Shown here piece by piece: positions 1 through 64,000 of a DNA stretch of 64,000 bases. The stretch is from an uncultured virus (IMG/VR IMGVR_UViG_3300010233_000001) (lineage: Duplodnaviria; Heunggongvirae; Uroviricota; Caudoviricetes), in the IMG/VR virus record IMGVR_UViG_3300010233_000001; one strand, given 5' to 3'. Below the pieces are notes generated by a model. That model was not told where the DNA came from. It did no database searches and saw only the letters and a list, made by a program, of their open reading frames with translations. How positions within the stretch are numbered: position 1 is the stretch's first letter; the number at the start of each line of letters is the position of its first letter. The position numbers and the translations under genes are program-made.

Positions 1-200
1 ACAAATATAATCTATAAATAGATCATTATCAATTAAAACATTAAAAGAAGCAATAACATATTTACGTTTATAATATGTTGAATCTATAACAGGTTGCGTA
101 TCGAACTTGTCAATCAATTTGAGCTGTAGCTTACGACTATACTGGCCGGCGCACTTCCTGGAACAGAAAGGGCCCGCTTTGTTTTTGCGAGCCTTATCTC

Positions 201-542
201 TCACCAAACGAGGGGAGCGTTCAAACTCTTTCTTGCACCAGGCACAATTGAACTTGACATGCTTGACTCNNNNNNNNNNNNNNNNNNNNNNNNNNNNNNN
301 NNNNNNNNNNNNNNNNNNNNNNNNNNNNNNNNNNNNNNNNNNNNNNNNNNNNNNNNNNNNNNNNNNNNNNNNNCTGGATCTAACCTACGACCCAATTGAA
401 GTTCCATCAACCACTTAGGATAAGAAACAGTACGAGTCGAACCATCGTCATCTACAACGATGACAATCTGGCGACCGTCTTGTCTCTTATAGGGTCCGTG
501 AACTTTGGCTACTGGCATACCCAAATACCAGAATATTGACAC
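201..542 (-). CDS. Probable HNH-type homing endonuclease, interrupted by an assembly gap
   Basis: 'YPKWLMELQLGRRLDP' is the typical pre-HNH segment, and the rest lies in the N run. Confidence 0.5.
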   Translation of the reverse strand: MSIFWYLGMPVAKVHGPYKRQDGRQIVIVVDDDGSTRTVSYPKWLMELQLGRRLDPXXXXXXXXXXXXXXXXXXXXXXXXXXXXXXXXXXXESSMSSSIVPGARKSLNAPLVW

Positions 543-546
543 TCAC

Positions 547-1497
547 TTATCGAATACGGCGGCCCCAATAGTCTCTTTTGGGAGGATTGGGATAAGTGGG
601 AGAATCTTCCAATACCTTGGTCTGATACCAGGAAGGAAGAGTATTCCAGTACTGAGCTTCTTTTTCGTTGAGTTTACGGTCTTGTCGGAGAGTCGGGGTA
701 CCAGTATCAACCCACTTGGCGACACGTTCTACTTCAATGGGAGCACCTTTGTGATCAAGGACTTTGACTCCGTTGCTATCCAGTTTGTAGATGACTTCGT
801 AAGCCAGGTATTGGAAGCGAACCTTCACTTCACTATCATAGTAGAGACCGCCCTTAGAATAACCCCAGTAGGTCTTCCAGGCTTTAGCATAACCACCACG
901 CTTTTTGTTCTTATCGGCGGGAGTAAACCAGAAAAGCTTATTGCCCACTTTGCCAACGATGCGGCCGTTCAGCCAGTTACCAAGTTGCTTGGTATCGATA
1001 GCCGGGACTTTTTCTTTCTTCCAAGGACTTTCAAGAACGGTCTTCTCACGAAGAATACCATCGTCATCCACATAGAACTCGTACTCACGATAAGAGGTGG
1101 TGAACTCATCAGGGCGGTTTCGGCTGGCTAATAAGCTGTATGTCAAATCAGGAGTTACCTCTACCGACTTGAGAAGGTGGTCGAAGGTAATGTGGCGTCC
1201 CGCCGTGGTGCGAGTATCGAACTTCTCGAAAACTTCAGAACGAACCTCAGCCCAAGGACGACCAGCTTGTTTACGAAGCCAGCGGTACATTGGACGAAGC
1301 TTGTCTGTAAAGCCTTGATAGACGGGCTCAATCGGCTCCACATCCTCTTCGTAAGCCACTTCCAAGTCTTTCATGACATCGGCCAGATAGTTTTTGAGTT
1401 TGGCTCGAACATCAGCGTGGGAGTGGCGGCGATCCCATTTATTGGAGTTGTGGCGCCCGCCTTCGATGACCGTTCGTTGCAATCTTTTTGTGGACAT
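547..1497 (-). CDS. Hypothetical phage protein, 316 aa
   Basis: Long ORF with a GGAG RBS and no recognised motif. Confidence 0.7.
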   Translation of the reverse strand: MSTKRLQRTVIEGGRHNSNKWDRRHSHADVRAKLKNYLADVMKDLEVAYEEDVEPIEPVYQGFTDKLRPMYRWLRKQAGRPWAEVRSEVFEKFDTRTTAGRHITFDHLLKSVEVTPDLTYSLLASRNRPDEFTTSYREYEFYVDDDGILREKTVLESPWKKEKVPAIDTKQLGNWLNGRIVGKVGNKLFWFTPADKNKKRGGYAKAWKTYWGYSKGGLYYDSEVKVRFQYLAYEVIYKLDSNGVKVLDHKGAPIEVERVAKWVDTGTPTLRQDRKLNEKEAQYWNTLPSWYQTKVLEDSPTYPNPPKRDYWGRRIR

Positions 1498-1517
1498 GGC
1501 ATTCTCCGAAGAGACAC

Positions 1518-1958
1518 TTATTGAAAGACTAAAATAGTTTTTATTCTATTAAGAATCTTATCTCTAGTAGTTTTAGAAAACTCAAAAAGCTTTTTGTCGA
1601 AACTAAAAGCTGGCTGTAAATCTTTGGGGACTTGATTAATCTTCTTATCGATAACTCTGTTTTCAGCATCTACATCGTAGACATTGATAGATGTTACAGG
1701 ATAAAGATTGGGATAATTATGCTGCATGATTACATATTTATGACGCCCTTCATAAATACTAACAGTCTCTTTTTCAATCCTAACGGTAGGATACCAGAGG
1801 TCATTGTTGGTCAACTGAACTCTGTAATGCTCTAAATCATTAGCACAACAATAATTGTATCCTCGATACAATTTAGAGTTGAACAAATCAATTTGTCCTC
1901 CACAGAGAGGGCATCGAAGAGAGTTGAGAAGGGCTTTTACTAGTGGGTCCAATGACAA
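1518..1958 (-). CDS. Hypothetical protein with an N-terminal CxxC
   Basis: ORF track, CPLC...CC. Confidence 0.6.
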   Translation of the reverse strand: MSLDPLVKALLNSLRCPLCGGQIDLFNSKLYRGYNYCCANDLEHYRVQLTNNDLWYPTVRIEKETVSIYEGRHKYVIMQHNYPNLYPVTSINVYDVDAENRVIDKKINQVPKDLQPAFSFDKKLFEFSKTTRDKILNRIKTILVFQ

Positions 1959-2060
1959 CTCAATATGATAGTGGGAGCGGGAGCGGAACAGGTAGTTGAA
2001 CCCACTAAACGCATGTTGCTATATTGGGATAAAGTTCGTTCAATCATTGAGGCAAGTTTG

Positions 2061-2163
2061 TTGCAGATGCAGGATTCGAACGCTGCGACCTCCAGGGTAT
2101 CTTTGCTGGCGTCAAAGACGCTTGCACTGAACCTGGCGAGCTACCGGGCTGCTCCAATCTGCT
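2061..2163 (-). tRNA. tRNA-Met(CAT), initiator-like, with a 28-nt insertion in the anticodon
   Basis: AGCAGAT/ATCTGCA acceptor with 1:72 mismatch, D-arm GAGCAGCCCGGTAGCTC, stem CCAGG/CCTGG, loop TTCA[28 nt]TAC, T-loop TTCGAAT. Confidence 0.75.
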
Positions 2164-2166
2164 ATA

Positions 2167-2217
2167 TGGTTGGGGATAAGGGAATTGAACCCCTATTCAC
2201 GGCTTCAGAGACCGCCG
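2167..2217 (-). tRNA. tRNA-Gln(CTG), 3' part; 5' end lost in the gap
   Basis: GCGGT-CTCTGAA-GCCGT anticodon arm, T-arm and CCA. Confidence 0.75.
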
Positions 2218-2228
2218 NNNNNNNNNNA

Positions 2229-2286
2229 ATTGAACCCCTGCCTGATGGGTCAGAACCATCCGTACTGGCCGTTGTACTAATCCCCA
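2229..2286 (-). tRNA. tRNA-Gln(CTG), 5' part; 3' end lost in the gap
   Basis: TGGGGAT start, GATGG-TTCTGAC-CCATC anticodon arm. Confidence 0.75.
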
Positions 2287-2307
2287 ATTCTTCTTAGTGA
2301 TACCTAA

Positions 2308-3048
2308 TTATGCAGCGTTTTTCTTTTGCCAATGATGACGGGGCGGTAATGCAAGTCCGTAGCCTTTTGCCCATTTCCTTACAGCATTATCAGATACTTC
2401 AAAATATTCAGCAAGTTGTGTAGCTGGCTTTTCCCAAATGAGTTGTCCCAATACTTCTTTAGTGGGTCTTTCTACCTTTCTGGTAGCGGGGCGAGGACTG
2501 TTTCTCCAATCTGGGTTAATTTGAGAGGGGCTTGGTGGGCTATCTTTTTTATGTCTGCGCCCGCCAAATGTATCAGTTTGACTATGACAATGAGGACAAA
2601 GTATTCTGAGATTTTCAATCCTGTTATCGTTGCAAACTCCATTGATATGATCAATCTGAAGAGATAACGGTTTACCATTCCATTCGGGCAATTGACCGCA
2701 GATAGCACACTTGTTTTCCAATAGCCCTTCTTTTATGAGGCGCTTTTTCAGATTACTTCTGTTAAGAGTAGAATCTATCACCAGAATGTCTTCTAAGGGA
2801 GAAGATTTTCGTGAAGAACGTTTCCCCTTATTATGACCGAGCCCAAGAGCAATGTGCGAATAATCTATCCCATCAAATTGTAATCGGGCCTTCAAACTCA
2901 CATACGATGCACTACGATTATCTAATCCAAATGACATTAGAACTTGGTTAAGGGAGGTGGCATTTTTAACTGTTGCCTCTAACGCGATTTTTTCGATGCG
3001 CCAAACGGCACTTCTTTTACGACGAGGCTTGATGGTAGGGCCACTCAT
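2308..3048 (-). CDS. HNH homing endonuclease between tRNA-Gln genes
   Basis: CAICG...LQIDHING...NRIENLRILCPHCHSQT with a C-terminal HTH-like segment. Confidence 0.9.
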   Translation of the reverse strand: MSGPTIKPRRKRSAVWRIEKIALEATVKNATSLNQVLMSFGLDNRSASYVSLKARLQFDGIDYSHIALGLGHNKGKRSSRKSSPLEDILVIDSTLNRSNLKKRLIKEGLLENKCAICGQLPEWNGKPLSLQIDHINGVCNDNRIENLRILCPHCHSQTDTFGGRRHKKDSPPSPSQINPDWRNSPRPATRKVERPTKEVLGQLIWEKPATQLAEYFEVSDNAVRKWAKGYGLALPPRHHWQKKNAA

Positions 3049-3096
3049 ACCCCACTATATATCCTGTCAATAGCGAACTGAAATCCGAAAATTGCT

Positions 3097-3172
3097 TGGT
3101 TGGAGAACTCAGAGTCGAACTGAGATAAGATGGGTCAAAGCCATCCGTAATGAACCGTTATACTATTCTCCA
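3097..3172 (-). tRNA. tRNA-Gln(TTG)
   Basis: Cloverleaf with GATGG-CTTTGAC-CCATC and CCA. Confidence 0.9.
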
Positions 3173-3182
3173 ATGCGTATGT

Positions 3183-3362
3183 CTATATATCGTTATTACC
3201 AGAACCTTGCGGATAATTTCGTGCCGCAGCGTCTAAAGCTGCGAAGATAGCCTCGTCCTCTGCCTGCATAATTTGTTGGCGCATGCGCTCAATCATGTCA
3301 GCCCAATTGAGGGGATTTTTAGTTAGCTTACCAGCCGAGTTGATATGAAAAGGTAACCTCAC
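3183..3362 (-). CDS. 59-aa mini-protein: shared leader plus capsid-like fragment 4 (not in the ORF track)
   Basis: GTG start overlapping the upstream TGA; MRLPFHINSAGKLTKNPLNWADMIERMRQQIMQAEDEAIFAALDAAARNYPQGSGNNDI. Confidence 0.75.
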   Translation of the reverse strand: MRLPFHINSAGKLTKNPLNWADMIERMRQQIMQAEDEAIFAALDAAARNYPQGSGNNDI

Positions 3363-3586
3363 AAAGTCCCCTTGTCAACCAATTTTCCTTGGCACGTAAT
3401 GCGAAACTTTAGATTCCGAATAGCGCGGTCGATGATATTGAAACGACGTCTCTTGACTTCAGAAATTCTGATAACCGGATTAGCAAAGATTTCAAATTCC
3501 GGAACAACAACTCTGTTTCCAAAAATCCCACGATGAGGAGTATTTACTAATTTGCCGCTAGAATTGATTTGTAATGGTGTTTTCAC
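3359..3586 (-). CDS. 75-aa mini-protein: shared leader plus capsid-like fragment 3
   Basis: MKTPLQINSSGKLV...IFGNRVVVPEFEIFANPVIRISEVKRRRFNIIDRA. Confidence 0.8.
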   Translation of the reverse strand: MKTPLQINSSGKLVNTPHRGIFGNRVVVPEFEIFANPVIRISEVKRRRFNIIDRAIRNLKFRITCQGKLVDKGTL

Positions 3587-3599
3587 ACTCCATCATATA

Positions 3600-3836
3600 T
3601 CATTCCTCTTCAGAATCGTCACCAATTGGATCCCTCTCATAGTAGGGAAGTGCGCCCAGTGACATTTGATCAACTACTAAACATCGACGAGCCATGCTTT
3701 GATAATCAAAATTTCTACGAAAAAGATTCGCTATGGCAGATCTACCCTTAAAAGAAACGGCTTTTTGAAAAAGCCTATCTTTCCAAGAATCATCAATCAG
3801 TTTGCCGTCGGGAGTGATCGTAAGAGAGCGCCGCAT
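3600..3836 (-). CDS. 78-aa mini-protein: shared leader plus capsid-like fragment 2
   Basis: MRRSLTITPDGKLI...ANLFRRNFDYQSMARRCLVVDQMSLGALPYYERD. Confidence 0.8.
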   Translation of the reverse strand: MRRSLTITPDGKLIDDSWKDRLFQKAVSFKGRSAIANLFRRNFDYQSMARRCLVVDQMSLGALPYYERDPIGDDSEEE

Positions 3837-4031
3837 ACCGCAACATATATCACTTACTTACCAGATCCCTACTTTGACAATATCGTCATAGTCCCGTTGA
3901 GCCATATAGTATCTCGTGGGTTGAAGCGACCAACTATCTATTTCTCTTTTGAGAGAACGAAGATTAGCTGTTGCTTTGCTGGTAATCTTACCATCGGGTG
4001 TAATGACTATTGGGCATTGCATCTAACCTAC

Positions 4032-4166
4032 TTAAAAATAAGCCTTGCCAGCCTTGAGCTGTTCAATAGCCTTGGCAATCATAGCCGCACGTTTATCTGC
4101 ATCTCTTGCGGCTGTAAGCCAATGAAGAATTTTACCATCTTGTGTGATAACAAATGGACATTTCAT
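4032..4166 (-). CDS. 44-aa mini-protein: shared leader plus possible capsid-like fragment 1
   Basis: MKCPFVITQDGKILHWLTAARDADKRAAMIAKAIEQLKAGKAYF, using an internal ATG of track ORF 4032..4283. Confidence 0.7.
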   Translation of the reverse strand: MKCPFVITQDGKILHWLTAARDADKRAAMIAKAIEQLKAGKAYF

Positions 4167-4239
4167 ATGGTGTCTCGCGTGAGAATTACACCCACTTCTC
4201 TGTCTGTGCCAATTGCCATGCGATTGAACATTGGGGATA

Positions 4240-4362
4240 TGGTGGATCATTCGGGATTTGAACCCGGCTACTGACAGAGCCATGTGGAAATACCAGTAGT
4301 AAGCCTTCTTCTATAACCCATTACCAGACGGTTTACGAATATCCAGGTCATGTCTAGGACCC
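4240..4362 (-). ncRNA. D-arm-less tRNA-like RNA with G3:U70 and a long irregular stem
   Basis: GGGTCCT/ATGATCC-A-CCA acceptor, T-arm CCGGG-TTCAAAT-CCCGA, about 80-nt imperfect hairpin between them. Confidence 0.55.
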
Positions 4363-4459
4363 AGCGGATAGCTAATTGCTATCCAAGTTTTTACTGAGGC
4401 TGCTTTGGCTAACTAATGAAACATTCGCGAATTGTGTCTCGTAGCCAAGCAGTCAGTTA

Positions 4460-4534
4460 TGGTGGATAACATCGGGAGTCGAACCCGAATTTATACCTTG
4501 CCGAGGTATTGTGTTCCCATTACACCATGAACCC
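4460..4534 (-). tRNA. tRNA-Ala(GGC), atypical (C33, bulged acceptor)
   Basis: ATACC-TCGGCAA-GGTAT, T-loop TTCGACT, CCA. Confidence 0.7.
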
Positions 4535-4706
4535 ATTATCTTATTTCTGCTTCTTTAACTTAGTTTTTAGTTTCTTAATCTGATCTTTTAGCTTCTCATT
4601 TTCCGCTTTGAGAAACGTAATTTCCTCTTCATATACTCTTTTGCTAGAAATATCTTGGAGATACTTTTCCCTTTCTTTTTCTTTGTGATCAAAAATTCTA
4701 GCCATT

Positions 4707-4783
4707 TGGTGGAGGAAATGGGAATTGAACCCATTCTGATAATTTGCAGGACTATCGTGCGAACCCGTTGACACTTTTCCCCC
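4707..4783 (-). tRNA. tRNA-Ala(TGC)
   Basis: GGGGGAA/TTCCTCC with G3:U70, ATAGT-CCTGCAA-ATTAT, CCA. Confidence 0.85.
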
Positions 4784-4957
4784 GTGTTCGTTCATTATTA
4801 TGAAACACTATGCCTAGATGCGATCTAAAGTGAAATGTAGAACTTTTGCACCTAGGAGCATTCCACTAGGGCTAAAACCAAGATAGCGAACAAAATGGAT
4901 CAAAATCAGGACTTTACTTTTGTAATCGCGAACATAAAGATATTTATTATGCCCAGA

Positions 4958-5415
4958 TTAGTTTCGAGGCTTACTTGTATTGGCGTACCCGACATCTTGA
5001 TCAATGGCCTTTTGAACCAGATCAGTACATGGAACATTACTAATGACTACGGCACTATTACTGCTAAGAGCATAACATAGATTAGTGCGCGGGTCCTTCA
5101 GATAGGTAATCTTACTAATTCTATCTTGAGGAGTTTGACAGGCAAACAAACTGAATAAACACATCGCCACAATAATCTTTTTCATTTAGCTAACAAAGCC
5201 TCTACTTCTGGTGAACAGGGCACTTGACTATAAACACGATCAGTTCCGATGGGATAGGAAGCAATACTACTAACCACAAAACAGTATCCAGTACGGTCAT
5301 CTTTGGCATACTCAAGAGTATTGACTTCATTCTTTTGAGCCTCTTGCATGATATGCGCCGGATGCAAATCACATCCGGCTAAACCTAATAAGGCAATAAC
5401 TATTAGTGCTTTCAT
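4958..5415 (-). CDS. Two tandem paralogous small lipoproteins (4958-5185 and 5182-5415)
   Basis: Lipobox-like LFAC and LAGC, shared Y.KD.RT..C...VPC. Confidence 0.65.
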
Positions 5416-5861
5416 GAATGAACCTGAGCAAAAGCGTGACGAATCTTGCCGCTGGCTCCAACAAAAACGAATCCCTTGAGGATGTCTCCGTCATCGACAG
5501 CCTTGTTGAAGAAGAGAATCTCGATCAGCTGATCGCCCTTCTTCTTGATTTCCACAAGCTGGATAACCCAATTCTCGGGCTTGACAGCCTCTTCCTGAAG
5601 GAACTTCAGCATAATTCCTTTATCCTCTGTCAACTGATCATAGTTACCATATGGGGCCAAGTTGATCATGTCTTCTAGACATTCCTCACCTCGTTCCAAA
5701 AGGAACTTGCCAAGAGCTTCGGTACATTCGGCGAATCCAATAGTCAAGTGTTTACGCAGGATGGCATCGAGTTCTTCGATCTTCTTGGAGGCATCAATAT
5801 CGGCTGCTAGCTTTTCAAATACGGTCTTCTCAGGCTGAGAAGTTGCAAGTGTCTCTTCCAT
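5412..5861 (-). CDS. Hypothetical protein
   Basis: ORF preceded by a TTGACG-N16-TATGTT promoter-like site. Confidence 0.6.
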   Translation of the reverse strand: MEETLATSQPEKTVFEKLAADIDASKKIEELDAILRKHLTIGFAECTEALGKFLLERGEECLEDMINLAPYGNYDQLTEDKGIMLKFLQEEAVKPENWVIQLVEIKKKGDQLIEILFFNKAVDDGDILKGFVFVGASGKIRHAFAQVHS

Positions 5862-5891
5862 GCGCCCAACATAATTCTGAAAAATTAGCCG

Positions 5892-6473
5892 TCAAGGCAA
5901 GTAGAATTCTTTTTCGTTATTTTCTAGAATGCCCGTCAGAATTGATTTCAAATCCTTCTCATCGGAGTAGGTGTGAATAACTGGAAGATTCAGGTCGAGG
6001 AACATCTTCTCTAGACCTATATCAATTTCCTTAGCTCCAGCTTCGTCCTGGTAGCGCCCTTCACTGACGTAGGGTCTGTGACGCTTGAGGAGGATGTTGA
6101 TATGCCTGTGACCATCATCGTGCGTCTGCTGATAGAAAGCTTGAGTCATCTCCTTGACACCGGCCGCCAGCGTTGGGGTGGTATACTTGGAGGCATAGTA
6201 AACGTTCATAAAAATAGGGCAGTCAGTTACTAACCAATCTACTTTACCCAGGAGCATGCTCTCATGTCGAACCTGCTTCCCAAGGAAATAGATTTGGTCA
6301 TAGGTATTAATCTTGCGATTTTCATAGGCCCAGTCCTTGACATACTCTCGGACCAGTTCGGCACTTCTACCAGCAGACTTAAGCAGGTAAAAGACATAAG
6401 CTGCTGATGTAGATTTACCAGCGCTCGGGCCGCCATACAGATTAATGATGGTTGTCTTTCGTTCAGAACCCAT
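5892..6473 (-). CDS. P-loop kinase (AAA_28/NadR-like)
   Basis: IINLYGGPSAGKST...LVREYVK...LVTDCP; start reassigned to MGSERK. Confidence 0.75.
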   Translation of the reverse strand: MGSERKTTIINLYGGPSAGKSTSAAYVFYLLKSAGRSAELVREYVKDWAYENRKINTYDQIYFLGKQVRHESMLLGKVDWLVTDCPIFMNVYYASKYTTPTLAAGVKEMTQAFYQQTHDDGHRHINILLKRHRPYVSEGRYQDEAGAKEIDIGLEKMFLDLNLPVIHTYSDEKDLKSILTGILENNEKEFYLP

Positions 6474-6687
6474 GCTAACTCCTTTAGTAATCAATCGGGA
6501 AAGCTTCTTGGTCTTCAGCTTTGTCATTTTCCCATTGCTCACGTTCTTGCTGAATATAATCGAGAACGGCACAGGCGGCATGACGCCAAGCGTCTTGGTG
6601 AGCCTTATCCACCTGAGACCAGTCAGCGACTTCACCTGCTTGTTCGGTGTATTTGAGATATGCAATCAATCCAATATCAATAGCCAT

Positions 6688-6765
6688 TGGTGGGTTCAGA
6701 GGGATTCGAACCCTCACTATTCGATTTAAAAGACCGACGTGCTAACCATTAAACACTACGAACCC
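6688..6765 (-). tRNA. tRNA-Lys(TTT)
   Basis: Cloverleaf with CT-TTT-AA loop and CCA. Confidence 0.9.
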
Positions 6766-7018
6766 ATTATTTATTTTGAATTGTGTGATAGATAAAATAT
6801 TCTTGATCGGTTGGCTCTCTGATATCACCACACCACACAATTTCATTTACTAGACAACAACCGATTACATCAGAATTACCAGAGCGATTACTGATATTAA
6901 CCGTTTTGTGGTAGACATGAATTCTTTTGTCATTCTTGAATCCTTCTTTTAGATTCTTGAATGGTTGTTTGACTTCAGTGTCAGGAACGATCTTATTACA
7001 CTCTTCACAAAAATTCAT

Positions 7019-7096
7019 TGGTGGAACCGGTGGGATTCGAACCCACACTTGCCTGATTAAGAGTCAGGTGTGCTAAACCATTAACACTACGATTCC
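7019..7096 (-). tRNA. tRNA-Lys(CTT)
   Basis: CCTGA-CTCTTAA-TCAGG, CCA. Confidence 0.9.
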
Positions 7097-7161
7097 ATTA
7101 CTCCATTCGCTTGTTAGCGTGGCTGAGGTATCCACCACTAAATATCTTATATGCCAGGTTA

Positions 7162-7761
7162 TTACTTTACCAACTCTTTATTAAGAGTGTACATTGGAAA
7201 CAACATCTGAGAGTTGATTTGGCAGCACTCGTGATCTTTCATCTCTTGAAGGAAACCCCATTGAGTTTCCGAGTTCTCATCGCGACCTTGATGCACCTTG
7301 TAAACAATCTGCTTGGCGTAATCGGGGATGAACCAGCCCATTAGTTTGAAGTTAGGGCAACGACCTGTTCCCAGGATCATTGGTACTTTACCTTGGTCTC
7401 GGTTAGTCAGAATCAATCCGTAACCTGGATCGAAAGTAAATCGAGCATTGACTTGGCCCACATCGGGGTAGTCATGAAATTCATTGACTCCCACAACTCG
7501 GGCAGTTCCTCCGCCCCACTCTCGAATAGCATACTCAAATTGTTTGGCAGCAATGGTTCTAGCTAGACTGTCACCTTCATCTCCTGAAAAAGAACGGTCA
7601 TACAATCCATTTTTTTTAGACTCTATCTCTTGTAGATTTCCAAGAGAAATGGCAGCCTGTACGTCTTGATCAGAAATCTTAACAGTAATCCAGTCAGCTT
7701 CAGATGTAAGTCTGACGCCCTTCATGTTGAGTCTGGCTAACTTATTGCTTTTTTGTTTCAT
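7162..7761 (-). CDS. Hypothetical protein, 199 aa
   Basis: ORF with RBS; family not recognised with confidence. Confidence 0.6.
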   Translation of the reverse strand: MKQKSNKLARLNMKGVRLTSEADWITVKISDQDVQAAISLGNLQEIESKKNGLYDRSFSGDEGDSLARTIAAKQFEYAIREWGGGTARVVGVNEFHDYPDVGQVNARFTFDPGYGLILTNRDQGKVPMILGTGRCPNFKLMGWFIPDYAKQIVYKVHQGRDENSETQWGFLQEMKDHECCQINSQMLFPMYTLNKELVK

Positions 7762-8058
7762 CTAACCGCCTTCTTAGAATTCGAAGGCCCTAAGCTGATT
7801 GATTTGGAAATCAATATCCTTTTGGAGGTTGTATACTTCCATTACCTTTTGCATATTGGGTCCGTTGAAGTCTTTGTATTTCTGATGGACATCTTCATTT
7901 GACATTACATAGACTGGATAATCTTCCCAATCATAAGTATCACAAGCCACAATCATGTGGGTTGCACCTTTACTTTGTCCTTGTTTGATCCATTCTTGAA
8001 TCTCTTCTCTACTGGTTCCCATGAGCACCTCGTGCTCGCTCTATATCAGCAGGGAAAA

Positions 8059-8394
8059 TCAAAGTTTTCCGTCACGCCTCAATCTATCTTTATTCTTTTT
8101 CGTTTTGGTTCGCCCGCCCGGATCTTGTTTGGAAATAAACTTGACCTGCTTAGCAAACCCTTCGTGAGCCAATAAAGCTTCTGGAGTATGATAGGTCTCT
8201 TCCAATTCCTTGTTAGTGAAGTGGGCATGGATTGCTTTGTGGCAATCAGAACAAATTGTTTCCGTTGTCTTACCGCCACGGGACTTAGGGACCATGTGAT
8301 GGTCAGACGGGAAATAATTAGGGCGGTCACAAATAGGACAAAGCAATGGCTGACCATTAACAATGTCTTTGATTGTAGGCTTTTCCTTATTCAT
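8059..8394 (-). CDS. HNH endonuclease
   Basis: CPIC...SDHHMVPKSRGG...ICSDCHKAIH. Confidence 0.85.
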   Translation of the reverse strand: MNKEKPTIKDIVNGQPLLCPICDRPNYFPSDHHMVPKSRGGKTTETICSDCHKAIHAHFTNKELEETYHTPEALLAHEGFAKQVKFISKQDPGGRTKTKKNKDRLRRDGKL

Positions 8395-8397
8395 AAT

Positions 8398-8823
8398 TTA
8401 CCAGTAATGTAGATCTTCTATTTCTATGTTAGAATAGAATTCTATTATTGCATGAGCCCATTTTATCTTATCTTCAACTCTTTGACCTGAAGGTTGATAT
8501 CTAGACCATAGTTCTAAGTTTTCAATTCTGTTGTCTAGTTTATCACCATTTTTATGGTGAACACTCTCATCTTTTGTTAGGGTGCGACCTAAATGTTTTT
8601 CCATCACAAGACGATGTTCGCCAATGGTTATACTCTTACCATTTCCAATATATTTACAAATAATACGATAACCGTGCCTATCTACATAGCCGCTCATTGG
8701 TGGGGCCACTAAAGCTTTTGCTGGCCCAGGGTCGCCATGCTTTTGGACTCTAGACCAATGCATAGCGCAAAAACCCTTTGCTTCATGTTTTCTTTCGCAG
8801 CCTTCAACCTTACATTCTTTCAT
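8398..8823 (-). CDS. HNH homing endonuclease (HNH_3-like)
   Basis: [12 protein letters not shown]...[19 protein letters not shown]. Confidence 0.9.
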
Positions 8824-9290
8824 ACCAAATCCAACTCGTGGATTTCAGTATCTTCTAAACTCTCGAAGTATCCTTCCCAGCGTTTGTAGGTGCGATATTC
8901 GCCCTTCACAGATGGTACGGTTTCTTCTTTTAGCATTGCCTGGGCAATTTCTCGCGTTGGCGCGACACCAACTATATACCAGGCTCCGGTCGTGTGTCCG
9001 AAAGTATCTCCGGTTCCGTAGCGAACCACGGCTAGAAATAGCTTGGGCATCTTGAGCATGTCGGCATGTCGAGCATCGATCTCTACAGAGTCATAAAAAT
9101 AACGGTGAGTTGGCTGTTGACGATACAGTTTGTGAAAAGTAACCGTTCGAACAGTATCAGTATGGTTAGTCCAACGATCCTCTGGGTCGATAGCTTCGCC
9201 ACCATACTGATCAGTGTCGTACTCAACATAGATTCGAAGAGGCTCGACGACCTCTTCCTTCTTAACTTTCTTATTCATATTACCCTCTAA

Positions 9291-9365
9291 TGGTGGGCCG
9301 TGATGGAATTGAACCATCGTTTGAGAGTTATCAGCTCTCGGTACTAACCGTTATACGAACGGCCC
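9291..9365 (-). tRNA. tRNA-Ile(GAT)
   Basis: GAGAG-CTGATAA-CTCTC, CCA. Confidence 0.9.
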
Positions 9366-10350
9366 TTGTGCAGCTCCGATACTTTGGCCTCAGAGCCCTG
9401 GGCCTTTATAGCTTCTGTAAAATCTCTTTTGCTTCATCCGCTACATTTGGTCGAACTAACAATGCGATAGCTGAAGTTTCCTCTGGCTCCCATTGTTTTA
9501 CCATGATATGATTAGCCAGTATGTCTTACCAGGAAGAAAGAAATTGATGTCATAATCTGTGTCCAAATGCAATTTGTAATTTATTAGATCTTGAACTAGA
9601 GGTGTAAGTGGAACTACATTCTTGCCTTCATACATAATCTTTCGATCATCTACACACTTATGATCCATCTCAGTGCATTTGACTTTGATACTAGTCAAAC
9701 CTTTCCGAGCTGCTTTGTTTGCCTTATCAATAATCTTTTGAGATCCTGAAGATGATTGGGCGCTGACCTCTCGTAACATCTCTGCAATGTTGATGGTGAG
9801 ATCAACATCATTTTCATAATTACTTTTCATTTGCTTTCAGCCAATTGTTAATTTGGTTTCTAAGTTCTTGTATGCTTTTGTTTGGATAGTCTTCTTGATC
9901 AAGAAGACAATTTTGTCCTGGTTTTGATAGCATATTGGGAATCTCTCCGGCCCAATCTCCTGTGTTAGCGAAAGTGAATGGGTCAACGCCGTGACCCCAG
10001 GGATATCCGCAGACATTGAAGAGCCAAAGCAAATTGTCTCGATGATATTTGTTTAGCTCGATCACCCAAGTTTGGGAACCCGGATAATACTTAGAGTAAG
10101 TTACGGCCGGAATCCTAACTCCTTCTTCGGGGATTACGACTTTGCCTAACAAATCTTCTAAAGCTTGGTTGGAATATCCAATCAATCTCTTGAGCCGTAG
10201 TTCCAAATCTAAACCTTGAGTCTCTGGTTTGGCTAGCATGAGAAGCTCATAGCAACCAGAACCACAAACATCCATATCGGACCAATTGAATTGGGCATTC
10301 ATCCCACATCTCTCACAAGATTTTTGGAATGTGTTGATCGTAAATGTCAT

Positions 10351-10426
10351 TGGTGGGCTGTGATGGAATCGAACCATCTACGTCAACGTTATCAGCGTTG
10401 CATTCTGACCAATGAATTAACAGCCC
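10351..10426 (-). tRNA. tRNA-Ile(GAT)
   Basis: CAACG-CTGATAA-CGTTG, CCA. Confidence 0.9.
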
Positions 10427-10587
10427 ATTTGTTCTTGAATAATCTTCTTGTTTCTTCTTCTAGCTCTTTTTCTCATTTGCTTGCGACATTTACGGCTGGC
10501 TAATTCGCTGCCCCAGCAATCCATACAATAGCAGATACCTCTTCCAGTTAGTTTTACTCTTCCTGATTTGTACCCGTATTGTTGCAT

Positions 10588-10929
10588 TTATCTCTTATAA
10601 TCGTCTTCTAATCTAACCACATCATCTAAATGGTTAGTGGATACTTCTAACACTTCAACTGGATGAGCAGTCAAGCTTAGCATTCTGTGAATAGTTTTTG
10701 GAGGACAATGATAGACGTCTCCTGGTTTCATATCGAAAAAGACTATGTCTTTTCCTTCGCCTATTTCTAGTGTCAATATCCCAGAAAGAACTCGAAACGT
10801 TTCTTCTTTGATATTATGATACTGACGAGAGAGTTTGTGGCCCGAATTGATGTGAAGAATCTTTCCCACATAGTTAGGAGTCTCGGCCCAGATTTCTTCG
10901 TAGCCCCAAGGCTTTTCTACCATTCTCAT
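10588..10929 (-). CDS. Cupin (type II mannose-6-phosphate isomerase C-terminal-like)
   Basis: VEKPWGYE...LSRQYH..KEETF...TIHRM...DDVVRLEDDY. Confidence 0.85.
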   Translation of the reverse strand: MRMVEKPWGYEEIWAETPNYVGKILHINSGHKLSRQYHNIKEETFRVLSGILTLEIGEGKDIVFFDMKPGDVYHCPPKTIHRMLSLTAHPVEVLEVSTNHLDDVVRLEDDYKR

Positions 10930-11000
10930 TGATGAATCGAGAGGGAGTTGAACCCTACAAGGCTTTGGCTTGCCTGTTGCCGAACCGTCTCATGAAGTCC

Positions 11001-11077
11001 ACTGTTGCTTTAGCCCGCTCAGCCATCTTGCGTCCAAGAGAAGGATTCGAACCTTCGGCCTCTTTTGAAGACACAGT
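11001..11077 (-). ncRNA. Circularly permuted class-II tRNA-like element
   Basis: Order is anticodon-stem 3' strand, V-arm, T-arm, acceptor closed by a GACG loop, D-arm, anticodon-stem 5' strand. Confidence 0.65.
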
Positions 11078-11081
11078 GTTT

Positions 11082-11157
11082 TGGTGGAACCTCAGGGGAT
11101 CGAACCCTGTTAGTCGGCTTTTCAGACCGATGCAATAACCATACTTGCTCAAGTTCC
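11082..11157 (-). tRNA. tRNA-Phe(GAA)
   Basis: TCGGT-CTGAAAA-GCCGA, CCA. Confidence 0.9.
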
Positions 11158-11666
11158 ATTCAGTTTTCGGAAGTGATCCTTATCACCATATTTCTTTTCG
11201 ACGTATGAGCCCCATTCTGCAATGGTCTTATCTCGATTGTCTCTATCTTGATGTGACTTTTTGCACTGACATCCAGGCCTATAACACTCGGTTCGAGCGC
11301 ATTGATCGCACCAACAATTACAGTAGACATCATCTGCACAGGGTTCGGATTGACCACAATGATGAGGACATTCCTCGCACATTCCGGTTTCTTCCACAAT
11401 ACCGTGCTCACATTTCCTAAAACAACCCATCTCAATCGTCACTGATTACACAGTGCTCCCAGTCCAAATCTTTAGTATGCTCTTCGCCAAAAGTCTCTCG
11501 AACCAGCTCTTTAGCATATTCTATAGTGTCTTCTCCATAAGGATGAGAGAACTTGAATTGATGCTGCCGCTTTCCATCTTCATGTTGCAGTTCTACTGTG
11601 TGACCGCAACAGCCAGACTCACAGCCATAAACCGAATGGTAAACTATAACTTTCATATCATACCTG

Positions 11667-11741
11667 TCGGGACATCGGGAATCGAACCCGCTTTAGAGAT
11701 TTATAAGAACTCTTAGAAAAACCATTCCTAAGCCTGCTCCC
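11667..11741 (-). tRNA. tRNA-Ile(TAT)-like, irregular
   Basis: GAGTT-CTTATAA-ATCTC, T-loop TTCGATT, bulged acceptor, no encoded CCA. Confidence 0.55.
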
Positions 11742-11829
11742 GAAACGAAGTGAGAGTATCCCAGGTTTCCCTGTATGAGAACAATACTTCCACGCCTAAC
11801 CAACCAGAACTTCTCATTTGAGATTGGCT

Positions 11830-11903
11830 TGGCGGTACCAAGGGGAATTGAACCCCTATATGAACCTTGACAAGGTTCTGTCCTACCATTGAACGATGGC
11901 ACC
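11830..11903 (-). tRNA. tRNA-Asp(GTC)
   Basis: GAACC-TTGTCAA-GGTTC, G-CCA. Confidence 0.9.
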
Positions 11904-11919
11904 GTAGGTAATATCTATA

Positions 11920-12349
11920 TCATGATATTCCATATTTTGCGAAGTCTACTTCCCAAGGTCTAACTAACCTTCCTACCGTCAAATGATACCAAGGTTTAGC
12001 ATCAAACCCTAATTCCTGGCGGATAGCAGATAAATCTTCAGAGTATACATCAGTCCAAGCATGCTTGCCGTTATCATAGCGGACAAGATGGTTGTAGTGA
12101 AACTCTACTTCATAGCCTTCGTACTTGGCCCATTTACTCGGATCATGGAGGGACATCGCCCTTCAAGACCGAGACGTGAGTGCCCCATAACCCTTTATCA
12201 TTGGGGAAGATTTCTACCCCTCTGCGCTTGAGGAGCCAGCTATAATATCTAGCTAGCTCATCATCACAGGTCAGGAGCGCCCACCACGGGTCGTAATGTT
12301 TCTGACCTTGGCCTGGGTCGTAGTGTAGTATTCCGGTAGAGGTAAACAT
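11920..12349 (-). CDS. 2H-phosphoesterase-like protein split by a +1 shift at CCA-TGA-T
   Basis: HVSV in ORF 12143-12385 and HLTV in ORF 11920-12156; skipping one base joins GDVPP to DPSKW. Confidence 0.6.
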
Positions 12350-12384
12350 GCTGGTCTCCAATTTTAACCAGCCTGCACTTACCA

Positions 12385-12834
12385 TTATTTCTTGGAGGTG
12401 GCCTTCTTAGCTGGCTTCTTTAGTTCGTCTTGACGTCTTTGCATTTCGGCTGCACGTTCGGCTCGCCAAACTTTTTCTTGTGCTTCCTCATCACGTTTGT
12501 GAGTTTCGTTCTGAACCCTCTGTTCGTCGGTAATGCACTCAAAAGCAATAGCAACGCGCCTGTTGTTCTCAGCTACCAGTGGGTGTCCACCTTCATAACC
12601 GTTGGGGCAGAGCCCCGTTAGTTTGGTGAAGCAATCCAAATCGTCCTTGCATGCAACTGCTTGGAGCTTGCGAGAGTTAGAAAGCTCAATGGTGACTGGA
12701 GCAACGGCTGTTTCAACTGAAGGTGTGGGAGCAGAAGTCTCTTGCACAGTGGTAGGGGACGTTAGAGCAACTGGCCTACCAGCAGAACAGGCACATAGCA
12801 ACAGGGCGGGGAGAACGAAACAGAGTTTCTTCAT
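12385..12834 (-). CDS. Putative lipoprotein
   Basis: Signal peptide with LLLCAC lipobox-like motif. Confidence 0.6.
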   Translation of the reverse strand: MKKLCFVLPALLLCACSAGRPVALTSPTTVQETSAPTPSVETAVAPVTIELSNSRKLQAVACKDDLDCFTKLTGLCPNGYEGGHPLVAENNRRVAIAFECITDEQRVQNETHKRDEEAQEKVWRAERAAEMQRRQDELKKPAKKATSKK

Positions 12835-12956
12835 AGGACTTTCTTTCTTTATTTTCGGTTATTATACGCGGTGGAAGGAGAGTTGTATCCTTCTCACGCA
12901 CTGAACATATAACACCTTGGCTCCCACCTTAAGCTTGCGCTCAAAGCGGGAATAAT

Positions 12957-13082
12957 TGCAGAGATGATGGGATTCGAACCCATATTGCCGACTGTTTAGG
13001 TTAGCAGTTTTCCCATTACCGGAGGCGATATTAGCGGCTTATACCGGAGTTAACATTCGATGTTATTAGAACTACCTTCTCT
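12957..13082 (-). ncRNA. Degenerate tRNA-like gene with about 48-nt structured D-loop insertion
   Basis: ATGGG-TTCGAAT-CCCAT T-arm, AGAGA/TCTCT acceptor, insert flanked by repeated TAAT. Confidence 0.4.
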
Positions 13083-13160
13083 TGGCTCTCGCCCTTGGAT
13101 TTACACCAAGACCTCAAAGGCTAATCTGCCTAAGTGCGCTGTTAGTTACGCCAAACGAGA
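13083..13160 (-). ncRNA. Atypical tRNA-like RNA (T-loop TGTAAAT)
   Basis: TCTCGTT/GGCGAGA-G-CCA, D-loop AACTAACA, 20-nt anticodon arm. Confidence 0.55.
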
Positions 13161-13275
13161 ATGAAGAACTCCACAATAGCGCACTATCCATAATTGTGCT
13201 ACTCGTAAGTTTCAAGGGACTTGATGTCCGTATCTTCTTAGGAGATGGGAATTGAACCCATATACTCTATTGTGA

Positions 13276-13352
13276 TGGCTCCGAGAGCAGGGATCGAACC
13301 TGCGACTTCCTGTTTAACAGACAGGCGCTGCTACCAACTGAGCTATCTCGGA
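13276..13352 (-). tRNA. tRNA-Asn(GTT)
   Basis: CCTGT-CTGTTAA-ACAGG, G-CCA. Confidence 0.92.
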
Positions 13353-13442
13353 ATACATTAGTGTAGATGATTTGTTCATCCCATGACACGCCTGTTGGGC
13401 CAACAGGATAACGCGGGGTTGCCCAGAACAAACTATCTACAG

Positions 13443-13518
13443 TGGCTCCCCAGGTAGGATTTGAACCTACATAGAACTCGTTAACAGCGAGGTTTATTGC
13501 CAGTTATAATACCGAGGA
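13443..13518 (-). tRNA. tRNA-Asn(GTT)
   Basis: CCTCG-CTGTTAA-CGAGT, G-CCA. Confidence 0.85.
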
Positions 13519-13530
13519 ATGAAAACTAAG

Positions 13531-13629
13531 TGCCCCAAGTGGGATTTGAACCCACGACCTTCCCTCCCGGGACGCTCTACCTGAGTTCCAAATTACATAT
13601 GATATTGGATCTCGCTGAGCTATTGGAGC
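13531..13629 (-). ncRNA. Anticodon-less tRNA mimic with a 31-nt D-loop hairpin
   Basis: Intact acceptor, D stem and T arm; anticodon arm is TCCC-GGGA-GGGA. Confidence 0.65.
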
Positions 13630-13656
13630 TGCAAGAGGTAATTACTCCCTTGCATT

Positions 13657-13731
13657 TGGTGCCGTCAGTAGGACTTGATACCTACGCCTTCAACCCTGCA
13701 CGGGTTGCTGTTCTCCTTGAACTACAACGAC
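13657..13731 (-). ncRNA. Atypical tRNA-like RNA
   Basis: GTCGTTG/TGACGGC-A-CCA, CAACC-CGTGCAG-GGTTG, 8-nt T-loop TATCAAGT. Confidence 0.5.
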
Positions 13732-13964
13732 ATGTTGTGAATCACTGGAATCCTAATTCGGCCTAGTAATGATCCACATAAGAACTCGGTTATTCCTCTT
13801 TAAATGTCAGAATATCAAGCGCAGCTGACTACGCCTCTAACCTAATAACATTATAAATTAATTTTCATTCCCGGAACCGATTAGATAATCCCGTAAACTA
13901 TCCACATATCTAAATACAATCTGCTATCTGTGGAGGGACGGCATAAGGTCGAATTTGATTCCGA

Positions 13965-14040
13965 TGGTCCACAGTGATGGAGTTAAACCACCTACCTTCA
14001 GTCCTAGATGACTGACGCTCTGGCGTTGAGCTAACTGCGG
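13965..14040 (-). ncRNA. Atypical tRNA-like RNA with an 18-nt anticodon arm
   Basis: CCGCAGT/ACTGTGG-A-CCA, TCAGT-CATCTAGG-ACTGA, T-loop TTTAACT, D-loop lacks GG. Confidence 0.55.
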
Positions 14041-14043
14041 ATA

Positions 14044-14119
14044 TGGCGATCTCGGCTGGCCTTACACCAACATTCTCCGGATGAATTGTCCGGCGTCTTA
14101 ATAATTAGACGACAGAATC
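14044..14119 (-). ncRNA. Atypical tRNA-like RNA (T-loop TGTAAGG)
   Basis: GATTCTG/CGAGATC-G-CCA, CCGGA-CAATTCA-TCCGG, D-loop AATTATTA. Confidence 0.55.
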
Positions 14120-14193
14120 ATAAAAATAAAGCACCGGAGTTTCGCCGGAAAGCGTAGCCTACGCCTCAGATGACACCGCATCATACTTTATCT

Positions 14194-14269
14194 TGGTCAG
14201 AGCGACACGATTTGAACGTGCATCGATCGGGTCCAGACCGATTGATCTACCAGGTTGAACTACGCTCTG
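14194..14269 (-). tRNA. tRNA-Pro(TGG); its 5' end overlaps the stop codon of the upstream nuclease ORF
   Basis: CAGAGCG/CGCTCTG-A-CCA, ATCGG-TCTGGAC-CCGAT. Confidence 0.8.
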
Positions 14270-15174
14270 ATTAGAAACTTACTTATCGATTCAATTATCT
14301 CTTCCCTAAACTCTTTCGTTATTTTCTTCCATTTAATCCTTAGAACCTGCCACCCGGCTGCCACCAGATACTGATCTTTCTTCTCATCCGATAGTTTGCG
14401 ATCTGGTAATTCATGCTGCCTGCCGTCTATTTCTAGGGCTAACTTTCTACTTGGATCGGCAAAATCTATGAACCACTTCCCAATTTTCAACTCTCGTTCC
14501 ATCGTAATGTTCAGCTCTTGCAGTAAGGTGATGACATATTTTTCTGCATATGAGGGCTCTAATTTGATTCGTGTAGGCCATCCCTTATGGGCACCAGAGG
14601 CTATTCTAGATTGCATTGCAACTGACAGTTTCTTTCTTGTTTCTGGGTTTTCTGCTCTCAGCTGCGCTGCACAGGACATAGAACAACACATTGTTGTGCT
14701 CTTAACACTATGAAACATCTTTGCGCATTTTTGACAAGTCAGCCTGAATAAGACATCACCATCGATCAAATCTGATATGGCAGACGAGCTATAAAACTCT
14801 ATGAGAGAGTGTGAAGCTTTCAATCTTTGATCTGGACTATGCTTCTTAGCAGCAAAGAAGATATTAGAACAGCTAGAAGAGCAGGTTGCGCTTTCTTTTA
14901 AATGACCTTGTTTGGTCTCAAACTTCTTCCCACATACGGGACAAATCTTTTCGATAATTGGATATTTACGGCGGGCCTTAACCTTCTTGCTCGGATCGAA
15001 ATGATCGATTGATATTCCATTATTCTGGACTAACTCAGTAATCTTCTTACTGACTTTGCCGTTGAAATAAGTATATCCTAATCGATTAGCAAGTTCAGTT
15101 TTATCAAAACATTCGAGTACAATTTTTTGTAAATCTTCTTTCGAAAATTTCTTGAGATTAAGTTTTACCTTCAT
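14260..15174 (-). CDS. Zn-finger plus Vsr/DUF559-like endonuclease (probable homing endonuclease)
   Basis: Two CxxC...CSxxC modules and C-terminal FIDFA...LALEIDGRQH...KDQYL...GWQVLRI. Confidence 0.85.
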   Translation of the reverse strand: MKVKLNLKKFSKEDLQKIVLECFDKTELANRLGYTYFNGKVSKKITELVQNNGISIDHFDPSKKVKARRKYPIIEKICPVCGKKFETKQGHLKESATCSSSCSNIFFAAKKHSPDQRLKASHSLIEFYSSSAISDLIDGDVLFRLTCQKCAKMFHSVKSTTMCCSMSCAAQLRAENPETRKKLSVAMQSRIASGAHKGWPTRIKLEPSYAEKYVITLLQELNITMERELKIGKWFIDFADPSRKLALEIDGRQHELPDRKLSDEKKDQYLVAAGWQVLRIKWKKITKEFREEIIESISKFLIRA

Positions 15175-15192
15175 ATCTTTCTATATATCAGA

Positions 15193-15329
15193 TGGTCGGT
15201 GATAGAGGATTCGAACCTCTGATCTTCTGTACTAGCACGAATTAAAATATTTCAACTTTCACTCGTGTAAAAGGAACATTACTGTTCCAAGCCAAAACAG
15301 ACGCGATAGCCAGGCTTCGCTAATTGCCG
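15193..15329 (-). tRNA. tRNA-Pro(TGG) with a 59-nt insertion at 36/37
   Basis: TCTGT-TT-TGG-[15233-15291]-GT-ACAGA, perfect T-arm, CCA, two acceptor mismatches. Confidence 0.7.
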
Positions 15330-15334
15330 AAACA

Positions 15335-15353
15335 TATTCAGTTGTCAAGAAAC
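15335..15353 (-). promoter_or_regulatory. rrn-spacer boxA-like antitermination motif
   Basis: GTTTCTTGACAACTGAATA immediately upstream of a tRNA gene. Confidence 0.45.
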
Positions 15354-15418
15354 ATGCCATAGCCCATTCACTTTACGTGAAAAGATCGAAGCACTTGTAG
15401 TAAGTATTCCGATATGAC

Positions 15419-15500
15419 TGGTGGAGCGTGAGAGAATCGAACTCCCTGTGCATAAGCGACTCGTTTACAGCGAGCTGGACAACCATTATCCATACACTCC
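15419..15500 (-). tRNA. tRNA-Tyr(GTA)
   Basis: GCTCG-CTGTAAA-CGAGT, long variable region, CCA. Confidence 0.85.
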
Positions 15501-15570
15501 ATTTAGAAAAATAACCGACAAAAATTAGTAAGATTTTGTTTAACAAATGTAATCCTACCGGCATTCAGCA

Positions 15571-15648
15571 TGGCGGGCTCAGAAAGAATTACACTCTCGT
15601 CTCCAGGACTTTTATCTCCCGGCGCTCTGTTAGCTAAGCTACAAGCCC
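15571..15648 (-). ncRNA. Atypical tRNA-like RNA (T-loop TGTAATT)
   Basis: GGGCTTG/TGAGCCC-G-CCA, D-loop AGCTAACA, CCGGGA-GATAAAAG-TCCTGG. Confidence 0.55.
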
Positions 15649-15699
15649 ATAAATGTTATCGTTTAACTCAGCGTCCTGAGACCGCAGATAACTAGCGCT

Positions 15700-15775
15700 T
15701 GGTGGGACGGGCATGGAGTTGAACCAGCGACCTTCGGGTTTTTAGTCCGACGCTCTAACACTGAGCTACTGTCCC
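15700..15775 (-). tRNA. tRNA-Phe(AAA)-like, irregular
   Basis: TCGGA-CTAAAAA-CCCGA, bulged T stem, CCA. Confidence 0.5.
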
Positions 15776-15861
15776 ATTAAAATGGTGAGTCGTATCATCT
15801 ATATCAGACTATAGATAGATTTTTCCACTTCGTGAAATATTTCTTGCTCGAAGGTTTTTTC

Positions 15862-15890
15862 ATTATAATCATCGGAGAAAACGTCGTCAA
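15862..15890 (-). promoter_or_regulatory. Sigma70-type promoter heading the tRNA array
   Basis: TTGACG-N17-TATAAT. Confidence 0.75.
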
Positions 15891-15905
15891 GTGCTTTGTC
15901 AATTT

Positions 15906-16409
15906 TTATTTTTGGCCCGCCCTAAACTTGATGAAACCGAATTTAGATTTGATCGCTTCTTCTACGTGTTTTGGCACAAACTTACTAATATCTCCCTCAA
16001 AACTAGCAATCTGCTTGACCATGGAAGAAGAGACGATAGCTAACTCGGGACTAGTTGGCAAGAAGACAGTCTCGATGGATGGGGCCAAAACCTTATTGAC
16101 ATTAGATAGATTGATTTCATATTCGAAATCTGAGACTGACCTAATACCCCTGATGAGAACGCCAGCATCAATTTGCTTGGCAAAATCTACTAGCAATCCC
16201 TGGAAAGAAGTTACTTTGATGTTGGTAAAATGAGACAGACTTCCTTTTAGGAGTCTAAGTCTTTCCTCTTCATCAAACATAGTTATCTTATTTGGATTGA
16301 TACCAATTCCAACAATTAGCTCATTACAGAACTGTAGGCTACGTAGAATGATATCTAAGTGTCCGTTCGTAAGAGGATCGAAAGTGCCGGCGTATATCCC
16401 TTTGATCAT
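15906..16409 (-). CDS. coaD: Phosphopantetheine adenylyltransferase
   Basis: IYAGTFDPLTNGHLDII...LIRGIRSVSDFEYE...VSSSMVKQIA. Confidence 0.92.
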   Translation of the reverse strand: MIKGIYAGTFDPLTNGHLDIILRSLQFCNELIVGIGINPNKITMFDEEERLRLLKGSLSHFTNIKVTSFQGLLVDFAKQIDAGVLIRGIRSVSDFEYEINLSNVNKVLAPSIETVFLPTSPELAIVSSSMVKQIASFEGDISKFVPKHVEEAIKSKFGFIKFRAGQK

Positions 16410-16419
16410 TGGTTCTTCT

Positions 16420-17112
16420 TTACTTAGATCCACTTCCTGAAGTAGTTGGTGGAGTGATTGGATGACCTACTGCGTCTACGATAGGGGAGACATTCTGATT
16501 GAAGAAGTCTGCTCTCGAAGAGTTGGATGCACGATACCTGGTAGTGTTGGAGCTGATAGTGCGATACAGATCAGCAGTTCCAGCAGTCGTTGGGACGTAG
16601 TTCAAGGTGTTCCGAGTAGAGACTCCGAGGTTCTGTCCAGCCGTGATAGCATCAATGTTGGCGCCCATGAAAACGAATTCCCAATTGTAAACATCCTTCT
16701 GATGCTGAACCATTTCCTTGATCTTCTCGGGGGAGAAGGATCTGCTGGAGTTTTCGTGACCATCGGTGATGACGAGGAAGAGAACCTTAGACGGTCTCTC
16801 AGATTCATCCATAGCAGCCAGCTTGGTACCGACTGACTCAATGGTGGAGCCAAGGGCGTCTAGCAAAGCAGTACCACCAGATGGTGCATAGGTTTTGGCA
16901 TCTAGTGAAGGGACGCTGCCCAACTTGACGAAGTCGTGAACTAGATGGGCGGCGGTGTTGAAGGAACAGAGAGTGAGGGTCGCTTCTCCTGGAAAAGCCT
17001 TCTGCTCATCGAGGAAGGTATTGAAGCTTCCGATGGTGTCGAATTGCAGATGCTGCATAGAGCCTGAGGCATCGATAATAACATTGATAGAGGTAAAATT
17101 TTCACGAGTCAT
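16420..17112 (-). CDS. von Willebrand factor A domain protein
   Basis: IIDASGSM, GGTALLDALG, VITDGHENSS. Confidence 0.9.
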   Translation of the reverse strand: MTRENFTSINVIIDASGSMQHLQFDTIGSFNTFLDEQKAFPGEATLTLCSFNTAAHLVHDFVKLGSVPSLDAKTYAPSGGTALLDALGSTIESVGTKLAAMDESERPSKVLFLVITDGHENSSRSFSPEKIKEMVQHQKDVYNWEFVFMGANIDAITAGQNLGVSTRNTLNYVPTTAGTADLYRTISSNTTRYRASNSSRADFFNQNVSPIVDAVGHPITPPTTSGSGSK

Positions 17113-17303
17113 GCTGAGGTTTCCTTTTGTTAAAATATTATTCAGCTTAGATATAACCGCATAGTCAAACGTTTTCAAACAAAAAACAAAGTGATATCAT
17201 TGATCAATTCATGTCGCATAATTTTAATATTAGTTCTTAAGTAGAAGTAACTAATATTTTTGTATTAACTTGAAAAATTAAAAAACTATAATAGGGGAAT
17301 TAA

Positions 17304-18611
17304 ATGACCAATTGTTCTTGCGACACTTTTATATCAACTACAACTTCACCAGCATGCTACGTAGAAAATAGCGGGGGTGGTGTAGGCATTAATGTTTTAA
17401 GTATCAGCTCCGGATCCGCAGCTGTCATATCAAATACTAATACTGGCAACGCATGTCAGATGACACAGTTGACAGGTAATGCGGCAGATACTTTACAAAT
17501 TGGAAACAAATCATCATACAATAGTGGAATCTATTGCTATCAACAAGGTAATGGTAATGCTATAGCCGCAACTTCTTCTGGAGCCGGTATCTGTGTTTAT
17601 GCGTGGAATACGAGCACAGGAGCGGCTATTGTGGCAAGTGGTAATGCTGGTGTAGGAATTTCTGCTGGCAGCACATCTAATGATGCAATAGACGCCACTG
17701 TTACAACAACGAATGCAGTTAAAGGAACCGCTACAACTGGCACAGGAATTAGAGGCCTTGCAACTATTGGTAATGGTGTCGCTGGCGCCAGTAGTGATAG
17801 TGCAAATGGAAACGGCGTATATGGAACGAGTGCCGCTTCTGGTGGATCTGGTGTTTATGGAGTAAATACTAATCTAACAAGTGGCTCTGCTATATATGGC
17901 GTATGTAACGCTACAAATGGATATGGTATTTCTGGATCTGGATCTGGAACCAACGGAACCGGAGTTTATGGATATTCAAATGGTGGTACCAATTCAAACG
18001 GCGTTTATGGATATGCTACAGGTGGAACTGGAGTTTATGCTTACTCTAGCTCTGGTGGTTGCGGTGTTCTTGCCAAATCACCATCGGTAACTGGATACGG
18101 CGTATATTGTTCCGGTGGAGCTTATTCCCTATATGCTACAAGCGCGGCTTATGTTGGAGGCTATCTAACAAAAGCGGGCGGTGGCTATAGAGTAGATCAT
18201 CCAACCGATCCTGAGAATAAATTTCTCAATCATTGTTTCGTCGAATCACCTGAGATGAAAAACGTTTATGATGGAGTTTCCACACTCGATACTAGCGGTG
18301 TTGCCGTTATAAAGATGCCGTCTTATTTTGAGGCGGCAAATTCTGATTATAGATATCAGCTAACAGCAATTGGAGCTGCTATGCCAGATCTTCATGTTGC
18401 AAGTGAGATGGCAAACGGTCAATTTACAGTGGCTGGCGGTAAAGCCGGAATGAAAGTATCATGGCAAGTAACAGGCGTTAGAGCTGATAAATGGGCTCTT
18501 GCCAATCATCCTGGCGTAGAAATTACTAAAAAGCCTGAAGAAAAGGGCAAATATATGCACCCAGAATTATTCGGCAAAGATAAAACTTTTTCATTAAATG
18601 AAAAGGCATAA
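17304..18611 (+). CDS. Gly/Ser-rich repeat (beta-helix-like) fibre or virion protein
   Basis: Repeated GxGVYG and C-terminal RVDHPTDPENKFLNHCFVESPEMKNVYDG domain. Confidence 0.6.
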   Translation: MTNCSCDTFISTTTSPACYVENSGGGVGINVLSISSGSAAVISNTNTGNACQMTQLTGNAADTLQIGNKSSYNSGIYCYQQGNGNAIAATSSGAGICVYAWNTSTGAAIVASGNAGVGISAGSTSNDAIDATVTTTNAVKGTATTGTGIRGLATIGNGVAGASSDSANGNGVYGTSAASGGSGVYGVNTNLTSGSAIYGVCNATNGYGISGSGSGTNGTGVYGYSNGGTNSNGVYGYATGGTGVYAYSSSGGCGVLAKSPSVTGYGVYCSGGAYSLYATSAAYVGGYLTKAGGGYRVDHPTDPENKFLNHCFVESPEMKNVYDGVSTLDTSGVAVIKMPSYFEAANSDYRYQLTAIGAAMPDLHVASEMANGQFTVAGGKAGMKVSWQVTGVRADKWALANHPGVEITKKPEEKGKYMHPELFGKDKTFSLNEKA

Positions 18612-18634
18612 GACATCTTAACCAAATAAGAGCG

Positions 18635-18898
18635 CTAAATTAGCGGGTCGCTTACCTGATAAGTAAGTTTTTCCTCTCTTGGAAGCTGTTTGATTTTGTA
18701 TTCTATTTTGAGTGCTTCACTTTTAGTGGCGCACTCAAAAGACTTCTTGAGGACAACAGGCCCACGACTCTTCGTGTATTTAGCTCCACGACCAGTGTTG
18801 TGCTTTTCAATACGCTTGGAGATATCGGTAGTGATCCCAGTATAGAGAGTCTTATCGGCGTCATTACACTCTACAATATAGACATACCAAGCGCTCAA
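18635..18898 (-). CDS. Small GIY-YIG nuclease (UPF0213-like)
   Basis: YVYIVEC...LYTGITTDISKRIEKHNTGRGAKYT. Confidence 0.9.
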   Translation of the reverse strand: MSAWYVYIVECNDADKTLYTGITTDISKRIEKHNTGRGAKYTKSRGPVVLKKSFECATKSEALKIEYKIKQLPREEKLTYQVSDPLI

Positions 18899-19325
18899 TC
18901 GCTCTCCACTTCTGCAATGTAGTATTCTTTAGGATAGGCGTATCCAAATATTTCTTCCATCTCTGACATAGGAACAGAAAAGTAGTCTCCCATATCAGCC
19001 AAGATCTTTTTGACGCCTTCAGCCCTTAGCTCTTGATGCTTGCGAACTACTTCCGCATGTTCTATAGCATAAGCGTTGTTCCACTGACCGTGGGCCCAGA
19101 CCAAAGGTCGAGGGGTTAGCTCAGCATACTTTGGTTCCACAGGAGGCGGAAGAGTGAAATCGAGAGCTTCGATCTGGCCCTTGACATACTTATAGATAGT
19201 GCCGAAATGCTGGTTACGCTTCAGCAATTCCTCATGCTTGTCTTCCACTTTGGATTTGGAAGTGGAAGCAAAGATTTTAATATCGTCATCTTCATAATCA
19301 TAACCTGATTGCATCAGCACATAAA

Positions 19326-20213
19326 TCATAGGGTGATCTCCGGGAACGCATCCTTGAAAGTTTCATATAGAACGGGTGGCTGCCTGGTATCGTAGACAGC
19401 AAAACAAACGTGCTCGAAAGCAGGAACTTTGCTCAGAGCAATGGTAAAAGCTGCTGCTACTTGCTCTGCGCTATTCCCAAAAGCTCCGCAACCCCAAGCG
19501 CCTAGGATGATGTTTTTGTGTCCGTGAAGTTCGGCAACCTGAAGAACCTTGGTGGCTCGACTAACCAAAGTCGCCCCAAGAGTGGAATTCAACTCTTCGT
19601 CTTCTTGCCAAGTCTTGGGCGCTTTCATAGCAGTAACATTTGGGGCAGGCGCAGTGATGAGAGATAGCTCGAAGGGATTTTCCAGGAACAAAAGGCGTTC
19701 ATCACGGATGAATGGCACCTTAGGAGAGTAGATCACTCCGTCTGTATAGAGAGTGTCTGGGGATAGAATATTGTCATTGTAGAAGACTGGCTTGTTCTTG
19801 AGACAAGCATAAAGTCCTGAACAACGGCACAAATCTTCTTCTTGGGCAAGAGCCCCCGCAATGAATCCGCCGCCCACATTTTTGGCCGCTGCAAAATTGA
19901 GGGCCACTAAATCTGTTTTACCGAGTGTAAGCAGACGGACTGCTGCTTGAGCGGTGGTCTCGTTAGTTACTTCAAATTTAGGAATGATGGTTGGTAGGTT
20001 CTTGAGTGGTAGGCTATTACGATAATATAGGGTTCCTTTTACAGCAGCTTCCATGGAGATCGAAATATCTACTTGTTTACCGCTCAGGGCGGTATAGTTT
20101 CCCTGTTTCAGTATATCAATCTGCTCTTTAGCAATATTGGAATATTTGCTTCTGGTATTCATAGCTGCTACCGCTACTTGACCCACTGGTTTGATCTTAA
20201 ACATGATTATCAC
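19326..20213 (-). CDS. TIGR02452/DUF2263 microbial PARG-type macrodomain
   Basis: LNFAAAKNVGGGF..GALAQEEDLCRCS...ILGAWGCGAFGN. Confidence 0.9.
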   Translation of the reverse strand: MIIMFKIKPVGQVAVAAMNTRSKYSNIAKEQIDILKQGNYTALSGKQVDISISMEAAVKGTLYYRNSLPLKNLPTIIPKFEVTNETTAQAAVRLLTLGKTDLVALNFAAAKNVGGGFIAGALAQEEDLCRCSGLYACLKNKPVFYNDNILSPDTLYTDGVIYSPKVPFIRDERLLFLENPFELSLITAPAPNVTAMKAPKTWQEDEELNSTLGATLVSRATKVLQVAELHGHKNIILGAWGCGAFGNSAEQVAAAFTIALSKVPAFEHVCFAVYDTRQPPVLYETFKDAFPEITL

Positions 20214-20484
20214 ACCTTTTTATTACGTCTCTTCATAAGAGGAGCTTTCATTATAATAGCTATTAGAAGTACCTAAATAACTAACAGTAACACTACTTAG
20301 TCTCTAAGAACATATGATTTTGAACCACATGGACATTCGAGAATGAATTTATCTTCGTGTACCTTTTTTAGATCTTCTTCGTCTTCCAGGCCCACACTTA
20401 CTATCATTTGACATTCATGGCATTTAAAAAGGAATTTCCGTTTCTTGTCGGTGAACATAAAGATATGCTAGAATTTTAGCATGA

Positions 20485-21675
20485 CTAAAATGCCAAAACA
20501 GATAATATCTGACCAAGCGTTGACCAATCGACCAACTTATTATCCACTAATTCCTGGACAGTATACACCTCAATAAAGGTCATTTCAGTATCTTCAATGT
20601 TGCCATAAACAATTCCTTTTTGATCTTTGAACCAATCCATTTCTCGTGATTTTAATTTGACCGAAAAAAGATTTGATTTGTGAGCCGAGAAAGTTCCGGC
20701 CAATTGGCGGGCTCCGTGACTGTCAAGACGGGATGGATCTAACTCAAATCCAGTCTCCTCTTTGATTTCTTCTACGGCAGTAGCGGCAGGATCTCTTTCT
20801 TTGCGAGAAGAGCCAGCTGGCAATTCTCTAATGAATCCATCCTCTGTTGAGGCAGGAGAACGGAACTCTTTGACCAAGACTACCTGGTAATCAAAGACAG
20901 AATCTCCATCAGGCGGATCATAATACATCAATACAGAAGAGGTGCTAGGACGAGAACAAACTATTTCATTGGCTTTGATACGATCTTCGGAGGTCACATA
21001 AACTTCCACTTTGAGTATCCAAAGAAAAGTAAACTTCTTGAAGCCGGGGCGGAACGTATAAAGAAGCCTGGCGTTCTCTAGACGATTGCTGGCTCCGGTT
21101 TGAGCCTGGTACCACTCTTGGAAGCTATCCAATTTCCAGACAAAGAGAGGAACGAATCGTTCGCCTCCTGAACGCTCGGCACCATCTCCCACCATTTCCA
21201 TGGCGTCATCCATGCAATCGGCTAGAGTCTCGGAGACTGGAGCGTTGTAAACTTCCGAGTAATGTTTGAGGTAACCGTTTTTCTCTGAATCAGTAGAACA
21301 ACCAAAAACTATCTTCCCTGAGTCTGCCCAGGCTCCAAATTCTACATTCGTAGTAAAAGCTGGCAATTTCAAATTACCATCCTTATCCAAGGATAAATCT
21401 CTTGGAACCCAGAAAACTATGCAATCTGCTACGTTCAGATATTTTTCTTCCCAATTGATTTGGTTGTCATAACTGAAGCTTTTATCAAATTTCCCATCTC
21501 TATTTTCTGGGCAAAACACAAGTCCGTCGTATCCTTTATGGTCTAAAATTTGCAGGGCATTTTTACGCCAAGATTCCATTTCTTTTTCTTGACCGGGACG
21601 AAGTGAAGGCCCAGCCAAAAAAATGCTTTTTGTAATAGTTTCGGGCATTTCCTCGCCTGTATAAACAACTTGCAT
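20485..21675 (-). CDS. Nucleoside 2-deoxyribosyltransferase-like plus Nudix fusion
   Basis: SIFLAGP...SWR...QINWE...TTNVEFG and C-terminal ELPAG...AVEEIKEETG. Confidence 0.8.
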   Translation of the reverse strand: MQVVYTGEEMPETITKSIFLAGPSLRPGQEKEMESWRKNALQILDHKGYDGLVFCPENRDGKFDKSFSYDNQINWEEKYLNVADCIVFWVPRDLSLDKDGNLKLPAFTTNVEFGAWADSGKIVFGCSTDSEKNGYLKHYSEVYNAPVSETLADCMDDAMEMVGDGAERSGGERFVPLFVWKLDSFQEWYQAQTGASNRLENARLLYTFRPGFKKFTFLWILKVEVYVTSEDRIKANEIVCSRPSTSSVLMYYDPPDGDSVFDYQVVLVKEFRSPASTEDGFIRELPAGSSRKERDPAATAVEEIKEETGFELDPSRLDSHGARQLAGTFSAHKSNLFSVKLKSREMDWFKDQKGIVYGNIEDTEMTFIEVYTVQELVDNKLVDWSTLGQILSVLAF

Positions 21676-21952
21676 TACTCTTCTTCCTTATCTAAATATC
21701 CGCTATCACAATGAGAACATGGACCAGGCTCCATAGCCCATGGAGAACCCGTATACTCTGTATTATGTCCAGCGCAAACCCAACAAATGGTTCTTTTACA
21801 GCGGGCACACTTTCCACCACGAATGCGATCGCCCTTCTCATCTATATGAATATCCCAGCCACAACTAGTTTTTTTATCGGCCATGTTATCTCCTGTGGTC
21901 ATAATACCATATATATAACGAATATTACCCGTCTAACAATCTGTGGGAAAAG

Positions 21953-24178
21953 ATGACCTATTTACCAAACTTACTAAAAAAGATCGATAATTTCTGTAGC
22001 CTGACTGATCGTTTGGAAACAATGGCTCAGGATTATAGTAGCGGCTATTCCTCACCAGACGAACCTGAAGAAGAATCGGTAGACGAAGAAGGCGATAATC
22101 CACCCCATTATGATGAGTTGATGAATCTATCTCGTCAGGTAGACGATCCAGAACTTTCTCAGCAACTACAGACATTGGCTGAGCTATATAGATATGCCAT
22201 TCAGTTGGGTGGTGGTTATTCTACTATCGCAATGGCGATCAATAACTTGAAGACCATGTATGGTGACGGTTCTGATTCTGATATTGAAGATACTCTCAAT
22301 GGTATGATTAGAGAGCTGGCTAAAGCTGCTGGTGGCATCAAGGCTCTTTCTGGCAAAGACAATCCATCTTTCGTTCAGAGGCTTGTCCAGTTGAAACAAG
22401 ACATTGAAGCTCGTAATCAAGAGGAGCGCTCAGGGGCCTTGGATGCTTACCAAGAAGAAATTAGTGGTAAAGGTTCCGGGGCTCAGACTGATGAGACCTC
22501 ACAAGAACTTGCAGAGGCTGGTCTCACACCGGAGCAAGCTGATATTGTCAATCCAGCTGCTTTAGGATTTGCTGACAAAGAAGACCCAAAGACTAACAAA
22601 GGGTGGCATACGACTGGTAGTGGCAAAGCTTACAAAAATTGGAAAGAGTATTACAACAATGAGCGCGTTTCTTACGAAGCCGACTTAGTCGATGAAACTG
22701 ACCCTGACATTCGACAGACTCTTGAACAACTCATCAAATTATTGCCAACTATTTCTGATACTACTCAACAGGCCCTTGATCTATCTAATGCCCTTAGAAG
22801 TGATGTAGACAAACCTGAAGAGCAGGCTCGTGTGCGAGGCGCTCTTGATGAGAGCAATGCTCAATTACAGAGGCTTAAGTATGTTCGTCGTGGTCTTAGA
22901 AATAGAATCCGCAATATTCAGCTACAGAAAGAAAAACAAAAAATCTCTAGCGAATTGCAAGATGCTTCTCAAAAATATGAAACATCTGCCGACCCAGAAA
23001 GAAAAGAAAAATTCAGAAGAGAAACAGAGGCCCTCAAACAAAAATTGGCCCTCAATGAATTATCTCAAAGCACAGATGTTTACAAAGCTAAAGAAAGAAA
23101 CTATCGTTTAGAAATGCTTCGTCAAATGTCTGGTGGCGCTTTTCCAGCTAAAGATTGGATTGAGAAGCAACAACAAAAAATTGATGCTGCGGCTAAACAA
23201 CGTAAAAGTAAGGTTGCTTATGACAGAGAACAGTCTGTACTACGAGGTCAAGAACACGGCAAGATTGGTCCAGTTCCTGAAAGACAGAAAGGTAGACGAG
23301 GTGGTGGTAGAGCTGATGAAAAACTCAACCAATACAACATCGAGAAGGCTACTTTCGGAGGTTTGCTTGACAAGTTAGGCGAGAAGATTGGTACCGCGGC
23401 CCACGTGGCTCGTCTCAATGTTACTCAGGAAAAGAATAAGTTACATAACTCTCTCAAACCATTGGTAGAGATTATTGGCAAAACTATTCAGAATTCCAAC
23501 AAGATAAAAGATAAGCTAAGAACTGAAAACAATCCAGCTTCTAGAGATAGGCTCAATCAGTTGTGGACTACTGAGAATAAAGCTAAATACGATGCCATCA
23601 GAAATCTGAAAGCTCAAATGAAAGAGTGGGCTGCTCGCGCTGTAGCTATCAAAGCTTTAGAGAGAAATGTTCGATGGCTCCCACACTTCAAGAAAAACCA
23701 ACTTGATTTAGAGTCAATTGCAGGGTGGAAGACTGATCAGGGTTGGCAGCTTGATGGAGATAAGGCAACCAGAGTTGCCGAAATCATCAACAACTCTACC
23801 AGATTGTTAGATCGATATGACCGCACTTATGGTGATGTAGCTAGAAAAGCAATCACTCCAGGTGCGCCAATGCCTCTTGAAATCTCTTTTGATAGCGCCG
23901 TTCAATACATGAAGACGGTCATTGCTGTGCTATGTAAAGAGACGGGCATCTATCCTAATAGCGCTGAAGCTTCTTTTGATTTGGATTCTGGTTCTAACAA
24001 AAATAGAATCAAGATTCTATCTAAGATATTAACAAGCCAACAACTTTTCAAGCTGGCACAAGAAGCTGAGACCACTGACCCAACTCAAGCCAATCAAATC
24101 GCTGAAGAAATCTTCGACAGGCTTTTTGAAGAAGTTCTCCAAGAGACTGGGCTCAAGGAAGCTTTGACAGCTCAGTGA
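21953..24178 (+). CDS. Large coiled-coil hypothetical protein, 741 aa
   Basis: Long ORF rich in charged helical sequence, counter-oriented to its neighbours. Confidence 0.7.
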   Translation: MTYLPNLLKKIDNFCSLTDRLETMAQDYSSGYSSPDEPEEESVDEEGDNPPHYDELMNLSRQVDDPELSQQLQTLAELYRYAIQLGGGYSTIAMAINNLKTMYGDGSDSDIEDTLNGMIRELAKAAGGIKALSGKDNPSFVQRLVQLKQDIEARNQEERSGALDAYQEEISGKGSGAQTDETSQELAEAGLTPEQADIVNPAALGFADKEDPKTNKGWHTTGSGKAYKNWKEYYNNERVSYEADLVDETDPDIRQTLEQLIKLLPTISDTTQQALDLSNALRSDVDKPEEQARVRGALDESNAQLQRLKYVRRGLRNRIRNIQLQKEKQKISSELQDASQKYETSADPERKEKFRRETEALKQKLALNELSQSTDVYKAKERNYRLEMLRQMSGGAFPAKDWIEKQQQKIDAAAKQRKSKVAYDREQSVLRGQEHGKIGPVPERQKGRRGGGRADEKLNQYNIEKATFGGLLDKLGEKIGTAAHVARLNVTQEKNKLHNSLKPLVEIIGKTIQNSNKIKDKLRTENNPASRDRLNQLWTTENKAKYDAIRNLKAQMKEWAARAVAIKALERNVRWLPHFKKNQLDLESIAGWKTDQGWQLDGDKATRVAEIINNSTRLLDRYDRTYGDVARKAITPGAPMPLEISFDSAVQYMKTVIAVLCKETGIYPNSAEASFDLDSGSNKNRIKILSKILTSQQLFKLAQEAETTDPTQANQIAEEIFDRLFEEVLQETGLKEALTAQ

Positions 24179-24905
24179 TACGTTCTTCAGCTTTTTTGCA
24201 ATAATCTTCTGAGATATCGATGCCGATATACTTCTTATTGAACTTCAAGCAAGAAATAGCGGAAGTTCCCGAACCCATAAATGGGTCCAGTACTAATTCC
24301 CCACGAGTAGCTTGCACACAACGATCGGCTAATTCCACCGGAAAAGCTGCTGGATGCCAACTCTTTCTTTCTTGAGTGATATCCCAGACGTCTCCCATAC
24401 GATTGACCTTGGGAGCCAACTTGAACTTGGGCTTGGCAATCACATAAATAGGTTCGTAGGTCGGCAGATAATATCCTTCATTGAAGTTGATTCCGCCAGC
24501 TTTCTTCCAAATTATAATTTGACGAATGGGTAGGCCTTCCACAATCTCCGGGCGCATCTGCCAGATTCCTTTTTGGACTCGCCACTTTTGGTTGTAGAAA
24601 ATAGCTCCCGTATCTTTGATGACGCGAAAGCATTCAGCCAGAATCTTTTTTTGCCAGACGATATACTCGTTCTCCGGCATGTAATCGTTATGTACATCAT
24701 AACCAGAAGACTGTAGTTTGGACTTATTCCACTTGCCTTTCCAATTTTTGGTAATATCTTCACCAAAAGTCTTGTTAATTCCAAGATTATAGGGAGGGCT
24801 TGTAACGACCAGATCAACGGAGCTATCAGGAATATTCTTCATAACTTCTAAACAATCTCCACAAATGATTTTGTTTTCGAAATCTTTAGGAAAGACCATG
24901 AACAA
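24153..24905 (-). CDS. DNA N4-cytosine/N6-adenine methyltransferase (beta class)
   Basis: VTSPPYN...HPAAFP...VLDPFMGSGT. Confidence 0.92.
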   Translation of the reverse strand: MFMVFPKDFENKIICGDCLEVMKNIPDSSVDLVVTSPPYNLGINKTFGEDITKNWKGKWNKSKLQSSGYDVHNDYMPENEYIVWQKKILAECFRVIKDTGAIFYNQKWRVQKGIWQMRPEIVEGLPIRQIIIWKKAGGINFNEGYYLPTYEPIYVIAKPKFKLAPKVNRMGDVWDITQERKSWHPAAFPVELADRCVQATRGELVLDPFMGSGTSAISCLKFNKKYIGIDISEDYCKKAEERITELSKLP

Positions 24906-25485
24906 TTTCCTTAATCTTTTCTTTGAGGTGAGAAATTACCCGACTGATTGACTTGACAATAAAGACACTATTCTGAGCCCCCATCGCCTTGATATGATCC
25001 GAGTCTTCTCCATGAATCTTGAAGTTATATTCTAGCCATCTATCTTTGATAATCAAGTTAGCTGCCGACATCCAAAAACAATAATCTCGGATAACAGATG
25101 TCCCAATATTTTCACAGTCTCTGTAGTCCGTATCGTTGTCAGATCGATTGAGGAAGATAACTACGTCCTGCTTGAAGTCAAACAAGGACGCGAAATCTCT
25201 GGGAGAAGAGATGCCGTCGATGATACAGGTCGCATCTCTTCCACTAATTTCAATTATCTCATTGATGTAATCGATAACAAATTGCGGATTGATCAAAGTA
25301 CGAATCGCTAGATAGGACTGATACTCATCTTCATATTGCTGGATATGTTCTCCCGGTTTACGATCACGAAAGGTAGATCGAACCCATGACATAGCATTGA
25401 TATAATGATATCCATATTCATCAACAATTGCCTTAGCAATTGTCGTTCGACCACTTTTTGGGAGACCAATGATGAAGATTTTCAT
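24886..25485 (-). CDS. P-loop nucleotide kinase-like protein
   Basis: IFIIGLPKSGRTT...IIDG. Confidence 0.6.
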   Translation of the reverse strand: MKIFIIGLPKSGRTTIAKAIVDEYGYHYINAMSWVRSTFRDRKPGEHIQQYEDEYQSYLAIRTLINPQFVIDYINEIIEISGRDATCIIDGISSPRDFASLFDFKQDVVIFLNRSDNDTDYRDCENIGTSVIRDYCFWMSAANLIIKDRWLEYNFKIHGEDSDHIKAMGAQNSVFIVKSISRVISHLKEKIKEIVHGLS

Positions 25486-25901
25486 AGCACTACATTCTCA
25501 TATATCGACATCTAGGGCAGAAGAATTTCTTGAATTTCATTACATCTAGTCGCTACTTGTTCATGAGTATAAATTATATTTTTCTTAAAGAGAGCAAGCT
25601 CAAATGAATGAGTAATCAAAGCATAAGCTTCAGCGCGAGCCTCACGGATAGTTGAGAAAATAACATGACTGCAATAGATAGGTGGAACCATTATCTTTTC
25701 TTTAGCACTTGAAATTTCTTTAGGCTCGTAAAGAGTTTCTGGTTTCAGAATACGAAATTTGAATTCGCCTTCTGGAAGCCACATAACTGATGGGTCTTCT
25801 ACTGCCAAAATCATTTCTCCATCCACCTCTACGATAAGAGGAGATTCTGTTATCTTGCATTGAACGGGAAGGAACCTAGTATAAACTATAAATTTTCTCA
25901 T

Positions 25902-26834
25902 TTAGTATCTAAGGCAGTCAAAAGTATTTATGTATTTAGGCCACGATTTGTTGTTGATGATTGACTCAAAAGACATTCTAGCAAACTCTTGCTTGAGGTT
26001 GGCAAAATTACGAATGCCTTCCTTCAGAACAATTTCTTCAGGAGGAACTGAACGGAACTCAATCAACTGACGATTGATATTGAAATTGGCTCGGTTCTCT
26101 TGAACGTCCATAAACTTCCTGAAAACTTCAGGATTGTTGACGGCATCCAGGGCTTTCTTAGGTTTGAGTAAACCTGGGATATTATCTGACTTATCGCCGT
26201 TAAGGCATTTCCAAACCACATAGGGATAGGATGGCGCCTCCATAGCTTCTTTCTTGATCGGATTGTAAATCAAGAGGTTCTTGTAGCCCTTTTGTAGAAG
26301 CTGGATGTAATCCGAGTCGTTGCTCAGAACTGTCAAGTCTTCTTCCTTCATGTCTTCGCACAAAGAACTAATGACATCGTCAGCCTCATAGGCAGAGGCT
26401 CGGGCAATAGTAATAGGAAAGTATTGAAGGAGACGGACAATCTCTTCTTTAGTTTGGAAAAACTTGTCCATCGTTTCTTTCTTGGCAGCTTGCTTGACCA
26501 GACGGTTAGCCTTGTAATCTGCAAAGAGATCGTATCTGAATTGCGGGTGCCCTTCTAAAACGAAGAAGCATTTGTCGGGGGCAATGTCTTCAATGATGGG
26601 GCGGAGGTTGCGGAAGAAGTTGTAGATGAAGACATACTTCTCGCCATAGCACGTGCCATCTGATAGATCCCACCTAGCTCCGCAAGTACAGTGTTCGATT
26701 GCGTCGCCACCCAATCCATGTTGGCAGAGACCTTCGTTATAATCAAGACAAGGCTCATGTTTTCTGGGTGGCCCAAAGCTAACGCAAGCTCGCCAAATAA
26801 AATTTAATCCATCAATCAGCAGAACATTATCCAT
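25902..26834 (-). CDS. 5'-3' exonuclease / flap endonuclease (T4 RNase H, PolA N-terminal family)
   Basis: LLIDGLN, YKANR, YEADDVI, SNDSDYIQL, GDKSDNIPG. Confidence 0.92.
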   Translation of the reverse strand: MDNVLLIDGLNFIWRACVSFGPPRKHEPCLDYNEGLCQHGLGGDAIEHCTCGARWDLSDGTCYGEKYVFIYNFFRNLRPIIEDIAPDKCFFVLEGHPQFRYDLFADYKANRLVKQAAKKETMDKFFQTKEEIVRLLQYFPITIARASAYEADDVISSLCEDMKEEDLTVLSNDSDYIQLLQKGYKNLLIYNPIKKEAMEAPSYPYVVWKCLNGDKSDNIPGLLKPKKALDAVNNPEVFRKFMDVQENRANFNINRQLIEFRSVPPEEIVLKEGIRNFANLKQEFARMSFESIINNKSWPKYINTFDCLRY

Positions 26835-27090
26835 TAGCCCGGACCGCGATTGATATAAGGGGCCGGCTCTTTCACCAGTAGGGCTGTGTAAAAATACGCA
26901 TCCTTTAGACTGTTATAGGTCGTAGAATGACTTACGACCATCCAGCCTTCTTTAGGTATAAGATTTAACCGCAATGACAGATCGTAGTAATCAGAAATCA
27001 TTTTGTGCTTCGTATCTCTCATTTTACATATTCTCGGAAGACAAAAGAAAAGCGGGCTAAGTGACTAGCTTGCCCGCTTTCCCAGCTCAA

Positions 27091-27504
27091 TTAAGAGTTG
27101 TTAGTGTCATTGGTATTTTGTTTAGCGGCTTCAATAGCGGCTTGAGCTTCGGCTTTCTTACGAGTCACTTCTGCGTCAAGCTGAGCATTGATTTCGGCCT
27201 TGGCTTTTTCCTTGGCTTCTCGTACCGCTTCCTTTTTCTGCTTCTCAGACATCTTCATAATGCCGCCGTGTGCACCACGAGTAACATACCAATCAGGATG
27301 ATTACGAATGTAATCTCTGATAAGAGGATCTTTAGAACGAAGTTCTTTGTCATCCCAACTCATTTTAATTTGGATCATTCCTAGCAACGCCGGGAATTGA
27401 TAACAACCCTCACCAATCCAAGCGTTGAGAGTTTCATCTACAACTGCAAAAATTGGTTCTAGAGACGCAAAATAAGATTCAACATGTACTGGTCTTCCAC
27501 TCAT
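27091..27504 (-). CDS. Small protein with an RGxxGG wing-like motif
   Basis: VTRGAHGGI, resembling 53703 and 54462. Confidence 0.5.
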   Translation of the reverse strand: MSGRPVHVESYFASLEPIFAVVDETLNAWIGEGCYQFPALLGMIQIKMSWDDKELRSKDPLIRDYIRNHPDWYVTRGAHGGIMKMSEKQKKEAVREAKEKAKAEINAQLDAEVTRKKAEAQAAIEAAKQNTNDTNNS

Positions 27505-28397
27505 ATATTCTAACTCCTTGCACTTATGTAAGCCCTAATTTTTGGTTGTAGATAAATATAGGCATGTACAACCACGGCACTAAAGACCGCTGCTACCAGC
27601 GATGCGCCTTTACTCCAGCCGGCTACAGCTATTAGCTGTATAAAAACTACTCCAGCTACTGCCGAAGCAATAGCCGTGTTAGCAAATACCAACATAATGA
27701 TGACTGGAATAATAGCTAGTGCACTGGCCAGTTCATTATTGGAATGGGTGACCATATTAAACTCTAGTGAAACGTCCTAGAACATCTCTCTTGTTATGAT
27801 AATTACGAGAGGTCTGATTCGGATTACTAACTGACTTGGTCTTAACTTGTTTACCACTAGACTCTAGGGCGTATAGCTCACCTAAAGTAAAGATAAATGT
27901 ACTGCTATTACGGACCAACTCATTGGAAACGGCTAGAGGATCTCCTCCATTGGATAACTTATTCTGAACCTCACGTGCAAGAGTTTCAATTTGTTGGGCA
28001 TACTTGGTAAGTTCATTACGAACAACGCTACTATTTGACATGGTCTAATCTCCTAATTTCTAACGAAAATCTCTATGAATATAAACACGGATCTTTGGTG
28101 TGGCAAGAGCCACACAAACTTTTTTAATTGGCGTTGCCTGGTCCTTTAAGTCCTCCCAGAAGTTTATTTAGGAAATCCTTATCGGAAGTTCCAGAAGACG
28201 GACCAGCAACCAAGTGCTGAATATCTCCCATTAATAATCCAGCCTCTGTCAGAATGCCGGCGGCCAGACCAGTTGCTTTATTAAGTGATACTACCCACTC
28301 AATTTTATCAGCATGGACATCGGTTTTGATGCCATCTGCTGTAGTCAATTCTGACTCAAGTTCAGATACAAGTCTCTTCAAAATCGTCAAATCTACC

Positions 28398-29027
28398 TTA
28401 TTCTTTGACATCTTTCATCTCCAATTCTATTCTATCAAGATCAATTAATTTGAAATTATTTGACTCATCCTTCATTATGTTTCTAATGTGAATATCTAAA
28501 TGATGTGGGACGGCCTCGTTGATATTGTTGCAAAATAACTTAATCTTTTCTGCATCAAAGTCAAGGCCTCGACCCAAACCTTGCAACATTTCTGCAATTT
28601 TTTCGGAAGAAAAATTCTTCTTAATTCCACGGTCCTCGTGTGAAATAATACTGTGAAATACTTTGGACTCGTCCTCAGAAATCTTCCGAAGTCTCTCCAT
28701 GGTGTAGTAGTAGATAACAAACTTCTGGATACCTTTACGCCAATATGGCATCTCACGAGAATAAAATCCTAGGTACCCATGTTCATAGACGTGTGCGTAT
28801 GCGGCTGGCTGAGTCTTGATTAGATAGTTGAGTACCCTGTCAATCTCGTTATAATAGGCAAACAGTTCACCATCATGATGTTCGTAGATAATACCCAGTT
28901 TAAGAACCTTTTGGGGGTCGTCTGTCAGGGAAAAGACTTCTCCATCAGCTCCAGAGCCGAGGCGCTCTCCAAGGTTAGGAGGGATCCAATCAGCACAAAA
29001 TTGTCGGCATAGAGAGAGTACAAACAT
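28398..29027 (-). CDS. Protein-kinase-like fold protein
   Basis: LGSGADGEVF...VLK...HLDIHIRNIM...KLIDLD. Confidence 0.75.
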   Translation of the reverse strand: MFVLSLCRQFCADWIPPNLGERLGSGADGEVFSLTDDPQKVLKLGIIYEHHDGELFAYYNEIDRVLNYLIKTQPAAYAHVYEHGYLGFYSREMPYWRKGIQKFVIYYYTMERLRKISEDESKVFHSIISHEDRGIKKNFSSEKIAEMLQGLGRGLDFDAEKIKLFCNNINEAVPHHLDIHIRNIMKDESNNFKLIDLDRIELEMKDVKE

Positions 29028-29097
29028 GTTTCCCCAAAAGAGAAACCCACGTGTTTAGCGTGGGTCTCTCAGTGAATTTCCTCTAAAAATCGTCTTT

Positions 29098-29331
29098 TTA
29101 GTTGACTACATCATCAACAACAGGGTTCATAGTGACCACTCCGTTGGTGACAACTGGAGAGACAGGGACAGCAGGAACTGTCTGTTGAGCGACGACTGGG
29201 GCCTTCTTGGTCTTCTTGACAGCCTTCTTAGCTGGCTTCTTGGCGGCAGACTTTTTAACGGTGAACTTCTTGGTGGTTGCCTTTTTAGCTGGCTTCTTAG
29301 CTGCTTTTTTGGCGGTTTTCTTAGCTGGCAT
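29098..29331 (-). CDS. Histone H1-like Lys/Ala-rich protein
   Basis: AKKAAKKPAKKA repeats. Confidence 0.6.
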   Translation of the reverse strand: MPAKKTAKKAAKKPAKKATTKKFTVKKSAAKKPAKKAVKKTKKAPVVAQQTVPAVPVSPVVTNGVVTMNPVVDDVVN

Positions 29332-30325
29332 CTTATTCTCCTAAACGTTTATATGGCTTGTGAAATGATATTGTTATCAAACAATACTTGACGAAATTCT
29401 TCGGTAGTTAGGTCTCGACCATTAACTTCTTGCCATGCGTAAACTGCCGTGGCAACATTGGGAATTTCTGAACCCATGTAATGTAAGCGTACTTCTATCT
29501 CGGCCACTGTATTTCGACCCTGTGGTAACTCTTCAGAATATAAGTGAACTTCCTGTCCCAAAACTTTAAACGTTACACAGTCTCGACGTACAATCATTAT
29601 ATATCCTGAGCTATTTGTTTAGAAGGAAAAGTCATAGTATTTATCACGTTTCCCAATGTAAACTGGCGTTTTACTATTAGTAATACGCCAGCTATTGTCC
29701 TTACGTAAAGAGGCCGTATGGATAGTTCCTTGAGGATCGATCTGAAAAATATAATCCTGGGATTCAGACATTCCATTATTATCTATTCTAGATGCAATAT
29801 CCTCTTGAAATGTAATTCTCTTACCAGAACTAGAAATATCTATGATAGTTCCAGGAAATCTATCTGATCCAATTGCCAAAGTTACGCCCATTCCAATTTC
29901 AGGTCTAGGGCTAAATACATTCAACATCTTCTTCATCTTTTTGAATCTCTATTTTTTCCATATAATCTTTATCGGCGCACTCAGAAGAACAGAAAAAACT
30001 CTCTGTAAACTGATGTGTATGGATATTTTCTTCTAAAACTTTAATACACCAAGAACATTTAGGAAGTGACTGATACTCTTGCTGGGCCCATTTTTCGGCT
30101 TGTTGTGGTGATAAAACTTGGTTATCAATCAGAATGCGAACCTTCTTGATACCAGACTCTTTCCACAATCTCCGCTCTTTACAGGCGGCGTTGACCGCTC
30201 GATAGGGCGTCGGATGTGACCCATTCAAGGTACGTTCGATAGTTACAACGGAACCATAGTTAGGGTGAGAAAATCGATTCACACTATACATTTTATTGAT
30301 GCCCCACCTTAATATTGAAGGCTTG

Positions 30326-30438
30326 TGCTAGGAGCAGGAGTTGAACCTGCACGGTATGTTGAGGTGCATCTCAACTCCCAAGGATAAACTAACAAGCACG
30401 TTAGTTTATCCTCGCGTATACCACTCCGCCATCCCAGC
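30326..30438 (-). ncRNA. tRNA-Leu-like RNA with a 13-bp anticodon stem and enlarged variable arm
   Basis: GCTGGGA/TCCTAGC-A, D-arm GGCGGAGTGGTATACGC, AGGATAAACTAAC/GTTAGTTTATCCT. Confidence 0.65.
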
Positions 30439-30448
30439 ATACTTTAAA

Positions 30449-31129
30449 TTATTGAAACAGATAACTGGTTTCAGCCCCCTTGACTGTCAAAAGGCGTCTC
30501 TCTAGGCCTGGAATAGCTCTGCGCATGTTGTTAATGATCCTCATGATAGAGTCAAACCAACGAGCCGGAAGTTTGCTTCCATAATGTTCGAAGACAACTT
30601 TGTCTCGCAACTCTGAGATGGGGATGATGCGCCCCACATGGCTATGAATATACTTGAAAACCTCCCACTCAGAGTCATTTAGGAGATGAGATCCAAACTT
30701 AGTCTTGATTCGCTTAGTGTTCCGATCCAGAACGAAATCGACATGAGCAGGGATAGCGCTGATATTATTTTTGCTGTCTACCATGATTGTATTTCCGGAT
30801 GGTGTTTTCTTGATTTGAACTAGATTGTGGCTCAATTTATCCTTGATTAAGTCACCAATGGTCTGAACTGGCCTCTCTTCTGTCTTGTCTTCACCCTGAG
30901 TTAGGGAAGCGAAACTAACCTTGAATGGTTCTGCAACACCGATAGTGGTGTACTTACGCTTGATTTCAGAAACTGTCTTCTTGACCGTTTTAATCTTGAC
31001 AGTTTGAGGGTCTTTGGCAAACTGAACTAGCTCTTCCCAATAAACTTTCTTGCCAGTGCGTGGAACTAAGTAATCAACTACTTTGGTTTCTTGTTCGGTT
31101 AGTTTGACTTGTGAATCCATTTTCTTCAT
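30449..31129 (-). CDS. Winged-helix (OmpR-C-like) DNA-binding protein
   Basis: LTEQE and LNDSEWEVF...INNMRRAI...LLTVKG. Confidence 0.55.
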   Translation of the reverse strand: MKKMDSQVKLTEQETKVVDYLVPRTGKKVYWEELVQFAKDPQTVKIKTVKKTVSEIKRKYTTIGVAEPFKVSFASLTQGEDKTEERPVQTIGDLIKDKLSHNLVQIKKTPSGNTIMVDSKNNISAIPAHVDFVLDRNTKRIKTKFGSHLLNDSEWEVFKYIHSHVGRIIPISELRDKVVFEHYGSKLPARWFDSIMRIINNMRRAIPGLERRLLTVKGAETSYLFQ

Positions 31130-31137
31130 CCATCAAT

Positions 31138-32268
31138 TTATAGCGTCTTATTTCTGATTTCAGTGGAACTGATGTCCCATTCTCCCTTGATCGGGAGCAT
31201 AATGATACGAGCCGAAGCCCATACGTTGAAGGGATGATTAGCTTTTATGTCATCGAGAATGTTTTCACAGGTAGTGAAAACACCATTGACCTCTCGACCT
31301 ACGATGAAGAGCTTAGTTCCCATCTCATAGAAGCTTCCGAGCATCTCTTTGACGTCCAAACCCCACTTAGGATCCAACATACGGACCATAGCATCAGCAC
31401 CAAGGACCAACGGCATCTTAGGGAAGGCGCGAGCCTTGTCGATGTAGAAGGGCTCCTTCTGAGTGAAGATACGATCACGACCCTGAAGTAGCTTGGCACG
31501 CTGCAAAAGCTGCTGAACAGTCAGTGCATTCTTGTGCGGGGGCTCGGCCGTTACCTCAAAGAGCACACTCTTGTGGAAGGCATACTGCACCTCTTCCGCA
31601 ATTCCAAAGTGCCCTTCATGCGGCGGGTTGTAAGCACCCGGCATCAGAGCATACAGCTCATTAGTGCCCCTCGGATTGGGGACTTCAGCGAATCTTTTAC
31701 CATTGGCAGCGAAGAAAGGACGAGCAAAGAATCGTTCCTTAGCAAACTCCGTAGCGTCCTGATACTCTTGCAGAGGTGGGCCACTATCATCTACCGGAAA
31801 AGCAGAGATACCAAGAGCGTCCAGCATCATATAGAAAGCAGAATCGTTGCAAGCATCACCATCTGAGTGGCGTGCTACCTGTCCAAGTCCTTTGAGCAAA
31901 ACCTTCTCGAAGGTCAAGACTTTTTCATCTGTTATGATGCAGATATCAAAGCGATGCTCACCCCTATGAATCCTTTCAGAGGCCACAGAGGCGGTCAAAC
32001 CGATACCAACAGGCTTCTTCCCACCGAACTTATAGGCCTTCATGTAAGCTGCGCTGGCCAAGTCTACAGCCGCTTCTCGGCTGACAAAATGTTCTGGCAT
32101 GAACCCCAACAGCTCTTCTTGTTCAGATTGATCGTAAGGGAAAGAGGAGCCCGAAAGGTAGGCTGAGGAGCCTGGAACACCCCACAATTCATTCTGAATG
32201 CCCGCTCCGCCACCAGTAGCGATGACGTGGATATTGACACCAAGTTCTTTTAATTTGTCAGACCACAT
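31138..32268 (-). CDS. CinA-like plus HxGH nucleotidyltransferase (NMN/NaMN adenylyltransferase-like) fusion
   Basis: ATGGGA...VPGSSAY...VSREAAVDLA; PGAYNPPHEGH; LGADA; ISSTEIR. Confidence 0.8.
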   Translation of the reverse strand: MWSDKLKELGVNIHVIATGGGAGIQNELWGVPGSSAYLSGSSFPYDQSEQEELLGFMPEHFVSREAAVDLASAAYMKAYKFGGKKPVGIGLTASVASERIHRGEHRFDICIITDEKVLTFEKVLLKGLGQVARHSDGDACNDSAFYMMLDALGISAFPVDDSGPPLQEYQDATEFAKERFFARPFFAANGKRFAEVPNPRGTNELYALMPGAYNPPHEGHFGIAEEVQYAFHKSVLFEVTAEPPHKNALTVQQLLQRAKLLQGRDRIFTQKEPFYIDKARAFPKMPLVLGADAMVRMLDPKWGLDVKEMLGSFYEMGTKLFIVGREVNGVFTTCENILDDIKANHPFNVWASARIIMLPIKGEWDISSTEIRNKTL

Positions 32269-33486
32269 TACTTCCTCTTACTTTTAGATGTTTGCAAGCG
32301 CGCCATAACATGTTCTAAATGTTTACGAGGAAATTTCACCTGCGGTTCCATTTGGAACTTATTCCTAGGACAATCATCCTCTTCCCGATAGTACATGAAT
32401 TTTGACTCACCTGGAGTATTATTGGCGACCTTCTCTTCATGACAACGAATGCCATTGTTAGGCATGTGATGAACCGCCTCCCAATTATCTGGATGTCTGT
32501 TCCAACGAATAACCTTGCCGTTTCGTTTTACATCTTTGCCGGCCCGTCCATTGATGAGTTCATACATATTGACTGGCTGATGACGCGCTTGTTTCTCGTA
32601 GACCGCAACCAGATTATAAAACTTTTCCATATCTTTAGCGCTTTTAAAAGCGATCCAAACATAACTTCGGCATCTGGGAGTAGAAATCTTATCTAAAAAG
32701 ATAGCGCCACTTTTGAGATTTTTTATCTTGAATTTGTGCTTGCAGTTAGCAGAACAGACACCCTGACAAGAATTGGTAGTTTGGATGCCAAGGTCCCACA
32801 TCCTAGTCAAAAGAGGGGCGATGTCTCGATCAATTCGAACCCACTCTCCTTGATATGGCAACCACTTGAAATGATGCCGCCCACTCTTTGTAGTATCTTT
32901 TAGCTTCTTCATTTACTTTTGAAACCGTGATAATTATCCCACCACTCTTTAGTGTGATTGGCTGTTTCGCACTCATTACAGGTGCAATGGGCTCCGAACT
33001 CCTTGCCCGGATGGCAAACCGGATCATCTAAGTCTGGCTCGATAGTGCACTTCATATCGCATGGCCACTTTTCGTAGCACTCTGGACATGAATGGTAGTG
33101 CTTCATACTGGCTTGTATTCAATAATACTTTTTTTTGTGAGGGGCAACTTGCTGCCAGGCAGCGCCATTCTCAAAGTCTGAATCATCTTCTCGCACGGAG
33201 TAAACGGCTCTCCAAAAAGTATTAGAGGCTTTGTGCTTGACGATCATCTCGGCAGCTGAAGGATACCAAGAGCCACCAATATAGTTGTCCATTACTTTAT
33301 ATGACGGGTCTTCAGAAATCTGTTTCGGAGATTTAGGAGTCGGATTAGGGTTCATATCAACCTCTGTTGGGGGCATTTGCCCCCAATGAATGGGTCGAGC
33401 CCTATACCAATTTATAGGGTTCTTAGTTGGCGGATCGGCCTGGCCTACCTTATCGGCTAAGCGATTCGCTATACGATGTCCTCGGC

Positions 33487-34032
33487 TCAGTCCATGCCAT
33501 CGTAGCACTTGATCCACATCTCGTTATGAGTGGGGAAGCAAAGCTCCTGATGAGATGGAAGAATAGGAAACTTGACAGCTAACACTTCGTGATTGACTTC
33601 GAACTTTACTTCGTCATCATATACCCCTCGGCGATGAACGCCAAAGATTAGCATGTTCCCGGTGGTTGGGGCGTTGACAATATCGAACAATTCGAAATCG
33701 TCTGGTTTGGTTACTAACCCAACCTCTTCGATCAATTCTCGGGACAGAGCTTCTCTCCAGTCTTCTCCGAAATTGATGTAGCCACCTGGAAGAGCCCACT
33801 CGCCCTTCTTAGGTTCAATGCCTCGCTGTTCTACTAACCAGCCACACTGTTCACCTACTCCTCCTCTTCGGAAGACTTGGATCAATCCTACTGCCACTGG
33901 AATAGGATTCTTGTAGCTTTCGTGGTTACAGATGAAACAAATGCGGGGCCAAGCCACCTTCTCGGTAAACTCAGACCCACACCAACTGCAATGAGAATCT
34001 TTCTTATGTTCCATAATAGGTGGCTTTATCAT
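33487..34032 (-). CDS. Nudix hydrolase with an N-terminal Zn ribbon
   Basis: CSWCG...CFIC; WALPGGYINFGEDWREALSRELIEEVGL. Confidence 0.9.
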   Translation of the reverse strand: MIKPPIMEHKKDSHCSWCGSEFTEKVAWPRICFICNHESYKNPIPVAVGLIQVFRRGGVGEQCGWLVEQRGIEPKKGEWALPGGYINFGEDWREALSRELIEEVGLVTKPDDFELFDIVNAPTTGNMLIFGVHRRGVYDDEVKFEVNHEVLAVKFPILPSHQELCFPTHNEMWIKCYDGMD

Positions 34033-34375
34033 TTGATATTACTGGTTCAGACGCCCTTCATATACTTTCGCGCTTGTTTCTCCTGCTTCTTCTGTTCAGT
34101 AGAAAGTTCAGCCTTGGGAGCTTCTACCTGCTTGACAACAGGGGCGGGCTTACGATCGCGCTTGTCGATCTTGGCCAGCAGCTTAGCTCGCTGCTTAGCA
34201 CAACGTGGTTCAGGTGGAAGCTTAGCAAGCTTCTGCTCCAATGTCAGAAGATTATAGGCGTCCTGACGCTCTTTGGCTTCCTTAGCTCGGAAGCTAGCAA
34301 CGTGGCGGGGCTGACGATCAGCATCGGGATACTTCTGTCGGTTGTTAAGTTTAGGTCCGGGCATAGCATTTTCCT

Positions 34376-34942
34376 TTATGAGAGTTCTTTTTCGACAAGA
34401 TCAATGACTCGATCATCTGACAGCATCAGATGATGGATTAGTGTAGGGACAGTATAAGATCGTCCCACTGGTAACTTTGCACTGGGCATTGGAACCATGA
34501 GATCGAAAGGGGTCCAAATAGAGACTACATCATGCTTCAGAAGCACATCAACGTCTCTATTGAGATCGGTAATGAAGGGGCTACCAATACGCATCTGTCG
34601 CATAGCAGGCCGCAAACCAAGAGAGGCAATCGGTGTGCCATGATGAGGAGAACCGATCGTAATAAACTTACGAACATGGTCGGCTCCTCCCATTCGTTGA
34701 ATGTAATAACGGGAAACGATCCCGCCCATACTGAAGCCAACAAGATCGACAGGAACACCAATTATTTGGACAAACTTGTCCAATTGCCCTGCCAGAACTT
34801 CGATGCTGACAGCTCCATTATTAGGGGCCAAATCGATCGAAAAGGTCTGAAATCCACGTCTCTGTAAGTAACCTGCCATCTCTTGAAACGCAGTGCTATC
34901 TTTCCAAATTCCGTGGACAAAAACAACGGGAACGTTTTCCAT
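34376..34942 (-). CDS. Alpha/beta hydrolase (lipase class 2-like)
   Basis: VFVHGI, GFSMGG, GSPHHGT. Confidence 0.9.
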   Translation of the reverse strand: MENVPVVFVHGIWKDSTAFQEMAGYLQRRGFQTFSIDLAPNNGAVSIEVLAGQLDKFVQIIGVPVDLVGFSMGGIVSRYYIQRMGGADHVRKFITIGSPHHGTPIASLGLRPAMRQMRIGSPFITDLNRDVDVLLKHDVVSIWTPFDLMVPMPSAKLPVGRSYTVPTLIHHLMLSDDRVIDLVEKELS

Positions 34943-34949
34943 TGCAATC

Positions 34950-35363
34950 TCAGATCAATTTGATATCAGGGAATTTTGTCTTGAAAACTTCAAGAGTTCG
35001 ACGATTATAGTCGGCAAAGGCACCAACCTCAGGACTAGTTAGTTCGGCCTGAGTCAGCCATTTGACCTCTCCCTCTTCCGAGTTGTGAGGTTCGCCTTCC
35101 CAAGCTAGAGCGTAGTAGCAATAGGTGTGGAAATCCTCACCATCAGGCGAAACTTTCGGCTCCACTCGGGTAAAGATGTGTTCCGTCAAAATGACATTAA
35201 TGCCGGTTTCTTCTAGCGTTTCTCGAACAGCAGCAGCGGCAATGGACCTATCAGTCTCATCGACTTTACCGCCTGAGAGACCATACTTAGTCTTATCATT
35301 ACGACGAGAGATGCTCAGAATGAGTCCATCTCGAATGACTAGCATGACAGCAGCGTTACGCAT
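34950..35363 (-). CDS. Nudix hydrolase
   Basis: GGKVDETDRSIAAAAVRETLEETGI. Confidence 0.9.
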   Translation of the reverse strand: MRNAAVMLVIRDGLILSISRRNDKTKYGLSGGKVDETDRSIAAAAVRETLEETGINVILTEHIFTRVEPKVSPDGEDFHTYCYYALAWEGEPHNSEEGEVKWLTQAELTSPEVGAFADYNRRTLEVFKTKFPDIKLI

Positions 35364-35372
35364 GATTACTCC

Positions 35373-35705
35373 TTAGCAATATGAACTGGAGGTTGACCAG
35401 CCAGCACGGTTCATTTCACGCTCTAGGTCGTCCGTTTGGAACTTTTCGAAGTCCAAACGACGAGCTTCAACAGCATCTTCTATAGCAATGTCGAGAGATT
35501 CTTCGTCTGGGAACTCTCCACTTTCATCTAGACGATTGTATATTTCACTATACTCATCTTCCTGTCTCCAGTAGGTATAAATAAGGGCTGGAAATCCTAG
35601 TTTCTCACGAAGCTGATTGGCTTCTCGTAAGCAGGCTGCGGCCTCTTTGAGGCGGCCATTCAGGAGCGCCAAAATCTTTTCAAAATCCTGATCGAGTTCT
35701 GACAT
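35373..35705 (-). CDS. GWxxSxxxC-terminal family protein
   Basis: Ends AGWSTSSSYC; start reassigned to MSELDQ. Confidence 0.6.
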   Translation of the reverse strand: MSELDQDFEKILALLNGRLKEAAACLREANQLREKLGFPALIYTYWRQEDEYSEIYNRLDESGEFPDEESLDIAIEDAVEARRLDFEKFQTDDLEREMNRAGWSTSSSYC

Positions 35706-36082
35706 GAAAATACTTTCAATAGCGAATTTTGGATAGGATACGGCGTCTCCCGTTTCGGCAATGACATCCAAGGATGTCATCTGTGTTGTTATCTGGGCCG
35801 TCCGTTATTGTCTCAATTTTAGCTGAGTGACTTATACCGTAGATTCTTACTCTTCAGATTTCATCGCTCAATATCTTCAACATTACTGTCCTTACAGCAA
35901 GCTTTTATCTTTTTCAAGATTCCCAAGCAGGGAAAGATTTCAGGTAATTACTCCCGTTCTCATGAGTCTATCTACTCACCAGCAGATAATTATTCTGCAT
36001 GCCTCCATTATATGTCACAATATAATCATATATTTTTCGAAGTCAAGGGCGCTTAATTTGTACAATTTAGTGCCACTGCTGT

Positions 36083-36691
36083 TCAAAATTTCTTAAATCT
36101 TGAAACAAACTCATGCATCACAACGCCCGAAGCTGTTCCACAGTTCAGGCTTCTTACCGAGCCATACATTGGTATCTCTACAATATCTATACATAGAGAT
36201 TGCATTTCAGGAGTTAATCCAACTCCCTCTTCTCCAAAAATGAAAAGGCTGTTCGGAACAAACTGATATGAAGAAATGGAAACAGACCCAGGCACGTTAT
36301 CAATACCAATAAAAACATACTTATCTTTCAGTTGTATAAGCTGATCTAATGTTGGCACCCATTGAACGTCGGTGTAGTTGTAGACTCCAACAGCCGCGCG
36401 CTTATCCCATTTCTTTTCACCGATATAGAAAACCTCTTTAGCATTGAAAGCGTTTGCATTTCGTATGACGGTGCCCATGTTAAAATCGCCAATGATATGT
36501 TCCATGCAGATGGCAAAAGGATTAGCTGTTTCTTTTAGAATTTGCCTGATTTCCTCTACAGTTTTGCCCTTTAGATGATCGGCAACATTATATTGCCAAG
36601 CATTAAAATTTGGATCATTAATCTTTGCCGCTTTATGTTTAGCTGAGCTAAGCAATAAGTCGGGCTGGGTTTTGATCTTGAGATACGACAT
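36083..36691 (-). CDS. SpoU/TrmH-family RNA 2'-O-methyltransferase
   Basis: NMGTVIRNA...FGEEGVGL...IPMYGSVRSLNCGTA. Confidence 0.9.
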   Translation of the reverse strand: MSYLKIKTQPDLLLSSAKHKAAKINDPNFNAWQYNVADHLKGKTVEEIRQILKETANPFAICMEHIIGDFNMGTVIRNANAFNAKEVFYIGEKKWDKRAAVGVYNYTDVQWVPTLDQLIQLKDKYVFIGIDNVPGSVSISSYQFVPNSLFIFGEEGVGLTPEMQSLCIDIVEIPMYGSVRSLNCGTASGVVMHEFVSRFKKF

Positions 36692-37702
36692 AACTTACTT
36701 TCCAGCACTCATTTTTAGTTTTTCAGTAAACTCAGCTACCTCGCGGTCAACTTCTTCTAGAGCCGTTTTAATAGATTGTTCTTCCTCAACCTTGATCCTG
36801 ATACGAACCGCTTCTTTCTTTTTGCGATCTTCCTTGACTTTATCCAAGTGATCGATGAACTTAGAAATAGATGCATACGGTATGGTAACCCACCAGAAGA
36901 TAGCTGCCAAAATCAAAGGAGGATAATCATCTCCATCCCACTCGAATCCAAAACCAACCTTAGCGTCCCACAAAATGAATCCAAAGCTTACAGCTATATA
37001 AAAACATAATACTAATACAGCCATTTCTCACCCTTAAACTCTATAATAACTTTCTTAGCCATGATATTCAATTCCAAACGGTAGAGTCGGGCTCTTCCCA
37101 ACCTTCATCAATTCTTTTGATTGTCTCCTGATCAAATGAAACAGGATCCCATCCAGATTTTTCTAATAAAGAAACGTAAATATCCCACCAATAACTAATA
37201 GCTTTTAAATCATAAGCGGTTGCCATTCTTTGAATTAACCTATTAGCTTCAGGCGCGATGAGATCATAAGGAACTTTAGCCATGTATTATATCTATATGA
37301 AGAAATTCTGAGTACATTGTTAATTGAGTTTCTTATTAGTGTTGGTAGATGGGAGTGTCGATGGTACAGTAGATTCTTTTTTAGCAGGAAGCTGAAAATT
37401 AGAACCAACCCACGTGGCCTCAGTTGAAGCTGCTACAATAACTGAATAGTAATATCCTTTTGCTTCGTCTAGAATTTTCACCAGATCATCATAAATATTT
37501 TTAGCAGAAGAGTTACCTGTCCGCTTATAGACGGTAATGGCCACTACCGAACCGGCCGAATTTTCACCCAAAGAAGAGATTACCTTACCGTCTTTGGAAG
37601 TAGGGCCCACCATGTACCCTTTCCTAGCCATTCCAGAGATGATATCGTCCTGAATATCTGGTAGCAGTACTGTAATCCAGCAGAAATATATCTCCATCTT
37701 CC

Positions 37703-38731
37703 TTATTCCTTCGAATCATTGAGTCGATTGACGATCTCTTGTATCTTTTCCTTATCTAAAGATAAGTTCATACGAACGAATCCTGGCGCTCCGAACAGGG
37801 CACCGTCAATGAAATTGACTTTCGCCTTCTCTTGACTAAACTTTGGGCCGGTTTTGAACCAACCAAACATTCCTGGCGTCTCTTCAAGGTTAGTTGGGAC
37901 TTCTAAGACCTCAGGATCAACCGTCTTGAGAATGTTTTTGGATTCCTGCAAGGCTAAGAAAGAATTGTTCTCGAACTTTTCCGTTAGTGTTGGATAGCCA
38001 CGCATTCGATTCATCAATTCGTAGGTGAAGATTTGAGATGGAAGAGAAACTCCCACCGTCATAGCCTCCATATACTCTTTGATTAACCGATAAAACTCTG
38101 GGTTAGGGCAGACTGCATAGCCAACTCTCAGAGAAGAGAGTCCTAACATCTTAGAGACAGAGTAAATCTGCACATCTCCGATAGGAGGAAGTGGAGTTCC
38201 CTGTGGAATATAAGCGTGAGTGTGGTAGGCTGCGTCATGAATGAGAGGAAGATTGGCTTCCTTGAATTCTTTTGATAATTTATTCAGTTCGTCAGGTGAT
38301 TCTAGATGTCCATTAGGATTGTTGGGCGATATCAAAAGAAATGGAGATTTATCATCTACATGAGGTCCGTTAGCATGCACCATATCAATATCATGCACCT
38401 TGGCCAAGGGAGGAATCAGAGCCCAATGAGGGCTTTTTTCTCCACAATAGTTCCATCCTACTTTTTTGAGTGCCCAGAAGACAGCACTAAGAGCTTGCTT
38501 AGCTCCATTGGTTACCACCACAGGGGCATTATGTTTCCACTCCAGGAGATCAACCAGGGGTTTGAAACCATTTGGCGGCGGATAATCCCAAGCATGATCC
38601 ACTATAGGCAGTTTCCAATCACTCATGTCAAAAGTTTCGAAGAGTTTCTCACGAACAATGTAAGGCTCGCCTACGGAGACGTTAAGCCATCCCCCAGGAA
38701 GTTTCGGTTTTGCGAGCAGAATGTTACTCAT
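37703..38731 (-). CDS. PLP-dependent aminotransferase class I/II
   Basis: TNGAKQAL, SPNNPNG, IHDAAY, SVSKMLGLSSLRVGY. Confidence 0.88.
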   Translation of the reverse strand: MSNILLAKPKLPGGWLNVSVGEPYIVREKLFETFDMSDWKLPIVDHAWDYPPPNGFKPLVDLLEWKHNAPVVVTNGAKQALSAVFWALKKVGWNYCGEKSPHWALIPPLAKVHDIDMVHANGPHVDDKSPFLLISPNNPNGHLESPDELNKLSKEFKEANLPLIHDAAYHTHAYIPQGTPLPPIGDVQIYSVSKMLGLSSLRVGYAVCPNPEFYRLIKEYMEAMTVGVSLPSQIFTYELMNRMRGYPTLTEKFENNSFLALQESKNILKTVDPEVLEVPTNLEETPGMFGWFKTGPKFSQEKAKVNFIDGALFGAPGFVRMNLSLDKEKIQEIVNRLNDSKE

Positions 38732-39310
38732 CTTCTACCAACTTGCGAATTTTTACCATTTCTTCATCGCTGTATAACTTGCCAATATCGGAATCATCAC
38801 CAGTAAAATGTCTATTAGCCAAACGATAGAGGTCATAAAGTTTGACCTTCTCGCTGGGTGAGAGATGATCATCTCCTTTATACACCTCGACTTTGGAGGT
38901 AAACTGTGCTATCTTCAGCGAAATGAGTGCTAAAGTGCTCGCCATATTTTCAACGGTAGCATCTTCTTTTAGCATTAGTAATCTTCCTCTTCTTTGATAC
39001 CAAGTGCGGCAACTTGGCCCTTACTGCACCATTCGCAGAAGTCTAGCTCTTTGGTTACATGATTCCACAATACACCGTCGGCCACTATCTTGAGCGTTAG
39101 GAACGGTCTGTCAATAACTTTCTGGCACTTGTCACACTTGCAATAGCGCATCTTACTTAGTCCCTGACGAAAATTGAATGGGATAGGCTACCCTCTATTA
39201 CTAAGGCGAAAGGAGGGGAATACCTCAGCTCGATACCGATAGCCTATCCCAAGCTTTATATATCATTAGATTATGCCTAGCCTGCGTGAATGGGTCGGCT
39301 ATTTATAGGA

Positions 39311-40582
39311 TTAGCAGTTAAGGGAGCTTGTACGCCAACCAACAGTATCCATTGCATGAATGAGTGGACTCACTAGTTCATGCATTTCAACCAGATCCCT
39401 CTTCTTTTTATTGGAGAGAGAAACTGCCTCAAGAATTAAATCAGCGGCTGCTTTAAGTTTCTCCCTGATGGGACCAGCCCAAGACTCATAGTCTGCCTCT
39501 AGAGTAGAGAGTTTTGCATCGCCTTCTACTTCCGTCAAAAGTTCTTTGACAGATAGAATCTCTGGATTAGGGCTCATGAACTTTCTATCCCACTTGATGG
39601 AGACCTTATCTCCCTCTCCAAGAGACTCTACAACCCCTCGAATAGCCTGATCCTCTTCATACTCTTCAAAGAGGTTTACGCTGTCCTTACTAATAACCCT
39701 CTGACCAACTTTAAACTTACTCATCTTAATCTCCTTAGCATCCCCAAGAGCTAGTACGCCAACCAGCTTCACCCATCGTGCTCTTGATAACATGGTTGAT
39801 GTCATCCATCGCGCCTAATGCCTGGCCATGAGCTTTAGTAATGGCGGCGGCCTCTTCAATTAGAGCGGCCGCGGCCTCGCACTTCTCTCTAGCAGCAGCT
39901 GACCATACCTTATAGTCTTTCTCTAGGATAGACATTCTCTTATCTGCTTCATCTTCGGAGACAAGATGTATCAGATCCACTTCTTCCGGATTCGGCTTAC
40001 ACCAGGTTGAGTCCCATTTGACAAGGACTTTACCGTATTTATGAGAGACCGCTCTAATAACTCCACGCTTCAGGTTATCTCCATCGGGATTATAACTCTG
40101 AAGGTCAGCCGTTAGCTTGACAACACGTGATCCAACTTCCAATTTATCACTCATCTTCTTTCTCCTTAGCATCCCCAAGAGGAAGTATTCCAACCAGCGT
40201 GACCCATGGCACTCTGAATACCAGTATTGAGGTCGTATGTCTCCCCCAAGCTATATCCGTGAGCCTCGGCAATATCACCGGCCTCTTCGATTAGGGCGGC
40301 GGCTGCCTGCACCTTCTCTTTGACCGCTGTAGCCCAGGCATTATATTCGGTTTCAAGCTGAGAGAGCTTCGCTTCTGCCTCTTTCTCAGAAACAAGAAGA
40401 GAGACATCCATCTCTTCTGGTTTAGGATTGACCCAATGACTGTCCCACTGAACTAAAACCTTACCCTCTTTACGAGAGATGGCATCCACCACACCCCTAC
40501 GAGTATTATCATCTTCAGCGTTATGCTTCTGAAGTGCCCTATCAAGCTTGACAACACGATCTCCTAACTCAAACTTATTCAT
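39311..40582 (-). CDS. Three tandem paralogues (39311-39724, 39735-40154, 40166-40582) with an SH3-like N-terminus and GWxTSSxxC end
   Basis: KF.VG.RV...RGV....GKV.V.WD....P.PE... and ends GWRTSSLNC, GWRTSSWGC, GWNTSSWGC. Confidence 0.75.
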
Positions 40583-40622
40583 GATGGTAGTTTCCCTTCT
40601 ATCAATATTTGTGTATGGGGAT

Positions 40623-41147
40623 ATGATTACCCCAATATCTAAAAAATGTGGCAGATGCCAGTTACAAAAAGACACATCTAATTTCGGCAAAGATTCTTAC
40701 ACTAAAGACAAGTTTAGCAACAAATGTAAACAATGTGAAAAAGAACTTTACCTAAAAAACAGAGAGCGAATTCTTCTTCTAAACAAGGTTTGGAGGCAAA
40801 ATAATAAAGAAAGACTATCGGCCTACAACAAAATAAGAGATAGAGAGGTTGGCCGACGACTTAAAAAATCAATAGCCGTGGCTAAAAAACGACACTTATC
40901 TTGGGATATTACCTTATTAGATTTTCAGAGCCTCTGTTTATTACCATGCCACTACTGCAATAACATATTAGAAGATAGAGGTAATAGCACATATGGTGCT
41001 TTAGATAGAATTAACAACTCTATTGGATATCAATTAGATAATGTCTTACCAAGTTGTGCGACTTGCAATTATTTACGAGGTGACATCTTATCTGTGTCAG
41101 AAACAGAAGAGTTGATAAAACTACTAATACAATTAAGAAAACTATAA
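40623..41147 (+). CDS. HNH-type endonuclease, counter-oriented
   Basis: KKCGRC...CKQC; CHYC...LDRINNSIGYQLDNVLPSCATCN. Confidence 0.85.
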   Translation: MITPISKKCGRCQLQKDTSNFGKDSYTKDKFSNKCKQCEKELYLKNRERILLLNKVWRQNNKERLSAYNKIRDREVGRRLKKSIAVAKKRHLSWDITLLDFQSLCLLPCHYCNNILEDRGNSTYGALDRINNSIGYQLDNVLPSCATCNYLRGDILSVSETEELIKLLIQLRKL

Positions 41148-41585
41148 TAGTTTATCGTTCTTCATTTTCCTATATGATACAAAATCTATCCAGCTACTGT
41201 CATCTAAACGATATCCCCACACCCTTCCACGACCAGAAGTCACTACTAGAGTCCAAACAACAGGAGTAATAAGAGTTAGAGAGTGCACATCTTCAGCCGG
41301 ATGGCGAACCAAATCATACCGACGATACCTACAATAGTGAGTAGCATTGAAATCTGGTGGGCAACGGAACTGTTCTTCGTAACTACCACGCAGGATGTAG
41401 CTTCGAAAACTCCAGGGATGGTCATGGAAGTGTCTATCTTCATCCGACTTGAGAATCTGGTGAAGGTATAGATTGAACCAGGGCGTGCTAATCAAACGAT
41501 AACGTCTGAAATGGACGGCACCTTCCTTGGAAACGATCTCTTTGACCAGGAACAAAGCTCTGATTAGCTTAGTAAACCAATTCAT
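41142..41585 (-). CDS. Cupin-like phage protein
   Basis: LYLHQILKSDEDRHFHDHPWSF...GSYEE. Confidence 0.65.
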   Translation of the reverse strand: MNWFTKLIRALFLVKEIVSKEGAVHFRRYRLISTPWFNLYLHQILKSDEDRHFHDHPWSFRSYILRGSYEEQFRCPPDFNATHYCRYRRYDLVRHPAEDVHSLTLITPVVWTLVVTSGRGRVWGYRLDDSSWIDFVSYRKMKNDKLL

Positions 41586-42327
41586 TTGACTTCCTTCTTG
41601 AATTTCAGGATGACCTCATCACTAATCTTGTAACACAAGACAGCCAGTTGATCATAATACTTGAGGGTTAGGTCGATGACCTTCTCAATCTCTGCTCTGG
41701 TAGCCAGGATTCTAACCGGAATCATCCTCTCCTTGAAGAGTTCTCCAGTGGTAGGGTTGATCCATTGCCCCCTGGCAGGTGGCATGATGGTTAGACCGCC
41801 AGTAATAGATCTTACTTTATCATCCCAGACACGATGGTATCTGGTAGTATAATATTTGCCTGGCTCTAATCTTCGTTCTGTGGGAACAAGAATTTCCCAC
41901 ATCCCTTTTGGCGTAAATTCACTGTCACCCACTATTTTTCTCACATTTGAGAATTTCTCGTAATCTCATTTCAAAATGATGCCTTTGTTTCTCTAGCTTC
42001 TTAAGCCGCTTTTTGATTCGGTTGAGCCGATCTTGGATCCTCTTCTTATTCTTGACCCAATCTTGAAGAATGTCTTGAGGAATCATGTGAGATACGCTAT
42101 ACCTTCTGGTGTAATCAACAGCTCTATTGCCTGGGCCGTAAAGAAAGCTCTTGGATTAGTCTTCTTATTGGGCTTCCACTCTGAAACCATGTGTGCAGAA
42201 CATCTAATCTCAGAGACGAGATAGCAAACGCCCCGGTAATGAACCGTCCAAGGTTTACCATTGAACGATCCAGGTTTATTGAAATGCATGACTGCTTTAT
42301 ATGTTCTACGAAATGGCCCTATCTTTT

Positions 42328-42772
42328 TCATCCGAAAAGATCACCTTCTGTCAAAAGATCTCCATCTAGAATCAACCTGCCTTCATCGACTAATTCATTG
42401 ATGGCAGTATAGAGATCGTCTTTATCTTCGTCAGGAAGCAATTCTGCTAACTGCTCATGAGTCAAAGGTCCGTAATTGAGGATTGTACCTGCTACTAAAC
42501 CTCTAGTGGTCATCTGGTACCCTAACTCTTCTAGCTCTACGCTATCAGGCCAGCCTGCATTAGGACAATCGCCACAGGATTCTTTGAGAGTTCGACCGTG
42601 ATTACAAGTATGTTCGTGTTCTACATGAAGAACATGAGTGTCCTGACAACCATCTGTATGACAGGCATGATGGAACTTCTTATGCCACCAAGCATGAAGC
42701 CTGGCGAAAAAGAATCCAATGAACGGAATGGCTGAGAATAGCGCGATCGTTTCGTCAAAGACACCAGTGCAT
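42328..42772 (-). CDS. His/Cys-rich membrane-anchored protein requiring a +1 shift at CTT-TGA-C
   Basis: ATG CAC TGG TGT CTT TGA C; the +1 frame is open (DETIALFSAIPFIG...HKKFHHACH...) into track ORF 42328-42513. Confidence 0.55.
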
Positions 42773-42774
42773 GA

Positions 42775-43530
42775 TTACACAAACCCCTTCCACTTTTCAG
42801 ATTTTCGTTCCATACCATTAGGCATATCCGCCTGTATATATTCAATAAACTTGACAGCATCGCCATGTTTAGATGAATATATGTAGTATCCTTTGTTAGG
42901 ATCTTTCATACTGTTTTTTCGTGTGATTTTTAGATCGGATTGTAATTTATCATTTAGCAATCCTGCTAAAAACTCCACATCATTTTTTGTAAAACCGTCT
43001 GTATATAAAGCTAACCTAAGTAATTTTTTATTTTTACCATGATGAATGATACTGCCATCATCACAGAACCAAATCGCACAAGTAAGTGGTGATAATACTA
43101 AATCTTGAGGAACAATTTTTTCACCATTTGGATACCATTTATTTCTAAATGGAACAAAAACCTCGGCACACTGCGTTCTAAATGAACAATTGTAATAAGT
43201 TTTACCAGTTCTTTTATCGAAGGCGGATCTTGTTTTTATACCTGATGAACAAAAATCTTTGAATGCCTCAAACTCATAAGCTAAATATGATAAATCTGTT
43301 ATCTTCCTACCGAAAGCAAGCCCAACAGTAATGTGATGTTTGTAGGAATAAATAGAAGTGTCACCCAATAATCCACCTGTTAGAATTTGCTCTTGAAAAG
43401 ACGATAGGATCTTTGGCGGTTCGGGATTGAAAGACCACTCACCTTTTTTGATCTTTGCATAACGCTCTTTATCATAACAGGACTTGCATTTTTTATTCGA
43501 GCCATCACAAGAACATTTTACTTTTTTCAT
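42775..43530 (-). CDS. LAGLIDADG homing endonuclease, free-standing
   Basis: ILTGGLLGDTSI and CAIWFCDDGS, LYTDGFT; AT-rich relative to neighbours. Confidence 0.88.
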   Translation of the reverse strand: MKKVKCSCDGSNKKCKSCYDKERYAKIKKGEWSFNPEPPKILSSFQEQILTGGLLGDTSIYSYKHHITVGLAFGRKITDLSYLAYEFEAFKDFCSSGIKTRSAFDKRTGKTYYNCSFRTQCAEVFVPFRNKWYPNGEKIVPQDLVLSPLTCAIWFCDDGSIIHHGKNKKLLRLALYTDGFTKNDVEFLAGLLNDKLQSDLKITRKNSMKDPNKGYYIYSSKHGDAVKFIEYIQADMPNGMERKSEKWKGFV

Positions 43531-43591
43531 ACCTTACTATATATCTAGACTTTCACTTTTGTGAAGTGGAAACTGTATCTCTATTGAGTAT

Positions 43592-44146
43592 TTATTCGAT
43601 CTCCAACAGTTCAGCGGGAAAGTCGTTTGTGAATTTGAGAATCTTACATTGCATAGCTAGAATCATGCTGACGTTTCTATTGCCCGTTCCAACGAAAACG
43701 ACAGGTCGATCGGGATGTTTAGCCTCCGTTAGGAAGTGCTGCATCCACTTAGGATTGGCCGAATCAATTCCATCAAAAACCAGAACCCCATTACCAGGGA
43801 TAGATTGGATGAAAGTCTCATAGGAATCACTATATCCCAGTTCATTATTAGGGTCGTGATTGGCTCCTAAGATAAAGAAGGTATATGGAATGAATTCCAG
43901 CTTTTCAATCGCCTTTCGGGTAAGCTCATACTTACCACAACCGGTGAGACCAAGCACCATCAGGGGTTTGCCAGGTTTGATATTCTCTTGAATCAGCTTG
44001 ACAGCTCGTTCTTGAGGCTCTCGGACCAAATTGTCCCACGGTTCCATCACATTACTCCAGGTTGATTGGGGCCGCGCAGCTTCTGCCAGAAGACATGCAG
44101 CATGACAAGCGGAGCTATGGCGAAAAGAACGACAATGGCGCCCCAC
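43592..44146 (-). CDS. Small AAA/P-loop-like protein
   Basis: LMVLGLTGCGK...VLVFDGID. Confidence 0.55.
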   Translation of the reverse strand: MGRHCRSFRHSSACHAACLLAEAARPQSTWSNVMEPWDNLVREPQERAVKLIQENIKPGKPLMVLGLTGCGKYELTRKAIEKLEFIPYTFFILGANHDPNNELGYSDSYETFIQSIPGNGVLVFDGIDSANPKWMQHFLTEAKHPDRPVVFVGTGNRNVSMILAMQCKILKFTNDFPAELLEIE

Positions 44147-44264
44147 TTTTCAAAAAATGAGCCATCATATTCATGCTCCTGATGCTCCCTAAAAAGAAGG
44201 TATCCAACCAAAAAGTAAGAAAACAAACAGTAGACTTCTAATACGTATCGCAGAACTGCAATAA

Positions 44265-44789
44265 TCATTCGACTTCTCCGTTGAGAATTTTGAGAGCCTT
44301 CTCCACATCATCAGCGGTCAGGCCCAATTTCATTGTGGTTTTGACTAGCACTTTGGTTAGAGTCAGCATATCATCATGGTCATCCAGGATGACGAAAGAC
44401 TCTGGTTTGACCTTCAAACCATCGATATAAGTAGCAATCTCTTTGCCACGAGGGATACGAGAAGAGTTGACCTTACCATGCAGCACCGGCGTGCTGGCAG
44501 TAACTGTGAAAGTAGCTCCTCGATCCTGCATCATCTTAGTGATTTCGGTGGGAGAATACTTACTGCGCCAAGTGGAAGAGAGAACTACTTCGGCTCCCGA
44601 ACGTTTGACCAAGTCATTGAGTCGATGAAGGGCCCTGGGATCCAATAAAACATAATGATTGACCAACGTGATAAGCTGTTCGGACATATATTGAGTCTCA
44701 GACTTATACTCTGCTGAGTTACAGTAAGCATCCGAATTTAAAACTCCGTCTATATCCAAAAATATTAATTTTAGTGGCTTATCAGACAT
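44265..44789 (-). CDS. HAD domain of the Swiss-army-knife RNA-repair type (HAD_SAK_2-like)
   Basis: IFLDIDGVLN...VVLSSTWR...RGKEI...FVILDD. Confidence 0.85.
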   Translation of the reverse strand: MSDKPLKLIFLDIDGVLNSDAYCNSAEYKSETQYMSEQLITLVNHYVLLDPRALHRLNDLVKRSGAEVVLSSTWRSKYSPTEITKMMQDRGATFTVTASTPVLHGKVNSSRIPRGKEIATYIDGLKVKPESFVILDDHDDMLTLTKVLVKTTMKLGLTADDVEKALKILNGEVE

Positions 44790-44847
44790 TTATCTACCAA
44801 TTCCATTTCTGAAACTTTATAACCTGATTCCAAAATGAGTTTCATAT

Positions 44848-45384
44848 TTATTGTGTCTTGGTAGATGCGTACAGCACCACACCATTCTTAGAAAGAATGA
44901 CATTATATTCGGTGTAAACTAGCCTCTGTAAAGCTGTGCCATTGCCCCATCGAAGCCTGGCAGCCGAGTCACCAGCATGACATTGTCCACGAGTATAGAT
45001 AGTGAGGAGATCGCTGCCTCGATATCCGTGCATCTTACATACTTCTACACTATTTCTAACGTGGTAAAGTGCAACCTTTACTTGTTTTTGATAGTCTTTA
45101 GAGCAGGTATCTTTCATCTCTTGATCATTGATTGGATGAACTTGGAATAGTCCTTGAGCAGTACCAAAATCACCTCGCGTTTTGCAGTTTGCAATATCGA
45201 CTCTGAAACCACCGCTTTCCCATCTGGCAATTTTAACTAGCGTCTCTGCTTCTTGTAGATTATCTGTTTCCGCAACAATAGCAGCAACAGTTTCTTCCAT
45301 AACTATATGATTGTATGGCATACCGTGATTAGTTGCTGCCATCAACTGCACAGCGTAAGTGAGAACTGCTTCTGCTAAGGTCAT
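44848..45384 (-). CDS. Lytic transglycosylase/lysozyme-like protein
   Basis: IARWESGG...AQGLFQV. Confidence 0.55.
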   Translation of the reverse strand: MTLAEAVLTYAVQLMAATNHGMPYNHIVMEETVAAIVAETDNLQEAETLVKIARWESGGFRVDIANCKTRGDFGTAQGLFQVHPINDQEMKDTCSKDYQKQVKVALYHVRNSVEVCKMHGYRGSDLLTIYTRGQCHAGDSAARLRWGNGTALQRLVYTEYNVILSKNGVVLYASTKTQ

Positions 45385-45478
45385 CAGATTATCTCCTGTT
45401 AGGTGTTTTTTTTAGCGAGCCCTTGTCCTCTTAGTATAAGCTAATCACGCGAAATTACGGCGTCAAGTGAACGGTTGT

Positions 45479-46336
45479 TCACTGCCAACCATTCATGTCG
45501 GCTTTGTAATCGAGTCCACGAGTTAGAGTAACTGGCTCACCGACAAGACTCCAACTAGGAGTTACATGTAAATCAGCTGTCTTGACGAAAGTATCAGCAT
45601 TCTCAAGGCGAGAAGGAAGACGGTGACCATGCACTGTCTTGGGAAGGAGGCTCTTGACAGCCTCGGGGATACGCTGACTGTAAACTACGTTGTGACCATA
45701 GGCTAATTTAGCAGCTGAACCAACTGAGATGATGTGATCGGTCGAGACTAACTCTCCTAGAACAGGAGCTTTGCCATCATGAGCGTCCATGGTAGGGATA
45801 AAGAATGCGGTAGCATCCTTCGGTTCATACCACCACAGAAGAGGCTCTGCTTCAATGGAGTCATTCCAGCAGCAGATAGCGACTGGCTGGCCTGGATACA
45901 AAGCAGCATAGCCACGGAGAAAAGCAGTAGAGACCTTCGGCCTCTTCTCCACAGGGACGCGCTTGACCGCTTCGGGGATTTGATCCACTCGCTCTGCCAA
46001 GATGACAGTATAGGAGCCGACATCAAAGACTTCAGCCAGACTATCTGCGTCATAAGAGTTGCCACGGACAACTAAACTGCGCCTACCAGCTGACTTAGTC
46101 ATCTGTTGACTGGCATCAGTAATATTCTTCAGGAAGTTCTTGAACTCGCTGGTGTCGATGATGTTGTCCTGTCCCATCTTAGTATTGGTCGGGAAGGGGA
46201 TAACCATAGCATTGGGGCCACTACTAACGGCCGAGTTCTGATAAGCCAGTACATGAACTAACTTACCATCACGCTGAGCTTCGCCTACATACAGTTTGGT
46301 GTCCGACATTTCGGACTCAGTGAACGTACAGCACAT
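45479..46336 (-). CDS. Conserved hypothetical protein
   Basis: MCC start, HVLAYQN...PNAMVIPFP...MDAHDG. Confidence 0.6.
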   Translation of the reverse strand: MCCTFTESEMSDTKLYVGEAQRDGKLVHVLAYQNSAVSSGPNAMVIPFPTNTKMGQDNIIDTSEFKNFLKNITDASQQMTKSAGRRSLVVRGNSYDADSLAEVFDVGSYTVILAERVDQIPEAVKRVPVEKRPKVSTAFLRGYAALYPGQPVAICCWNDSIEAEPLLWWYEPKDATAFFIPTMDAHDGKAPVLGELVSTDHIISVGSAAKLAYGHNVVYSQRIPEAVKSLLPKTVHGHRLPSRLENADTFVKTADLHVTPSWSLVGEPVTLTRGLDYKADMNGWQ

Positions 46337-46337
46337 A

Positions 46338-47411
46338 TTACCAATCCTCCTTCTCATCGATGCCACCAGGACGGACAGCACCAGTATCACGCACAGCCCA
46401 ACCAACTGCCGGCTCTACAGCCAAAGTAGTTTCGTCCTGACGAATGCCAACCAAACCACCCAAGAACTCCATATCATGAGTCTGACTATTGATTTCCCAC
46501 TTGAAGGGAACTTTGGACAGGGAATTAGGATATGCATTCTGCTTCGGACCGTGAGCAAAACCGCGCCTGTCACTCCAGTTCTCGGCATACCGAGACTTGA
46601 TCATATTACCTTTGTAATCTTGAATGTATGGAAAGAGAACATTGACCCAGCCGGTGCAGTAAGGTCCGCCAGATCCACCATCCAACTTGTACATATTGTC
46701 CCAGAAGCTGACATCAGGCCCGCCTTCAGCGGCCTTGACGAACTGATCTAGAACCGGAAGCAGTTCCTTAGCCCACCAATCCAGATCAAACTCAGCGAAA
46801 TTCTCAGCACGAGTGCGAATGCTGCGCCAATCCTCCACCGTTCCAGTCAAGGTAACAGTTGGAATGCCACACAGGGTCCGAACGCCATACTTGAAGTATG
46901 ACTTCATGCTATCCATCAGAACCAGTTCCGAGGCAGCCAATTCCATCGAAGTGGTAGTAGTGAACTTACCCACGATCAGGTCGCGCTTCTTGCCAATGTG
47001 GTCGGCGATCTTATCGGAGAACTCGGAGAAACATCCAGCCCAATCATTGTCGGGGCTACCTTTTATGAAGTAATCTCGACGAATGATGAGCGCTTTCTTG
47101 CCTTCATGGCTAACGAAGCGCTTGCGGAGAGCTTCGGCATTCAGATTGACATGGTGCCCAAATCCTTGGGCCAAGGTCAACCAGATAGAATCGGGAGTCA
47201 GCACCAACGGATAGTGTTCAGCGAAACTTTGATGGAGCGCTTCCACCAAACCATGAGAGAATGTGCCAGCAGCAAGCTTGGTGCAATTGGCCCCACAAGC
47301 TTCAACTAGAGAGTTAGCGCGGGTGTCCAACGAGTCCTTGACCAGGGCAGTATCCAACAGGCTGGTGGCCATAGTCTGGCGTGCTTTTGCATTGACATTG
47401 AATGTGGTCAT
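46338..47411 (-). CDS. DUF4419-like protein
   Basis: HYPLVLTPDSIWLTLAQGF...FTTTT...CGIPTVTLTGTVEDW. Confidence 0.8.
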   Translation of the reverse strand: MTTFNVNAKARQTMATSLLDTALVKDSLDTRANSLVEACGANCTKLAAGTFSHGLVEALHQSFAEHYPLVLTPDSIWLTLAQGFGHHVNLNAEALRKRFVSHEGKKALIIRRDYFIKGSPDNDWAGCFSEFSDKIADHIGKKRDLIVGKFTTTTSMELAASELVLMDSMKSYFKYGVRTLCGIPTVTLTGTVEDWRSIRTRAENFAEFDLDWWAKELLPVLDQFVKAAEGGPDVSFWDNMYKLDGGSGGPYCTGWVNVLFPYIQDYKGNMIKSRYAENWSDRRGFAHGPKQNAYPNSLSKVPFKWEINSQTHDMEFLGGLVGIRQDETTLAVEPAVGWAVRDTGAVRPGGIDEKEDW

Positions 47412-48319
47412 TTATTTTCCTTTTCTTTCAGTACACGTATATCACTGGGCTGTTCTCATCATCCATTTGAATCCACAACCGTAACCTTCCCTGTTTTTAC
47501 AAGTAACATGGAAGTGTCCGTTCTTATTCTTGTTGCAAGAGCAAAACGTATGACTTATAAGTTCTAAATTTCTCCTGCACATAGGACATGAAGTGGTCCA
47601 ATGATTTTGGAATGGGAAGACTTTTTCAGTTATTTTGGGAATAACTCCCACATCGCTTGCTTTCGGGATGTTGGGCTTCTTGTTCTCGGTAACCTTAGAT
47701 CTCTTAAAGAGGCGAAAACCACCCCAGATACCAAAAAATAATACGGGACCTACAAGTAGATCATATGGATTCATTGCACTTCCTCATGTGAAAACTTCCC
47801 ACCAGTTCGAGTAACAGAATTGTTTACTGTACCAGATGGGCACTTAGTGATTCGAGAAACGACCCTATCGCTACAGTAAAGATAAGAACCTTTGCACTCA
47901 GAGTAGGGACCAATATAACAAACATGTTGGTCTACTTCGATAATGTGGCACTCTTCACCTTCAATAGTAACCGCTCCCATATCATGGGGTACAAGTTTGG
48001 AGCCTTCATCTTTAGTATCAAAAGCCGGACAGTTTGGTTTATAATTATCTAGGTGATTCAGGTAGCTAAATACTCCTACCCAAAACACTATGAAACCCAA
48101 AACGAACCAATCTTGGAATCTCAATCTTTCCACTTGACTAGTTCCAATCCCCAGGGAGTCTCCACATACTTCCGATCCATTTCCTTTTGGGAGCGTGTTT
48201 TTTGAAACGAATATTTATGACCGCAACTCGTCAATTTTTTGCCTTTGCCATCTTCGCCAATAACCACCATCATCTGTTGACAGATGGGACACGGCTTCAT
48301 GGACAGTTTGTTAGCATTA

Positions 48320-49123
48320 TTACTCATCGCCATAACCTTTGTAATAGTTTTTCTTGGCTTTGACCTGAACGATATCTACTGAATACGTGGTAGAATTAGC
48401 AGCCTCATCGTCAGATAAGGTAGTCGATCCATTGAGAAAAGCTGCGGTTAGATGACCACCAAAACAACAGCCAGTATCAATGCCGATACAGCTCACACCA
48501 TCTTTGATGGTCTGCCTGATTTCTTTCAGATGGTGGACACAATGTCCATAAATTATGGACTCGGGCCCCTTCCACAATTGATCCCAATAAACGGTTCCCT
48601 CGGGCTGAGAAAGATCGTGATTTAGCGATTGGGCAATACCATCAGCATTGACATATCTGACCCTCATAATCTGCTTAGGATCCTGCTTTTCCAAGCTATA
48701 ACGAGGCTCGCAACCAGCATGAACTGCCCACCACTGATCAACTAGATGTATCTTGACCGGTAGATTCTTTAGGAACGTCCAGTCTTGATCGTTGAGAGCT
48801 TCGTTGGCAGCAGCTGCCTCAGGAGCTAAGTGCCTCATAGGGTTAGCCTTACCAGTCTCCAGGCGCTTCTTCTCGTGCTTATGCCACCTTATGTGTTTGT
48901 CCTCGTGATTGCCAAGAACACACTCTATCTTGAGTTCTCTGGCTCTGCGCACACAACCAACTGGATCTGGACCGCGATCCATTAGATCACCCAGCATAAC
49001 CAGCCTCATCTTTTCTTTGTTGTATTGAATCTTCTTGAGAAGCTCATCGAACTCCTCCAGGCAGCCGTGGATATCTCCGACGACAACTATTTGCTTTTCA
49101 CTCATTGTAACTTCCTGCTTCAA
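48320..49123 (-). CDS. Calcineurin-like metallophosphoesterase (ApaH/PrpE/Pnkp-type)
   Basis: VGDIHGC, GDLMDRGP, LGNHE, VHAG, YGH, IDTGC. Confidence 0.92.
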   Translation of the reverse strand: MKQEVTMSEKQIVVVGDIHGCLEEFDELLKKIQYNKEKMRLVMLGDLMDRGPDPVGCVRRARELKIECVLGNHEDKHIRWHKHEKKRLETGKANPMRHLAPEAAAANEALNDQDWTFLKNLPVKIHLVDQWWAVHAGCEPRYSLEKQDPKQIMRVRYVNADGIAQSLNHDLSQPEGTVYWDQLWKGPESIIYGHCVHHLKEIRQTIKDGVSCIGIDTGCCFGGHLTAAFLNGSTTLSDDEAANSTTYSVDIVQVKAKKNYYKGYGDE

Positions 49124-49318
49124 TTTATTCTATTGTTGCGGCTATTGTAAGGCTCGTGGCCAGGATGTCAAGGTCACACAATTTCTACGGTTGAAGCTCC
49201 GTGCTATTCCAAAACAATTTCTAGGTGGATCTCGACATCACGTTGGGGGATCTATAGGGGGATACAGTAATATGATCGTAGCGGGGAGCCATCGTATTAT
49301 GAAAGATTGTATGATCGA

Positions 49319-50074
49319 TCAATGGAACAGGTTGGAGACGCTGATCTCTCCGTCTGATTTAATCAGAGAATACAGGAAGAATAGCGATCCTGCTGTGATA
49401 CAATAAGCTCCAATTGTCTGAAAGATTTTGATTTTATTCATTAATTTAGGAAGCGGAGAGATTAAGTATCCTAGACCTTGACGTCTAAAATTCCAATTAT
49501 TATAAGATGACCATAAATATTTGCCGCCAAAAATAATGATTAAAACCGAAATCATTGGATTAAAAGACCATGCTACCACTACACCAATCAGTGTAGAGAT
49601 AGCCATCAAAACTACCCCAAATGTTTCGTTAATGCTAAAAGTAATAGTCTCCATAATTAATCCGCCATCTAACTGAGAAAGAGGTGCTAGATTGAAAAGA
49701 TTAATAATGGCCATCCATTCAGCAGCCTCTCCTAATAGAGGTAAACCAGTCATCAAATAAAGTCCATAGGATGCAAAAGCCATACTAGATCCCCAAACAG
49801 GACCCATTATGGCAGTAAAAACTTGCTGAGAATATCTATGATATCTACTTTGAATTAGAGCAGCTCCTCCTACGAAGGGCCACAGAAAAAATCCTCCGGT
49901 TTTGAGACCAACTTTATTGGCGGCCCACAAATGACCACATTCATGAAATGAAACACCAATCATCAAAACTAGCGCAACTCTCCAATTAAGAGTTGTCGCG
50001 TAGATAACGAATGTAAATAAATAAGAGAATATTTGATTGGTAGTTGGAACCATATTAACGATTAACCAGGCCAC
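49319..50074 (-). CDS. Site-2 protease (peptidase M50)
   Basis: HECGH and NLAPLSQLDGG, multiple TM segments. Confidence 0.88.
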   Translation of the reverse strand: MAWLIVNMVPTTNQIFSYLFTFVIYATTLNWRVALVLMIGVSFHECGHLWAANKVGLKTGGFFLWPFVGGAALIQSRYHRYSQQVFTAIMGPVWGSSMAFASYGLYLMTGLPLLGEAAEWMAIINLFNLAPLSQLDGGLIMETITFSINETFGVVLMAISTLIGVVVAWSFNPMISVLIIIFGGKYLWSSYNNWNFRRQGLGYLISPLPKLMNKIKIFQTIGAYCITAGSLFFLYSLIKSDGEISVSNLFH

Positions 50075-50279
50075 CGAAAACGAGAGCTAAAACTGCGAAG
50101 ATAAAAAACATTACCAGTGCAAATGCAAAACTGATCCAGAGAGGAGATAAAACCCACACCCAAGACCAACTGATAACATGACCGAGCTTGAGACCTACAA
50201 ATAGAACTGTAAGAAGGCCACCAAGACCAATACCGCGACCACTTGAATTATTTGAGGCAGACATTTAATACTTACCTTA

Positions 50280-50756
50280 TTATTTGAGATTTAGAAAATA
50301 AAAACTAATTAGAGCTAGTACCACTCCCACTCCCTGTTTAAAGCTGAGGGTTTCTCTCATGAAAGACATGGAGAGAATAAGAGTAAGTGCTGGGTATAGA
50401 GCGCACAAAATAGTAGTCTGGCCTGCCGCCCCACCATTACGCAAGGCGTAAGAAAAACCAAGGGAACCTACACACATAAATATAGATCCAAATATAGATA
50501 CCCAAATACCTAAAGGTGTAACGGTAAGATTTGGTTTGACAATTATTAGAGCGGCAGGCAGTACAATAAGATAAACTACCATGGAAACGGCAGAGACTAC
50601 CAAAGGGTGCATCTCAGCATTGGATATTTTAGACAGGTAGGAGCCAACGCCCCAACCTACAATAGCTAGTAGAATCAACCAGAACTGAGACATAGCTCCG
50701 CCTATTCGAAAAACCCATGAATGAGTCCTACGATTGATACCAAAATAATGGCCCAC
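50280..50756 (-). CDS. EamA/DMT-family membrane protein
   Basis: Five TM helices, ALYPALTLILS...E. Confidence 0.75.
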   Translation of the reverse strand: MGHYFGINRRTHSWVFRIGGAMSQFWLILLAIVGWGVGSYLSKISNAEMHPLVVSAVSMVVYLIVLPAALIIVKPNLTVTPLGIWVSIFGSIFMCVGSLGFSYALRNGGAAGQTTILCALYPALTLILSMSFMRETLSFKQGVGVVLALISFYFLNLK

Positions 50757-51403
50757 CAGTATAACTTCTCAAAAGAAAGGGATCTGTCCCTTTTCCCTGT
50801 CAACTCAACCGGAGGCATATCATCCATTTTTATTTGCTGATGGCTATAATTTTACCATCGGAAGTTTGTAAGACTTTACAAATGGTTTCATCAATTTTAT
50901 GATGACCCAAGATTTTCTCATCACCATCTATAGATGCGATGTCTAAATCCCATTCATCGGGAGAGGAAACCTTCCACTCACCGGAACCTTTGTAGACAAA
51001 GGTATAAGCCACGCCAGACATTTTCTCTCCAATTACATATGATATGGAAGGCACTTGTAACAGTTGCAGGAAATCATACAGAACTTCTGACGAAGCTCAA
51101 TAGGTTTCTCTGCCTCTTTACGGAAGAAGGCTTCCACTAAACAAGGATGATCCTTAGGCCCAGGTTGCTTAACCTTCTCAAGCCAATCTTGATACTGTTC
51201 AGCGGTCAAGGTCTCTTGGATGCAGTCTTGTAATCTTTTTAGATCGAATGTCATATTAGTAATCGTCGTGTAAATACTGAATTTGCTTATTCTTTCCGTT
51301 CTTTCTTTTGTCTTTCTTAGGACGGATCTCACCAGCCTTCCTGTTCTTAGCAGGAAGCGCATAAGCATTGCGTGTTTTAGCTGGAGTTTTCATTGAAGTA
51401 ACT

Positions 51404-51489
51404 TGGTAGCAGCGGTGGGACTCGAACCCACAATCCCTTACGGGCCGGAGTTTTTAAGACTCCTGCGTATGCCGTTCCGCCACGCTGCC
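51404..51489 (-). tRNA. tRNA-Leu(TAA)
   Basis: GGAGT-CTTAAAA-ACTCC, variable arm, CCA. Confidence 0.92.
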
Positions 51490-51519
51490 ATAAATGGCCC
51501 ACTGCTATATTGTAGTACC

Positions 51520-51593
51520 TGGCTGGGACACAGGGGCTCGAACCCCGATTCACGGATTCAAAGTCCGCTGTCCTACCATTGGACGATATCCCA
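51520..51593 (-). tRNA. tRNA-Gln(TTG)
   Basis: GCGGA-CTTTGAA-TCCGT, G-CCA. Confidence 0.92.
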
Positions 51594-51893
51594 GTAAATG
51601 GTAGTGCAATCTATATATCGTCTTATTACCTTATTTGACGGCCTGAACGGCTTGTTTAAGGGCATCCATCTTCTTCATCATGATGGGGACCGTCTTGAAG
51701 GAAAACTGAGGCCAGAAGGTTAGGATATCTTTAGAGTAAAGAAGGACTAACTCCAGGGCCTCAGCTCGATCATTCTGACGTTCTGGTGGTAAAGGGTTAT
51801 CCTTACCACAACCTTCGCACATGACTGCCTGATCACCGGGGGCATATTGTCGCCCACAAGAACAGAAACGATTGTGATAAGTTTTCATAACGA

Positions 51894-52274
51894 TTACTTG
51901 ACCTCGACAACTGCTCCAGCAGCCGTGAACTTGGCTACTACATCATCAGCATCAGCCTTTGAGAGGCCATCCTTAATGAGCTTAGGCGCGCCCTCCACGA
52001 AGTCCTTAGACTCTTTGAGAGGAAGTCCTAGATACTCTCGAACCAGTTTGATGGTATTCATCTTAGCAGCCGCAGAAACGGGCTGAAGCCAAACAGCAAA
52101 TTCAGTTTGAACTTCCTGCTTGACACTATCATTTGCTCCAGGAGGAAAGGCGACAGTTTGTGGTGTGGCAGAAACTCCCCAATGTTGTTCTAGTTGCTTG
52201 GTCAGTGCGACCAATTCAGGGATAGTAAGTTGTCCGAGCTGTTCGGTGAGTTGTTCTTGTGTAAACTTTTCCAT
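51894..52274 (-). CDS. rplL: Ribosomal protein bL12 (L7/L12)
   Basis: LTIPELVALTKQLEQHWGVSA...IKLVREYLGLPLKESKDFVEGAPK...AGAVVEVK. Confidence 0.93.
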   Translation of the reverse strand: MEKFTQEQLTEQLGQLTIPELVALTKQLEQHWGVSATPQTVAFPPGANDSVKQEVQTEFAVWLQPVSAAAKMNTIKLVREYLGLPLKESKDFVEGAPKLIKDGLSKADADDVVAKFTAAGAVVEVK

Positions 52275-53702
52275 GATGAACCTTTATTTGTTTTTGAGAA
52301 TCCAGAAGTTAGTTGGCTTACCAGTCACCCAAAGCTTGAGATAGCGTAGATAATGCAAGGCCCCGTGCCAGGCTGTTAAGGGGGATGTCAGCCACAGTAA
52401 AATCCTAAATTGCAATAGGTGCAGAGCATCACCTTCAGTAGCTCTGATACTATCAATTAAGAAGATAATAGTTCCTATAATATAAGAACCGATAATATAA
52501 TATAACATTTACTTCTTTACCTATTATATAGTATTCATTTGTCGTCAGAGCCGCGCATCTCTTCTGATGTTAACCAATTGTTGGTATTATGTTCTAGATA
52601 CCATGAAGGGGTTGCCAGACATAGTTCATATTTACTGTTAACAATAACCAGATACAGTAATTAAATGGCCACCATTATTTTGTTCAGTAATAGAGTCAAC
52701 TGAACCATTGTTACAATTAGACTTAAAGTAAGCGATGCATTTTTGCTTTTCAGAACGAGAACAAAAGGCCATTCCATATACTTTGCCATAGCTATAATCT
52801 TTGACAAAATCATTATCATCATTGACATGACAAGACATGACGGTAAACATAGTTAATATAAGTGCCATATACTTCATTATTGCTCCATTATACATTCTTA
52901 GTATCCATGACGGCATCCCCAACAAATGAATTCTTTTTCATTTTCTGGTGGTTCGGCATATGGATAGAATGTTTTGCATTTTCGGCACGAACATCCGTCA
53001 GAATGATTTTTCTTTTTGGGCTCGTAAACTGGATCAATTTCCATTATTTGGGGATCAGAAGTTGGAGCTGCTATGATGGTAGGCCATGGTATGGTGATCC
53101 ACGTGCCTGGTGTATAAATGTTGCTCATAAAGGCCTCCTTGATGAAGGCTTATATAGCAACACTATTTCTTATTAAAATCGGAAGGTAAAGGCTCCCATA
53201 TTTCTGGATGAAAAATCTTGTCGTAGATCGCTGTCACTGGAAGCAAGTAGAGATACAGATAAGTACTTAATGGTACGTGATCTCTATATTCTGACGTCCT
53301 GATAAAAAGGCATGCTACGAACCAGATGACTGTCCACAGTCCAATCAGTGATAATCCAATGACGAATAAAATATGCATAGCGTGCTATTATTCCTCATCT
53401 TCTGGGTCATCTTCAAAAGAATTGTGATCGTCGTCAATTTCTTCGTCTTCCTCACTATCGAATGGAGATAGCTCCCCATCATCTTCTTGAGTTAATCCTG
53501 TGTAAATAATAATCTGACCATGACTATCAGTTTCAATAGAATATCCAGCCGGCAAGATTTCATCCAGGGCTTCCTCTAAAGATTCTAAATCCATCACAAA
53601 CTCCATAATATGTATGAAAGGGGTGCAAGTTTTCCTGCTAGAATCTTTCGTTCCTGCTACTAAACTTGCAAACTCGCAGTCTCTTTTAGATACGAAGAAT
53701 GA

Positions 53703-54773
53703 TTACGCACTCTTCTTGGCTGGCGCCTCTTTCGAAACGCCTCCACCCTTGCCTTTGACGACAAAGAGAAGATTAGCTTTCGTTTGTCCGGTTACGTAGG
53801 CATGCACACGGTCCGAAAGAACCTTGAAGGTCTCCGGAGTGGCGCCCATCTTCTGAACTGCAAGGCTCAGAAGAGCGGGCATCGGAATGCGACCAGGGTG
53901 CAGGTCAAGCACTGCATTAACAGCCTCGACAATCTGCTCCGCAGGAACTTCATTCTCCGCCGACCATTCTGTCAAAGCCTTGGCATAGGCATTAGCAGAA
54001 GCTGCCACGTCAATCGACCCATCTGTTCCACGTTGTGTATACTTATCCATTTTGATTTCTCTACTTAGAAACTTGTTTCGTAACAATATGGCTCTTGCAT
54101 TATTGCTTGAGCCATACTAGCCCGACTATTAAGTCGAGCCAGCATTATCGCCGCTCTGCGGCTGAGCACTAGTATCGGCACCGTCGGCCGACTTGTCAAC
54201 GGCCTTGCGCCTCGATCGTTTGCACAATCTCCTCGAACGACGGTCGCCCGTCCAAAACCGTAACCTTTTCCGAGAGGCCCTTATTTTCCAATAGATAGAC
54301 CTCAGTTTGTTTGGTGAGCTGCTTAGCCCAGTATAGCTTGTTTTTGTGTTCGAACTTAAAACTCATTTGATTTTCCTTTATGGTCAGATATGTTTATCGA
54401 ATAACAAACAAATTGAACTGTAAAGTTTACCTTATTAAACATGGTAAGATTTGGGTAGACGTTACTTAAGCGCCTCTTCGAGAGGCTTTTTGATCTCCTC
54501 TTCATTTACAGGAGATGAAGGTAGAGGTCTATATAAACCTCCATGGGCTCCTTTTCTAACCAAAATACCGGGGTAACCTTTGAAAAGAGTTTGTAGCTGT
54601 GGGTAGAGTTGCGGCCCGGTCATCCCTTGCTCTTTAGCAAGCTCTTTAGCTAATTCAGTTGCCGGAATTTTGTCACCAGGCTTGATTGCTTCGATACGAA
54701 CCGCTGCTTTTGTGAAGAGATTCCGCACCTCATTAAGTGAATCTTCAATGTGCTTAAGAACTTTGTCATCCAT
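53703..54773 (-). CDS. Two small proteins with a wing-like KGxxGG motif (53703-54086 and 54462-54773)
   Basis: VVKGKGGGV and VRKGAHGGL. Confidence 0.5.
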
Positions 54774-55293
54774 AATTTAATCTCCTGAACTAATCAAATG
54801 TATCTATGTTTTCTATAAATGAGAGTCGCCTATTCAGCGATGAGTGGCTCGATGTTTTAGAAGTTTATCTTCACGAAGCCAGAGGTTAGCGGCCTTGCGT
54901 GCACGTGTAGGTGCCAGGGGATCATTTTTAATGTTTTCCATTACTAACTGAGTGATGGCTTTTCTGTGAGGTGTAGAGTCACGCATTGTCAATGAGATTG
55001 GACTCTCTACCAAACGTCCCAGTGCCAATTGTCGGGCCATTTTTCTATCGAACTTGTCAAGTGGATTGAGAACAGACATCTGATATGTAATCGTAGTATA
55101 CCCACCATTTCTTCCAACATTAGATTCTGCCTTAATGGCAAGACAACCAATAGCTTGACCTTTACTATCCCTCAGAAACTGAATACGATGTTCCATGATT
55201 TAATTTCTTTCTTGTTAGCAGACGATATTTTAGCAAACGGCAGTCATTGCTGATATATGAATTGGATGGCATCCATAGGTCAAGTCATATTGA

Positions 55294-55812
55294 CTAGCAT
55301 ACGGCACTGTGTTCCCATCCACCGTATCCATATTCATTAGAAGATCCCGTGATCTCATTGATAAACGAGAGATCAACATTCGGGAACTTCTCTTCCATAG
55401 TATCGGGACTGTAACTCTGGCTGAGAAACGAGATATTAGAATCAAAAGGAACCCCATACTTTTCAGAGATGTCGCAAGCCTCGCTCAAAGCTGTTTCGGC
55501 TTCTGCCACTTTGGCATGAATCAGTTTGAGAGCTTTGCTGGCTGTCTGACGGAACTGCTTCTCCAGGTCAGAATCTTCCTCGTCAAGATCGTCGATGTCC
55601 ACTGCATCAGTGGTACCATCATCCCAATTGACATTGGCATAGGTAATGAAGTCCAGTCGATCAGTCTCGGTATACTTACTGGAATCGTACCAGTCACAAG
55701 GCTTAGGTTTCTTGGGAGGAAGAATTGACTCGACGGTTCCGCCGGTAATCTCATCGGTATCATCATCTAACCACTGACATCGGTTGCCCACGCTAAAGCT
55801 ATTACTGCTCAT
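55294..55812 (-). CDS. SH3-like plus GWxxSxxC-terminal family protein
   Basis: FSVGNRC...VNWDDG...GGWEHSAVC. Confidence 0.6.
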   Translation of the reverse strand: MSSNSFSVGNRCQWLDDDTDEITGGTVESILPPKKPKPCDWYDSSKYTETDRLDFITYANVNWDDGTTDAVDIDDLDEEDSDLEKQFRQTASKALKLIHAKVAEAETALSEACDISEKYGVPFDSNISFLSQSYSPDTMEEKFPNVDLSFINEITGSSNEYGYGGWEHSAVC

Positions 55813-56389
55813 TCTGTAACTCCTTTGATTTATTGATAGCCGCAATCAAATCGGCTTTGAACTCTTCGTATATTTTGCCAGTAGAACCATTACGAAGAAC
55901 ATATGAAGGATGCCAAGTCGGCATGATCAACGTAGTCTTGCTGGCAGTGTGATGTTTGTAAAACTTACCACGCAACTTAGTCATGGAGTTTTCCACAAGC
56001 ACAAGTGCTGAGGTGGCAGTGGCTCCCAAAGTAACGATGACTTTAGGATTGACTACCTCCAACTGTTCTTCTAGGTAAGGCATACAAGAATTAGTTTCTT
56101 CTTCGGTAGGCTTACGATTATTAGGTGGCTGGCACTTGATAATGTTGGCTACGTAGATGTCTTTAGAGACATCTAATCCGACTTCGGTGAGAACCTCATC
56201 CAAAAGTTTACCAGACCTACCCACAAAAGGAATGCCTTGTTCGTCCTCTTCTTGACCGGGAGCTTCTCCCAACACGCAAAGAGAAGCAGCAGGATTGCCT
56301 CGTGAGAACACCGTATTAGTTCTAGTGACATGGAGCCCGCACTTAGTGCAGGACTTGACTTCTTCCTGAATGACATCGAGGTTTCTCAT
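55802..56389 (-). CDS. Uracil-DNA glycosylase family 4
   Basis: CTKCGL, GEAPGQEED..G.PFVGRSG, KCQPPNNR, TWHPSY. Confidence 0.93.
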   Translation of the reverse strand: MRNLDVIQEEVKSCTKCGLHVTRTNTVFSRGNPAASLCVLGEAPGQEEDEQGIPFVGRSGKLLDEVLTEVGLDVSKDIYVANIIKCQPPNNRKPTEEETNSCMPYLEEQLEVVNPKVIVTLGATATSALVLVENSMTKLRGKFYKHHTASKTTLIMPTWHPSYVLRNGSTGKIYEEFKADLIAAINKSKELQNEQ

Positions 56390-56908
56390 TGGCTAAGTGC
56401 CTTGTTGACAATCTCAACAATCTCATAGTACCCTTGTCTATAGGCCATAGAACTGATCTTCTCTAAGGCTTCTTCAAGCTTAGTAATACGAATCTCTTTA
56501 GGATTCTCAACTGCCACGAAGCTACCTGTAGTATAGGTTCCGCAACCGGAACATCGAAAACCTTCTCCTACTTTGTGAAAGATATCGCAACCTTCTACAT
56601 AGCAATCACAAAAGAATTTCCTATCCCCGAATCTTAGTTCAACACTCATACTTCCACCTTCAGAGAATTGAGGGCATGACGGTGGGCAGCGATGTCGGTG
56701 TAAAGAAAGGTAAGTGTGCGAAGAGTATCCAACACATGAATGTTAGTTAGAGCCACGCCCTGACTGACATAGTAAGCATAATCTCTAGCCTTCTCGTTAT
56801 ACTTACCCTCTAGGTATTCTATCTGATGTTTCAACCAACCAACTGAGAAGTCTACCGATGGTTTGCCCTGAGGATACTCTTTGGTTCGGGTTTTGTTTCT
56901 TACTTTTT

Positions 56909-57517
56909 TCATGGCCCGAACGGCTCTCCTTTGAGCATCGCGATGACGAATTCAGTTTCAGAAATAGATTCCTCAACGGTTCCGTTGGTATAGATAACCC
57001 AATCTGCCAGAGCAATCTTCTTGTCGGTCGGCATCTGAGCCTCAATCCTAGCCATTGACTCCTCAAGAGTCAAGCAGTTGCGCTTCATCAAGCGAGCCAG
57101 TTGAGTTTCTTGCTTACAAGCTACTACCACCAGGGGACGATACTTGTCAGCATGCCCCATCTCACATAGGAGAGCGGCATCATAACCCACAATCTCGTTA
57201 CCTTCATCATGAAGCTTTTTGATCTGAGCGGTAGACTCATCATTGATCAGGGGAAGCATCAACTGATCCATCTCAGAGCGAGCTTGCCGATCTGAGAAGA
57301 CTAGCTTAGCCAGCTTAGGACGATTGAGAGTCTGGTCATCCAAGAGGTATTCTATCCCAAAGGTAGCGCGAATCCGTTCCCAGCCCTTGGTTCCTACCTC
57401 CACCACCTGACGAGCTACAATGTCAGCATCCACCATAGGAATACCATGAGCCCGGAAGGTCTTAGTGACTGTGCTTTTACCAGAGGCGATGCCCCCAGTG
57501 AGTCCGAAAGTAATCAT
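56909..57517 (-). CDS. coaE: Dephospho-CoA kinase
   Basis: GLTGGIASGKSTV...DADIVARQVV...LNRPKLAKLVF...ARIEAQMP. Confidence 0.92.
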   Translation of the reverse strand: MITFGLTGGIASGKSTVTKTFRAHGIPMVDADIVARQVVEVGTKGWERIRATFGIEYLLDDQTLNRPKLAKLVFSDRQARSEMDQLMLPLINDESTAQIKKLHDEGNEIVGYDAALLCEMGHADKYRPLVVVACKQETQLARLMKRNCLTLEESMARIEAQMPTDKKIALADWVIYTNGTVEESISETEFVIAMLKGEPFGP

Positions 57518-58782
57518 TGCATCCCTCGATTAGAACGACACACATGCAAATCCTGTTTGCACAGGGCTTCCCATTTGGACCAACCAATCTTGATATCTTC
57601 GGCCTTGTTACCATCATACGCATACAGACAGTCGTGCATGTTACGCTGACAAGCGCAAGGAGTTTTAGGCTCAGACACTCCGCAAGCCGCAGTGATAAGG
57701 AAGAGGGTAATAAGAAGAGCTTTCATGTGTAGTATCCTCGAATAAGATCGTAAGCTGCTCCTGCATTCTGCGGTTTGCGCAGGCAAACTTCCAAGAAAAG
57801 TTCTCGCAGATTGAGATCGAATTCAGTTTGATACAGGCAGCGTTCGCTTTTTGGATTAGCCTTGAAGCCTGCCAGTTCGGCCAGTTTGCAACGGAGCGGC
57901 CATTGCTTGATGATTCGTTCGTTAGTTTTTTCTAGCTCACCTTTAGGGTAAGGAACCGGATCTTCTATCCTGGAAATAAGACGCTCTAGCTTGCGAACTC
58001 GTTCGGCAAGTGCCTCAAACTGATCTTGTTCTTCCTTAGTCATAGTCTTTCGCCATGTAAAATAGAACGCCGGTTTGAGGCACCGGCAAGCCTTTAGGGC
58101 CTGATCGAAATCATGCCTCCACCACCATCGAAGCGTCGCTTCAATGGGATTGAACCCGCACTTACTCGTTTCCCAGCTGTGAATTATGTTGTTATGAGTC
58201 TGAACCTTGACTACATCATCCTTTTTGAACCAATATGTTTGAATCCAAATCTGATCCACTCCTTCTTTATACTCGTCTCCATCGTAATAGAAGATTTTGT
58301 AAGAGAGGTGCCTGAGTTTCTTGGCCACGATTGCCTTTATGTTAATAGCGCATGTTAGAGCACTTTCTAAGGTGAATGAAGAGAGAAACGATGAAGTAGC
58401 ATCCTACGAATCCAATGGCGAATCCCATACCAACTCTAATCCCGAGGCTGGGAAAACTTAGGTCATAAAGCGTGCCAATGATGACTGCACACACACATAC
58501 AGGAAGTAGCATCAGGAAGGCCTTCATGCTGTTGGAAAGTTTGATCTCAGGCATCTTGAATTCTCGTTTAGGTTTCGGTTGCTTGATTGGTTCTGATTGT
58601 GGAAAAGGATCCGCAGTTCGATACGGCCCAGCATCAGGAACATTGATAGGTGCCATGGCATTAGTTCGACCTATGAACTGACGTGAAAAGAACAGTCCAA
58701 TGCTAGGAGCTAACACAAGTAGCAAAGTTACAAGGGACATGCTTATCCTCAGTGCTCAATATTTTTATGAATGGGTCGCGGC

Positions 58783-58798
58783 TGGCACGATCGTTGCA
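58783..58798 (+). promoter_or_regulatory. Sigma54 (-24/-12) consensus site
   Basis: TGGCACGATCGTTGCA in an intergenic gap. Confidence 0.55.
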
Positions 58799-59401
58799 CG
58801 ACGTTTTATATAGCGCGCCCGTGCACGTACCTATTACTATGGTACGTGTAAATCTGTTACAAATATATTAGTCTTCTTCAGGCTCATCTAAACGAATACC
58901 GTTCTCATCAAACAACTCTGGGAACATAATATAGTCTATCTCGCCACACAAAACGCAATGCTTGCAGTAAGAGCGGCCATGCTCACAGTTGTCCGTATCA
59001 TCACGAAGAGCGTTATACAAACGCTCTTGTGCGTTCTCATCTTTGGAATTCATTAGACTATTGATCAGAGTCAAGCGCTCCTTCTTCTTGACTTCTCTAG
59101 CTTGAGTAATGATTTGCTGTTCAGGATTGAGTCGAGAGATACGCTCTTGAATGAAAGCTTTATACTGCTCATTGGTTAGATGAGAAAGATACTCTTCGAA
59201 TTCTGAGGGAGTCATATTAGTTTACATCCTTGAAAAGGATACAGAACGCCGTCACTGCCAAAACCAACAACATGTTGGAAATAGCAAGAACTGCGTAGGC
59301 GATGCGCCAGGGAATATTCTTTTCTTTCCAGGCGGCTCGGGTCAGTAGCAGTCCAGAGAGTAGTCCAGTGAAGTAACAGATAAGAATGATTTCCATTGAA
59401 T

Positions 59402-59807
59402 TTACTCCTGGGCAGGATGTGTGAAAGGTCCGCTGCACGGCTCTGCAAAGACAACCTTTCCCTCATCTTCAAAAATCTGTTTGACACGAGCTTTAGCCCT
59501 GTCCTCTGCATCTGGTGTGCGAATGGTTCCTATATTCTTTTTACTTCCATCCGCAAGAAGTTCGTAGATACTCCAAGCATGAGGTAGTGCGGGAGGCAAA
59601 GCTCCGTTCGGCTTCCAACCATTCAGGCTAACCCAGCCAGAGCCAGCCAGAGACTACATTGTTTTCATCCACGATACGGAGGGGCTCAGCTTTACCATTG
59701 ACATCATGCATGCCATTGGCAAAGTCTTTAGCTTCCGCCACCGAAACGAAAGTATGGTTAGGGATAGAAACCCAATCGTTGTTTTGTTTACGCTGAAGAA
59801 AGAACAT
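59402..59807 (-). pseudogene. Small gene frameshifted by a 10-nt tandem duplication
   Basis: CCAGCCAGAG x2 at 59633-59652; removing one copy fuses MFFLQRK... to ...LPPALPHAW. Confidence 0.6.
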
Positions 59808-59820
59808 ATTGATTTCCTTA

Positions 59821-59853
59821 TGGTGGGTCCTGCGGGGCTCGAACCCGCAAACC
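59821..59853 (-). other. Isolated tRNA 3' fragment (T-arm, acceptor strand, CCA)
   Basis: GCGGG-TTCGAGC-CCCGC-AGGACCC-ACCA with no 5' half. Confidence 0.65.
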
Positions 59854-59858
59854 TATAG

Positions 59859-59931
59859 TGGGCTCGGTCAGGATCGAACTGACGACCTTGTGGTTAAAAG
59901 CCACTTGCTGCTGCCGCTGAGCTACGAGCCC
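59859..59931 (-). tRNA. tRNA-Lys(TTT)
   Basis: AGTGG-CTTTTAA-CCACA, GGGCTCG/CGAGCCC. Confidence 0.85.
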
Positions 59932-59978
59932 GCAAAATTATGATTGACCTGATATATAATAGTTGAAGGTAGGTTTTT

Positions 59979-60695
59979 ATGGGTACGAAAAGAAGTTGGA
60001 CGGATGATCGGTTAGTTGATGCGGTGGCAAAAAGCCGCTCCTATAGTGAGGTGTCTCGAAAGCTAGGACTCACTAATTATGGTGCTAACTCAAGAACAAT
60101 CAAGAAGCACATTGCAAGATTAGAAATTAGTGTGTCTCATTTCTTTAGTAAAGAAGAAAGTTTACAAGAGGCACGCAAACTATCTGTCGCGACACGCCTG
60201 ATGTCATACGAAGATATATTTATTGTTAATGATATTGACCGAGGAGTAATCAAAAGGGCGATCATCAGGGATGATTTGATACCCTATAAATGCGCAGTTT
60301 GCGGTATCGTTGAATGGAATGGGCAGCAATTATCATTGCATCTCGACCACATCAATGGTGTCAATAATGACAACCAATTAGAAAACCTGAGATTCCTTTG
60401 TCCTAACTGTCATTCATTGACTGACACTTATTGCGGCAAACAATTGCGTGGTAATGTCTACACTGAGCCAAACAAATGCAAAGATTGCGGTGCTATCGTT
60501 CACGACGATTCCACTTATTGTAGAAGTTGCGCCTCGTTCCACAACAATAAACCTAAGATTGACTGGCCGCCCACTTCAGAATTAGAAGTAATGGTGGAGA
60601 AATTAGGATATCGTGGAGTAGGCAAGAAACTGGGAGTAACTGATAACTCTGTTAAAAAGAGAATCAAGAATCATCCTGTTACTTCATCCCCATAA
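59979..60695 (+). CDS. HNH homing endonuclease, paralogue of 2308-3048
   Basis: CAVCG...LHLDHING..NDNQLENLRFLCPNCHS. Confidence 0.9.
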   Translation: MGTKRSWTDDRLVDAVAKSRSYSEVSRKLGLTNYGANSRTIKKHIARLEISVSHFFSKEESLQEARKLSVATRLMSYEDIFIVNDIDRGVIKRAIIRDDLIPYKCAVCGIVEWNGQQLSLHLDHINGVNNDNQLENLRFLCPNCHSLTDTYCGKQLRGNVYTEPNKCKDCGAIVHDDSTYCRSCASFHNNKPKIDWPPTSELEVMVEKLGYRGVGKKLGVTDNSVKKRIKNHPVTSSP

Positions 60696-61087
60696 TGGTA
60701 TGCTTGAAGTATGCTCGATACTCTTGCTCATTCATGCCGTCAGGCACCATGAACAGAAGGTGGCCGAAGTAAAAGGCAACTGCCAAACCAACTATAATCA
60801 TCATGACTCTTCGTTCTCGGGTAGATTCTGATTACACTTCTCGCACTTCCGCGCGACTGGGCGCGGGTTTCGATACGACCAAACGATTTGCCAGATAGTA
60901 AGAATGATAGCCGCTGGTATGAAAATTGCTATTCCCCATTGTGCAACTTCCATTGTTTCTTTGGGAAAGAGACTTCCTCCGATTAGAAGAGCAACCACCA
61001 CTGTAAGATAGAACGCCATGAATCGACCGGGGGTCTTCATGATAGTTCGTTTGAGAAAAGCATTCGGAGGAAACTTATCTTCGTGAC

Positions 61088-61399
61088 TCATTCTCCGCCA
61101 CCTATTTGTTGTTGTCTGATGCGCTCGATGGACTGAAGGGCTCGATTCATATACTCTACACGAGTGGCATTGGCACTATGAATGGTGACCATCGGAAGCG
61201 GGAAGGTATGATCGTTATAGATCACTTCCTCCAACCAATCGAGAACCTTATATCCTTCTTGCTGGCCTTCGCCCAGATCATTGTCCAAGCTAAGAAAAGT
61301 AACCTGCCTGGTCTTGAGAAGATCGATAGTCTCCTCAACCGTATACGTGCGTGTCCACTCACGGGGAGTCTCACGCAGGTCATCCATGTAAACTTTCAT
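61088..61399 (-). CDS. Cyclic-phosphate-processing receiver-like domain
   Basis: MKVYMDDLRETP..W...LSLDNDLG...GYKVLDWL...IHSAN. Confidence 0.8.
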   Translation of the reverse strand: MKVYMDDLRETPREWTRTYTVEETIDLLKTRQVTFLSLDNDLGEGQQEGYKVLDWLEEVIYNDHTFPLPMVTIHSANATRVEYMNRALQSIERIRQQQIGGGE

Positions 61400-64000
61400 A
61401 ACTGTATCCTTATGGGCACGCTTTGCCAGCAGTAACTGCTGGGTGTGGGTTGCCGTTAGATTCTAAGATATACAAAGTAGTTTCATTGCTACCGATATTC
61501 TGACTGACATACTTCATTACTACGAACCACATCAGTTTTTTATCTGTCAGCTCTGGAAGTTTACTTGAGATATACGATTCCATTTTTGTAGGATGCGATG
61601 GCAATTCTTCTATCTCCCAAGCTTTCCAATGCTTGAATTCTTTTCCGTCCTGATCAGAAACCCTAGTAGGATCACAGGTAGCTAGATAGAACATTTACTT
61701 AGTGATTTCAAAGGTATGACAAACTTCTTCTAGAGAAGAAACTTCTCGTTTGAGCTTAGCTAAACGGTCAATGATACCGGTGCCAGTTATCAGCATCTTG
61801 TTCCTTTTGACGAATGGCATTAGCTGTTTAGGCTCTTCGAAAGAAATAGAAATATAGTCATTAAGAGAATCAAACTGAAGTCGAATCCCACCCTCCAAAT
61901 CAAACCGGTCAAACTGGGAATTGTAACAAGTAAATAGTTTGACTATAGGACCTATTTTACCACTAAATGAATCTCGAGATTCCAAATAGAATCTTGTTCC
62001 GTTACTCAGTTTAAATTCCCAATTGGTATCAGCCAGAATATTTTCGTTCTGAATTAGTTGGCCAACCAGTATATCACGTTCTTCACGTAAAATACAAGCT
62101 TCTGTAATAAGTCGGTTCTCGGCGTCTTCTTTCTCTTTGATTTGAGCAGTGAGTTCTGTAATTTTATCTTGGAGAGACATTACCAGCTCACTTTGATGTA
62201 GCAATCATTGCCACAAAAGTCTGTGCCATTAGCATATTGCAAAGAAAATCCTAAAGACTCTAACTTCTGAATCAGAGGCGGAGCCGTCAGCTTGGCATAT
62301 CTTTCTCCACGCCACGTTCCAGGGGAGTGGATAGAGAACCAGCGATCCAAAAGATAGTCATGATCCTCTACAGAGACCTTAGCTATCAGAGAGGACTTGC
62401 CATCTGCGGCTGCGGCATTGCACAGTTTGAGGACCCTGCCAGTGGTCTTGTCACAGTTGGCAGCAATATCCCTTAGAGTAGCGGCAATGTTGATATCGAT
62501 GTTATCGAATTTATCTGTCATCTTTAACTCGGGTCAAGTTCCAAACCATCGCCTGCGTTGGCGCGGGTAACCTTCTTACCATCGTTCCAGATCAGAACGG
62601 TATTGGGGTAAGCTATAAACGTAATAGCTTTCGCTTCAGGATCAATCGCCCAAGACTTATGGCCAGCCGCCGTGCACATCTTTTTAGCTTTAGCAAGAGT
62701 AACTCCAGTTAGAGTGTCCAAAAAACTTTGCTTGATCATTTCCTAGCTCCTAGCCATTTGAGATGTTCTTCGATTTGGAAGGCGAAGACCTCATCATTAG
62801 CGAAGTTGCCCATCTCCAGTTGATGTTGGACTTCCATTAGAAGTTTGACGCTCTTGATTTCACCAGCTGACTTGCCCATCATCCACTGAGGATCGATGTA
62901 GGTATGAGTGTTAGGCGACAAACCTGAGGGAACATTAGCCGTCACTACATCCACGATGGAAGCTGTCCCTTGATCTGCCATAAAGTCGGGAGACGGAGGT
63001 GCGACATTGTCAATGACGATGCCAGTGTTCTCCAAAGTGCCAGAGCACACAGTATCAATCTTAAGGACTCGACCGGATGGAAAGGTTAGAGTCAGACAGT
63101 CATGCTCGCGCATGCCTGAACCCGGCTCTTCTTCGAGGGTTTCCAGTTTGACATCCTTCAGCTCACCCAGCATAATCATGCCAGTTAGGATAGGCATAGT
63201 GGCGGAGCTATGAATCTTATTTTGTTTATCATTCATTTGTTGATGTCCTTATATATCTTGTTGACTATATCAGCCACCGGAAAGATTTGATGAAACAACT
63301 CGAACAAGCGATCGATCTCTTCTAGGTTGAGGGGAGAATTATTAAACTTTCTACCCTGAAGCTGTTCGTATTCTTCTAGTTCTGCCTCGGTAACCGCTGG
63401 ATTATCTTGAAGAATCTTCTGTCGATTAAGCGGTTCCATGTTGATCCTTAGTGCTAGGCTGGCGGAAAACAGTAAGCCATCCCAATCATCATATACATGA
63501 AAAGTGACATGGCCAAGCTAAGAGATAACCATTCTACAATGGTATACTCTACCTTCTCACCACGAGCTTTGGCATTAGCGTCTTGGGCAATCCACTTAGA
63601 AAATGGATACATGAAGACAGTCAACGGAAGTATTGGTAAGCTAAGGCAGGCATAGATGGTAAGGATGATTACTTGCCTCTTGCTGAAGCTCTTCAACTCA
63701 GAACTTAGACTTGACCCAAGCACCAGCTGCCATCCCTGCAATGAAAACGATTGCTGTAAACATGATTTATTCTTCTCCAAATCGAAGGCCAATGTAACCC
63801 GGACCACGCTTTACTATTAGATTAGTACAGGTAGCTGCGGGTTTAGTTTCAGAGGGAACCTTACCGCGCTTGCGATCCAGTTCCTCTTGAGTGTATGGAA
63901 AGTAAAGGTCCGTTCGAATACGAAAGTCTTCTGGGTTCATTTACTTCTTCCTGTGATTATCAACTATCTTAGTGATGTGTTCCAAGAACGCAGGCAAATC

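Follow-up and report, generated by a model that had tools for sequence, protein, structure and literature searches.

An initiator-like tRNA-Met(CAU) gene of an uncultured Caudoviricetes phage is split within its anticodon by a 28-nt insert, which by its predicted structure is an unclassified phage tRNA intron, a hairpin of 25-28 nt fitting no known intron type. The gene is located on the minus strand at positions 2061..2163 of the window, i.e. the whole stretch of 64,000 nucleotides that was analysed, with A1 at 2163 and the discriminator base A73 at 2061. The explanation we favour, at a probability of roughly 0.45, is a protein-spliced mini-intron that persists as immunity to a neighbouring endonuclease.

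The 5' exon (2128..2163, minus strand) holds the 5' strand of the acceptor stem, the D arm, the 5' strand of the anticodon stem and the loop bases U32, U33, C34 and A35. The 3' exon (2061..2099, minus strand) continues with U36, A37 and C38, the 3' strand of the anticodon stem and the variable loop AGGTC, followed by the T arm with a bulged C at 2082, the 3' strand of the acceptor stem and A73. The acceptor stem has 7 bp with an A1/A72 mismatch and is followed by U8, and the D arm GAGC/GCTC gives A11:U24 both in the sequence and in the ARAGORN drawing. The anticodon stem CCAGG/CCTGG encloses 35 bases instead of 7. Excision of 2127-2100, or of 2128-2101, leaves the loop TTCATAC between CCAGG and CCTGG, the splice junction being ambiguous by one A. 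A one-base bulge interrupts the 5' strand of the T stem in the window copy (GCAG-C-G / CCTGC), and such a bulged base is found in three of the five members of the family described below. The window copy has no encoded CCA, since its 3' end reads A-ACA and not A-CCA, whereas the relatives encode CCA.

Standard tRNA searches pass over this gene. ARAGORN with default settings reported 14 tRNA genes in the window without the interrupted tRNA-Met; with introns allowed, the program returned tRNA-Met(cat) at c[2060,2163] with a 28-nt intron, one base beyond A73. The Rfam tRNA model at its gathering threshold gave 19 matches in the window, none of them at this gene, and the gene was still without a match at E<=1 in the window and at E<=10 in the region 2030-2200. 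The interrupted tRNA-Met is thus outside RF00005 as defined by its covariance model, because the insert and the T-stem bulge break that model. An earlier note, made from the letters of the sequence, had described a 28-nt insert splitting the CAU anticodon with a junction ambiguity of one base, and both the intron mode of ARAGORN and the orthologues agree with this description.

Comparison with orthologous tRNAs, which the note had named as a check, identified the insert as a conserved trait of the family: the identical site is interrupted in all four orthologues (L117, L118, L119 and L138). These are found on contigs of 359 kb, 267 kb, 9.9 kb and 2.8 kb, comprising two large IMG/VR contigs, below called G001 (359 kb, with L117) and G002 (267 kb, with L119), a third viral contig (L118) and a metagenome contig (L138). 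A pattern scan with a gap of 15-45 matched three viral contigs, each carrying the insert at the same site. A looser scan of viral sequences returned 18 loci, among which only L117, L118 and L119 were tRNAs, and another scan returned the same three. Two patterns searched against prokaryote genomes gave 0 matches to the interrupted tRNA, and therefore neither a prophage copy nor a clue to the host. With blastn the tRNA had no match among GenBank phages, and no cultured relative was found.

Further copies are present in Logan contigs from two additional studies. A soil contig (X1) covers 2060-2166 with 1 mismatch and no gap and has different flanks. A cave contig (X7, record 7) aligns without gaps over 2043-2157 and has 6 mismatches, of which the two listed are at the bulge (2082) and at a wobble-compatible stem position (2085). 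A second cave contig matches as far as A35 and then continues with another version of the hairpin. The insert length is 25-28 nt, always between TTCA and (G)ATAC. At least four unrelated hairpin sequences occur among the copies with pairing maintained, while the seven bases of the anticodon loop and the intronic GA that pairs with U33-C34 are invariant. Three JGI metagenome contigs (L139, L140 and L141) carry a different tRNA-Met-like gene with the anticodon stem CCGGG/CCCGG and a 16-nt insert after TTCA. Part of the anticodon arm recurs in this insert, which resembles a tandem duplication.

Bacterial-type tRNA-fMet is marked by the anticodon CAU, the lack of a Watson-Crick pair at 1:72, A11:U24 and G:C pairs at 29-31:39-41. 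The phage gene has the CAU anticodon, but only once the insert is removed. It shows the 1:72 mark as A1/A72 in the window, L118, L119 and L138 and as U1:A72 in L117, and its D stem has A11:U24. The run of three G:C pairs is represented by two of three (A29:U41, G30:C40, G31:C39), and the identical anticodon stem is used by uninterrupted phage initiator-like genes. The A1/A72 mismatch together with A11:U24 bears out the initiator-like identity already proposed for the gene.

As a comparison set we used 114 uninterrupted phage genes with the common context of D stem, anticodon stem and variable loop. The anticodon is CAT in 113 of these, and in 12 the loop is exactly TTCATAC. This shows the predicted excised product to be an ordinary member of the phage initiator-like tRNA group. 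Within G001 and G002 the remaining Met(CAT) genes are elongator-like, with a pair between positions 1 and 72, the interrupted gene being the only one of initiator type among 59 and 67 ARAGORN tRNA calls, respectively.

The insert (2100..2127 on the minus strand, or 2101-2128 in the alternative register) was characterised by folding and by counting pairs. Its outer helix pairs 2124-2126 with 2104-2106 and its inner helix 2117-2121 with 2109-2113 around the loop 2114-2116, while its final bases, G2101 and A2100, pair with C34 and U33 (all on the minus strand). The hairpin GCGTC-TTT-GACGC was noticed earlier and is confirmed here, with the addition of the outer TGC/GCA helix. The same arm fold is predicted in all five full sequences: anticodon stem, unpaired U32, a 2-bp helix in which the G-A at the end of the intron pairs with exon U33-C34, an A-rich internal loop that is symmetric (2x2 in two members, 3x3 in three) and a hairpin of 7-10 bp. 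In the predicted arm U36-A37-C38 form a 3-nt bulge.

The z-scores of the arm fold range from -1.1 to -3.2. In the alignment, which is a small sample of only five sequences, 94.1% of cells are paired against 25-47% with slid partners, and both-sided changes occur in 3 pairs (7 cells). None of 500 shuffles reached the observed pairing percentage or covariation score. The G-U pairs of L117 fit an RNA of the tRNA strand. Three candidate motifs were rejected when the folds were inspected: a K-turn, as the bulge is on the wrong side of GA; mimicry of an RNase P or RNase Z substrate, as the hairpin length varies and RCCA is absent; and a MazF-type ACA site, as ACA is present in just two of the five members.

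It had been claimed that an intron of group I or II could not be nearly so small and that a clear bulge-helix-bulge (BHB) motif is missing, and on both points we arrive at the same result. The insert is an order of magnitude smaller than such introns (28 nt against at least 200 for group I), with no match to Intron_gpI or to any other Rfam family, and the last base of the 5' exon is C or A, where a group I intron would have the U of a U-G pair. In the predicted arm a symmetric internal loop and a single 3-nt bulge (UAC) accompany a 2-bp helix. A BHB cannot be drawn, because the helix between the junctions is 2 bp and not 4.

We know of no protein-spliced tRNA intron in bacteria or phages, and to our knowledge both remove tRNA introns by self-splicing only. 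No description of such an insert was found in a literature search, the scope of which ended before bioRxiv supplements, and a term search of PMC7162821 gave no mention of an intron, an initiator or an RNA ligase.

The relatives carry a second feature at this locus. In G002 an ORF for a PD-(D/E)XK endonuclease of PF11645 begins 8 nt after the tRNA CCA, and across the relatives this free-standing gene starts 8-10 nt behind the CCA. The G002 protein belongs to PF11645 (E 1.3e-29 over 130 of 131 residues) and matches PDB entry 2OST, I-Ssp6803I, at E 3e-5. The gene for I-Ssp6803I lies within a 655-nt group I intron that interrupts tRNA-fMet of Synechocystis (PMC1995217, PMC3384342), and the enzyme's target is a 23-bp pseudo-palindrome (PMC3384342). 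A location inside the mobilised intron is a mark of that family; the phage gene is outside, behind the tRNA.

The endonuclease gene is intact in G002 and missing or decayed in the other four of the five members. The L118 copy is 79% identical with one in-frame TGA, only an 18-aa remnant followed by an extra tRNA-Met gene is left in G001, and a few codons are left in L138 as read from the alignment. In the window the zinc-ribbon-like ORF, the next conserved gene, comes directly after the tRNA, and the window has no match to the endonuclease, so its gene is absent there. A more distant homologue is found in the same orientation behind a tRNA-Gln gene of another phage. Regarding the decayed copies, the TGA of L118 (564-566) is aligned with a Gly codon of the G002 orthologue and either is a nonsense mutation or hints at recoding of TGA, and the extra tRNA-Met(CAT) of G001 (31792-31966), which has an odd D arm, replaces most of the endonuclease gene, of which 18 codons remain.

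As a hypothesis, the adjoining I-Ssp6803I-type gene would explain at the level of DNA why an insert is found at precisely this position. The insert is positioned at the centre of the palindromic DNA of the anticodon arm, probably the kind of site that endonucleases of this family cut, and it may have arisen, or may persist, as immunity of the phage's own tRNA gene to that nuclease. We are led to this reading because the insert splits the palindromic site and because a gene of the I-Ssp6803I type is directly behind the tRNA in relatives.

Splicing would proceed as follows. A putative endonuclease of phage or host would cut both strands across the 2-bp anticodon-intron helix. As both junctions flank this same exon-intron helix, the two scissile bonds would face each other with a 3' stagger, of 3 nt for cuts behind A35 and behind the intronic A and of 1 nt in the other register, a geometry that would suit a dimeric nuclease. 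The halves could then be healed and sealed by the T4-like tRNA-repair enzymes Pnkp and Rnl1 of the phage. The expected product is an initiator tRNA with the loop UUCAUAC, which is known without interruption in other phage initiator tRNAs. No RNA sequencing run was found to contain the region 400-2210. Against the favoured reading stand the loss or decay of the endonuclease gene in four of the five members, the T-stem bulge in three of them, the window copy's lack of an encoded CCA and the presence of just two of the three initiator-type G:C pairs.

A more specific version of this scheme, which we regard as rather unlikely in its entirety, would make the splicing the phage's own. A symmetric endonuclease would cut the 2-bp helix and Pnkp and Rnl1 would ligate. 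The hairpin would stand for the smallest version, without an ORF, of a broader class of inserts in phage tRNA genes that lack a ribozyme and are associated with homing endonucleases. It would be kept as immunity to a nuclease that cuts initiator tRNA genes without such an insert, in competitors or in the host.

The earlier note had suggested searching the rest of the genome for RtcB or Rnl ligases and a splicing endonuclease, and the outcome was divided. The T4-type enzymes were found in the large relatives: G001 and G002 encode T4-type Pnkp, and each has a T4 Rnl1-type ligase and Rnl2-type ligases. RtcB and an EndA-type splicing endonuclease were not found in G001 (83% complete) or G002 (62% complete), nor was RNase III. 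Among the conserved neighbours of the tRNA nothing was recognisable as a candidate splicing nuclease, and no RNA ligase is encoded within the 64 kb of the window.

An RNA-repair cluster of G002 contains two Pnkp genes (one of them HAD_PNKP, 1.5e-49), Rnl2, Rnl1, Rnl2 and a metallophosphoesterase, of which the window has a homologue at 48320-49123. The unassigned ORFs of this cluster had no match in NCBIfam or in a protein atlas. Besides the metallophosphoesterase, the domains associated with RNA repair in the window are HAD_SAK_2 (44265-44789, minus strand) and the cyclic-phosphate-processing receiver domain cREC_REC (61088-61399, minus strand). A CCA-adding-type enzyme is encoded in both G001 and G002. 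Pnkp and Rnl1 are common in large phages, and for this reason their presence is unspecific evidence.

It is also quite possible, though we would not put it first, that the RNA is never spliced. It would then be a tRNA-shaped RNA with an extended anticodon arm and a role other than decoding, e.g. as a decoy or partner of a host nuclease or of an initiation factor that recognises initiators, or as a regulator, and the conserved loop bases would be kept to build the 2-bp helix and the 3-nt bulge and not an anticodon. Conservation of the intronic GA and of the symmetric A-rich internal loop equals that of the exon loop bases, which fits a single functional motif, and the failure to find a splicing enzyme in G001 and G002 points in the same direction.

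Furthermore, the lineage as sampled has no uninterrupted allele, with 0 matches in IMG/VR for one with this acceptor stem. The prior of an unspliced role is raised by other tRNA-like genes of the phage without a usable anticodon, namely the one at 13531-13629 of the window, with its 36-nt D-loop insert and 4-nt 'anticodon loop', and a second one that is syntenic in all three genomes under three different isotype calls. Against this, removal of the insert recreates the exact 7-nt loop of 12 uninterrupted initiator-like tRNAs with the same stem, and the initiator identity marks are kept in the acceptor stem and D stem. G001 and G002 moreover have near-complete decoding sets, in which the interrupted gene is the only one of initiator type.

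A neutral scar, left by filler DNA from the repair of an endonuclease cut or by a small palindromic mobile element in a slowly decaying gene, is a highly improbable origin. The T-stem bulge in three of five members, the loss of the encoded CCA in the window and the decayed endonuclease gene next door would suit it, and palindromes can be maintained at the DNA level. The 5' half of the tRNA and the anticodon arm, however, are invariant or nearly so while protein identity between these phages is mostly 55-75%; the 5' exon is identical in all five members except for position 1 and changes in the D loop. The T stem of L118 and that of L138 differ by compensatory changes, so that the gene is seen to be under selection. 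Compensatory changes are found in the hairpin as well, among them G-U pairs, which can form only in RNA of the tRNA strand, and the listed differences of the cave contig are confined to the bulge and the wobble-compatible stem position. Judged by these substitution patterns, purifying selection acts on the tRNA body as a folded RNA, and the gene is neither a decaying pseudogene nor an artefact.

A different splice register was also considered. A cut after U33 and before GATAC would give the loop UUGAUAC and hence tRNA-Ile(GAU). This register likewise restores a 7-nt loop, and GATAC follows the insert in all five members. We reject it as a very faint prospect because CAT is the anticodon in 113 of the 114 uninterrupted genes that share the stem, and GAT in none; in addition, the tRNA body bears initiator marks, and tRNA-Ile(GAT) genes are already present in both G001 and G002. 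An assembly or sequencing artefact, for which one might point to a run of N at 2218-2227, 55 bases away, can be neglected, as the same interrupted gene is found in independent contigs from other collections and studies.

The phages of this clade are very large (about 270 to over 360 kb), come from soil and freshwater and have approximately 60 tRNA genes. The contig of the window is 119.6 kb long, and the window is collinear with G001 and G002 at a protein identity of mostly 55-75%. The ARAGORN sets of the two relatives (59 and 67 genes) cover all amino acids and include CTA suppressors, with two CTA (amber suppressor-type) tRNA genes in each (144353-144509 in G001 and 176544-176700 in G002); the large relatives may read TAG as a sense codon. 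In the window, many minus-strand tRNA genes are distributed among small ORFs. Endonucleases of the HNH, LAGLIDADG (42775-43530, minus strand) and DUF559 types are encoded there together with NAD/ADP-ribose enzymes, a SpoU methylase and ribosomal protein L7/L12 (51894-52274, minus strand).

The order Gln(TTG)-Gln(CTG)-interrupted Met is the same in the window, G001 and G002. One or more copies of tRNA-Gln(CTG), broken by the N run 2218-2227, occupy 2167..2286 (minus strand) and end 3 nt before tRNA-Met, which implies a shared transcript of the tRNA array. The region looks like two tandem Gln(CTG) copies collapsed across the N run, and G002 has two at this place; another N run is located at 270-373. 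Between two tRNA-Gln genes lies an HNH endonuclease gene (2308..3048, minus strand; Pfam, PHROGs).

Downstream, the conserved zinc-ribbon-like ORF (1518..1958, minus strand) was placed by tblastn synteny and in G002 follows the endonuclease gene. The synteny marker at 547..1497 (minus strand) is a conserved protein specific to the clade with 366 homologues on contigs of up to 511 kb. It has no Pfam or PHROG family; its AlphaFold model (pLDDT 79.5) matched nothing in Foldseek at E<=0.001 or in VIA above Z 5, and tblastn against GenBank phages gave only a distant match, Myxococcus phage Mx1.

ARAGORN made further 'intron' calls in the window (13530-13662, 15193-15329 and 30325-30438), which turned out on checking to be a different phenomenon. 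The tRNA-like gene at 13531-13629 (minus strand) scores 42.5 bits with the Rfam tRNA model, its D-loop insert and 4-nt loop leaving no usable anticodon, and blastn found no match to it in G001 or G002. The tRNA-like gene at 30325-30438 (minus strand) is syntenic with 1198-1314 in G001 and 22617-22734 in G002 and has good acceptor, D and T arms. Its middle is aberrant and variable, being called Ile, Phe and Ser 'with intron' by ARAGORN across the three genomes, and does not represent a simple intron.

A further arrangement at 14194-15329 (minus strand) consists of a degenerate tRNA-Pro-like copy, a DUF559 gene (14260-15174) and an intact tRNA-Pro(TGG). The degenerate copy has two acceptor mismatches, an insert of approximately 59 nt and a 5' part 86% identical to the start of the G001 tRNA-Pro. 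The arrangement suggests an endonuclease cassette by which the tRNA was duplicated or replaced.

A conserved, ribozyme-less, non-BHB intron in the anticodon of an initiator would mean either a new enzymatic route of splicing or a new class of functional RNA derived from tRNA, because bacteria and phages are otherwise known only for self-splicing. If the protein-dependent splicing that we favour were true, the insert would be categorically new, and the route would possibly use the well-known tRNA-repair enzymes of phages. The adjoining I-Ssp6803I-type nuclease would offer a concrete and inexpensive test of whether an intron can be retained because it protects against a homing endonuclease. With a substrate of only some 100 nt, both the splicing and the immunity question are accessible in vitro.

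Among the closest systems, none unites a 25-28-nt non-BHB hairpin, a site within the anticodon, an initiator tRNA and an adjacent free-standing endonuclease of the tRNA-fMet type. The protein-spliced introns of archaea and eukaryotes (BHB; EndA/Sen; RtcB or Trl1) are likewise short, structured and dependent on protein; in these too, anticodon-loop bases of the exon pair with the 3' end of the intron and the splice sites flank a short helix. The phage insert differs from them in having no 3-4-3 BHB and a central helix of 2 bp, in its site inside the anticodon (34/35 or 35/36) instead of 37/38, and in its bacterial-type phage setting, where EndA and RtcB were not found in G001 and G002.

In the restriction-repair of phage T4, tRNA is broken by the anticodon nuclease PrrC and repaired by Pnkp and Rnl1. 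The break in the anticodon loop and its healing and sealing by enzymes with homologues in G001 and G002 resemble the proposed pathway; the T4 system, however, mends one nick in a tRNA of the host, and no intron is excised. Collaborative homing, in which a free-standing endonuclease acts together with an ORF-less intron, was reportedly described by Zeng, Bonocora and Shub in 2009 for psbA of cyanophages. As in our phages, a free-standing homing endonuclease adjoins a gene whose target is split by an ORF-less intron, whereas in psbA the interrupted gene encodes a protein and its group I intron splices itself out.

Lak megaphages have 'enigmatic' introns (Devoto et al. 2019, PMC6784885), which are likewise unclassified inserts in the anticodon loops of tRNAs of huge phages and are strongly conserved from genome to genome. 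They are predicted at 23-141 nt, most of them at about 79-141, with start positions 37-41 according to tRNAscan (PMC6784885, Table S6). Tyr and Thr tRNAs are named, and the accessible part of that report gives no structure, covariation or link to an endonuclease. The group I intron of tRNA-fMet in Synechocystis PCC 6803 similarly interrupts the anticodon loop of an initiator and is tied to a PF11645 endonuclease (PMC1995217, PMC3384342). It is a 655-nt self-splicing ribozyme with a 150-aa endonuclease gene inside (PMC1995217), whereas the phage insert is a ribozyme-less hairpin of 25-28 nt whose endonuclease gene stands outside and is often lost.

Follow-up and report, generated by a model that had tools for sequence, protein, structure and literature searches.

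What is made by a row of very short genes that all open with the same few residues and continue with a different body each? This question is raised by positions 3183-4166 of the window, the 64,000-nt stretch of DNA analysed here, whose source is a huge phage related to Bacillus phage G. The segment holds five tandem mini-ORFs on the minus strand, and each of them opens with the same 14-residue leader (Table 1). The initial annotation had described four consecutive ORFs of 44, 78, 75 and 59 aa; these are present on the minus strand at the places given, but the row consists of five ORFs, as a 54-aa ORF (4022-3858) intervenes. That the four share a leader was confirmed both with a regular expression and with an HMM of the leader. 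All five begin with ATG or GTG and follow the consensus M-[KRQ]-x-[PS]-[FLI]-x-I-[TN]-x-x-G-K-[LI]. The GTG with which ORF5 begins is overlapped by the stop of ORF4.

Table 1. Features of the mini-ORF array and its surroundings, in window positions. MCP, major capsid protein; MCP residues are numbered as in the 336-aa MCP of locus L007.
Feature	Positions	Strand	Description
ORF1	4032..4166	-	44 aa; leader MKCPFVITQDGKIL and helical body, not detectably MCP
ORF2	3858..4022	-	54 aa; leader MQCPIVITPDGKIT and MCP 198-232, out of order
ORF3	3600..3836	-	78 aa; leader MRRSLTITPDGKLI and MCP 45-106
ORF4	3359..3586	-	75 aa, GTG start; leader VKTPLQINSSGKLV and MCP 118-169
ORF5	3183..3362	-	59 aa, GTG start; leader VRLPFHINSAGKLT and MCP 159-184
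Sixth, degenerate leader copy (KFRITCQGKLV)	~3377-3409	-	In frame at the C-terminus of ORF4, without a start codon of its own
GATATATG motif	3594..3601	-	8 nt before the ORF4 start; repeat family D3
GATATATG motif, other sites	3844-3851; 3184-3191; 3056-3063		Before ORF3; before tRNA-Gln; before the HNH gene
tRNA-Gln(UUG)	3097..3172	-	Directly downstream of the array, within the strain-shared block
Strain-conserved block	3095..4178	-	Five ORFs and tRNA-Gln; in runs X1-X3 the loose ends lie at 3095 and 4178

A six-frame search of the 64 kb window with the full leader motif returned five sites only, all of them ORF starts in the array. The leader HMM scored these five at 21.6-30.6 bits, values that are inflated since the five sequences are part of the model. 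The next scores among 486,172 six-frame residues (the window and 50 loci) were 14.6 bits, at a locus that had been fetched beforehand by a leader-like DNA pattern, and 10.2 bits. The degenerate copy inside ORF4 scores 5.7 bits and also aligns to MCP 160-169, so its origin is ambiguous. When the leader copies were compared with one another (10 pairs, pooled), pS was 0.84 and pN 0.37; synonymous sites are saturated and replacement sites are conserved, and it is the leader peptide that is selected. An AF2 model of ORF1 places a beta-hairpin at residues 5-7/13-15 and a helix at residues 16-38 (pLDDT 66.5), and the 14-residue module is predicted, at this low confidence, to be a beta-hairpin.

The bodies of ORF2, ORF3, ORF4 and ORF5 are, judged by their sequence, true fragments of an HK97 MCP of the phage G type. 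A profile built from 16 MCPs gave 63 bits for ORF4, 40.7 for ORF3, 20.6 for ORF5, 19.1 for ORF2 and 0.4 for ORF1. In addition, ORF4 and ORF3 matched PDB 6wkk_A (residues 77-124 with E 8.4e-9 and residues 9-64 with E 1.7e-5, respectively), ORF4 and ORF2 matched phrog_2522, a major head protein (E 9.2e-5 and 0.025), and tblastn with the L007 MCP found ORF2 (E 7e-4) and ORF5 (E 0.001). The likeness to capsid protein that had been suggested for all four noted bodies thus stands for three of them (ORF3-ORF5) and extends to the overlooked ORF2, but fails for ORF1. Identity to the L007 MCP ranges by segment from 13/34 to 29/40. The latter value is that of ORF4 over residues 118-157, where the MCP of phage G has 22 of 40 residues identical, and the fragments are about as near to the MCPs of the L007 clade as the real MCP of phage G is.

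The segments had also been proposed to follow the MCP successively in gene order. Collinear matches were indeed found for ORF3, ORF4 and ORF5 (45-106, 118-169 and 159-184), with one extra piece, ORF2 (198-232), out of order and with about 10 MCP positions common to ORF4 and ORF5. The reading frame of ORF4 differs from that of ORF3 and ORF5. A tblastn search with the L007 MCP did not find MCP residues 233-336 in the 64 kb window, and the window does not hold the phage's own MCP gene. At the place of the ORF4 leader, the MCP itself reads VVISSNG.

The bodies correspond to 26-62 of the 336 MCP positions each, too few for any of them to take up the capsid fold. The full MCP architecture, in which N-arm, E-loop, P-domain and A-domain lie in one polypeptide of ~280-340 aa, is absent from these ORFs of 44-78 aa, and the mini-proteins cannot be capsid subunits. 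Each body retains the MCP sequence that is most conserved. We assign the fragments to the N-arm region, to the E-loop and the strand after it, to the spine helix, and to the first helix and strand of the A-domain; this mapping is based on alignment and on the general fold because an AF2 model of the relatives' MCP, built on 13 near-identical sequences, reached a pLDDT of 35.

ORF1 stands apart from the other four. No Pfam family was found on the five ORFs save for a sub-threshold OmdA match on ORF1 (E 0.001, 19.4 bits against a cut-off of 25.6), which is absent in its homologue P0005. OmdA was also the first ESM Atlas match for ORF1, at 0.84, and this likeness is a lead only. By eye ORF1 can be read as one strand and two helices, and the leader of ORF3 looks like the strand at the N-terminus of CopG-type proteins, which would fit a row of small dimeric regulators of the ribbon-helix-helix kind with the leader as the pairing strand and helical bodies that come from MCP helices incidentally. 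Such regulators are highly improbable here, as the AF2 model has a hairpin and one long helix, no such Pfam family appears at E up to 10, no such match was found among PDB sequences, and the body of ORF4 consists mostly of strand-forming MCP sequence. Precursors of RiPPs were considered and rejected as well, with no Pfam leader family on the ORFs and no recognised RiPP maturase family among 29 larger neighbouring proteins.

T4 internal proteins (IPI, IPII, IPIII and others) carry an N-terminal capsid targeting sequence and are encoded at a variable locus near tRNA genes. A short common leader on differing small proteins, near tRNA genes and at a plastic locus, recalls that arrangement, and the leader could be an address tag by which its passengers enter the head during assembly, to be co-injected; that the bodies come from the MCP would then be secondary. 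The leader on ORF1, whose body is not MCP, and the selection on the leader peptide are consistent with this. We nevertheless consider such passengers quite unlikely. Glutamate is absent from the leader alignment, and the leader shows no glutamate-ended protease motif of the T4 kind. Outside the array, leader likeness was limited to weak, isolated matches in five related records, and a profile of ORF1 and P0005 searched against 1.84 billion representatives gave four matches at E up to 0.001, one of which is ORF1 itself; the other three were rejected, being repeat proteins of 1127-1690 aa that aligned on short repeated stretches. The one-protein source of four of the five bodies would also be left unexplained. 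Two possible sources of the leader were considered: the MCP N-arm, in which TQDGKI (L007 clade) is identical to the ORF1 leader but scores 6 bits, the background level, and a protein encoded upstream of the MCP gene in the IMG/VR record G001, whose TPLYYNSSGKLT resembles the ORF4 leader but with E 0.3.

Could the ORFs be open only by chance? A duplicated or captured MCP gene that was frameshifted and rearranged would leave a decaying remnant, and the broken parent frame, the piece out of order, the overlap of ORF4 and ORF5 on the MCP and the loss of the last 100 MCP residues all agree with such a history. So do the mobile endonucleases in which the locus is rich, the lack of an ORF3 homologue and an architecture that varies between strains. 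A pseudogene would be expected to spread its differences evenly over codon positions and to have no conserved homologues. Array variants that are 92-98% identical were found in contigs of four public runs, all from one study that is possibly the window's own source campaign, at the shallow depth of 2-3.4. Among the 39 coding differences listed, which leave aside nine further differences and those near contig ends, 30 fall on the third codon position (binomial p 3e-8) and 28 are synonymous against 11 nonsynonymous. By gene, the synonymous and nonsynonymous differences number 3 and 1 in ORF1, 7 and 2 in ORF2, 4 and 3 among those listed in ORF3, and 11 and 5 in ORF5, where 13 of 16 are at the third position and a stop-to-stop change is counted as synonymous. 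In the annotated frame 14/20 and 11/16 changes are synonymous, compared to 4/20 in the frame of a long antisense ORF.

The small homologues also speak against a remnant. P0005, of 48 aa, is 59% identical to ORF1 and keeps the leader, the start and the C-terminus, and P0010, of 55 aa, is 83% identical to ORF2, has the same start and scores 26.9 bits against the MCP profile. The five start codons occupy the same position of the leader, in which pN is well below pS. The genes are under purifying selection in leader and bodies alike, and the view of the initial annotation that this is not a plain decayed pseudogene is borne out by the third-position strain differences, the homologues and the selection on the leader. 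The remnant reading is largely refuted, and we regard it as very improbable. The description of the array as functional, translated mini-proteins derived from the MCP is, in turn, probably correct.

The architecture is not fixed, however, because in the strain variant 136 other letters stand in place of 239 nt around the end of ORF3 and the start of ORF4. Most of the ORF4 body is exchanged in this variant, but RRFNLIDR can still be read in frame at a loose end. In one run, ORF2 is made four residues shorter by the deletion of 1 nt at 3873. Stretches that no contig covers do not count as absent from a strain.

The array appears to be restricted to a narrow lineage because no small homologue of ORF3 was found among 5.8 billion proteins and because the array is absent from about five related records (phage G, LR745208, IMG/VR records including G001 and, in only one of the searches, Tunturi_5). 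The related records that were searched carry an ordinary MCP gene only, and in these relatives no intact ORF contains the leaders as an internal part. A blastn search of the array region against 50,697 phage records gave no match, and tblastn with ORF1 and ORF2 against the same records gave matches at E 2 and E 6 only. Scans of IMG/VR with ORF1 and P0005, with ORF2 and P0010, and with ORF5 yielded zero, two and one loci, and all three were rejected as chance matches inside unrelated ORFs. A scan of JGI metagenomes with ORF1 and P0005 returned five loci, which share one and the same match of 60% to residues 1-20; the one of the five that was inspected (L043) was rejected since the match falls within a larger ORF that is unrelated. 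A search of the full-text literature on capsid fragments and decoys of phages, on capsid genes that are truncated or partial and on capsid pseudogenes returned no such design in phages, and we found no published phage precedent for leader-tagged capsid fragments.

The array sits in an accessory region, where a block is common to the strains and the flanks differ. Contigs of all four runs match the window from 3095 or 3109 on (three of them from 3095), and below 3095 the contigs diverge from the window in the three runs where this was recorded. The neighbours of the array are tRNAs and HNH, DUF559 and LAGLIDADG genes. For the GATATATG motif, 4.75 matches would be expected in the window and 13 are present, of which 11 lie on the minus strand; a scan for sigma-70 promoters and terminators stayed at chance level. 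The MCP gene itself is contested ground in the clade related to phage G. It lies in two or three pieces at 4 of the 11 relatives' loci examined, and two group I introns were confirmed in one of these four (L019). The capsid gene of this clade is already targeted by introns and homing endonucleases.

What might such proteins do? The array is a small, operon-like row that encodes five mini-proteins, each made of the N-terminal 14-residue module and a short body. Four of the bodies are copies of stretches in the first two thirds of a phage-G-type HK97 MCP. The mini-proteins may mimic unassembled capsid protein and occupy the surface that is normally met by these MCP segments. Mimicry is the most likely explanation because the pieces are too short to fold as capsid and yet retain the MCP sequence that is most conserved; taken as a whole, that the array encodes functional MCP-derived mimics has about an even chance of being right. 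Mimicry cannot account for the whole row because ORF1 is not MCP-derived. The version that we prefer, though tentatively, is that the mimics act in a dominant-negative manner, by co-folding or capping, and so disturb how the capsids of related, co-infecting phages fold or assemble, or tune the assembly of the phage itself. The leader would then be a handle that all five share and that serves stability, pairing or docking. The pieces from the spine helix and the A-domain belong to the core rather than to interfaces, and co-folding therefore fits less obviously than capping.

Alternatively, the MCP-segment mimics could occupy a capsid sensor of the host without activating it, as decoys or antagonists of immunity whose leader is a stabilising or effector handle. 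Lit/Gol and CapRel are capsid-sensing defences, and Lit, a peptide-level sensor, is activated by capsid peptide, so that a copy of such a peptide would trigger a Lit-type sensor and not block it. Avs7, Avs8, Avs10 and Dsr1 are further defences that sense the MCP, according to the part of PMC13581612 available to us, and an anti-immune role would suit the mosaic accessory region, with its tRNAs and homing endonucleases, in which the array lies. A decoy function has likewise been proposed for the ankyrin fusions with essential-gene fragments of Bodo saltans virus, in the available portion of PMC5871332. The Avs sensors, however, recognise the HK97 fold in its folded state, and with it the face of the A-domain that forms capsomers (PMC13581612, same part). 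Such a surface cannot be offered by pieces of 26-62 residues, and the array lacks the C-terminal third of the MCP. We consider a decoy unlikely.

If the array does encode working capsid mimics, these would be a new class of accessory proteins, in which excerpts of a virus's own shell protein serve as tools. They would bear on the competition of related phages within one cell and on how phages handle capsid-sensing immunity, and they would illustrate the birth of new genes from parts of older genes to which a portable leader is added. They would also mark short MCP segments that suffice to engage a partner, which would be useful for the design of assembly inhibitors.

The closest known proteins are gp27 of phage G (PDB 6wkk, HK97 fold, PHROG 2522) and the 334-337-aa MCPs of huge phages in IMG/VR, which are homologous, segment by segment, to the four bodies. 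In contrast to a gp27-type MCP, every piece is a gene by itself and has a leader added to it; one piece is out of order, and residues 233-336 are missing. The array is similar to the T4 internal proteins in its short shared N-terminal leader, its unrelated small bodies and its variable locus, an analogy of design only, since the leader here has neither sequence likeness to the T4 one nor a protease-type motif and since the bodies are capsid fragments. The satellite capsid redirectors P4 Sid, SaPI CpmB, PLE TcaP and cf-PICI Ccm act on the capsid assembly of another element, and Ccm is an MCP homologue. Like these, the array encodes small accessory proteins, for which action on capsid assembly is proposed; the redirectors are whole folded proteins of satellites, whereas the array consists of short MCP excerpts encoded by the huge phage itself.

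The nearest parallel in design comes from Bodo saltans virus. Deeg et al. (2018, PMC5871332), in the portion of that paper available to us, described essential-gene fragments fused to ankyrin repeats, in duplicated arrays within a plastic region of the genome, and for this lineage the same portion reports essential genes invaded by endonuclease-bearing introns and proposes mimicry or decoy. Bodo saltans virus is a eukaryotic giant virus with a large ankyrin-repeat module, and the fragments named in that portion are those of replication and repair enzymes (PMC5871332). The phage array has a 14-residue N-terminal leader and capsid pieces, and the ankyrin-repeat module is absent. In both, as far as that portion goes, fragments of a virus's own essential genes stand on a common module repeated in a row, and in both the roles are putative. 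Huge phages, and giant viruses by analogy, might build mini-genes of a tag and a self-fragment as a general weapon, in which a short, portable module is joined to excerpts of their most conserved structural protein. Such dominant-negative fragments would spoil capsid assembly in competing relatives or make immunity that senses capsids blind; on the same speculative footing, the array may have arrived at that design independently, by placing a beta-hairpin tag at the N-terminus of phage-G-type capsid fragments. The parallel with Bodo saltans virus, and phage G as a culturable model, make tag and fragment testable as a general principle.

The minus strand from 4166 to 3183 is occupied by five small open reading frames, ORF1 to ORF5, separated by spacers of 9, 21, and 13 nt and then joined by a 4-nt overlap. 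The initial annotation described four consecutive ORFs with a common leader; the leader does stand at each start, but the 54-aa ORF2 had been overlooked. All five ORFs (three ATG and two GTG starts) begin with M-[KRQ]-x-[PS]-[FLI]-x-I-[TN]-x-x-G-K-[LI], and a six-frame scan of the whole window found this motif at these starts only. A leader HMM gave the five ORFs 21.6-30.6 bits, values inflated by the model having been built from them, and the best other score among 486,172 six-frame residues was 14.6 bits. Near its end, ORF4 also contains, in frame, a sixth, degenerate copy that has no start codon. AF2 modeling of ORF1 and its homologue predicted with modest confidence (pLDDT 66.5) that residues 5-7 and 13-15 form a beta-hairpin, after which comes a single helix. 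Resemblances of the leader to the N-arm (TQDGKI) and E-loop position of the HK97-fold major capsid protein (MCP) were not above background. The same is true of the relative G001 (complete, 448 kb), where a gene upstream of the MCP gene encodes a 223-aa protein (L016:4040-4711); the stretch TPLYYNSSGKLT in this protein resembles the ORF4 leader with an E of 0.3, not above chance.

Positions of the five ORFs and their matches to the MCP (PDB 6wkk_A is phage G gp27; MCP positions are numbered on the 336-aa MCP of IMG/VR locus L007)
Feature	Coordinates	Strand	Length (aa)	6wkk_A match	MCP profile (bits)	MCP positions
ORF1	4166-4032	-	44		0.4	none
ORF2	4022-3858	-	54	none	19.1	198-232
ORF3	3836-3600	-	78	9-64, E 1.7e-5	40.7	45-106
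ORF4	3586-3359	-	75	77-124, E 8.4e-9	63	118-169
ORF5	3362-3183	-	59	none significant	20.6	159-184

The bodies were compared with a profile of 16 MCPs (13 from IMG/VR relatives plus those of phage G, LR745208, and Tunturi_5). Together with tblastn of full-length MCPs, which hit the window only at the places of ORF2-ORF5, these homology searches demonstrate that the bodies of ORF2-ORF5 derive from the MCP. The bodies had been read as successive MCP fragments, and the search for collinear matches suggested at that time bears this out for ORF3, ORF4, and ORF5, which are collinear with the MCP by their profile and tblastn positions (and by 6wkk_A for ORF3 and ORF4). The reading does not extend to ORF1, given its profile score, or to the added ORF2, which lies upstream of ORF3-ORF5 and out of MCP order. 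ORF4 and ORF5 overlap by about 10 MCP positions, and tblastn with full MCPs found no counterpart of MCP 233-336 in the window. Compared over each segment, the fragments resemble the MCPs of the L007 clade about as closely as the genuine MCP of phage G does. For ORF1 the leads are a sub-threshold Pfam OmdA match, which was not found in its 48-aa homologue P0005, and a neighbour in the ESM Atlas (0.84); a profile of ORF1 and P0005 had no match in PDB. A leader that served as a capsid-targeting tag would account for ORF1 and leaves the capsid bias among the bodies unexplained, and we regard this role as improbable.

Contigs from four public sequencing runs of one study, possibly the window's own source, match parts of the block at 92-98% identity and are shallow (depth 2-3.4). 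Third codon positions hold 30 of the 39 listed in-ORF differences (p 3e-8), 28 of the 39 being synonymous and 11 not; nine further differences lie outside the listing. In a frame control, 14/20 and 11/16 differences were synonymous in the annotated frame against 4/20 in the frame of a 191-aa antisense ORF (3699-4274), and the sole other frame scoring equally, an antisense frame with the same third positions, is not open. The leader copies (n=5) are saturated at synonymous sites (pooled pS 0.84) and held at replacement sites (pN 0.37). P0005 is 59% identical to ORF1, with leader and C-terminus kept. P0010, a 55-aa homologue of ORF2 (83% identity), is more MCP-like (26.9 bits) and ends in KWGSGK as the MCP does; no small homologue of ORF3 was found among 5.8 billion proteins. 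A 1-nt deletion in one run shortens ORF2 by four residues, and in the variant 136 other letters replace 239 nt around the end of ORF3 and the start of ORF4, a loose end retaining RRFNLIDR in the ORF4 frame. The strain differences, the homologues, and the leader sites show that the ORFs are genes under purifying selection and not wreckage. That the array is a pseudogene is contradicted by the selection data and very unlikely; the original rejection of a decayed pseudogene is upheld by the third-position bias, the two homologues, and the leader pS and pN.

The window, part of a 119,581-bp source contig according to a protein collection entry, derives from a huge phage that is a distant relative of Bacillus phage G; its 396-aa protein at 20485-21675 shares 45-46% identity with both phage G gp334 and a 485-kb uncultured phage. 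No such array is present in five related records (phage G, LR745208, Tunturi_5, and, from IMG/VR, G001 and G002), IMG/VR records searched with ORF3 held the ordinary MCP gene only, and scans of IMG/VR and JGI metagenomes for array relatives gave chance matches only. Because the block 3095-4178 (five ORFs and tRNA-Gln) is common to the strain variants while the flanks on both sides differ, it behaves as an accessory module. The array is flanked by tRNA genes at 4464-4534 and 3097-3172 (tRNA-Gln), in a region where 16 or more tRNA genes are mixed with HNH, DUF559, and LAGLIDADG endonuclease genes. An HNH gene directly downstream of tRNA-Gln (2308-3048) appears to be strain-dependent, carried by some strains and missing from or altered in others, since the variants diverge from the window below 3095. 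Just upstream of ORF1, 4240-4272 holds the 3' half of a tRNA (T-arm and acceptor end with CCA) and no 5' half. Its T-arm and the one in the tRNA at 4464-4534 are copies of repeat D7, and this half may be a scar left by recombination at the module edge.

Several other features of the window were observed. Rfam tRNA matches at 2170-2286 (117 nt, including a masked N run) and 13531-13629 (99 nt) exceed normal tRNA length, possibly because of insertions or introns. For the motif GATATATR there are 13 matches in the window (4.75 expected), 11 on the coding (minus) strand, with sites including 3056-3063, 3184-3191, 3594-3601, 3844-3851, 15182-15189, 25499-25506, 43538-43545, 51612-51619, and 63250-63257. 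The sites checked precede, by about 8-21 nt, the starts of ORF3, ORF4, two more ORFs (starts 25485 and 63236), two tRNA-Gln genes, and three endonuclease genes, and the motif could represent a phage promoter-like element. Adjacent ORFs of 75 and 77 aa (4958-5185 and 5182-5415) each begin with a hydrophobic stretch that ends in Cys, resembling a lipoprotein signal sequence, and look like tandem paralogues. Genes related to ADP-ribose/NAD metabolism (19326-21675 and 31138-32268), encoding a microbial PARG, a nucleoside deoxyribosyltransferase-NUDIX fusion, and a cytidylyltransferase-like protein, may bear on counter-defence.

The MCP gene is in two or three pieces in four of the 11 relatives' loci examined (L019 at 1400-3400, L008, L015, and L022), with the splits falling within codons ~71-98. 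In L019 up to three intervening sequences were read, after codons ~71, 87, and 94. Rfam identifies two of them as group I introns (82 and 72 bits), and the third carries a LAGLIDADG-type ORF identified by eye. The capsid gene is thus visibly contested in this clade. Fragments of 26-62 MCP residues would be unable to form a capsid subunit and retain the best conserved MCP sequence, and their simplest mode of action would be mimicry of unassembled MCP. Given an accessory locus and a contested capsid gene, we tentatively prefer the reading that the fragments disturb the way in which related co-infecting phages fold or assemble their capsids, a possible role and not a probable one. The fragments could instead be immune decoys, which is unlikely: known Avs sensors bind the capsid protein in its folded form, and the bound surface includes an A-domain face absent from these fragments.

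The feature is real, under selection, and without a described counterpart in phages; a literature search of a limited collection found no phage mini-genes of capsid excerpts with a common leader. The internal-protein locus of phage T4 has a leader-plus-variable-body design, which the array has in common with it. The nearest published analogue is found in Bodo saltans virus, where ankyrin repeats are joined to pieces of essential viral genes in fusions for which a decoy role has been proposed, and where introns bearing endonucleases have also entered essential genes (PMC5871332).
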